A DNA stretch of 21,213 nucleotides from a virus. This document shows positions 1-21,213 of the stretch, in pieces. Location: the UHGV virus genome UHGV-0220583. One strand, written 5' to 3'. Below the pieces are notes generated by a model, which was not told where the DNA came from, did not search any database, and saw nothing but the letters and a program-made list of their open reading frames with translations. Every line of letters begins with the position of its first letter. Positions within the stretch are counted from its first letter, which is position 1. The position numbers and the translations under genes are program-made.

Positions 1-788
1 ATCACCGCATTGACGCTTACAAATATGGCGAAAGACTGGCTGTTGGTGTATACGACACCGAGATTTCTAGATTTCATTCCGCATTTACCAAACAACCCTT
101 TCATATCTGAATAGTTTTGAGATACGGCCAAAGATGACGCAGCGACACCAGATTCCGTCGATGTTCTGGAATCAGATACGCGGATAATTCCCTTGTTTGT
201 TGGGGTCGCATCATTGGTCTTGCCTTGCAGCGCCTGTATGTCCGTATAGTTTTGCGCAACCGAGTTAGCTGTGGCCGCAATATCCTCTGCACCCGATACC
301 CGCGATGACGTAAGCCGGACTAAACCCACCTGTGTTGTTGAGGCCTCTTTAATACCAAGGTATGTGAGAATGTCAGCAATAGTGCTTTTACCAATAATGT
401 CGCGGCCGACAGAAGTTAAATCAGTCTGCGCTGCTGTATCATTTCCAGTGAAATACGGGAGTTTATTTTCACCGGTTGCCAGCCCTGCCAATGCCGTCAG
501 CGTGGCATCAAGTGCCTGGAAATCCTTCCCAAAAGCGGTTCCCATTTTGGAGATAAAGCCGTTCAGGTCACCATCATCAAGCACGTCCAGCCCACTTTTG
601 TTGGCTGTGTACTGCGCAAGCGCTGCCGCAATAAAGCTGGCCTGTCGAATGGCTTTGTTTACCTGCGCACTGGATGCTTTTCCTGCCATGAAACCAGAGA
701 GTAGAGCCGGAAGCGCTTCCCAGTCAGCCTGGGCCGTCACGTTAGCATTTGCCGCTGTCGCGAACGGTTTAAAGTTGTTTGTTGCCAT
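1..788 (-). CDS. tail fibre protein, N-terminal part (gene continues beyond window start)
   Basis: Hand translation of the minus strand from ATG at 788..786 (overlapping the TAA of the upstream gene as TAATG) is open to position 1: MATNNFKPFATAANANVTAQADWEALPALLSGFMAGKASSAQVNK... It is absent from the ORF track only because it has no stop in the window. Last gene of the baseplate cluster; contains short fibre-like motifs (ATPTNKGIIRVSDS, STESGVAASSLA). Confidence 0.6.
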   Translation of the reverse strand, partial: MATNNFKPFATAANANVTAQADWEALPALLSGFMAGKASSAQVNKAIRQASFIAAALAQYTANKSGLDVLDDGDLNGFISKMGTAFGKDFQALDATLTALAGLATGENKLPYFTGNDTAAQTDLTSVGRDIIGKSTIADILTYLGIKEASTTQVGLVRLTSSRVSGAEDIAATANSVAQNYTDIQALQGKTNDATPTNKGIIRVSDSRTSTESGVAASSLAVSQNYSDMKGLFGKCGMKSRNLGVVYTNSQSFAIFVSVNAV

Positions 789-1468
789 TAGAGTATTGTC
801 CCCCATGCTCCAACATCGAACCCACCGATGTATTCGTTATCCATATCAAACCCAAAGAATTTAGAGCCCTCGGATGGTGCTTCTACCGAAGGCGTTTCAA
901 CATCACCGGCCCATACGCCAGCTGCTTTAACGGTGAGATAGCCCTGTTTGATAGCGGCAATCAGTTCAAGAGACACATCAGAAATATCAGTTTCAGGGAA
1001 AACCCAGACCGAAATCGTCATGTCCTGGTTGTCGACGATCTGCATCCTCAGGCCTGAGCCTGCGGTAGCAGCGTCAAGGATGGGAGGCAGAGAGTCGTTC
1101 CGACCATCCCAGTTGTTGATAGCGATTTTCGCTTTCAGAATGATGCGGTACGTCTCATCACTCAGCGTCGTATAGCCAGAATCAGGATCATATGGCCCTT
1201 GCCAGATGCCCTGGTCATATCCGAGCCCGTCAGTGTCCCAGCTGAAATAAACGCCGCTAATTGGCTGGCTGACTATACGACTACGCCCAATCCACAGGCC
1301 GAGGATATCGAGTTGCACGCCAACCGCCGTATCGATATCGAAGGCTGTTACAAACCCTGACATAGTGCTGGACACATCAATCAGCGGGCGGGTGCTCAGA
1401 TCTATATGGTCAAAAAAGAGTGGCTTGGTAGCGTGGTAGTTAGTGATCAGTTCGGTGTATTTGCTCAT
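788..1468 (-). CDS. baseplate wedge / fibre-attachment protein (Mu gp48 / P2 gpI-like position)
   Basis: 226 aa ORF directly between the J-like gene and the tail fibre, with 4-nt start/stop overlaps on both sides. Assignment by synteny only. Confidence 0.45.
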   Translation of the reverse strand: MSKYTELITNYHATKPLFFDHIDLSTRPLIDVSSTMSGFVTAFDIDTAVGVQLDILGLWIGRSRIVSQPISGVYFSWDTDGLGYDQGIWQGPYDPDSGYTTLSDETYRIILKAKIAINNWDGRNDSLPPILDAATAGSGLRMQIVDNQDMTISVWVFPETDISDVSLELIAAIKQGYLTVKAAGVWAGDVETPSVEAPSEGSKFFGFDMDNEYIGGFDVGAWGTIL

Positions 1469-2664
1469 GAGGTCACCGTGATTGTGATATTCGCGGTGCT
1501 ACAGGACGCCGAAGCATCATAGGCAATATCAATATTTGATGCCGATACGCTGCCAGACGACTTACCGATCAGCAGTTCGGTAATGTCGTAATATCGGGCA
1601 TTACCGCCGCTCACAACACCAAGGTTTGCCGGGGAATAAATACGGCTCAGCAGAACGTCGTCGCCAATTGTCAGGCCGTTAATATAGTCGGCAACAGCCT
1701 GTTTGATCTGCTCGCCGATTTGAGAGGTATACCCGGTAAAAACTTTCAGGGTAATGGCTACGAAAATTGGCACATCGGTAGAGCGTGAAAAACTGATGAC
1801 GTGAGGATTACCGTAAGTATCCGGCACCGTGACAGAAGTTGTCCCGTAGGTTGCCGTTCCCTGTCCTTTATTCCCCCTGATGGTCTGGGCTATTTCGGTA
1901 ACATCTCCACCATCGACGATGGCGGAAATTGAGTGCGGCGGCAGCCCGTTGCTGTCTGTTGTTCCCGTGTCGTTCTCATACAGCTTGTGACGTGTCACGC
2001 CAGCAACGTTAGCTATTGCACCGTCGACACTTTCAAACGGTGTGATCGATGGTAGCGCGACGCTTTGCCCTTGCCGAATGCGCAGCTCTGCGTCGGTTTC
2101 GGCTGGTGAACCGACAGTAGCCGCTGCTGGGTTGGTTACCGACACCCAGCCGCGAGTCGGTGTGTTAATGGTGGTGATAGTTCCGGCCATCGCCGCAACC
2201 GAACCGCTATTCGCACATGTGGCCGTCACCAGCACAGTACCATCAACCCCGATTGCTACACTCGCGGGAAAATTCCAGATAATGCCGTTTTTATCCCGTG
2301 CGGAGCCATTCGTGATAGTCGTGCCCGCCGTACCGGTTAACAGAAGGTCAGCAGTAGAGTTTGTCGCTACTTTTCGCGTGATCCCGTTAATTTTCACATT
2401 GCTGCTAAGCGCTGCGGACTGCGCTGTCGTCGGTGAAAACGAGTTGTAGATCTCGATAGCGGTATTGTTAGCATCATGCACAGCCAGAGCCACCAGCGCG
2501 ACCATTTGCCCATCTTTGCTGTCTGGTTCGAGGTAGGCATCACTACCGTAAATCTGCCTGAAATAGCTGGTCAGTGTATCGAGGATTGTCTGGTAATCAG
2601 GCGCACTAATCCCATGGGCGGTTACCGTTGCCGATAGCCCCAGCGTGTCGAGGTTCAAAGCCAT
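1465..2664 (-). CDS. baseplate J-like protein (Mu gp47 / P2 gpJ / T4 gp6-like)
   Basis: 399 aa ORF in the canonical position after the gp25/W-like gene; size and Gly/Thr/Ser-rich composition typical of baseplate J proteins. Confidence 0.55.
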   Translation of the reverse strand: MALNLDTLGLSATVTAHGISAPDYQTILDTLTSYFRQIYGSDAYLEPDSKDGQMVALVALAVHDANNTAIEIYNSFSPTTAQSAALSSNVKINGITRKVATNSTADLLLTGTAGTTITNGSARDKNGIIWNFPASVAIGVDGTVLVTATCANSGSVAAMAGTITTINTPTRGWVSVTNPAAATVGSPAETDAELRIRQGQSVALPSITPFESVDGAIANVAGVTRHKLYENDTGTTDSNGLPPHSISAIVDGGDVTEIAQTIRGNKGQGTATYGTTSVTVPDTYGNPHVISFSRSTDVPIFVAITLKVFTGYTSQIGEQIKQAVADYINGLTIGDDVLLSRIYSPANLGVVSGGNARYYDITELLIGKSSGSVSASNIDIAYDASASCSTANITITVTS

Positions 2665-3018
2665 TTATGCCTCGCTTGTTACAGTCGTCTGGCCGTAGAT
2701 TGTGTCAATGGAGGAAGTGAAAGTGACGCGGCGGCTGGTGCCGTCATAATTGGTATCGAAGGAAAGAATCGACAGAACGCCCGGCGTGTCCTGTATGCGT
2801 TCGCGTATAGCCAGGATGTAGACGTCTGATCGCTGTTTCCCAAGCACTGACTGAACATACGGCGTGCCTTCCGTCAGATCGAGAAACCACTGACCGCGCC
2901 AGAGCTCGAAACGGGTTTTTACGGCCTGGGCGACACATTCCGGACTGTCGATAAGGAAGGTGTCGTCACCTTGCCCGAAAGTGTAATCGCCGTCAGCATC
3001 TTCTCGTCGGTATCGCAT
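2665..3018 (-). CDS. baseplate wedge protein, gp25/GPW-like
   Basis: 117 aa ORF immediately downstream of the spike gene and abutting the J-like gene; size and position match T4 gp25 / P2 gpW / Mu gp46. Confidence 0.5.
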   Translation of the reverse strand: MRYRREDADGDYTFGQGDDTFLIDSPECVAQAVKTRFELWRGQWFLDLTEGTPYVQSVLGKQRSDVYILAIRERIQDTPGVLSILSFDTNYDGTSRRVTFTSSIDTIYGQTTVTSEA

Positions 3019-3758
3019 TATTGCGGCCCTCCAGTAGTTCCCCCGCCTGTCTGAACTCCGCCATGTTTATGCGTGGCGACACTTATACCTGAAGCTGTCA
3101 CATCATTCGTTACCGTAACCGGCCCAAGCATCGTCGCAGTACCACCACTTTCTCCCATTCCCTGAGACAGATTGCCATTAATCGTTACGTTGCCGTTCAG
3201 CGTGATAGTCGGGGATGTGATTGTCGTTCCACCTTCAGCCGTAGCCGTGAGCTGGCCCGGCGTTTTAATGGTGATGTTATGTCCTGCGGCGACCTCTACG
3301 AACGCCGCGCCATCATCGGTTCGCAGCTGCGCGGCGCTAGTACTGATACCGCTGATTTTCTGTGCTTGCGACTGCGGGCCAACGATGGCGAACGCATCAG
3401 ACAAGTCATGCTGGCGCGGGTCGACGGTCTCCTGAACGCCGCCGCTCTGCCACCAGAAATCTATGCATCGGTCAGCAAAGATCAGCAGGCACTCGTCGCC
3501 TTCTTTAACCGGAAAGGTCAGCGTGCAGCCGCCGCCGCGCGGGAAGATGACAGGAACATCCACCAGCGGTTTTAATTCGGTGGAGCCATCGCCAACAATA
3601 CCGCGAAGCGCCACCTCTACTGTGCAGGTAACAGTGTCAGGATCGAACGACTGAATGATGCCTGGCATCGCCACGCGCATCTGGGTAGACACCGAATCGG
3701 CAATGGCCTGCGCGGTCTGCTGCTCACCGCCGATCTGTGATTGAGTTGGAATTGGCAT
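3018..3758 (-). CDS. baseplate central spike protein (Mu gp45 / P2 gpV-like)
   Basis: ORF-track ORF 3018..3803 starts at TTG and reads through a terminator hairpin; the in-frame ATG at 3758 (MPIPTQSQIGGEQ...) with GGGG 5 nt upstream is the more plausible start. Gly/Thr-rich C-terminus ending ...SVATHKHGGVQTGGGTTGGPQ resembles the His-containing apex of spike proteins. Confidence 0.6.
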   Translation of the reverse strand: MPIPTQSQIGGEQQTAQAIADSVSTQMRVAMPGIIQSFDPDTVTCTVEVALRGIVGDGSTELKPLVDVPVIFPRGGGCTLTFPVKEGDECLLIFADRCIDFWWQSGGVQETVDPRQHDLSDAFAIVGPQSQAQKISGISTSAAQLRTDDGAAFVEVAAGHNITIKTPGQLTATAEGGTTITSPTITLNGNVTINGNLSQGMGESGGTATMLGPVTVTNDVTASGISVATHKHGGVQTGGGTTGGPQ

Positions 3759-3768
3759 AAAAACCCCA

Positions 3769-3794
3769 TAAAAAAACCCGCTCAGCGGCGGGTT
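3769..3794 (-). terminator. rho-independent terminator downstream of the lipoprotein gene
   Basis: Minus-strand RNA would read AACCCGC-CGCUGA-GCGGGUU followed by UUUUU (7-bp GC-rich stem, 6-nt loop, 7 U in a row including the stem base). Lies about 30 nt after the lipoprotein stop at 3824. Confidence 0.65.
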
Positions 3795-3823
3795 AGGATT
3801 CAATAAAATTTTTGAATAATATT

Positions 3824-4546
3824 TTATAACAACCCCATTTTTCTGGCTGCGTCAATGTTGTAAACATCACCATTACCACTACAAGGGGCGGCTACCGTAA
3901 CCATTTCCACATACCCCTTATTACCTTTCTGCTGGCATAAACTCGCGTGCATTTTCGCAAGCCTTGCTGCATGCTCAAAATCTATAAAACTATCAAACGA
4001 AGCTTCGCTTAAAGCTGTATATTTTGTTTTATCAGGAATGTTATGCGATTTTAATACACTGGAAAAATCATTCAAAGCTTTCGACAAGCTAGATATACAA
4101 AGGTTTTTATAATTTGCATTATCATATGCCGAAGCTCTTTTACATTCGTCAGCATAACCAGCAATGGCTATTTGGATGCGTCTCATCGTTAAATGATAGC
4201 CACCAACATTTACATAAACATTATCCATATTTTGAGAATTTGGATAGCGAGTAACAAAACCTAAATTGTTAATAGCTCGATTTAGTTCGTTTTCGGTTGA
4301 ATTTGCAGAATTAACATTTAACTTATCAACCTCTACTTCAGGGTGTGAAGCCTCAAACTTTTCAGCATCTTCTTTTTGTTTTTTCACTCTGTTTTTTTGA
4401 TTTTCATCAACTTGCTTTTCATATTCAACTTTTTCTCTCTCTTTTTGTGCCAGCCAGTCCCTTTGTGCGTTAACACCATTAGGGTCCCAACTGCATGAAG
4501 TCAAAAACACTGAGAAAAATATTGGAGTTATTGCAAGCATATTCAT
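3824..4546 (-). CDS. lipoprotein of unknown function, AT-rich moron
   Basis: ORF-track ORF 3824..4612 begins at TTG inside the upstream gene; the in-frame ATG at 4546 gives MNMLAITPIFFSVFLTSC with a lipobox (L-T-S-C). The gene is visibly AT-rich (roughly 35-40% GC by eye) against a GC-rich background, Lys/Glu/Asn-rich, and followed by its own terminator. Confidence 0.6.
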   Translation of the reverse strand: MNMLAITPIFFSVFLTSCSWDPNGVNAQRDWLAQKEREKVEYEKQVDENQKNRVKKQKEDAEKFEASHPEVEVDKLNVNSANSTENELNRAINNLGFVTRYPNSQNMDNVYVNVGGYHLTMRRIQIAIAGYADECKRASAYDNANYKNLCISSLSKALNDFSSVLKSHNIPDKTKYTALSEASFDSFIDFEHAARLAKMHASLCQQKGNKGYVEMVTVAAPCSGNGDVYNIDAARKMGLL

Positions 4547-4553
4547 CAGAAAT

Positions 4554-5618
4554 TCATCCTGCGGTTTTGTTAATGGACGCTCCTGATTGCAAATCACGCG
4601 CCCCTCTCGCAAAGCACATTAAATCCATGTACCACGCCTGACCTCTGGTGTCACCAGTATAATCGATAGCTTTGACGATATAAACGCCATCCGTCGCAAT
4701 GCTGGCAGCCTGTGACGTTGTGCCGGTCAGAACGCGGTTGCCGTTCTCTTCTGTTTCGGTGATACGCCCGGGCGACTGAGCGATTTCGCTATTGCCGAGC
4801 GCAGCGCGGTACACCGAAGCCTGATCGAGCTGGATAAGACCATTAATACGGATGTTTGGGTTTATCAGGCACCGCACGTTTACTCCGCCGCCCATCGTTT
4901 GTTGCGGCATACCGATCAGGCCAGTATCGGCATTCAACACAATGGCTTCGTGAATATATTTATCCTCCGGCACCATCTGGACCTGACCATCCACCAGCTG
5001 CCATGTCGCTTTGCACTGCGCAGCAATATTATCCATCACGTTACGGGTGGATGAATAAATCGCACGGCCACGAGGAAACACGGTATCAGGAAAGTCACCG
5101 GTAATGCCCTGCGTCACGCCGAACGCGTTGAAATCCTGCATAGTCGCCCGGTGCAGGTCCGCAACGGTATAACCAGCGGCAAGCGTGGTGATGGTAGTCG
5201 CGTAGAGGAACGCTTCGTGGTTACTGATGGCCTGAATCAGCACCCAGGAATCGGTGATGTTGTCCTTCCCGGTGACGGTGAAGCGAATATCACCGTCAAA
5301 TATCAGGCCGTAGTTCTGACCGTTCACCTGCCCTACCTGGTCTGGTGAAATCTCCCGGGCGACACCAACCTGGCTCGCATCAACATCCGGCGCAATACCG
5401 TCATACCCGGCAATGATGCGAATTTTTGCAAACTCCTGCCCCAGTATCTTGTTCGTGGTATCGGTCGAAAGGTTGTAAATTTTCACGTTCGCCACTCGCG
5501 GCCAGCGTGTATCTGCCCACTCGATCTGGAACGTGACCTTAAAATCAGACAGGGAAACGCCCTGCCAGTTCTGGTCCAACAGTTGCAGCTCAAAATGGCG
5601 CATCCAGTTAAGAGACAT
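4554..5618 (-). CDS. putative baseplate hub protein
   Basis: 354 aa ORF upstream of the spike gene and downstream of the tape measure and two small tail genes; assigned by position and size only. Confidence 0.4.
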   Translation of the reverse strand: MSLNWMRHFELQLLDQNWQGVSLSDFKVTFQIEWADTRWPRVANVKIYNLSTDTTNKILGQEFAKIRIIAGYDGIAPDVDASQVGVAREISPDQVGQVNGQNYGLIFDGDIRFTVTGKDNITDSWVLIQAISNHEAFLYATTITTLAAGYTVADLHRATMQDFNAFGVTQGITGDFPDTVFPRGRAIYSSTRNVMDNIAAQCKATWQLVDGQVQMVPEDKYIHEAIVLNADTGLIGMPQQTMGGGVNVRCLINPNIRINGLIQLDQASVYRAALGNSEIAQSPGRITETEENGNRVLTGTTSQAASIATDGVYIVKAIDYTGDTRGQAWYMDLMCFARGARDLQSGASINKTAG

Positions 5619-5620
5619 TT

Positions 5621-5926
5621 CTACTCCTGTACGAAAATGAGGTGGCTGTATGTGCCGAGGTTGGTTTTGGTGGGCTCGTCTGGTGCGCCAATATCGCAGC
5701 CAACGAGTAGCGCTCCGTTAATGCCTAGCTGAGGATATTGCTCAAGAAGATTTACACCAGTGACCAGTGGCACGCCACAAAGAAGCGGGTTTCCGCCACT
5801 ATCTTGCACATCCATAATCCAGCCAGCAGAATCACGCCAAATAACCCTTAGCGTATATGTTATCTCTGCTAACTGTATACGAAATAGCTGATTATCCGGT
5901 GACAGAGGGATTTCAGTTACATTCAT
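5621..5926 (-). CDS. tail/baseplate protein, unassigned
   Basis: 101 aa ORF, ATGA overlap with the upstream gene (start 5926, upstream stop 5923..5925), tightly packed in the tail module. Confidence 0.4.
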   Translation of the reverse strand: MNVTEIPLSPDNQLFRIQLAEITYTLRVIWRDSAGWIMDVQDSGGNPLLCGVPLVTGVNLLEQYPQLGINGALLVGCDIGAPDEPTKTNLGTYSHLIFVQE

Positions 5927-6549
5927 TGGACACCTATAGCGTTACCAATACTGGTTCCTTTTAGCCCATCAAACCAACCCGATGACTTAATTACCGATTC
6001 ATTTACTGGGGTTGCAGATTTCGTCCCGGAATTCTGGACCGCCGATGTGCTGACGCCATCCTGCATATCGGATTTATCAGCGACAGTGGCATTTTTTGTC
6101 TGCGTTATGATGACCTCACGCAGGGTTAGTGTGCAGTTCAGAACGTTCTCGCTGGTTTTGTCCGTTGTCACCTCGATGGCTCGCACCAGCATATTGCTGT
6201 ACACCCGCTTTCCGGTCACCACATCGAACGGCACCCGAGAGGACTGGAGATCCAGCAGTTGCTGATAGGTCTCTTTCGGGCTTAGTCCGGCGCTGAGGCC
6301 GATTGAAGATGTATCAATGAAGTCCAGCAACGAACCGCCACCAGCGAAGCCGCATTCCATTGTGACTTCGCTGGGGCGCTTATACGCATGATCGGCGATG
6401 AAGCCCGAAGCGCTATTCGTTGTTGGATTCTCCACCGGGTGCTCAGTAATTTCGAGCGCATCAGAATGCTTTTCGGAGACGACCACGCTGGGGATCAGCA
6501 GGCCAATTCGCCGGGATTGCTGGCGAAAAATCGCTGATAAAATATCCAT
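5923..6549 (-). CDS. tail protein immediately downstream of the tape measure, unassigned
   Basis: 208 aa ORF whose start overlaps the tape measure stop; assigned by position only. Confidence 0.4.
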   Translation of the reverse strand: MDILSAIFRQQSRRIGLLIPSVVVSEKHSDALEITEHPVENPTTNSASGFIADHAYKRPSEVTMECGFAGGGSLLDFIDTSSIGLSAGLSPKETYQQLLDLQSSRVPFDVVTGKRVYSNMLVRAIEVTTDKTSENVLNCTLTLREVIITQTKNATVADKSDMQDGVSTSAVQNSGTKSATPVNESVIKSSGWFDGLKGTSIGNAIGVQ

Positions 6550-8564
6550 TATCTCGGTCCTGCGGGGAGTTGCTGGGTTAACTGTGAATTCACGCCCTTT
6601 TGACGGTCAACAGTCAAACGGGCAGCTTCGCGAGGATCGGAAACGCCGTGGATGTTAATGTTCGTTTCCTGCTGAATCACCGGGGCGCTGGTGGGCATAT
6701 TGCTCATTACTTTCGGAATGTAGTTGCGCGTTTCCTGCGGCATTAGCCCCATTCCATAGCGCTTAACATTCCCGATCCCCCAGTTATATGATGCCAGTGC
6801 TTTGCTAAGGTCTCCGCCGTTCTGCCGCAACAGCTGGCTGAGGTACTTAGCTGCGGCCTGAGCTGACTTTTGCGGGTCGAATACATCGTTTCCGCGAAGG
6901 CCCATGTCTCGCGCCGTGCCATCCATGAACTGGAACAGACCTTTAGCGCCAGCGCCTGAAACGGCGAACTGATTACCGCCAGATTCCGTTATGGCCACAC
7001 TGCGCAATAACCCCTCCGGAAGCCGGTAGAGCTGTTCCAGGTTGGTAAGCATCGGCTGCATCCATCCCAGCAGTTCAGAGCCTGCTTTGGTTGGCTGTGG
7101 CCGCTTAACTGACTGGCCGAGCTGTTCAGGCTCATCATCACCGAACCAGCCGCGCACCGTTCGGCCCACGCTGCGAGGATCGAATCCCCAGTGCTCTTTA
7201 ATCCAGTCGGCTGTACCGTTGGCGCTGTCTGTTACCATCGGCATCGCTGACGGATTTTCGCTGCCCTGATTTAGCAGCTGTTTGCCTATACTAGCGGCCT
7301 GCGCCCAGTTGCCATCTTTTATGGCATTCAGCAAATCAGCGATCATGTTCAGCATCTTGCCGAACTCACCCATTTGCGAAATGAAGTTGCTAAAATCCCA
7401 CTTTAGGGACCATGACTTGGGGTCAATACCGAGCAACTTAGCCAGCGCTTTTGTCAGGTCCGTAACAGTCTTTTTCAGGTCACCAATCATTTTGACGGCC
7501 TGATCAATTTCAGTCTTCCATTTCCCCCAGTCAATCAGGCTTTTGCCACCTTCTTTCCACGTCTGGTAATCATCCAAGAGCAGACCAAGTGCAATAATAA
7601 GCGTCGTTATCATGCCCAAGGGTGATGACATGAAAGCGGTATTTAGCAGCCGCCATGCAACCAACAGCCCACTGAACAATGCGATAAGCTGCTGCGTGGC
7701 TGGGTTCAGCTTTTTGAACCAGGCGATCACACCCTCAACAGCTTGCCCAGTTCGCCATAACACGCGGGTAATCGCGTCACCTGCCCAGAGAATTCCTTTG
7801 ATGATCTTCGTGATGACCGCTTCAATCTTCGGCCAGTTGTCGAGTATCTGCCTGCGGAAGTTATCAATACTGCCAGCAAGGCCACCAGCTAGGTTAGAGC
7901 CAATCTTGTCTTTCGCCTGTCCAAGCGTCATCGTCAGATTACGCATGGAGGTCATGAAAATATTGGACTGTTTAGCCGCTGACTCAGCATTAAAACCAAT
8001 ACGCTTTGCCGTCAACGCGTACTCAGAACTGAGCTGCCCCATCCCTCTGCGCATCGCCATCAGCGTGTTTTCATCGATGCCAAGCATCTGCGCGTATTGT
8101 TTCGCGCGGTAATACGGCATGTTGTTGAGCTTTTGCCCAACGCCAGTAAAGATGGCCGCAGTATCACGCATCTTTCCGCTGGCATCGCGGGTCTGTACGC
8201 CCAGACGGTTCAGGAACCCTTCCGCCCCCGGATTGCTACGCATGAAACCAGCCAACCCTTCAAGAGAGGACATGGCCGACTCGGCGCTGGCACCGGTTTG
8301 CGATGCGGCATAGCCCAGCGCTTTGATGCCCTGGACGCTGGCCCCCGTCCGCTGGGATGCCCAGTAAATTTTATCCAGACCATTCGCGATCTGGGTGGTA
8401 AATCCGACAATGCTAAGCGCTGAGCCTTTCACCACCGCGCCGACCTTCAGAACGTTCGCGGTAACGCCTTTCAGCACGGCTTCAAACTTATTAGCGCCAG
8501 CCTGATCGATATCGAATCCCAGCGAAACAAGGAAATCTTTAATCGTATCTGCGTTACCGCTCAT
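6549..8564 (-). CDS. tail tape measure protein with C-terminal lytic transglycosylase (SLT) domain
   Basis: 671 aa ORF after the sheath-tube-chaperone set. Start has GGAGA 7 nt upstream. Hydrophobic segments at roughly aa 290-330. Around aa 515-605 it carries family-1 lytic transglycosylase motifs: AITESGGN, GLFQF, SYNWG. Confidence 0.8.
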   Translation of the reverse strand: MSGNADTIKDFLVSLGFDIDQAGANKFEAVLKGVTANVLKVGAVVKGSALSIVGFTTQIANGLDKIYWASQRTGASVQGIKALGYAASQTGASAESAMSSLEGLAGFMRSNPGAEGFLNRLGVQTRDASGKMRDTAAIFTGVGQKLNNMPYYRAKQYAQMLGIDENTLMAMRRGMGQLSSEYALTAKRIGFNAESAAKQSNIFMTSMRNLTMTLGQAKDKIGSNLAGGLAGSIDNFRRQILDNWPKIEAVITKIIKGILWAGDAITRVLWRTGQAVEGVIAWFKKLNPATQQLIALFSGLLVAWRLLNTAFMSSPLGMITTLIIALGLLLDDYQTWKEGGKSLIDWGKWKTEIDQAVKMIGDLKKTVTDLTKALAKLLGIDPKSWSLKWDFSNFISQMGEFGKMLNMIADLLNAIKDGNWAQAASIGKQLLNQGSENPSAMPMVTDSANGTADWIKEHWGFDPRSVGRTVRGWFGDDEPEQLGQSVKRPQPTKAGSELLGWMQPMLTNLEQLYRLPEGLLRSVAITESGGNQFAVSGAGAKGLFQFMDGTARDMGLRGNDVFDPQKSAQAAAKYLSQLLRQNGGDLSKALASYNWGIGNVKRYGMGLMPQETRNYIPKVMSNMPTSAPVIQQETNINIHGVSDPREAARLTVDRQKGVNSQLTQQLPAGPR

Positions 8565-9167
8565 TGGCCGCTCTCCATTTATCTACCCGGGCGTCGTTAT
8601 CCTCGCGCATGTCGAGGTAGTCATTGAGAAGCGCGATACGGCAGAGGTCTACCGCACCGCTGTTAAGGTCTTTCTGGTCAATATGGAAGGCAAGCGCCGG
8701 ACGAAGAATAAAGTCTTCACCGCCCGGCAGGCTGTTGAAGGTTATTCCGCTGGCGGGGTGGGCGTCTCGCTGGTAGGGAGTCCTTGCAAAAAATTTCCCA
8801 GCGAGTCGGCGACCACCCGCGCCACCAGTTGCAGCATGGTCAACAGGTCGATATCGTCAAACGCCATTTCGCCATGCTGGCAGACCGGCACCCAGCCTTT
8901 CATGTGCTCGCGTGAAACAACGGAAAGGCAGGGGAACAGGATAGCGTCCACGTCGCCATCGCTCAGATCGGACACAGCATTGGCAATCTTTGGCAGGATG
9001 GTAGCCATCGCGCCTTCGGTGTCTTTGCTGCTGATCTTCTCCTGAACGCTCCGAAAGTCAGAAACCATCCCGGCCAGCACCGGCAACAGCTTGCGGGACA
9101 CCTTCAGCTGTTCGAAAACGCTGAGCTTTGCGGTGCGATATTTCACGCCTTTAATTTCGAATTCCAT
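8554..9167 (-). CDS. tail assembly chaperone, predicted -1 frameshifted long form (gpGT-like)
   Basis: The -1 frame relative to the 141 aa chaperone is open for about 60 codons from the slippery site through the entire chaperone-to-tape-measure gap, ending at TAA 8554..8556, 11 nt inside the tape measure gene. The +1 frame closes almost immediately. Confidence 0.5.
8742..9167 (-). CDS. tail assembly chaperone (short form)
   Basis: 141 aa acidic ORF between the tube and tape measure genes, the conserved chaperone position; contains the slippery site near its 3' end. Confidence 0.6.
   Translation of the reverse strand: MEFEIKGVKYRTAKLSVFEQLKVSRKLLPVLAGMVSDFRSVQEKISSKDTEGAMATILPKIANAVSDLSDGDVDAILFPCLSVVSREHMKGWVPVCQHGEMAFDDIDLLTMLQLVARVVADSLGNFLQGLPTSETPTPPAE
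8793..8799 (-). promoter_or_regulatory. slippery heptamer G GGA AAT, candidate -1 programmed frameshift site
   Basis: Minus-strand GGGAAAT, phased X XXY YYZ on the chaperone zero frame (CTG GGA AAT), 17 codons before the chaperone stop. Same class as lambda G-T GGGAAAG. Confidence 0.5.
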
Positions 9168-9170
9168 GCG

Positions 9171-9611
9171 TTAAAACTCCCCGAGCAGCTGGTCAATCTT
9201 GCCGCAGTCGAACACCCAGGAAACAGTCCCGCCCTCTTTGGCGTTATTGAAATCAGGCTGTTTCTGGAATGCACACGAACGCGCAGTAGAAATATCACCC
9301 GATGCCGTGTTGCGAATGACGATCACGTTATTGCCCCAGGTGGCAGAGGACTGGCTTTGCGCGTTATACGCCAGAGACAGCTTCTTGTTCACCGGGGAGG
9401 TTTTCAGCAGCGTCACCGTAATGGTGCCTGACTTATCGGCGTGCAGGCTGTGCATCACTTCGCCATCGGCACCGATGGTCATAGTGTTCTTGTTGCCGCC
9501 CATGGTCTGGGTGATACCTTCCTCAGAGTTCGCAGAACCCTGACCAAGATCGATAACGCCGGTCGGCCCGGTGAGCGACGCGGTTACATCGAGAAAAGAA
9601 TAAGTTGCCAT
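9171..9611 (-). CDS. tail tube protein
   Basis: 146 aa ORF immediately downstream of the sheath gene; size and position typical of contractile-tail tube proteins. Confidence 0.6.
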   Translation of the reverse strand: MATYSFLDVTASLTGPTGVIDLGQGSANSEEGITQTMGGNKNTMTIGADGEVMHSLHADKSGTITVTLLKTSPVNKKLSLAYNAQSQSSATWGNNVIVIRNTASGDISTARSCAFQKQPDFNNAKEGGTVSWVFDCGKIDQLLGEF

Positions 9612-9621
9612 TTATCGCTCC

Positions 9622-10782
9622 TTAGCGAACCACGTTGATCTGCACATCGGCATAATGAACTGCGCCAGCCAGCTTACAGGCCACCTGGATTAACGGTGCT
9701 TTGCGCGCTTCGCGGTCGGCCTGCGCCTGTTCGGACAGCGGTTGCGCATACACGTAATAGCCTTTGGTCAGCGTATCGCCGGAATTCAGCTGTCCGATAG
9801 GGCCACCATTCCACACGCCAGCAGCTACCAGACCGTTCGTGACGGACTGATCCATGGACTGTTCAACGTTGGAAAGCAGACGGGTCACACCGGCATCAGT
9901 CTGCGGAATTTTGGTGGTGCTGGTGTAAAGCAGGTTATAGAGGTTGGTCTGAACGTAGTTCTGCAACCAGTCGAGCCCGTGGCGCTCGTCGAAGAAGTCG
10001 CCGTTTGCCATCACACCCTGTTGCAGGATCGCCGTGTCGTTGGCGTAGTACACGAACACGTTCGCATTCTTCACATCCACAGCCGCCGCCTGTCCTACCG
10101 TCAGCGTTTCGTAGGTTACGCTTGGTTCCTGTTTGAACTTCAGGGTAATGGTGGTATTGCTGCCGTTGAAATTGACAGTAAACGCACGACCGAAAGCAGA
10201 AACCGCTGCGTAAGGGCTGCTGGTGGAATACTGAATAAAGGTACGGGCATACTTGCCAGCCTTTAATTTCGACGCAACATCGGTCGTCGAAGTCGTGCTG
10301 ATAATCTCGGCGTCGGCAGAGGTCACACCAAAGATACGGCTAAGGCTGGACGCTTCAATAAGTTTGGCGACCTCAATCACGTCATCAGCATCAAGCACAT
10401 CGCCACCAGCGACAACATCATCAGCGACAACCAGCCCATACCAGTTGGTATATTGCAGGCAGGCATTAACGGCTTGCACGATAGTTTCAGTATCTCCACT
10501 CTCGGAAGAACTCAGCGTCTTCGCCCAGCGACCAACATAAACCTGTGACGGCTTCGGTGACTGGCTGAAGAAAACCTGCGCCGCTTCATATTCCGGGCTG
10601 TCGACTCCGAAGTCCTCGCCAATGTCCTCAACGGACGCATAAAGGCGAATGCGTTCCTGCACCGGAATGACAGTGGAAGAGCCGAGGATCAGCAGCGCGC
10701 CGAAGTTACGACCAGTAGCCGCTTTCGGCGAGATGATCACATCAACGTTTACAACGTTGGATACAGGTAAGCCCTGTGCCAT
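9622..10782 (-). CDS. tail sheath protein
   Basis: 386 aa ORF; ATG at 10782 with GGAGA 8 nt upstream; followed by tube, chaperone and tape measure in the canonical myovirus order. Confidence 0.65.
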
Positions 10783-10785
10783 AGG

Positions 10786-11349
10786 TTAATCTCCAAAAAA
10801 TGATACTGGTGCATCCACCAGCGATTTGATGCCATACTCGCGGACAACCTTCCGGCGCAGTCGCACCGTCATGTCGTAACGGCGAACCCATTGCTGGTTG
10901 ATAAGTTCGGGGAAAGGGGTCAGAGCGGTATAGTCGCCAAGGGATAAACCAAGCGCGTTCAGCTCAGCATTGTTTTGCGGGACAGATATACCATCGCGAA
11001 AACGGGACGCATAAGACATACCAGCCGGACCATAGAACGACGCCATGCACTCGAACGTTTCATGCCTCCAGAGCTGAGCGCCCTCTTCAGTCTGCCCGGT
11101 GAATGCAGGGTTGTTATCAATGAGCAACCCGGTAACGCCAAACGCGCACCAGTTCGTTTCAACGGGTGGCAGTGGCGGCTGATTTTTCTGCCAGCGCGGA
11201 CGAACCATCCCGGCAGACAGACCGGAAACGTTACGCATCCACTGGCTTAACAGCCTGTCGAGCGCTTCGTCATAAGCCGGATCGCCGCTGGTGGGTGTCA
11301 GCCAGCCGCGCTCTGTGCTGGTGTTATTACTCAACGGGAGTACCCCCAT
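10786..11349 (-). CDS. putative tail completion / sheath terminator protein
   Basis: ORF-track ORF 10786..11391 starts at GTG; the first in-frame ATG is at 11349. Stop lies 3 nt before the sheath start. Start is uncertain (no clear SD). Assigned by position. Confidence 0.4.
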   Translation of the reverse strand: MGVLPLSNNTSTERGWLTPTSGDPAYDEALDRLLSQWMRNVSGLSAGMVRPRWQKNQPPLPPVETNWCAFGVTGLLIDNNPAFTGQTEEGAQLWRHETFECMASFYGPAGMSYASRFRDGISVPQNNAELNALGLSLGDYTALTPFPELINQQWVRRYDMTVRLRRKVVREYGIKSLVDAPVSFFGD

Positions 11350-11713
11350 CAAACGGCAACAGTTCGCAATGCGCCTGGACGAAGCCAGCACCGTAAGCGG
11401 TATACGGGTCGACGAATGTCACACGATAATCACGGCCCTGATACGTCACGATATCGGCATCACGGCCAGTCTGCCCCTGTGTCAGCCGCTCAGTTGTCAC
11501 GATAAGAATCGCGCCACTGATAACTTGCCCGGACTGCATACGGCGGTTCTCCAGGGAGCGGTCAACGGTAACAACTCCGGCAAACTGCGTTTTAACTTCG
11601 CTGTCACTGCCGATCCCGTCCTCGTCTACCGTTTGTGCGCGACGCGTTACCCACAGGTTGAAGTCGCAAAAATCGGGGTCAAAAAGCACGTCTGTTACAT
11701 CAAGAGTCGGCAT
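11327..11713 (-). CDS. putative head-tail joining (neck) protein
   Basis: 128 aa ORF between the capsid and tail modules, 14-nt overlap with the upstream gene. Confidence 0.4.
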   Translation of the reverse strand: MPTLDVTDVLFDPDFCDFNLWVTRRAQTVDEDGIGSDSEVKTQFAGVVTVDRSLENRRMQSGQVISGAILIVTTERLTQGQTGRDADIVTYQGRDYRVTFVDPYTAYGAGFVQAHCELLPFDGGTPVE

Positions 11714-12254
11714 CTTTATCCCTCACAACATGGGTAATAGCTCTGCGATATTGCCCGGTGTCGATTAGCGGTTTCACCAGATCGGTTCTGGGAGACTCGC
11801 CAGCAGCGCGTCGGGCAAGCTCCGCTTTCGCCCCTTTACGCCCTCGACGCGCGCGAGCTTCAACGGTGCTATCAGCAAGCGGTGTAAAGCCGGTAATGGT
11901 CATGTACCGCCTGACGCCATTAGCGGCCAGCGTTCCGGCGCGGTTGAGCGCTCTTTCCGCACCCGCCGCATTACCATCAAGCGCAGCCTGCGCCGCTGCT
12001 TTAAGCTGCGGCACTGTCTGTTCCTCTACTGATTTAACGCCGGGGACCAAGTGCGGGCGTGGGGGGATGTTTTGCGCTGGTGAGCCGTATTCGTTGACGT
12101 AACCGATCCCGGCATTACCAAACGGAACATCCTCACGCTCGCTGTCTTCTTCCGGGATGCCCACCAGCACATCCTTTTTGGTTAGCGACCGGAGCGCATC
12201 CAGAATGGCCTGAGCGTTATCAACCCTCGTTGTTACACCACTTTTGAAACTCAT
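11700..12254 (-). CDS. putative head-tail adaptor protein
   Basis: 184 aa ORF, ATGA overlap with the upstream gene (ATG at 12254), Arg/Ala-rich C-terminus. Confidence 0.4.
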
Positions 12255-12658
12255 AGCTGGCGACCGCCCGCACCGAACATCGTGATCAGCTGATAAAATT
12301 CAGCGCCATATCGGGTGTTATTCCAGAAGCCTGCGTCAGGGTTTAGCGTCGCGCTGGTGTCATAGCTGACGCTTACCTTGTCAACGGACTTGGAGGACTG
12401 AACACCATTGGTTGAGCCACCCGGGCCGCCGACGAGCATTGCCCGGCTATCTGCCGCCCAGAGCGTCATGTAGTGAGCCACGAACAACTCGACAAAGTAC
12501 GGAAACAACTCTTTGCCGGTGACGTTTTCGCTCAGCAGCACATCAGCCAGATTCAGACGAAACTGGATTTGTGCTTCGGGATATTTGGCAGGGTCAGCAA
12601 ACTGTGGAAAGTCGCGCCGAAAATCACTTACTGTTGGCAGGCTTTGATTCTTTGGCAT
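12251..12658 (-). CDS. putative head-tail connector / head completion protein
   Basis: ORF-track ORF 12251..12757 starts at TTG deep inside the preceding gene; in-frame ATG at 12658 (MPKNQSL...) has GGGG 6 nt upstream. An ATG at 12670 is an alternative. Confidence 0.4.
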
Positions 12659-13013
12659 CTTTCGCCCCATTACCGCCAGTCTGGGCGGCAGCAATCTGCG
12701 CTTGCAGGCTGTCGTTCTGCTCTTGCAGCTTGAGCAGCGCTTCTCGCAGATCGGCAATCAACTGATCTTTATCGATAATCTGCTTATCTTTGTCGGCAAT
12801 CTGAGCTTGCAGGCTGTCGATAATGGGTTGCAGATCATCGGTGTCGCTAATCACGCTTTCGGAAAGCTCGGAGTGCGCCTGGGTGAACCAGTGCGACGCG
12901 ACCTCTTCCGGTACGTTATGCCGTCCCCGGCCAAACTCCCTTTTTGACTGATCGCCGAGCGTCAGCGTAAACGGGGTGTGAACATGGATGGTAACCAGCT
13001 TTTCTTTCGCCAT
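12624..13013 (-). CDS. coiled-coil protein downstream of major capsid gene, function unknown
   Basis: 129 aa ORF (MAKEK...) with AAGGGA SD; C-terminal half is a heptad-like coiled coil containing a duplicated DSLQAQIA segment. Confidence 0.45.
12691..12819. repeat. intragenic 24-bp direct repeat, two copies 105 bp apart
   Basis: gcaatctgcgcttgcaggctgtcg at 12691..12714 and gcaatctgagcttgcaggctgtcg at 12796..12819 (one mismatch); both encode DSLQAQIA on the minus strand. Confidence 0.7.
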
Positions 13014-13028
13014 TTTCAGTTCCCTTCT

Positions 13029-13044
13029 GGCCCCTTTCGGGGCC
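13029..13044 (-). promoter_or_regulatory. GC-rich stem-loop immediately 3' of the major capsid gene
   Basis: GGCCCC-TTTC-GGGGCC on the plus strand (6-bp stem, 4-nt loop), between the capsid stop (13055) and the next start (13013). No U-tract follows on the minus strand. Confidence 0.5.
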
Positions 13045-13054
13045 GTTCTGGTTA

Positions 13055-13996
13055 TCAGATACCGTCCACGTAGGACAGGGTTTCTTTGTACACTGGCTCA
13101 ACCGCACCGAGCTTGCCGTAGTAGGTCGCAATCTGATACAGACCGCGATACTGGACAGGAACGCTCTGCAACGGCACCAGCGGATAGCGCACGTATTTCT
13201 TGTCGTTGGTGTAGGCGATCATACGGTCTTTACCGCCAACCCCACGCCCTTTCAGCCATTTGACCGCTTTGATTTCAAGCGGAACGCCGTTCTGGTGGAA
13301 AGCGATAGTGTTCACAGCCAGATAGGTCAGCAGTGACTGGTTACCCGCTTCGGAAACCTTACGGCTCGCCAGCAGTGAATACTGCTCTGGCGGAATGCGC
13401 AGATCAGAAGGCACGATGGAATAACCGGATGCTGCCCAGGCATTAGACAGAATGCTGTTCACGCTATCGAGGATCTCGTCGTTGGTTGAGTTCGCCCAGG
13501 TCTTCGGCGCGTTGTTCAGCGTCACACCGACGAGGTTTGCCAGACCTTTCAGGCCGAGTGCGTCATCACCGATGTAAACCTGCTCGTCGTTGTCCATCTG
13601 CCATTTGAGCTGCATCCCGTCGTACTTCTGGGTATCAATCGGGCGGCCTACCTGCTGAGCAGCTGCCAGCTCTACAACGGTCCAGCCCAGTTCCATACCC
13701 CAGAGGTTCAGTGGATTGCCGTCTTTGCTGATATCCACGTTCACGCCAGCAATAGCGGTGGAGTCTTTGCCTACCCAGTTTTTACCATTCGGATTTGCAC
13801 CAGTACCCGCAGCGGCGAAGCTGGTATTCGTCCAGCTGGAAATGTCATCTGCGATAGACACGTCTTCACGCAGTTGAATATCTCGGGTCCAGGTGTACCC
13901 CACCAGAGGCAGGTTCAGCGTCTGGTCGAGTCGCTCCAGCTCCCCGATGAGAAAGGCACCGGAGCTATCTACGGTTGCCTGATCAAAAGTAATCAT
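13055..13996 (-). CDS. major capsid protein
   Basis: 313 aa ORF following the portal / MuF / scaffold set and followed by a stem-loop; size and position match the major capsid gene of this head-module type. Confidence 0.65.
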   Translation of the reverse strand: MITFDQATVDSSGAFLIGELERLDQTLNLPLVGYTWTRDIQLREDVSIADDISSWTNTSFAAAGTGANPNGKNWVGKDSTAIAGVNVDISKDGNPLNLWGMELGWTVVELAAAQQVGRPIDTQKYDGMQLKWQMDNDEQVYIGDDALGLKGLANLVGVTLNNAPKTWANSTNDEILDSVNSILSNAWAASGYSIVPSDLRIPPEQYSLLASRKVSEAGNQSLLTYLAVNTIAFHQNGVPLEIKAVKWLKGRGVGGKDRMIAYTNDKKYVRYPLVPLQSVPVQYRGLYQIATYYGKLGAVEPVYKETLSYVDGI

Positions 13997-14007
13997 TTGT
14001 CTGTTCC

Positions 14008-14511
14008 TTAAATCTTCCAGGAGATTTCTACATTGCCGTTAGCGTCACCGGCCCCTGTGAATTCGGCGTTGGTCAGCGCCACGTTTTTGCCACTGACGGA
14101 CGTGGACATGAAGCCGCCCAGCGGCACTTTTATGGATTCATCAGTGGAGACGACAACGTATACCGGGTCGCCTTTTTTGATGGTGCTGGCATCAAAATCA
14201 GAACCGAGATTAACGGTCATGTAGCCACGCTTCATGGCGTCACCCGGGAAGTTCTTATCCGTCCCCACCTGGCGAACCATGTCTGGCTGCGATGTGGTCG
14301 GATACGGACGAACGTAGATCCCCTTCACCTTGTCGGCGGTGTCACCGTCCGCCAGCGGCACGAAAAAGCCGTCAGCGTCATATTTGCCAGCCAGACCATA
14401 GGCAGCGAAGGCGTTAGCGGATTTAAGGATCACCGGTTCGACGGTTAAGTCCTGCGGGCGAGAGATAGCCCCGGCAATGCCAACAGGCATCCGGTACAGA
14501 TATGCAGTCAT
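14008..14511 (-). CDS. small head structural protein (scaffold- or decoration-like)
   Basis: 167 aa ORF between the scaffold/protease-like gene and the major capsid gene. Confidence 0.4.
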   Translation of the reverse strand: MTAYLYRMPVGIAGAISRPQDLTVEPVILKSANAFAAYGLAGKYDADGFFVPLADGDTADKVKGIYVRPYPTTSQPDMVRQVGTDKNFPGDAMKRGYMTVNLGSDFDASTIKKGDPVYVVVSTDESIKVPLGGFMSTSVSGKNVALTNAEFTGAGDANGNVEISWKI

Positions 14512-14515
14512 TGGA

Positions 14516-15748
14516 TTATCCTTTGCGGTTAGACCAGAAGTCGGCGTTTTGTTTGTTCAGGGAAGCGATGCTGGTCATGCCCATATTTGGACGTTGTGCA
14601 TCGCCCGTGGTGCTGCGGGTGTTTCGCCCTTTGGCAATCTCTGACACAGCGTTAAACGCCATATCTACCGATTGCTTGGGCAATTTGCGGATATCCGCAT
14701 CACCGACAACCTGGCGAACCAGTGTTTTGTCAGCGGCAGCCAGCACATCACGTTTGAACGCGGTCGGTTTCACCTTACGGCTCAGATCGATACCCGGGAC
14801 GATAACCTCGGCACGATAGGCAGAGTCACCGGTAATCGTGGTTTCCTCTTCGTCGTCCTCGCCGTCGCCGGTCGGATCTTTTTTGTCTTTTTCGTCAGGC
14901 TTATTGTCGTTATCGCCCGTCGCAGTTCCTTCGAGCTTAGCCAGCAGGGCTTTGAGCAAGGTTTTGATATCGTCCTCGCCGTCGCCGGTTGGATCTCCGC
15001 CCATTTCCGGCTTTTTGTCCGGCAATGGTTGCTGCGGTGAAAGGTTAATGTTGAGGTTAACGCCGCTCGGCAGATCCCCTTCGTCACCCGTTACCGCCGC
15101 TGGCGCAGAGTCCAGCAGTTCGTTCATGGTGTCAGCGTCACCCGTTTTGATGGCCGTGCGCATGCGGGTCCACCAGCTTTTCTTTTGATTTGCCATTGTG
15201 TCTCTGTCTCCAATTGCACAACGATTTCCGGCTCTGCCTTTAGGGACAAGAGCCACATGGTTTCCGGTAATATCGACCTGCTCGGCTTTACCTGGCTCGG
15301 CCTGCTCGTACTCCGCGTCATAGCCGCACGACACTTCACGCAGGCCATCTTCGATAAGCTGAATGGCGTTTTCGTCTTTGACGATAAGGTCAGCCAGCAT
15401 CAAATCAGACTGCTCACCCGTCCCGCGCCGGACATTCTGGAGGTGCCCGACAGCAAGCTCTTTCCAGTTCTCGGGATTTACCAGCCGCACATTCCCGTTT
15501 TCATCTTCAGGATGCAGGATCGTGATGCTCATCCCTTCGAATGAGGCGAGCGTGGCGGGATGGAATACCTGCTCAGGAGAGCGCGTTACGACTATCTCAC
15601 CGAACTTATCGGGTTTCAGTTTTGGCAGGTCATCAGCACCATAGAGCTGCTTACCTGTTCGTCCTATCGGCACGTCTCTGCACAGCAACGAGCCGTCAGC
15701 AAGCTGATAGCGGGTTTCCCCCAGTCGGGTATTGAAAAAATATTTCAT
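14516..15748 (-). CDS. putative prohead scaffold / protease-like protein with acidic repeats
   Basis: 410 aa ORF between the MuF-like and capsid genes; central region is highly acidic with a duplicated DPTGDGEDD motif. Confidence 0.5.
   Translation of the reverse strand: MKYFFNTRLGETRYQLADGSLLCRDVPIGRTGKQLYGADDLPKLKPDKFGEIVVTRSPEQVFHPATLASFEGMSITILHPEDENGNVRLVNPENWKELAVGHLQNVRRGTGEQSDLMLADLIVKDENAIQLIEDGLREVSCGYDAEYEQAEPGKAEQVDITGNHVALVPKGRAGNRCAIGDRDTMANQKKSWWTRMRTAIKTGDADTMNELLDSAPAAVTGDEGDLPSGVNLNINLSPQQPLPDKKPEMGGDPTGDGEDDIKTLLKALLAKLEGTATGDNDNKPDEKDKKDPTGDGEDDEEETTITGDSAYRAEVIVPGIDLSRKVKPTAFKRDVLAAADKTLVRQVVGDADIRKLPKQSVDMAFNAVSEIAKGRNTRSTTGDAQRPNMGMTSIASLNKQNADFWSNRKG
14854..14996. repeat. 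intragenic 26-bp direct repeat, two copies 117 bp apart
   Basis: cgtcctcgccgtcgccggtcggatct at 14854..14879 and cgtcctcgccgtcgccggttggatct at 14971..14996 (one mismatch); both encode DPTGDGEDD on the minus strand. Confidence 0.7.
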
Positions 15749-15762
15749 GGTTTACCTGCGAT

Positions 15763-16536
15763 TCAGGCGAGATAAGAATGAGGGTTGGGGAAGACGATCT
15801 CTTTGTAACAGCGGCAGTTCGGGAGCTCGCCAGCGTGACCGGTCATGCCGTCAAGCGTTGGAGGTTTGCCCCATTCGACAAACTTCCCTTCCATCTCTCG
15901 ATGAGAATGCCGGACGTCGCCATCTTCGGCTGTACGCCAGATATAACCATTCGAGCCGATTGACAGCGCACGCGCCTGATCCAGCGCTCCGGTTGCACGT
16001 CCAAGTTCGGTACGGGCGATAAGGTTCGCTCGTGAGCGTGACACGTCACCGGACGCTGCTATCTCTTTCGCGAATGGTTCAGCGCGGCCACCAGACACAA
16101 CGGCCTCGATGGCCTTGTTCTGAATGTCATACACCCGATCGGCGGCCTCAAGAGGCAGAGATTTGATGTACTTAATTTGCTCGGCGACGATGGATTTCAT
16201 CACCTGGCCTACCGGGGCGCGGTCAACCATGTTGCGCATCTCTGCGCTGATGTTCCGGCTGTGTTGACGCCACTGCTTTTCATTCTGGCGCGCTATGTCT
16301 GCGGTGAAGTTCTCAGCTACCTTCGTCGCCCAGGGGGTGATGATTTCGCTGTAGCGCTCCAGCGCATCCATTATTTCGGTAACGCTATCATTTGAACCAT
16401 CGTAGCGCCCATTTACGATATCCCCGACCGCCCGCGCTATCTGCCGTAGGCTCGTTCGATATCGGATCTCCGCCTGGCGACTCTGGCGGTTTGTCGCCAA
16501 GTTCGCCGATGCCTGGCGGCGCTTCGTCTTCGGCAT
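15763..16536 (-). CDS. minor head morphogenesis protein, MuF / SPP1 gp7-like
   Basis: 257 aa ORF directly after the portal gene. ATG at 16536 has GAGGA 8 nt upstream but overlaps the portal 3' end by 149 nt in another frame; an internal ATG at 16371 is an alternative start with a weaker SD. Confidence 0.6.
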   Translation of the reverse strand: MPKTKRRQASANLATNRQSRQAEIRYRTSLRQIARAVGDIVNGRYDGSNDSVTEIMDALERYSEIITPWATKVAENFTADIARQNEKQWRQHSRNISAEMRNMVDRAPVGQVMKSIVAEQIKYIKSLPLEAADRVYDIQNKAIEAVVSGGRAEPFAKEIAASGDVSRSRANLIARTELGRATGALDQARALSIGSNGYIWRTAEDGDVRHSHREMEGKFVEWGKPPTLDGMTGHAGELPNCRCYKEIVFPNPHSYLA

Positions 16537-17854
16537 TCTCTATGTCCTCGTCGGTAATGGATGCCCCGATGCCGGTTACGTCAGAATTTTCGCGCAAATC
16601 GGTCATAGCGGCTTTCAGTGTCATCAGACCATCACCCAGCGCCGTACTGATTGCGTTGGTAGTGTTTAACGCCACCGTTGAGCGATCGACATCAGACATT
16701 TGCCAGAGCGGGTTAAACTCAAACGTGAAATCGTCCGGCAGCGGCTTACCGAGTTCCGAGCGGTGCATAATGTCCAGTATCCGGCGCATCGGCATCCGTA
16801 AGCGGCGCTCCTGCAATGAGCTCACCCGGTCGTAATAGTTGGCGAGGTCTGCATCACCAGTAGAGAAGCCTTTCGGGGATTGACCGAACAGGCGTACCAG
16901 CGGGATACCAACGGCACCGCTGATCTGCTCAGCAAACTGCGAAAGAATGTCATCCAGACCACTAAAACTGTACTGGTGGGTTTCGAACTTATCCCGCGAG
17001 TCCATGAGCGTCATACCTTCATTGCTCTGGAACTGGCGGATCAGGTCGATGTTCTTCAGCAACGCTTCGAACGCCGGGCCTCCAAGCGCGATAAGCTCGC
17101 GCAACTTCTCCACGCTATAGGTACGCAGATGCGCTTTATAGACCAGCTGCGCCGCGCCGACAGTGGCGCTATCGAACGCAGTAAGCCGATCCCAGATACG
17201 CTCTACAACCGACATTCCCCATTCGTTTTCGGTCATCTTCTGCTGGAATGGCAGCGTGACGCCATCAAAGCGGATCAGGCGGCTGTGATGGATGCGCCAG
17301 GCCGGAATGCCCGTTGCGGTGGTCACCACGTCGTAAAACTCAGGCTTGCCGAGGTCCGGCCCCATCTCTTTAATGCGGCGTGTCAGCACCGGGTTAATCA
17401 TCCAGCGGTCGAGCGGGAGAATGCCCTTAAACTTGCCCTCGCCAATGGTTTCGAGTCGCAGCGGGGTCATTGGTGCTTGCCCCTCGATCATGATGAAGCC
17501 GACCGCGCCGCCGTAGAGACGCGACCATTTCAGCACGTCGTTCAGCGCATCCCAGATCTGCAACTCATCCAGTTGCGCTTCGAGGGTGCCACGGTCTTTG
17601 GCGTCAATCTCCGAAGTGATGCGAATGCCCTTTCGGGTCATATCGTCCGGGATAGCGTCGACCGCTTCACCGATAACCCACGAACCGCGATATGACCATT
17701 CCACCAGCATGCGGTTGCGGCTGGTGAAGTTCGCCCGGTAGGTCGATGCTGAATGCTGGTTAGGCGTCTGCATCCCAACGCGGGCGACGAAGTTCTCGTA
17801 GCCGTCAGCGGTGGCCTGTGCCGTTCGCTGAGAGGATTGCTTGTTTCGTGCCAT
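16388..17854 (-). CDS. portal protein
   Basis: 488 aa ORF whose ATG overlaps the terminase large subunit stop (TGATG); acidic disordered C-terminus; followed by the MuF-like gene. Confidence 0.7.
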   Translation of the reverse strand: MARNKQSSQRTAQATADGYENFVARVGMQTPNQHSASTYRANFTSRNRMLVEWSYRGSWVIGEAVDAIPDDMTRKGIRITSEIDAKDRGTLEAQLDELQIWDALNDVLKWSRLYGGAVGFIMIEGQAPMTPLRLETIGEGKFKGILPLDRWMINPVLTRRIKEMGPDLGKPEFYDVVTTATGIPAWRIHHSRLIRFDGVTLPFQQKMTENEWGMSVVERIWDRLTAFDSATVGAAQLVYKAHLRTYSVEKLRELIALGGPAFEALLKNIDLIRQFQSNEGMTLMDSRDKFETHQYSFSGLDDILSQFAEQISGAVGIPLVRLFGQSPKGFSTGDADLANYYDRVSSLQERRLRMPMRRILDIMHRSELGKPLPDDFTFEFNPLWQMSDVDRSTVALNTTNAISTALGDGLMTLKAAMTDLRENSDVTGIGASITDEDIENAEDEAPPGIGELGDKPPESPGGDPISNEPTADSAGGRGYRKWALRWFK

Positions 17855-19482
17855 CAGGCCTGTCTCCCTAGCAGCTCCCAGATGTTCAGGGCTGAATTCA
17901 TTGGCGCGTAGCTGATCATCACCGAGTCGGCGAGGTTCGGCGACTTGGTGCCATCAGGCTGTTTATCAACAACGATTTTCCCCACGCCATTAATGGAGTA
18001 GGTCGGCTGCGACAGCTCAATGATGAGTTTGTCTTTGCTCGCCATGGCGCTGCTGATTGAGATGATTTCGTCCGGGTTGTAGGCCATGCCCTCAACCACG
18101 GCGCGATAGGTGTTCTGGAAAAGCTTGCGTAGCCACCACCAGCTCTGGGCCTTGGCGTTGGCGAAGAAGTCCTTGTTCAGGCGTGCGGCCTGTCCGTTGT
18201 CCCCGCGCACCGCTTCATCGTCCGGATCAAATACCGCGCCGCTACCACGAAACGGTGTGGCGAGTATTGACGGTCGGCGCGCTGCGTAACGCAGTTCGTT
18301 GATGGCGCGCGCATCGCCGCGAACGCCAGCACCCAGGCCGTCCTCGTCGAAGCGAAACTCTTCGAGGTTGTCCTGTTCGCAAAAGCCGAAGACCTTCTCA
18401 ACAGACTGGTAAATGTCGCTGCCAACGCCGGACCATTCACGCACGTTCTCCAGGAGGAAGCCGTGACGGGTCGAAAAGGCGTTTTTGTCCCGGCCTTCGT
18501 CGGCGACGTCCATCGCGCCCAGGCGTTTGCCCGTTGGCTGGATGCCCAGCTTAATATGCGCGTCGACGGCAGCCTGTACCCAGTCGGACGGGATCAGGAC
18601 GCCTTCCGCAGATGCGCTGTAGTTCAGGTCAAGTTCCTGCGCCACCACCACCGGATTGTCGATTTTCTCGCACTCCCTGCGATACCACTCTTCATCCTTG
18701 CGAGGATCATCCCGCCAGTGGAATGTGAATACCGGTATCTTCCCGCCGTGACGCTTCTGCGCGAACGGGTTCGCCATGCCGTTAACCGAACTCAGGTCGA
18801 TACGGCAGCGGGTGGTTTGCGACAGCGCCGCGTCAATCAGCAGAGGACGCTGGAGGAATGCAGCCTCATCCACCAGGTAGAGCGTGGTACGGTCACCACG
18901 ACCGATATTGTCGCCAGCCTCGCCTTTGATGACCGCGCCAGTATCGGGAAACTCAACGCGCATGTACGGGGCGTGCTTCTTCTCGTCCCACGAACCGCGA
19001 AACTCTACAGGTAGTGTTTCCACGAACTTGCGCGCCTTCCAGAACAGCGCCTTCGGGTCTCCGGTGCTGTCGACGTATTCCTCTTTACGGGAGCCGAAGC
19101 CGATGACCATTTCTTTGTTGAAGAGGCAGAGCGAACAGGCCAGCCCGATCGCCGTCCAGCTGAGCCCCATTTCGCGGCTCTTTTCGGTGATGCCGTTCTC
19201 CAGCCGTTCGCGCCGCTCCATGATCCAGTGAATCCACTCTTCCTGTTTCGGAAACAGCAGAAAAGGGATGGTGACCGGCAGGCCATAATCGATGTTACGC
19301 GGGTCAGTAGTCATCCCCCAGTCGATGATGAACTGTGCCGGGTTGGTGCGGTAAAACTGCTTTAGCGCTGGCAGCATTTCAGGGTTCTGGCGAATGCGCT
19401 GTAAGCGCTCCATCCGCCATTCAAAAACCATCTGGTAATCAGGGTTTCTGAAATCGAATTCAAACGGGAGAGGCATGATCAC
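17854..19482 (-). CDS. terL: terminase large subunit
   Basis: 542 aa ORF with a Walker B-like LYLVDEAAF and a deviant Walker A-like [11 protein letters not shown] in the N-terminal half; ATGA overlap with the small subunit gene; followed by portal. Confidence 0.8.
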
Positions 19483-19952
19483 CCCATCATCTTGCGGTAA
19501 ATCTCTGCGGCCTGATCTGCAGTGAGATTGGTCGTCTCGGTCTTGATCGGGCCGCCATCCTTGCCGGTGCTCTCAACCTTCAGCTTATTGGTGTAAGCGT
19601 CGCCAACCTCTTTCGCGGCCTGTTCAATCAGCTGCGCCGTCAGGGAGAAGTTTTTCATCCCCTCGGTTTTGGTTGCCATGCGGTCAAGCACGCGGAGGCG
19701 ATAGGATTTGTTCGCGATCGGAATGTCGCTGGTTTCGGTCAGGAACCGTTCGCGCGTCGCGTGGAACATCTCGATCCACTTTTTGGCGAGCGTCTTACCG
19801 CTGGCCTTCGTGGGGTCGTGAGATTCAGCCTGCTGGCGGGTGATCTTGATCCCAAATTCTTTTTGGACAGCCTCGACCACCTGCGATGGCGTGTCATAGC
19901 ACGCAAGCGACTGAATGATGAAGGCTTTCACATCAGGTTTTAATGCAGCCAT
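19479..19952 (-). CDS. terS: terminase small subunit (putative)
   Basis: 157 aa ORF immediately upstream of, and translationally coupled to, the large subunit gene; N-terminus [34 protein letters not shown] resembles small-subunit proteins of enterobacterial prophages as I recall them. Confidence 0.55.
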
Positions 19953-19983
19953 AAATCACCATTCGTCTTATACAGTCCAGTAT

Positions 19984-20604
19984 TTAAGCCAGTCGCAGCA
20001 TGCACGTCCCGCACGCTCTGGCAATATCGAGATGAGCAACCTCCGCTGGCTGATTCGCCGCATCAATCATTTCCTGCACGTCCCGGCTCGCACCGTAACG
20101 GCGAACCACGCCCACAAACTCTTCCACGTCATGGCCGCGCAGCTTCAGCTTTGGCTGCCCTTCCTGCGTGAACTTCGGCGCACCAAATTCATCTGTCGCT
20201 TGGCAGATGTGATAAAGCTCGTGCTCTATCAGCGCGCAGAATTCCAGATCGGAACATTGCGAGCAGTAATCGGCGGCCAGCGTGATGATGAACTGCGGCA
20301 CCCTGCCGAACCATTCATACATCTGCTGCTCCATCCGCGCTTTCTGCCAGCCTCCGGCCCGCATTGCCACTTCTTCCGCCTGCCCCAGCACGGAGCGCCC
20401 TTTCTTCTCGAAAGCGTTCGACGCCCAGAGAAAGCACAGATCCGCTTCAAGCAAATGCTGATGGTCAGGGTTGTAGAGGTCGCCCTCATCGCTCAGGATG
20501 TGCTGATTCAGCCACTCGCCAACGTCACTGGCGGGCATTATGCTGATGTACGGCTTCGGGTCAGGTGGCATCGTAAAATGCGCTGGTGGGTGTGGTCTGT
20601 TCAT
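19984..20604 (-). CDS. HExxH-motif protein with two CxxC motifs, putative zinc metallopeptidase-like, function unknown
   Basis: 206 aa ORF containing IEHELYHI (HExxH) flanked by CSQC and CGTC. Sits between the lysis genes and the terminase. Start at 20604 has no strong SD, so the start is uncertain. Confidence 0.5.
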   Translation of the reverse strand: MNRPHPPAHFTMPPDPKPYISIMPASDVGEWLNQHILSDEGDLYNPDHQHLLEADLCFLWASNAFEKKGRSVLGQAEEVAMRAGGWQKARMEQQMYEWFGRVPQFIITLAADYCSQCSDLEFCALIEHELYHICQATDEFGAPKFTQEGQPKLKLRGHDVEEFVGVVRRYGASRDVQEMIDAANQPAEVAHLDIARACGTCMLRLA

Positions 20605-20660
20605 GAATAATTCCAGTGCTCCATTATCGAAGCCCCTCAGTGTGAAGGGCTTCTGTAATG

Positions 20661-20846
20661 TCAGTCCCGGACGAACGTAACCTTTGTGGTTATCATTCGC
20701 CGTACAAGGCGCGTCGCTTCGCGTTGCATTTCATCAATTACTTTTGGCGTCAGCGGCTGACGCGCATATTTGCGCTCAATCTCTGCAAAAATCCCGTTCA
20801 GCACCTCGCTGTCTGGTGGGATAACTTCAACGTTTAATCGTGCCAT
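20661..20846 (-). CDS. small hypothetical protein
   Basis: 61 aa ORF; ATG at 20846 has AGGA 7 nt upstream and overlaps the Rz1-like 3' end by 20 nt. Confidence 0.4.
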   Translation of the reverse strand: MARLNVEVIPPDSEVLNGIFAEIERKYARQPLTPKVIDEMQREATRLVRRMITTKVTFVRD

Positions 20847-21105
20847 CGGTTTGTCCTGCCCTGTTGTTCTCGAAAGTCCTGATATCAGCCTTATCCCTGT
20901 TGCACTGTGCTAACGCTGACAACAACGCAACATTCAGGTTAAGGCTTGCTCCCCACGTAAACGGATCGGGTAAATCTGGCTGGGGTGTTTCAGCCGTCAG
21001 GTTGGCTGGTAACGGAACCACCGGAACTGGAACGTAGACCGTTCGCGTAGTCGTGCAGCCGCTTAACTGCGCCAGAAGGCACAAAACGAACAGCACAATC
21101 ATCAT
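20827..21105 (-). CDS. o-spanin, Rz1-like outer membrane lipoprotein
   Basis: ORF-track ORF 20827..21171; the internal tandem ATG at 21105/21102 gives MMIVLFVLCLLAQLSGC, a lipoprotein signal with lipobox L-S-G-C, followed by a Pro-rich mature region. It overlaps the Rz-like frame and extends past its stop. Confidence 0.55.
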   Translation of the reverse strand: MMIVLFVLCLLAQLSGCTTTRTVYVPVPVVPLPANLTAETPQPDLPDPFTWGASLNLNVALLSALAQCNRDKADIRTFENNRAGQTDGTIKR

Positions 21106-21213
21106 CCGCAACAGCAGCCTTGATATCGTTCTCGGTTCTCTGTGACTCCAGTGTGATCTGCTGTTTTGCATGCTGGTTAGCCTCCAGAACTGTATTGACG
21201 ATTTGCAGTGATT
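20990..21213 (-). CDS. i-spanin, Rz-like, C-terminal part (N-terminus beyond window end)
   Basis: Hand translation of the minus strand from 21211 gives an open frame SLQIVNTVLEANQHAKQQITLESQRTENDIKAAVADDDCAVRFVPSGAVKRLHDYANGLRSSSGGSVTSQPDG with stop at 20990..20992. Not in the ORF track because it has no start in the window. Confidence 0.5.
   Translation of the reverse strand, partial: SLQIVNTVLEANQHAKQQITLESQRTENDIKAAVADDDCAVRFVPSGAVKRLHDYANGLRSSSGGSVTSQPDG

Follow-up and report, generated by a model that had tools for sequence, protein, structure and literature searches.

A metagenomic phage contig ends inside a predicted short, mosaic tail fibre gene with a Din-family crossover-site homologue at its module junction

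Sandmeier is said to have described, in 1994, a modular evolution of tail fibres around the crossover sites of DNA invertases. Invertible tail-fibre regions are known from P1 (C segment, Cin), Mu (G segment, Gin), e14 (Pin), p15B (Min) and the EC958 prophages Phi1, Phi2 and Phi4 (PMC4134206). The tail fibre locus at the left end of UHGV-0220583, a stretch of 21,213 nucleotides of viral DNA (hereafter the window), is like these systems in that the constant proximal part of the fibre continues in frame, across a 26-bp site, into an exchangeable C-terminus with its chaperone. As in P1/Mu-type regions, the conserved ...YLG codons span this site, and a serine invertase gene or its relic adjoins the cassette in relatives. 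The site resembles both P1 cixR (compared through record AF234173) and the 5' site of EC958 Phi2, and it is the only part of such a region that is visible in the window itself. Other properties set the locus apart. At a predicted 328 aa, the fibre is much shorter than P1 S (988 aa). Unlike P1/Mu-type switches, relatives with the same backbone have no second inverted cassette, and their invertase is usually a 65-aa helix-turn-helix (HTH) relic fused to the chaperone stop; judged by these gene arrangements, the switch in the same-backbone relatives appears to be frozen. Finally, cin of P1 is antiparallel to the fibre gene, whereas the invertase of the relatives runs in the direction of the fibre.

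The closest relatives are P0002 (NCBI ACFT46_15850) and P0004, both from E. coli prophages, and the contig end L007, which are 92-99.8% identical over the whole in-window part of the fibre. Their operon has the same genes (spike, sheath-initiator, baseplate J, DUF2612, fibre and tail fibre assembly protein), and the few substitutions relative to the window fall mostly within residues 1-40; in contrast to the window, their 3' ends and flanks are known. More distantly, the fibre of Salmonella phage SEN34 occupies the same slot after DUF2612 and is 70% identical over residues 1-206, with a different distal part. The DUF2612-linked fibres of Klebsiella and Burkholderia phages are 55-69% identical over residues 1-65, and again their distal parts differ.

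The gene occupies positions 1-788 on the minus strand. It starts with an ATG at 786-788 and runs to position 1 through 262 codons and two further nucleotides with no stop, giving residues 1-262 of a predicted total of approximately 328. Residues 1-188 match the profile of PHROG 11303 ("tail fiber protein", E 2.7e-83), and those of the 5495 fibre homologues that are named in their source are labelled tail fibre or phage tail protein. By translation, profile match and homologues, the identity of the cut gene as a tail fibre gene is confirmed, and the sequence-only reading was right that the gene is cut by the edge and lacks its C-terminal end: the frame is open to the end of the contig. The fibre gene is the distal end of a baseplate operon on the minus strand that comprises a gpV-like spike gene with an Apex motif (3018-3803), a sheath-initiator-like gene (2665-3018), a baseplate J gene (1465-2664), a DUF2612 (Phage_Wedge1) gene (788-1468; PF11041, E 3e-45) and then the fibre gene. 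The fibre ATG overlaps the TAA stop of the DUF2612 gene as TAATG, an arrangement by which the two genes are predicted to be translationally coupled. The GC profile shows a mild drop (0.435) at positions 1-200, which is not diagnostic.

Some further observations concern the neighbourhood of the gene. An antisense open reading frame (ORF) at 271-864 on the plus strand was taken as a by-product of the fibre coding strand. The program called the gpV-like spike ORF from a TTG start (261 aa), while its homologues in L008 and nine other loci are 246 aa in length; an ATG inside the ORF is probably where the gene really starts. Between the E217_gp41-like gene and the spike gene lies a minus-strand ORF (3824-4612; 262 aa from a TTG start, 257 aa in L008) with no match in Pfam or PHROG. 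In sibling phages this slot holds an opposite-strand DUF4236 gene, a Phd/Fic toxin-antitoxin pair or two small ORFs; this variation suggests a place for exchangeable cargo ("morons") within the baseplate operon.

It is the end of the source metagenome contig, at window position 1, that cuts the fibre gene. Taken as its reverse complement, ENA metagenome contig ERZ27298366:k119_2568 (L008; 21,773 bp) contains the window: 11468 of 11468 compared bases are identical, and the last base of L008 is window position 1. Statements about the left flank must therefore come from relatives. A protein look-up placed the exact DUF2612 protein on 23 contigs, L008 among them. Of the ten listed (L004-L013), nine end no more than 1.7 kb downstream of this wedge gene, seven of these nine inside the fibre ORF. 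The distal fibre part is present in two prophages of one genome in two cases (L017 with L023, and L024 with L026), and the distal cassette matches at five places in E. coli EcPF16. Most likely, the contig broke because the cassette is a repeat, present in many copies and variants, on which short-read assemblies fall apart. An exact 50-mer of the window had no match in GTDB representative genomes, and in IMG/VR only a relative, L003 (IMG genome 643348548), was matched. In L009 and L011 (8072-10004), baseplate J is truncated (177-aa ORF) and the upstream DNA is a lambdoid early region (CII, T5orf172, ERF, Kil/CIII); both look like rearranged or defective prophages in which the same wedge and fibre genes persist.

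How far the fibre would extend past the contig end can be predicted from its homologues. Database proteins that cover all 262 residues at 73% identity or more are 283-373 aa in length, and the three closest full-length homologues (P0002, P0003 and P0004, with 95%, 93% and 92% identity, respectively) are each 328 aa. In alignment A1, all proteins that share the last in-window residues (...SFAIFVSVNAV) run exactly 66 residues more and end in ...VTWxEVDKK. The contig end L007 (NCBI assembly GCA_025324925.1) agrees with the window at 99.8% over 1500 nt (three nucleotides differ, two of which are amino-acid changes) and reaches 305 nt past the window edge. Its frame continues for 66 codons beyond the edge to a TAA, giving 328 aa, and is followed through an ATGA overlap by the assembly protein gene, whose opening 36 codons L007 includes. 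Where the window ends with two bases left over (AT), L007 has an ATG codon, which fits. The fibre of the source is thus predicted to be short, approximately 328 aa, with about 80% of the protein in the window and 66 codons (198 nt) missing. A stop codon close beyond the edge that yields a short protein was the result named beforehand as speaking against a long fibre, and essentially this is what the relatives predict.

The conserved proximal module (baseplate-side, "Sc-like") covers residues 1-144 (357-788, minus strand), as delimited by megablast against E. coli genomes and by identity with L004 and L006. Among 5,426 complete E. coli genomes, the region from approximately 354 to 1500 is present in 149, never together with positions 1-353; the distal 360 nt are found in only nine of the complete genomes, often on other phage backbones. 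Sliding comparison of L004 and L006 with the window shows 76-100% identity per 50-nt bin up to approximately nt 450 of the gene and about 25% from there on. From this collapse of identity, the junction is placed at residues ~142-148 (...DILTYLG/IKEAST...). Residues 1-144 travel with the DUF2612 and baseplate J genes and, by analogy with general fibre architecture, may attach the fibre to the baseplate. Mosaicism extends into this proximal module: alignment A1 shows an alternative block at residues ~60-145 in P0012, P0018 and P0020.

At this junction lies a 26-bp homologue of the Din-family (Cin/Gin/Pin) crossover sites, TTCTCACATACC TT GGTATTAAAGAG (345-370, minus strand, with the central TT at 357-358). 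The codons across it read T-Y-L-G/I-K-E, a module junction of the Sc/Sv type, and the break in DNA homology with E. coli genomes, at nt 354, falls within it. By tblastn, fibre residues 108-152 match the S protein of phage P1 across the annotated cixR (L028 5101-5120, crossover 5110/5111), which maps to fibre residues ~141-148 with the crossover at ~145. Read from 370 to 345, the site aligns with P1 cixR (TTATCCAATACC-TT-GGTTTAAGAGAA); it also aligns with and resembles the Phi2_5prime site of EC958, given as TCCTCAATTACC-TT-GGTTTAGGAGAA in Table 3 of PMC4134206. Agreement extends over the left half-site and the central ACC-TT-GGT core; the right half-site, GGTATTAAAGAG, and the published consensus differ at about four of 12 positions, and the homologue may be a relic that no longer works as a site. 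A degenerate 19-nt pattern of the site has one match in the window against 0.02 expected, which serves as a sanity check only, the pattern having been written after the site was seen; with up to two mismatches, no second match was found elsewhere in the window.

Around the cassette in L004, L006, L018, L021 and L024, a search for inverted repeats returned only short, chance-like pairs (71-94% complementary). Long inverted repeats do not mark these switches, whose 26-bp sites were found by homology to P1 cixR. One candidate site, TCGAAACGAACC TT TGAAATATTTTT, in the 171-nt spacer upstream of the intact invertase of L021, agrees at about six of 12 positions in the left half and has no GGTTT in the right half; it was rejected as too weak.

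Residues 145-262, approximately 45% of the in-window residues, belong to the exchangeable distal cassette. The fragment in the window had been described as only the baseplate-attachment N-terminus of ~260 residues, with the variable receptor-binding C-terminus entirely to the left. Instead, the conserved module ends at residue ~144 (nt ~357), the variable cassette starts at ~145 and occupies the remainder up to residue 262, and only 66 residues are missing. The cassette begins with two PF03406-type tail fibre repeats on the minus strand: repeat 1 at residues ~153-185 (234-332; GLVRLTSSRVSGAEDIAATANSVAQNY), located by Pfam on full-length P0002 and by alignment A1, and repeat 2 at residues 197-226 (111-200; TNKGIIRVSDSRTSTESGVAASSLAVSQNY). 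PF03406 scores 20.4 bits on the in-window fragment (residues 197-226), just below the cutoff of 22, and 29.9 bits in two stretches on full-length P0002, which is 95% identical. A sequence search of the PDB yielded no more than a marginal hit on structure 5yvq, tail fibre S of Mu (residues 143-199, E 0.034). The copy number of the repeat varies in alignment A1, where P0001, P0005, P0012, P0018 and P0020 are compared with the window, with two copies in the 328-aa fibres and three, through a 45-residue insertion, in those of 337-373 aa.

The repeats are followed by a C-terminal jelly-roll tip of ~100 residues, as predicted by an AF2 model of P0002; the first ~35 tip residues, with three of nine predicted strands, are encoded in the window (1-107, minus strand). 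The model, built from a 15-sequence alignment, shows a nine-strand beta-sandwich at ~237-326, with block pLDDT values of 63-82 for residues 240-328. Its N-terminal ~240 residues are unusable (pLDDT below 50; the model, poor outside 240-328, has a mean pLDDT of 47), as expected because a trimeric fibre was modelled as a monomer. In a Foldseek search of BFVD, the tip matches phage tail fibre C-termini with E values down to 4e-9, with a "Complement C1q-like protein" among the matches; one match has an rmsd of 2.4 Å over 90 residues at 31% identity. The predicted tip may also resemble C1q/TNF-like jelly-roll heads in the PDB, where matches to the heads of Cbln1/4, adiponectin and APRIL are weak (E 1e-3 to 6e-3). 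No Pfam family covers the tip domain on full-length P0002. By analogy with general fibre architecture, the tip is a putative receptor-binding head. The same distal cassette is found on YmfQ/gp46-type baseplates (L015), in a 505-aa P2-like fibre (L018) and on a variant DUF2612 backbone (L003/L016); on these different fibre N-termini and baseplates (P2-like, Mu-like/YmfQ-type), it is always joined in frame at the site.

Seventeen loci with the same tip domain were collected, of which 15 are readable past the fibre stop (L026 and L027 end inside the fibre gene). In all 15, the fibre gene is directly followed by a Caudo_TAP gene (hereafter TAP; 121-124 aa; PF02413, E 1.4e-18; PHROG 188, "tail fiber assembly protein"), which overlaps the fibre stop by 4 nt where the DNA was read (ATGA in L001, L007 and L021). 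The earlier proposal of a tfa-like chaperone immediately to the left is well supported by these 15 relatives and by the 36 TAP codons visible in L007. Beyond TAP, 13 independent cassette loci are informative, with L003, L016 and L025 counted as one. In seven of the 13 (L001, L002, L003/L016/L025, L015, L017, L020 and L022), a serine invertase survives as residues 123-187 alone (HTH_7, E 8e-13), and its fusion to the TAP stop falls at the same nucleotide in each (...GGAACTTTAG followed directly by CTGGTTTGGCTATTGCC...). The remnant is 98-100% identical among these seven loci, which lie on different backbones and at different integration sites (argW/intS, dusA); this near-identity points to a single ancestral deletion that spread with the cassette. 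This 65-residue HTH_7 remnant (9346-9540 in L001) is labelled a partial HTH pseudogene by RefSeq. L001 and L002, which share the backbone of the window, have an integrase and bacterial flank 0.4-0.7 kb after TAP.

In four of the 13 loci (L014, L021, L023 and L024), the invertase is intact, or apparently so, and begins 171 nt after TAP, leaving no room for a second cassette. L019 has neither invertase nor remnant; in this locus (6709-9037), TAP is followed by an opposite-strand gene for a 354-aa multi-pass membrane protein, acyltransferase-like by eye, and an IS5-like transposase. The remaining locus, L018 (5612-7877), from a P2-like IMG/VR phage with a 505-aa fibre, carries a complete-looking invertible switch. 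Its junction site, TTCTTGCATACC-TT-GGTATTAAAGAC, is followed by the cassette and TAP, then by an inverted collar-type C-terminus (PHROG 523, E 8e-69) that lacks its own chaperone, an inverted site (TTTTCATAAACG-TT-GGTTTGGGGGAA) whose last 20 nt equal the EC958 Phi2 3' site (PMC4134206), and a divergent intact invertase of 199 aa. Simulated inversion between the two central TT dinucleotides produces an in-frame collar-type fibre of 419 aa. A further contig, L006 (11426-12183, minus strand), has a proximal module 99% identical to that of the window and a gp53-like distal part, followed in inverted orientation by a TAP' of 141 aa and an alternative C-terminus, also gp53-like; the contig ends before any invertase, and its arrangement equals the classical Sc-[Sv ... 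U'-Sv'] layout. A second inverted site with an alternative cassette is thus absent from L001, L002, L014 and L021, present in L018 and, by gene arrangement, present in L006.

These data bear unequally on other readings of the locus. If the window held only the ~260-aa baseplate-attachment N-terminus of a long fibre, then the variable region, the chaperone and the switch would all have to be sought left of it. In favour of this are the open frame at position 1, the similarity of residues 89-163 to inner parts of long fibres (phrog_2631, profile length 644, and phrog_454, profile length 1376) and P1 S, which shares the junction region and is a long fibre whose invertible segment measures 4.2 kb. 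However, no homologue that shares residues 146-262 exceeds 373 aa on this backbone, L007 stops after 66 more codons, and the variable part (from ~145) and the tip fold (from ~237) both begin within the window, so that a long fibre is already largely refuted and retains barely any probability. A decayed fibre gene or pseudogene, belonging to a defective prophage and truncated or disrupted just beyond the window, is very improbable: all 262 codons are intact, the head-tail gene set is uninterrupted across the whole 21-kb window, and L007 has an intact 328-aa frame. These points stand against RefSeq entries that call homologous fibres in E2348/69 and EcPF16 pseudogenes "missing C-terminus", and against L009 and L011, which are rearranged prophage remnants with the same genes.

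An invertible switch immediately to the left had also been proposed, and here the outcome is divided: the lead is a sensible one for a cassette of the Cin/Gin/Pin kind, and invertase genes are linked to the cassette in relatives, but the crossover-site homologue lies inside the window (345-370), and the switch has decayed on the same backbone. A functional Din-type host-range switch would have Sv and TAP flipping from 357/358 against an inverted C-terminus beside an intact invertase, as in L018, and mixed orientations in the population could have contributed to the assembly break, inversions being known to split assemblies (PMC4134206). In its favour are the cix-like site in frame at the junction, the complete arrangement of L018 with the same cassette (inverted Sv', 20-nt identity to Phi2_3prime, 199-aa invertase and in-frame inversion), the inverted TAP' and Sv' of L006 beside a 99% identical proximal module, and the intact invertases after the cassette in L014, L021, L023 and L024. 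The relatives on the backbone of the window itself tell against it, L001 and L002 having an invertase remnant and an integrase, and L014 and L021 an invertase 171 nt after TAP with no space for a second cassette. These loci show no convincing inverted repeats, the contig breaks ~350 nt past the site rather than at it, and the Sv-side half-site is degenerate. We therefore regard a working switch in the source phage as possible but unlikely.

The explanation that we favour, and hold to be very probably correct as a whole, is that positions 1-788 encode the N-terminal 80% of a tail fibre that is short, mosaic and of trimeric type, and that carries an exchangeable cassette; its owner would be a temperate phage or prophage with a contractile tail, a PhiTE/E217/SEN34-like tail module and Escherichia/Citrobacter-type hosts. 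In this fibre, residues 1-144 would form the conserved module that docks on the baseplate, followed by the two PF03406 shaft repeats and by a C-terminal jelly-roll tip of ~100 residues as the putative receptor-binding head. The repeats, the tip and the downstream Caudo_TAP assembly chaperone (122 aa) would constitute one exchangeable cassette, joined to the proximal module at the Cin/Gin/Pin-type crossover-site homologue of 26 bp (345-370). The content of the left flank of the source is extrapolated from relatives: 198 nt and the fibre stop would come first, then the overlapping TAP gene (369 nt; expected to read ATGATAACAATGATGAAA... after the fibre TAA). After TAP, the fixed C-terminal remnant of the invertase is the most probable content, with about an even chance; an intact invertase without a second cassette is a distinctly less probable alternative. 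An integrase and the prophage end would follow within roughly 1-2.5 kb.

Several practical points follow from this arrangement. When a contig ends inside a fibre gene, a long protein should not be presumed; here, the whole proximal module and ~80% of the protein are present. The fibre/chaperone cassette is a recurrent breakpoint of short-read assembly, common to several prophages, and near-identical phage contigs end there. The boundary of the cassette that would govern host range lies in the window, at 345-370, and offers a cut point for host-range engineering or comparison. There is a small chance that the source keeps a live Cin/Gin-type switch starting at 357/358, that the tip represents an uncharacterised C1q-like class moving between phages, or both. 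With a live switch, the orientation of the segment would determine which tip the phage displays, the C1q-like one or an unseen alternative; in the other case, the Pfam-less tip of ~100 residues would be a class of receptor-binding head, carried on a cassette that moves between P2-like, Mu-like and PhiTE/E217-like phages. The fibre and its modular, invertase-linked evolution are already known, with relatives of 92-99.8% identity in public assemblies. The locus has little significance beyond its correct annotation, and it fits the long-established modular, invertase-associated evolution of phage tail fibres.

What the first reader, a model, noticed from the sequence alone, without database searches (positions are those of the whole stretch)
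8554..8799. Canonical -1 programmed frameshift in the tail assembly chaperone (G GGA AAT)
The 141 aa chaperone has GGGAAAT in the X XXY YYZ phase 17 codons before its stop. The -1 frame is then open for about 60 codons (…GKFFARTPYQRDAHPASGITFNSLPGGEDFILRPALAFHIDQKDLNSGAVDLCRIALLNDYLDMREDNDARVDKWRAANER) across the whole 180-nt gap to the tape measure gene, while the +1 frame closes immediately. This matches the conserved gpG/gpGT arrangement of long-tailed phages and accounts for the otherwise unexplained gap at 8565..8741. The heptamer ends in U rather than the lambda G.
Basis: partly seen in the sequence, partly recalled or inferred. Interest (0 to 1): 0.45.

Follow-up and report, generated by a model that had tools for sequence, protein, structure and literature searches.

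The report
Programmed frameshift in tail chaperone gene

Summary
On the minus strand a 141-aa tail assembly chaperone (8742-9167, Pfam Phage_TAC_15) lies between the tube gene and the tape-measure gene. It reads CTG GGA AAT TTT TTG at 8801-8787. The -1 frame is open for 81 codons (8799-8557; stop 8554-8556) up to the tape-measure start.

The -1 extension is a real coding sequence. It matches Pfam DUF6889 and phrog_4364. It keeps a length of 70-90 codons in 195 of 196 distinct related loci. Third-codon-position variability moves from the zero frame to the -1 frame right at the tract. No conserved start codon exists.

The 13-nt tract holds three in-phase heptamers: G_GGA_AAT, A_AAT_TTT and T_TTT_TTG. 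GGA, AAT, TTT and TTG are frozen at synonymous positions, but the first G is not. Sixteen loci have lost G_GGA_AAT and kept the architecture. Four lineages have a -1-frame stop directly before the T-run, so only T_TTT_TTN (the phage P2 site) can work there. Two relatives keep only G_GGA_AAT.

No conserved downstream RNA structure was found. A conserved Shine-Dalgarno-like GGGUGGUC lies 11-17 nt upstream.

Verdict: an ordinary gpG/gpGT-type frameshift, already annotated for the homologue in Klebsiella phage Mulock but annotated as two genes in RefSeq.

The parts
8742..9167 (-). Tail assembly chaperone, short form (zero frame, 141 aa; TAC-N)
   Evidence: ORF and translation. Pfam Phage_TAC_15 at E 4.4e-33, 114.9 bits against a cut-off of 22; phrog_1688 'tail assembly chaperone' at 3.4e-57. 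AlphaFold2 model of the homologue P0004 is confident over this domain, pLDDT 86-97.
8787..8799 (-). Composite slippery tract G GGA AAT TTT TTG: three in-phase heptamers, G_GGA_AAT (8799-8793), A_AAT_TTT (8796-8790) and T_TTT_TTG (8793-8787)
   Evidence: Phase checked. Among 68 distinct homologous CDS the codons are GGA 66/68, AAT 66/66, TTT 67/67 and TTG 64/65, while other Phe and Gly codons in the gene are used almost evenly. Among 200 distinct loci, all three heptamers are present in 183, the first is lost in 13, only the T-run is left in 3, and only the first is left in 1.
8811..8818 (-). Shine-Dalgarno-like GGGUGGUC (contains GGNGG); candidate upstream frameshift stimulator (inferred)
   Evidence: It is the strongest predicted pairing to the 16S 3' end anywhere in the gene: -12.2 kcal/mol in the window, mean -9.6 over 68 sequences, and 91% at or below -6, against a background of -1.9 +/- 1.1. 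The observed mean is -10.0 against -6.7 +/- 0.2 under synonymous resampling. The Arg codon here is the rare CGG in 45/67 sequences, against about 8% elsewhere in these genes. GGNGG placed 6-17 nt before the motif is listed as an experimentally proven stimulator (PMC4066793).
8554..8799 (-). -1 frame extension (81 codons plus stop). It overlaps the chaperone 3' end (8742-8786) and then fills the gap 8565-8741. The predicted long form (TAC-NC) is 204 aa.
   Evidence: Translation. Pfam DUF6889 at 1e-10 and phrog_4364 at 2.6e-17. Length is 70-90 codons in 195/196 loci. Per-position entropy in the -1 frame is 0.83/0.74/1.47 downstream, and the overlap also follows the -1 frame. No ATG/GTG/TTG ORF of at least 50 aa exists in this frame, and gene callers choose inconsistent non-ATG starts.
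6549..8564 (-). Tape measure protein (671 aa) with C-terminal SLT lytic transglycosylase domain; its ATG at 8564 overlaps the end of the extension
   Evidence: phrog_2276 'tail length tape measure protein' at 4e-225; Pfam SLT at 1.3e-24. Its GGAG ribosome-binding site at 8576-8573 lies in the conserved Trp-Arg codons of the extension.
9171..9611 (-). Tail tube protein (146 aa), immediately upstream of the chaperone
   Evidence: Pfam KPP10_Orf10 at 5.9e-60. Named Phage_Tube_PhiTE/DUF3277 in other sources.
9622..10782 (-). Tail sheath protein (386 aa)
   Evidence: Pfam DUF3383 at 4.5e-102; phrog_205 'tail sheath' at 5e-127.

Best explanation
The chaperone gene is decoded in two ways. Most ribosomes terminate at 8742-8744 and make the 141-aa chaperone. 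A minority slip back one nucleotide on the tract G GGA AAT TTT TTG (8799-8787) and continue in the -1 frame to 8557, making a 204-aa protein. That protein has the same N-terminal chaperone domain, then a roughly 45-residue flexible linker, then a C-terminal helix (the DUF6889 region). By analogy with lambda gpG/gpGT and P2 E/E+E', the shared domain would coat the tape-measure protein, and the extension would recruit the tube protein so that tube and sheath polymerise to the measured length. Neither form should be present in the virion. The slip can happen at any of three consecutive in-phase heptamers, and the product differs only at residue 127 (Phe or Leu). Which heptamer dominates is not settled. 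A_AAT_TTT and T_TTT_TTG are the ones under sequence constraint, T_TTT_TTN alone suffices in four lineages, and G_GGA_AAT alone is left in two. There is no conserved downstream RNA structure. A conserved Shine-Dalgarno-like GGGUGGUC 11, 14 and 17 nt upstream of the three heptamers is the likely stimulator. Shown here: the anatomy, the conservation, and the coding status of both frames. Inferred: that ribosomes actually shift, the ratio of the two products, the role of the Shine-Dalgarno-like element, and the protein functions.
For: Position: the gene sits between tube and tape-measure genes in a complete E217/Pam3-like myovirus structural module. The chaperone matches Phage_TAC_15, and the -1 product matches DUF6889 and phrog_4364. 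The -1 frame is open for 80-86 codons in nearly all of 71 genome loci at 43-100% protein identity, and in 195/196 distinct loci overall. tblastn finds both halves in two frames in 35 phage records, including Bordetella, Ralstonia, Burkholderia and Acinetobacter phages. Synonymous positions of GGA AAT TTT TTG are frozen, while the neighbouring Ser codon uses all six codons. Third-position variability switches from the zero frame (0.50/0.36/1.27) to the -1 frame (0.83/0.74/1.47) at the tract. In the dual-coded overlap the zero-frame second positions are the most variable. There is no consistent start: RefSeq starts the 'DUF6889 family protein' at ATA, and called fragments range from 46 to 75 aa. 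In L114, L142, L177 and L190 a TAG/TGA/TAA in the -1 frame lies directly 5' of the T-run and the extension is intact, so the shift must occur on T_TTT_TTN there. P2 uses TTTTTTG without a hairpin (PMC3091744). Related KPP10-type phages have an invariant GTTTTT at the equivalent site (PMC12846349). The Mulock homologue is deposited as a frameshift product. The Shine-Dalgarno-like element is described. The structure model shows a confident N-domain, a disordered linker and a confident C-terminal helix.
Against: There are no experimental data for this family. In E. coli reporters all three heptamers are close to background without a stimulator: 0.069%, 0.070% and 0.118% against 0.055%. With a strong pseudoknot only A_AAU_UUU responds well (11.4%), while G_GGA_AAU gives 1.05% and U_UUU_UUG 0.77% (PMC4066793 Table S3). 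No such downstream structure is conserved here. The Shine-Dalgarno-like element falls within the published 6-17 nt range for the first two heptamers (14 and 17 nt) but not for T_TTT_TTG (20 nt). Its conservation statistics are inflated by shared ancestry, and it is absent from some distant relatives. A minority of assemblies carry T7 instead of T6, which gives an in-frame fusion. Those cases could point to slippage at the nucleic-acid level or may simply be homopolymer errors.
Confidence: 0.9

Rival explanations
1. The shift occurs specifically and only at G_GGA_AAT, and the following T-run is incidental.
For: G_GGA_AAT is in phase and resembles the lambda site G_GGA_AAG. It is the only canonical heptamer left in Salmonella locus L143 (GGG AAA TAT TTT G) and in Bordetella phage IFTN9 (GGG AAA TAC TTT), both with intact extensions. 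The GGNGG element is 14 nt before its second base, within the published stimulatory range.
Against: Its first G varies as freely as any Leu third position (CTG 54, TTG 8, CTT 3, CTC 2). It is lost in 16 of 200 distinct loci that keep the extension. In four lineages a -1-frame stop lies between it and the T-run, so it cannot be used there. TTT and TTG are frozen at synonymous positions, which an incidental T-run would not be. In E. coli G_GGA_AAU gives 0.069-1.05%, about 40-fold less than G_GGA_AAG.
Confidence: 0.12
2. The gap ORF is a separate gene (a 'DUF6889 family protein', as in RefSeq and in the phage yong1 record) translated from its own start codon.
For: PGAP annotates a 63-aa CDS beginning at the chaperone stop. 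The yong1 record has a 58-aa CDS with a TTG start. Many database entries exist for such fragments.
Against: In the window there is no ATG/GTG/TTG giving at least 50 aa in that frame, and RefSeq has to use ATA. Called starts differ from genome to genome, giving 46-75 aa. The frame is open and conserved as protein (FARTPxQRD...) back to the slippery tract, well upstream of any proposed start. The slippery tract itself is frozen at synonymous sites.
Confidence: 0.03
3. The long form arises by transcriptional slippage: RNA polymerase adds one U in the U6 run, and ribosomes read the edited mRNA normally.
For: The invariant core includes a T6 run. Assemblies with T7 that encode an in-frame 212-213 aa fusion exist, in E. 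coli ISC7 and about nine Logan assemblies.
Against: From general knowledge, productive slippage by bacterial RNA polymerase normally needs runs of about 8-9 or more identical bases. This model does not explain why GGA and AAT are frozen. It does not explain relatives that have no homopolymer run, such as L143, Bordetella IFTN9 and Acinetobacter AAATTTTATT. The T7 contigs are most simply homopolymer sequencing errors.
Confidence: 0.04
4. The open -1 frame and the heptamers are coincidental, and no second product is made.
For: About 4.5% of codon positions in this window start a -1 run of at least 81 codons. Another in-phase heptamer followed by a long -1 run (A_AAG_GGC at 6600) is evidently chance.
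Against: The product matches protein-family profiles at E 1e-10 and 2.6e-17. The length is conserved in 195/196 loci. Codon-position periodicity follows the -1 frame. The slip tract is frozen at synonymous sites. The two-frame architecture is conserved down to about 30% identity.
Confidence: 0.01

Closest known systems
Bacteriophage lambda gpG / gpGT (-1 frameshift at G_GGA_AAG; Levin 1993; Xu, Hendrix & Duda 2004, 2013, 2014, as summarised in PMC5009743)
   Same: The gene order is the same: tail tube protein, chaperone, -1 extension, tape measure. [quoted passage not shown] The first heptamer here differs from lambda's only at the last base.
   Different: There is no detectable sequence relationship; Pfam finds only Phage_TAC_15 and DUF6889. 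The host tail is contractile. The last base is U, which lowers shiftiness in E. coli about 40-fold. Two further overlapping heptamers are present and are better conserved.
Bacteriophage P2 E / E+E' (-1 frameshift at T_TTT_TTG, no stimulatory hairpin; Christie 2002, as cited in PMC3091744)
   Same: It is a contractile-tail phage with the identical heptamer T_TTT_TTG in phase, no downstream structure, and the chaperone pair just before the tape-measure gene. In four lineages of this family T_TTT_TTN is the only usable site.
   Different: The protein family is different; there was no Pfam hit to P2 gpE families. The tail module is E217/Pam3/KPP10-like, not P2-like. Two additional heptamers and an upstream Shine-Dalgarno-like element are present.
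Klebsiella phage Mulock CPT_Mulock_014/015 (GenBank MN098327)
   Same: It is a true homologue, with 56% identity over the whole 204-aa fusion. The tract GGGAAATTTTTTG and the GGGTGGTC element are identical. It is deposited as 'tape measure chaperone frameshift product' with a joined CDS.
   Different: It is an annotation only. The genome announcement does not mention or test the frameshift.
Tail assembly chaperone locus of Pakpunavirus/Vandenendeviridae and Andersonviridae (PMC12846349)
   Same: These phages have the same kind of tail (KPP10-type tube, DUF3383-type sheath). The downstream 'hypothetical protein' was re-interpreted there as the -1 extension. The slip motif is poly-T (invariant GTTTTT), and the evidence is likewise purely comparative.
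   Different: Those are lytic Pseudomonas and enterobacterial phages. Homology of their chaperones to this one was not tested here. The motif reported there is shorter and does not have three heptamers.
dnaX / IS911-type -1 frameshifting stimulated by an upstream Shine-Dalgarno-like sequence (PMC4066793 and its reference B32)
   Same: [quoted passage not shown]
   Different: No downstream hairpin accompanies it. The heptamers are not the efficient A_AAA_AAG type. Stimulation is inferred, not shown.

Membership tests
gpG/gpGT-type tail assembly chaperone pair made by -1 programmed ribosomal frameshifting (Xu, Hendrix & Duda 2004) | Two overlapping reading frames located between the major tail/tube gene and the tape-measure gene | tested here: met
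   Tube 9171-9611, chaperone 8742-9167, extension 8554-8799, tape measure 6549-8564.
gpG/gpGT-type tail assembly chaperone pair made by -1 programmed ribosomal frameshifting (Xu, Hendrix & Duda 2004) | [quoted passage not shown] | tested here: met
   Three in-phase heptamers lie 17-19 codons before the stop. Synonymous positions are frozen in 68 distinct CDS. At least one heptamer is present in all 200 distinct loci.
gpG/gpGT-type tail assembly chaperone pair made by -1 programmed ribosomal frameshifting (Xu, Hendrix & Duda 2004) | The downstream frame is -1 relative to the chaperone, lacks its own initiation signal, and is kept open from the slip site to the tape-measure gene | tested here: met
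gpG/gpGT-type tail assembly chaperone pair made by -1 programmed ribosomal frameshifting (Xu, Hendrix & Duda 2004) | The extension is under protein-level purifying selection | tested here: met
   Codon-position entropy in the -1 frame is 0.83/0.74/1.47, and the switch occurs at the tract. Matches to DUF6889 and phrog_4364.
gpG/gpGT-type tail assembly chaperone pair made by -1 programmed ribosomal frameshifting (Xu, Hendrix & Duda 2004) | Two proteins with a common N-terminus are actually made in a fixed ratio, both are needed for tail assembly, and both are absent from virions | not testable with these tools
   This needs a western blot, mass spectrometry or a reporter assay, plus genetics.
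Pfam Phage_TAC_15 (PF21822) | Score above the family gathering threshold | tested here: met
   114.9 bits against a cut-off of 22; residues 6-128 match profile positions 1-121 of 127.
Pfam DUF6889 (PF21829) | Score above the family gathering threshold | tested here: met
   41.6 bits against a cut-off of 23.9, on residues 165-200 of the conceptual fusion, that is, the -1 frame.
P2 gpE / gpE+E' family | T_TTT_TTG slip site in phase, without a downstream stimulatory hairpin | tested here: met
P2 gpE / gpE+E' family | Sequence homology to P2 gpE | tested here: not met
   The Pfam scan of the chaperone and of the fusion returned only Phage_TAC_15 and DUF6889. It works like P2 E/E+E' but is not a member.
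Lambda G/GT slip site | Heptamer G_GGA_AAG | tested here: not met
   The last base is U, giving G_GGA_AAU. The measured shiftiness of the two motifs differs about 40-fold in E. coli.
Shine-Dalgarno-stimulated -1 frameshift signals (dnaX, IS911) | [quoted passage not shown] | tested here: met
   [quoted passage not shown] 91% of 68 sequences have a site at or below -6 kcal/mol at this position.
Shine-Dalgarno-stimulated -1 frameshift signals (dnaX, IS911) | The element measurably raises frameshifting | not testable with these tools
   This needs a reporter assay with synonymous mutations, for example CGG GTG GTC changed to CGT GTT GTC.

The most novel reading that the evidence does not exclude
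The TAC_15/DUF6889 family carries a distinct, conserved frameshift cassette: a 13-nt tract with three consecutive in-phase heptamers plus an upstream GGNGG anti-Shine-Dalgarno pairing site, and no downstream structure. In this reading the three individually weak heptamers act additively, giving ribosomes three successive chances to slip into the same frame. That would set the chaperone ratio and make the signal robust to mutation. It would explain why lineages that kept only the first, only the first two, or only the last heptamer all still retain the extension.
Probability: 0.3. Interest if true: 0.4.

Novelty: new member of a known kind. Interest (0 to 1): 0.25.

Why it matters
The practical value is in annotation. 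DUF6889 is not a free-standing protein family. It is the C-terminal, frameshift-encoded part of a tail assembly chaperone. RefSeq currently calls it as a separate gene with an ATA start, and other sources label fragments of it 'lytic transglycosylase'. This prophage type occurs in 119 of 5426 complete E. coli genomes and in many other Enterobacterales.

For the study of recoding, the family offers a natural series of variants in which one, two or three overlapping heptamers remain. With a reporter assay, that series could show how tandem weak slip sites and an upstream Shine-Dalgarno-like element combine when no RNA structure is present. The mechanism itself is the well-known gpG/gpGT arrangement and would not surprise a specialist.

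Tried and rejected
1. Downstream stimulatory structure. Folding 8680-8786 gave -32 kcal/mol with z = -1.67 (12 of 200 shuffles fold as well), and its first substantial stem starts 17 nt after the T-run. RNAalifold on 50 diverse sequences found only 3 trivial pairs. A scan using the published hairpin rules found at most 16 of 68 sequences with a qualifying hairpin at any one spacing (a first attempt timed out). Rejected as a conserved element. Pseudoknots were not searched directly, but -1-frame third positions after the tract are freely variable.

2. A hairpin that encloses the slip tract (CUCGCUGG...CCAGCGAG plus GGGUGG/CCCACCC) appeared when 8720-8840 was folded. Its z-score is only -1.31, it is not conserved, and its 5' arm would be inside the ribosome at the moment of slipping. 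Rejected.

4. I looked for close relatives of the odd loci L143 and L114, to see whether their variant sites are fixed within clades. The best viral-contig matches were only 65-68% identical, so this remains unresolved. The same scans did turn up L177 and L190.

5. A second in-phase heptamer with a long -1 run (A_AAG_GGC at 6600-6594, at the end of the tape-measure gene) is absent from two relatives. Rejected as chance.

6. Christie 2002 (PMC135442) could not be read. P2 facts are taken from PMC3091744 and PMC5009743.
Full report
**What is in the sequence**

All genes of the 21-kb window relevant here lie on the minus strand. They form a complete myovirus structural module:
- small terminase-like DUF2280
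- a 542-aa ORF in the large-terminase position (no Pfam hit)
- portal
- MuF-like protein
- DUF2213
- cement protein
- major capsid protein
- tail terminator
- DUF3383 sheath
- KPP10_Orf10 tube
- chaperone
- tape measure with an SLT domain
- Dit-like protein, plug, hub, spike and baseplate J

The DNA is 98.8% identical to Citrobacter phage Omnitron. It matches prophages in 119 of 5426 complete E. coli genomes.

The chaperone ORF (8742-9167, 141 aa) matches Pfam Phage_TAC_15 (E 4.4e-33) and phrog_1688. Its zero frame reads CTG GGA AAT TTT TTG CAA at 8801-8784. The -1 frame starting at 8799 is open for 81 codons, to a TAA at 8556-8554. That stop lies 8 nt inside the tape-measure gene, whose ATG is at 8564.

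The statement that the +1 frame closes immediately is not: it runs 26-27 codons. This does not matter for the argument.

**Is it more than chance?**

In the 22 genes of this window the median stop-free -1 run is 10 codons. Only 4.5% of codon positions begin a run of 81 or more codons. In-phase X_XXY_YYZ heptamers occur 21 times in 6181 codons.

The -1 product also matches two independent family profiles. These are Pfam DUF6889 (E 1e-10, above the gathering threshold) and phrog_4364 (E 2.6e-17). The -1 frame is therefore a real coding sequence.

**Comparative evidence for a frameshift**

I collected these related sequences:
- 71 loci from species-representative genomes at 43-100% chaperone identity
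- 176 loci from viral contigs
- several annotated phages

Among 200 distinct loci, the extension measured from the T-run is 70-90 codons long in 195 of the 196 that could be measured. The one exception, L110, carries a disruption.

tblastn with the conceptual 204-aa fusion finds both halves, in two different frames, in 35 phage records. These go down to about 30% identity and include Bordetella, Ralstonia, Burkholderia, Edwardsiella and Acinetobacter phages.

Column entropy in a 50-sequence alignment shows the expected codon periodicity. Upstream of the tract, zero-frame positions 1/2/3 give 0.50/0.36/1.27. Downstream of the chaperone stop, -1-frame positions give 0.83/0.74/1.47. In the dual-coded overlap just after the tract, the most variable positions are zero-frame second positions, which are -1-frame third positions. 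Selection therefore moves to the -1 frame at the tract itself, not at some later start codon.

There is no ATG, GTG or TTG in the window that would give at least 50 aa in that frame. RefSeq has to start its 'DUF6889 family protein' at ATA. Database entries for these fragments start at different places, giving 46-75 aa, and some are mislabelled 'lytic transglycosylase'.

The homologous pair in Klebsiella phage Mulock (56% identity, identical tract) is already deposited as a joined 'tape measure chaperone frameshift product'. The genome announcement does not discuss it.

**Which heptamer?**

The tract G GGA AAT TTT TTG actually holds three overlapping in-phase heptamers: G_GGA_AAT, A_AAT_TTT and T_TTT_TTG. 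All three lead into the same frame. The products differ only at residue 127...GNFFAR for the first two and ...GNFLAR for the third.

Codon usage in 68 distinct coding sequences:

| Position | Codons observed |
|---|---|
| Gly in tract | GGA 66/68 |
| Asn in tract | AAT 66/66 |
| Phe in tract | TTT 67/67 |
| Leu in tract | TTG 64/65 |
| Another Phe in the gene | TTT 35, TTC 32 |
| Another Gly in the gene | GGC 28, GGG 12, GGT 10, GGA 8 |
| Ser two codons upstream | all six codons used |
| Leu supplying the first G | CTG 54, TTG 8, CTT 3, CTC 2 |

The Leu that supplies the first G is no more G-biased than other Leu codons. The constrained core is therefore A AAT TTT TTG, not G GGA AAT.

Tally over 200 distinct loci:

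| Heptamers present | Loci |
|---|---|
| All three | 183 |
| First lost | 13 |
| Only the T-run heptamer | 3 (plus L142) |
| Only G_GGA_AAT | 1 |

In L114, L142, L177 and L190 the -1 frame has TAG, TGA or TAA immediately 5' of the T-run, and the extension is intact. In those lineages the shift can only occur on T_TTT_TTN. That is the site used by phage P2 E/E+E' (PMC3091744). It also fits the invariant GTTTTT reported for KPP10-type phages (PMC12846349).

Conversely, Salmonella locus L143 (GGG AAA TAT TTT) and Bordetella phage IFTN9 (GGG AAA TAC TTT) retain only G_GGA_AAT. Acinetobacter phage Ab105-1phi retains the first two. Ralstonia and Burkholderia phages have G_GGT_TTT/T_TTT_TTC and C_CCT_TTT at the same place. 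Each heptamer therefore seems sufficient in some lineage, and the position of the site is older than any one motif.

Published E. coli reporter values (PMC4066793 Table S3), against a background of about 0.055%:

| Heptamer | No stimulator | IS911 stimulators | IS3 pseudoknot |
|---|---|---|---|
| GGGAAAU | 0.069% | 0.112% | 1.05% |
| AAAUUUU | 0.070% | 0.355% | 11.4% |
| UUUUUUG | 0.118% | 0.247% | 0.765% |

[quoted passage not shown] I cannot decide the in vivo share of each site from sequence alone.

**Stimulatory elements**

- The window's own downstream fold is not better than shuffles (z = -1.67), and its first real stem starts 17 nt after the tract.
- RNAalifold on 50 sequences finds essentially nothing.
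- A scan using the published hairpin criteria finds at most 16 of 68 sequences with a hairpin at any one spacing.

This agrees with P2, where no hairpin exists.

Upstream there is a candidate. GGGUGGUC (8818-8811) is the strongest predicted pairing partner of the 16S rRNA 3' end anywhere in the gene. The value is -12.2 kcal/mol in the window. The mean over 68 sequences is -9.6, against a background of -1.9 +/- 1.1. 91% of sequences are at or below -6.

Resampling synonymous codons gives -6.7 +/- 0.2 against an observed -10.0, and none of 300 resamplings reached the observed value. The Arg codon inside the element is the rare CGG in 45 of 67 sequences, against about 8% elsewhere in these genes.

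[quoted passage not shown] Here the distances are 14, 17 and 20 nt for the three heptamers.

There are caveats. The sequences are related, so the statistics overstate the case. The element is not obvious in all distant relatives. I treat it as a reasonable inference, not a finding.

**How it most likely works**

By analogy with lambda (PMC5009743), the abundant short form and the N-domain of the long form would bind the tape-measure protein. The -1-encoded part would recruit the tube protein. Both would leave before the tail is finished. In lambda the ratio is about 30:1, and P2 frameshifts 2- to 3-fold more.

An AlphaFold2 model of a naturally in-frame homologue (P0004), built on an alignment, fits this picture. 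It shows a confident helical/beta N-domain (pLDDT 86-97), whose last helix ends at the slip site. A roughly 45-residue low-confidence linker follows, and then a confident C-terminal helix covering the DUF6889 core. These functional roles are inferred, not tested.

**Rival explanations**

- Independent initiation of a DUF6889 gene is contradicted by the missing and inconsistent starts, and by conservation reaching back to the tract.
- Transcriptional slippage on U6 is unlikely. The run is short, GGA and AAT are also frozen, and some relatives have no run at all. I did find assemblies with T7 that encode in-frame fusions. They are probably homopolymer errors, but this was not resolved.
- Coincidence is excluded by the comparative data.

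**Comparison with what is known, and verdict**

This locus works like lambda G/GT and, more closely, like P2 E/E+E' (same heptamer, contractile tail, no hairpin). It is not a sequence member of either family; Pfam assigns it to Phage_TAC_15 plus DUF6889.

The mechanism class is textbook, and one homologue is already annotated as frameshifted. The finding is therefore a new member of a known kind. Its value is mainly in correcting annotation, since DUF6889 is the frameshift extension of a chaperone. The family also offers a natural series of one-, two- and three-heptamer variants for studying weak tandem slip sites. Interest is low to moderate.

Noticed in passing
L258:1897-1910 (Logan SRR23924998 contig); protein cluster of P0004, including E. 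coli ISC7 CDL28562.1: About ten assemblies encode an in-frame 212-213 aa chaperone+DUF6889 fusion. The one contig examined has T7 instead of T6 in the slip tract. This could be a homopolymer sequencing error, a real allele that makes only the long form, or slippage at the RNA level.
   Followed up: partly
window 8554-8745 (-) and RefSeq locus L155:756-947: RefSeq/PGAP annotates the extension as a separate 63-aa 'DUF6889 family protein' starting at ATA. Other databases hold 46-75 aa fragments with differing starts, several of them named 'lytic transglycosylase', apparently by transfer from the adjacent tape-measure gene.
   Followed up: yes
window 6594-6600 (-): An in-phase A_AAG_GGC heptamer lies 17 codons before the tape-measure stop, and its -1 frame runs straight into the Dit-like gene (5923-6549). 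It is absent from Hafnia phage yong1 and Escherichia phage 689R2, so it is probably chance.
   Followed up: partly
window 8571-8580 (-): The tape-measure ribosome-binding site (GGAG, 8576-8573) lies within the conserved Lys-Trp-Arg codons at the end of the extension. This stretch therefore serves both as coding sequence and as an initiation signal, and the extension stop lies 8 nt inside the tape-measure ORF.
   Followed up: no
[not shown]
   Followed up: no
L255 (Edwardsiella phage vB_EpM_ZHS), around GGG GAT TTT ATG: This distant relative keeps the two-frame architecture but has no canonical X_XXY_YYZ heptamer at the homologous position. At most a U_UUU tetramer is available, and its -1 frame is open throughout the gene.
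   Followed up: no
L110, L146, L152: These look like decayed copies. The extension is interrupted after 41 codons in Enterobacter sp. R1 (L110). The chaperone genes carry frameshifts or premature stops in two Apirhabdus apintestini loci.
   Followed up: no
window 16388-16536 (-): The listed portal ORF (16388-17854) and the MuF-like ORF (15763-16536) overlap by about 150 nt. The upstream-most ATG of the MuF-like ORF is probably not its true start.
   Followed up: no

Follow-up and report, generated by a model that had tools for sequence, protein, structure and literature searches.

A counterpart of the locus analyzed here has been described in Vibrio phage XM1. The authors of the XM1 structure paper noted the likeness of gp46 to Spartan. 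On that ground, and since their map does not show the first 30 residues of the major capsid protein (MCP), they proposed gp46 as a prohead protease candidate (PMC10457771). A second point of reference is the minigluzincin-like protease Wss1, for which a cysteine switch has been described (PMC4559962). Proteins of the Pfam family that includes gp46, PF18894 ("putative phage metallopeptidase"), are labeled "transposase," "toxin," "metallopeptidase," or "prohead protease candidate." Within the searchable literature, we found no functional study of PF18894, DUF2280, or COG4900, no experimental datum on any PF18894 member, and no earlier mention of a tight pairing between these zincins and DUF2280 proteins. 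Here, we describe a family member encoded in a stretch of 21,213 nucleotides from virus genome UHGV-0220583 (the window). Judged by its sequence, the gene belongs to a known, widespread phage family of small zinc-protease-like proteins. We propose, with about an even chance of being correct, that the 206-aa product is a small, soluble, minimal-zincin zinc hydrolase whose dedicated partner is the DUF2280 small terminase subunit (TerS) and which acts at packaging initiation.

Both open reading frames (ORFs) singled out in the earlier note, of 206 and 61 aa, lie as described between lysis and packaging genes, and they and all neighboring genes are on the minus strand. In the direction of transcription, the series begins with the 3′ part of the i-spanin gene Rz (20990..21213), which runs off the window and whose end at 20990 was read from the frame translation, and continues with an ORF (20827..21171) containing the o-spanin Rz1/LysC (Pfam LysC, 3.8e-18; PHROG 456, Rz-like spanin). 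The DNA of the Rz region matches the annotated Rz/Rz1 genes of SfV, SfII, and SfIV, and the true start of Rz1 is probably internal to the ORF, ahead of the lipobox LAQLSGC. There follow the 61-aa ORF (20661..20846), a GC-rich stem-loop (20622..20660), the zincin gene (19984..20604), the DUF2280 gene encoding TerS (19479..19952; Pfam DUF2280, 5e-50), and the TerL ORF (17854..19482; PHROG 2, "terminase large subunit," 2.8e-31). The DUF2280 gene starts 31 nt past the zincin stop, and its own stop overlaps the TerL ORF. The true start of TerL is probably M3 at 19476; its alignment with the TerL annotated in vB_EcoM-606R2, at 96% identity, begins at residue 3. Across positions 19400-21213, Escherichia coli prophages are up to 98.9% identical to the window, and RefSeq names the two adjacent products "putative metallopeptidase" and "DUF2280 domain-containing protein." The start of the zincin gene, previously considered uncertain, is settled: the ATG at 20604 is the first start following a stop, the N-terminal R3-P4-x-P6-P7 is kept in 436-469 of the 489 aligned family members, and the PHROG 513 alignment spans residues 2-206.

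The 206-aa protein carries the motifs IEHELYHI (residues 126-133), CSQC (114-117), and CGTC (198-201), as had been read from the translation. A Pfam search returned the phage metallopeptidase family PF18894 (PhageMetallopep; 148.1 bits, E = 2e-43) and no SprT-like or HNH match, with residues 30-184 covering profile positions 2-134 of 134. Given a score of 148 bits against a Pfam gathering cutoff of 23.7 bits, the motif is not due to chance. The protein also falls into PHROG 513 (2.6e-97), which is labeled "transposase." Searches with the same protein gave no match in NCBIfam, no meaningful match in PADLOC, and no match in the PDB, either by sequence or by profile. Clustered at 90% identity, PF18894 yields 3,501 clusters, and many of the named ones are called "putative metallopeptidase"; at 50%, 899 representatives remain. 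The members are found in prophages of Enterobacterales, Pseudomonas, Acinetobacter, Vibrio, Burkholderia, and alpha- and betaproteobacteria.

Residue conservation was counted over the 489 aligned members. The HExxH motif (H128-E129-L-Y-H132) is essentially invariant (H128 in 489/489, E129 and H132 in 488/489 each), as are several residues beyond it (H158, 487/489; D159, 479/489; E161, 484/489); the full pattern HEHHDE at positions 128/129/132/158/159/161 was found in 472/489. Two histidines of the N-terminal part are kept at a similar level (H48, 485/489; H50, 481/489). Where codon pairs encode the same amino acid, about half differ at synonymous sites, and the zincin is thus under purifying selection. 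The two CxxC motifs had been taken together as a zinc-binding subdomain, and here the data divide. The C-terminal pair is conserved (C198, 488/489; C201, 472/489) and lies 0-8 residues from the C terminus (mode, 5) across the 489 members; C198 itself is 3-8 residues from the C terminus in almost all of them, and in the window protein C198-G-x-C201 sits five residues from the end. CSQC, by contrast, is not a family feature at the sequence level, with C114 present in only 292/489 members (60%) and C117 in 206/489 (42%). A few members, including XM1 gp46, terminate right past the first C-terminal Cys, and the proposed subdomain therefore finds no support.

An AlphaFold model computed with a 136-sequence alignment reached a pLDDT of 91.2 and a pTM of 0.83 (pLDDT of 38 from the single sequence), with low confidence for the C-terminal tail (residues 190-206). 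The model has the zincin fold: a mixed beta-sheet, a backing helix, the HExxH helix, and then a third-ligand helix. In YbeY-type enzymes, the His motif differs from the HExxH peptidase motif. Foldseek retrieved no match below an E value of 0.2 from the PDB and only the same family from BFVD. Coevolution analysis (mean-field; 488 sequences, Meff of 222) agrees with the modeled core, in that the contacts E127-Y170 and Y131-G165 join the HExxH helix to helix 160-170. The same analysis places L43, N45, and D47, just before H48/H50, against these two helices, with N45/D47 contacting E127/Y131/G165/Y170. Signals for docking of the C-terminal tail (H158-G199, 1.13; V160-C201, 0.98) are weak and unreliable. 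We infer a peptidase in which zinc would be held by H128 and H132 of the active-site helix together with H158 (or E161) of the next helix, and in which E129 would act as the general base. A family-specific N-terminal subdomain would pack the H48/H50 segment against both helices.

The genomic context of the family was examined in 165 homolog-encoding loci gathered from IMG/VR, GTDB genomes, phage records, and metagenome contigs, 164 of which have DNA downstream of the zincin gene. In 162/164, a DUF2280 ORF starts 14-59 nt (mode, 32) past the zincin stop with nothing between the two genes; in one of the other two loci, an HNH gene occupies this place. The TerL ORFs of these loci form six clusters without detectable mutual similarity, and the ORFs directly upstream of the zincin gene form 73 clusters, which include lysis, Rha-like, methylase, RusA, and replication genes. 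The gene order is kept at 44-50% identity in Sphingomonas, Ensifer, and two metagenome sequences. One metagenome contig carries a protein assigned by NCBI to Sideroxydans, and a further metagenome prophage has the same order and a zincin with an N-terminal extension. In the phage collection, the numbers of zincin and DUF2280 matches per genus are almost equal (Acinetobacter, 62/62; Pseudomonas, 44/44; Vibrio, 8/8; Burkholderia, 7/7); wherever DUF2280 occurs in Proteobacteria-infecting phages, the zincin is near-universal. The pairing with DUF2280 TerS is near-obligate and independent of TerL, portal, capsid, and upstream context. Neighboring positions and shared occurrence fall short of proving that the two proteins are linked physically or functionally.

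The pairing is also not absolute, as two cases show. DUF2280 is matched by 181 Salinibacter phage records, none of which is among the zincin matches, and in the one inspected (Salinibacter 4_20) a membrane protein gene lies upstream of DUF2280. Conversely, the zincin gene of a Brevundimonas prophage precedes a 91-aa ORF that is not DUF2280. The two genes can also part by recombination, as in one locus (L063) where the zincin is 98% identical to that of the window and TerS only 72%. In related prophages, reverse-strand morons sit between the TerS and TerL genes, in contrast to the 162/164 loci in which no gene intervenes between the zincin and TerS. Several further ideas were considered. A conserved cis site inside the gene would reduce synonymous variation, and no such region was found along both genes (0.37-0.66); no conserved element was detected, and a lineage-specific site or a pac-site cause may yet exist. 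An HNH protein as a conserved third partner was rejected, since the HNH genes beside some zincin homologs are sporadic and either homing-endonuclease-like (NUMOD4 plus HNH_3, as in the gene inserted after the zincin in a Burkholderia phage) or without a family match. An apparent DUF2280-TerL fusion in Ewingella, considered as proof that DUF2280 is a TerS, was dismissed because the fused part is not TerL.

A natural replacement of TerS bears directly on what the zincin belongs to. Escherichia phage vB_EcoM-606R2 and Salmonella phage SEN34 share TerL and head proteins with the window (TerL, 95-96% identical; portal, 94%; Mu F-like protein, 86-94%; DUF2213 protein, 92-96%; cement protein, 84-94%; major capsid protein, 87-97%). 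In both phages, TerS lies directly after Rz and is shared with the window DUF2280 protein only in its C-terminal tail (39 aa at 64% identity in 606R2; 23 aa at 61% in SEN34); the 606R2 TerS belongs to Terminase_2 (PF03592, 5.9e-31). Neither genome contains a zincin homolog detectable by tblastn or by a six-frame search with the family profile. From this swap, it follows that the DUF2280 protein is the small terminase and has a modular tail suited to the kind of TerL, that the zincin travels with the N-terminal (DNA-recognition) part of DUF2280, and that this TerL, portal, and capsid can do without the zincin. The earlier view of both ORFs as cargo unneeded for packaging accordingly finds no support for the larger gene, which is the closest-linked neighbor of DUF2280 in 162/164 loci and is lost together with it in the swap, but fits the 61-aa ORF, which behaves like optional cargo.

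The swap also weighs on the proposal made for XM1 gp46, under which the zincin would be packed into the procapsid and cleave the scaffold and the N terminus of the MCP. XM1 gp46 and the window protein share 54% identity and their place in the gene order, and the capsid module of the window is of the XM1/E217 type, all of which would suit a prohead protease. Nevertheless, 606R2 and SEN34, whose MCP (87-97% identical), DUF2213, and portal proteins are similar to those of the window, have no zincin homolog, and at least three major-capsid families (PF09950, SPP1 Gp13-like PF20036, and DUF6260 PF19774) are found alongside the zincin-DUF2280 pair. The window moreover encodes a DUF2213 protein (14516-15748) in the canonical position within the head module that already matches two PHROGs with the annotation "head maturation protease" (1e-70; 2e-52), whereas the zincin gene precedes TerS and does not lie between portal and MCP. 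We therefore regard a prohead protease as very unlikely.

On its upstream side, the zincin gene borders the mosaic lysis-side segment. The 61-aa ORF has the good Shine-Dalgarno sequence ascribed to it (AGGA, 7 nt ahead of the ATG) and begins inside the Rz1/LysC ORF, with which it shares that ORF's final 20 nt. The product is basic (pI 9.5) and belongs to PHROG 12811 (2.1e-35; no annotated function), with no Pfam, NCBIfam, or PADLOC match. It is present in 33 of the 69 loci whose zincin is at least 91% identical to that of the window, and 31 of these 33 also have an Rz1 match, nearly all at ≥92% identity. A homolog was found in only one phage record, where it follows lysis genes and precedes an integrase. 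The 61-aa ORF is a sporadic, optional gene of the lysis-side mosaic segment, unrelated to the zincin. The spacer between the two genes is 56 nt and holds the stem-loop at 20622-20660 (−34.2 kcal/mol, z = −6.7, in the RNA fold of 20590-20680), which persists irrespective of the upstream gene and shows compensatory changes in its stem; in other lineages, a hairpin with a T-run takes its place. The scan called no intrinsic terminator at the stem-loop because the U-tract is missing. A 98% match to Citrobacter phage Omnitron stops at 20660, and the zincin-TerS block has its left boundary at the stem-loop.

This boundary matters for the suggestion, made in the earlier note, that the gene regulates lysis timing. 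In the window, the zincin gene does come after the spanins, but the mosaic boundary falls between the lysis block and the zincin gene, making a lysis role unlikely, and many homologs lie downstream of replication, methylase, or RusA genes, in surroundings without lysis genes. A transposase function is suggested by the PHROG 513 label and by similar labels in the ZF40, ENT47670, and phiPSA1 records; yet no transposase catalytic domain (DDE, HUH, or Ser/Tyr recombinase) was detected, PF18894 being the only domain found. The label probably originated from an N-terminal extension of 40-117 aa present in 37/489 members, most of which fit a helix-turn-helix (HTH) pattern. Some extensions give weak matches to HTH_Tnp_1, HTH_8, MerR, and HTH_28/29/23/17; matches of the HTH_Tnp_1 type (best, 4.6e-4) are confined to this optional part in 5/123 members. 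The domain and context data already contradict both the transposase and the lysis-timing readings, to which we assign a negligible probability. The idea that the extension is a displaced DUF2280 domain was likewise rejected (hhalign probability, 1%). We note that, save for this HTH-like extension (37/489), the zincin family shows no recognizable DNA-binding part and the protein is acidic, features that count against a role in packaging.

As a dedicated partner of DUF2280 TerS, the zincin would be part of the packaging module and therefore not a moron. Its near-constant place directly upstream of one TerS type makes a packaging helper likelier than optional cargo, and its position ahead of a basic TerS points to action at packaging initiation. 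There, the zincin could cleave or turn over TerS, its presumed physical partner, or whatever proteins occupy the packaging site. The C-terminal tail, short, flexible, and bearing the invariant C198, may cap the zinc and so keep the enzyme latent through a cysteine switch, by analogy with Wss1. A stronger version of this proposal holds that DUF2280 TerS need such a dedicated, cysteine-switch-latent zinc protease to begin packaging, which might act on the TerS ring by remodeling or turnover or might clear proteins from the packaging site; this more specific scheme is, in our estimation, rather doubtful.

The same genomic facts could be explained by a late protease directed against host or satellite proteins, serving anti-defense or anti-hijacking, for example by destroying a factor that senses or redirects DUF2280 TerS. 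A threat confined to one TerS type would then be the reason why the gene stays beside TerS. Where the same head and TerL are combined with another TerS, phages manage without the zincin, and DUF2280 works without it in Salinibacter phages; both points favor this reading. The lack of a PADLOC match argues in the other direction, as does an architecture unlike that of a moron (the strand is that of the neighboring genes, the upstream side yielded no promoter-like site, and a hairpin stands right before the ribosome-binding site). Near-universal occurrence with DUF2280 in Proteobacteria-infecting phages also differs from the patchy spread typical of counterdefense genes, and we consider an anti-defense protease unlikely.

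A zincin fold need not imply proteolysis, and the protein could instead process DNA ends or act as a metal-dependent nuclease, or it could bind zinc and serve TerS as an adaptor or chaperone, with a role analogous to that of the HNH proteins assisting some terminases. The opposite charges of the acidic zincin (pI 5.1) and the basic DUF2280 TerS (pI 9.1), and the weak HTH matches given by the extended members, would be compatible with such a role. Against it stand the full peptidase motif, in which even the catalytic Glu is kept in 488/489 members, the absence of any match to HNH or nuclease families, and the top structural neighbors, which are proteases. On this balance, a nonproteolytic function appears quite unlikely.

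PF18894 is common, and its pairing with one TerS family narrows the search for its role. The tie to one TerS family, and not to lysis, head type, or TerL, corrects existing labels. If a protease does join packaging initiation, it would be a new component of a well-studied machine, and a cysteine-switch packaging protease, if real, would be the first protease to serve as an integral terminase accessory. If there is no packaging role, the gene is an ordinary conserved accessory.

Compared with known systems, the window protein is set apart from several small metal-dependent proteins by family and context. ImmA/IrrE proteins (M78) pair with an XRE repressor in the immunity region, whereas the zincin lies in the late region by the terminase in all contexts examined, and no Peptidase_M78 match was found in the window protein or in the family members searched. 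HNH proteins encoded by terminase genes (e.g., HK97 gp74) have in common with the zincin that a small metal-dependent accessory gene lies beside the terminase. This likeness is a functional analogy only, as fold and motif are unrelated and the window protein matches no HNH profile. Minigluzincins (projannalysin, proabylysin, and selecase) are archaeal and not phage proteins and have no detectable sequence similarity to the window protein. They are delimited by a scaffold of ∼100-110 aa and by sequence kinship to MJ0123, MJ1213, and Pyrococcus abyssi abylysin, and the window protein falls outside this group, being twice as long, with an additional N-terminal subdomain (RPxPP, W31, N45, H48, and H50) and a Cys-bearing tail.

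The SprT-like character first attributed to the protein holds at the level of the fold only. The window protein shares the fold of the protease core with the DNA-dependent metalloproteases SprT/Spartan and Wss1 (WLM), but SprT-like (PF10263) and WLM profiles gave no match to it at E ≤ 1, and the weak SprT-like matches in 6/123 family members (best, 0.012) are below the curated threshold. Unlike SprT/Spartan and Wss1, it lacks a four-Cys zinc ribbon or zinc-binding domain, is acidic with no evident DNA-binding module, and has a 26-residue spacing from HExxH to the candidate third ligand. Within PF18894/PHROG 513, by comparison, it is a full-length member of the same length, with the invariant HExxH, H158, D159, E161, and C-terminal Cys; no structural difference separates it from PF18894, and the "transposase" label of PHROG 513 is unsupported. 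In Vibrio phage XM1, the genes follow in the same order as in the window, gp46-gp47 (DUF2280)-gp48 (TerL); gp46 ends in KACNG, without the second Cys, whereas the window protein has both.

The C-terminal 39 amino acids of the DUF2280 small terminase (TerS; window 19479-19595) form a tail that recurs in a Terminase_2 small subunit of phage vB_EcoM-606R2 (L168 3048-3620). The two proteins share 64% identity over these final 39 residues and are otherwise unrelated, while the large terminase (TerL) encoded downstream of the Terminase_2 gene is 96% identical to that of the window. Judged from these alignments, the tail looks like a swappable piece that accompanies the TerL type, and it is presumably the part of TerS that binds TerL. 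TerL itself (window 17854-19482) was identified solely by its match to PHROG 2 (2.8e-31) and by the annotation of close relatives, as Pfam returned no match at an E value of ≤0.1. Its longest open reading frame (ORF) opens with GTG, two codons ahead of the start used by homologs.

In two close relatives of the prophage, the gap between TerS and TerL holds a small reverse-strand ORF, of 86 aa in one (L027 6151-6411) and 120 aa in the other (L069 6160-6522). Both resemble morons that are unusually placed. The 86-aa ORF may correspond to the "HEAT repeat domain-containing protein" annotated in an Escherichia coli record that spans this region.

The putative metallopeptidase (zincin) gene has a strong stem-loop immediately 5' of it (window 20622-20660, minus strand; z = -6.7). 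Among related loci, this structure is kept whichever gene lies upstream, with compensatory changes in the stem, and in other lineages the corresponding site is taken by a hairpin with a T-run after it. The element might mark a module boundary in the manner of a terminator, or it might be an RNA or protein-binding element. In another locus (L043), a 67-aa ORF whose end lies 269 nt before the zincin gene combines two pieces: an N-terminal part that, judged by eye, resembles the N terminus of a small terminase, and the final ∼18 residues of the 61-aa ORF found upstream of the zincin gene in the window (…EATRLVRRMITTKVT…). This ORF looks like a recombination scar at the junction of the lysis-side and zincin modules.

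In Ewingella sp. (L126 5644-7731), ∼600 residues with no family match and no similarity to TerL are joined behind a DUF2280 N-terminal domain (residues 1-87). This ORF may be a new fusion, or the prophage may be degraded. DUF2280 was matched in 181 Salinibacter phage records, none of which (0/181) was among the zincin matches; in the one record inspected (Salinibacter phage 4_20; L166 2932-3980), a 172-aa multi-pass membrane protein adjoins DUF2280 upstream.

Within the head module, the DUF2213 protein (window 14516-15748) is encoded where it is canonically found, after the Mu F-like gene and ahead of the capsid genes. The family is still uncharacterized in Pfam; several PHROGs annotated as "head maturation protease" match the protein (1e-70 and 2e-52). 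In a Sphingomonas prophage (L169 6514-8460), the 648-aa portal protein matches Acb1, the Pfam anti-CBASS nuclease family, in addition to Phage_portal_3, which suggests a portal-Acb1 fusion at the level of domain matches.
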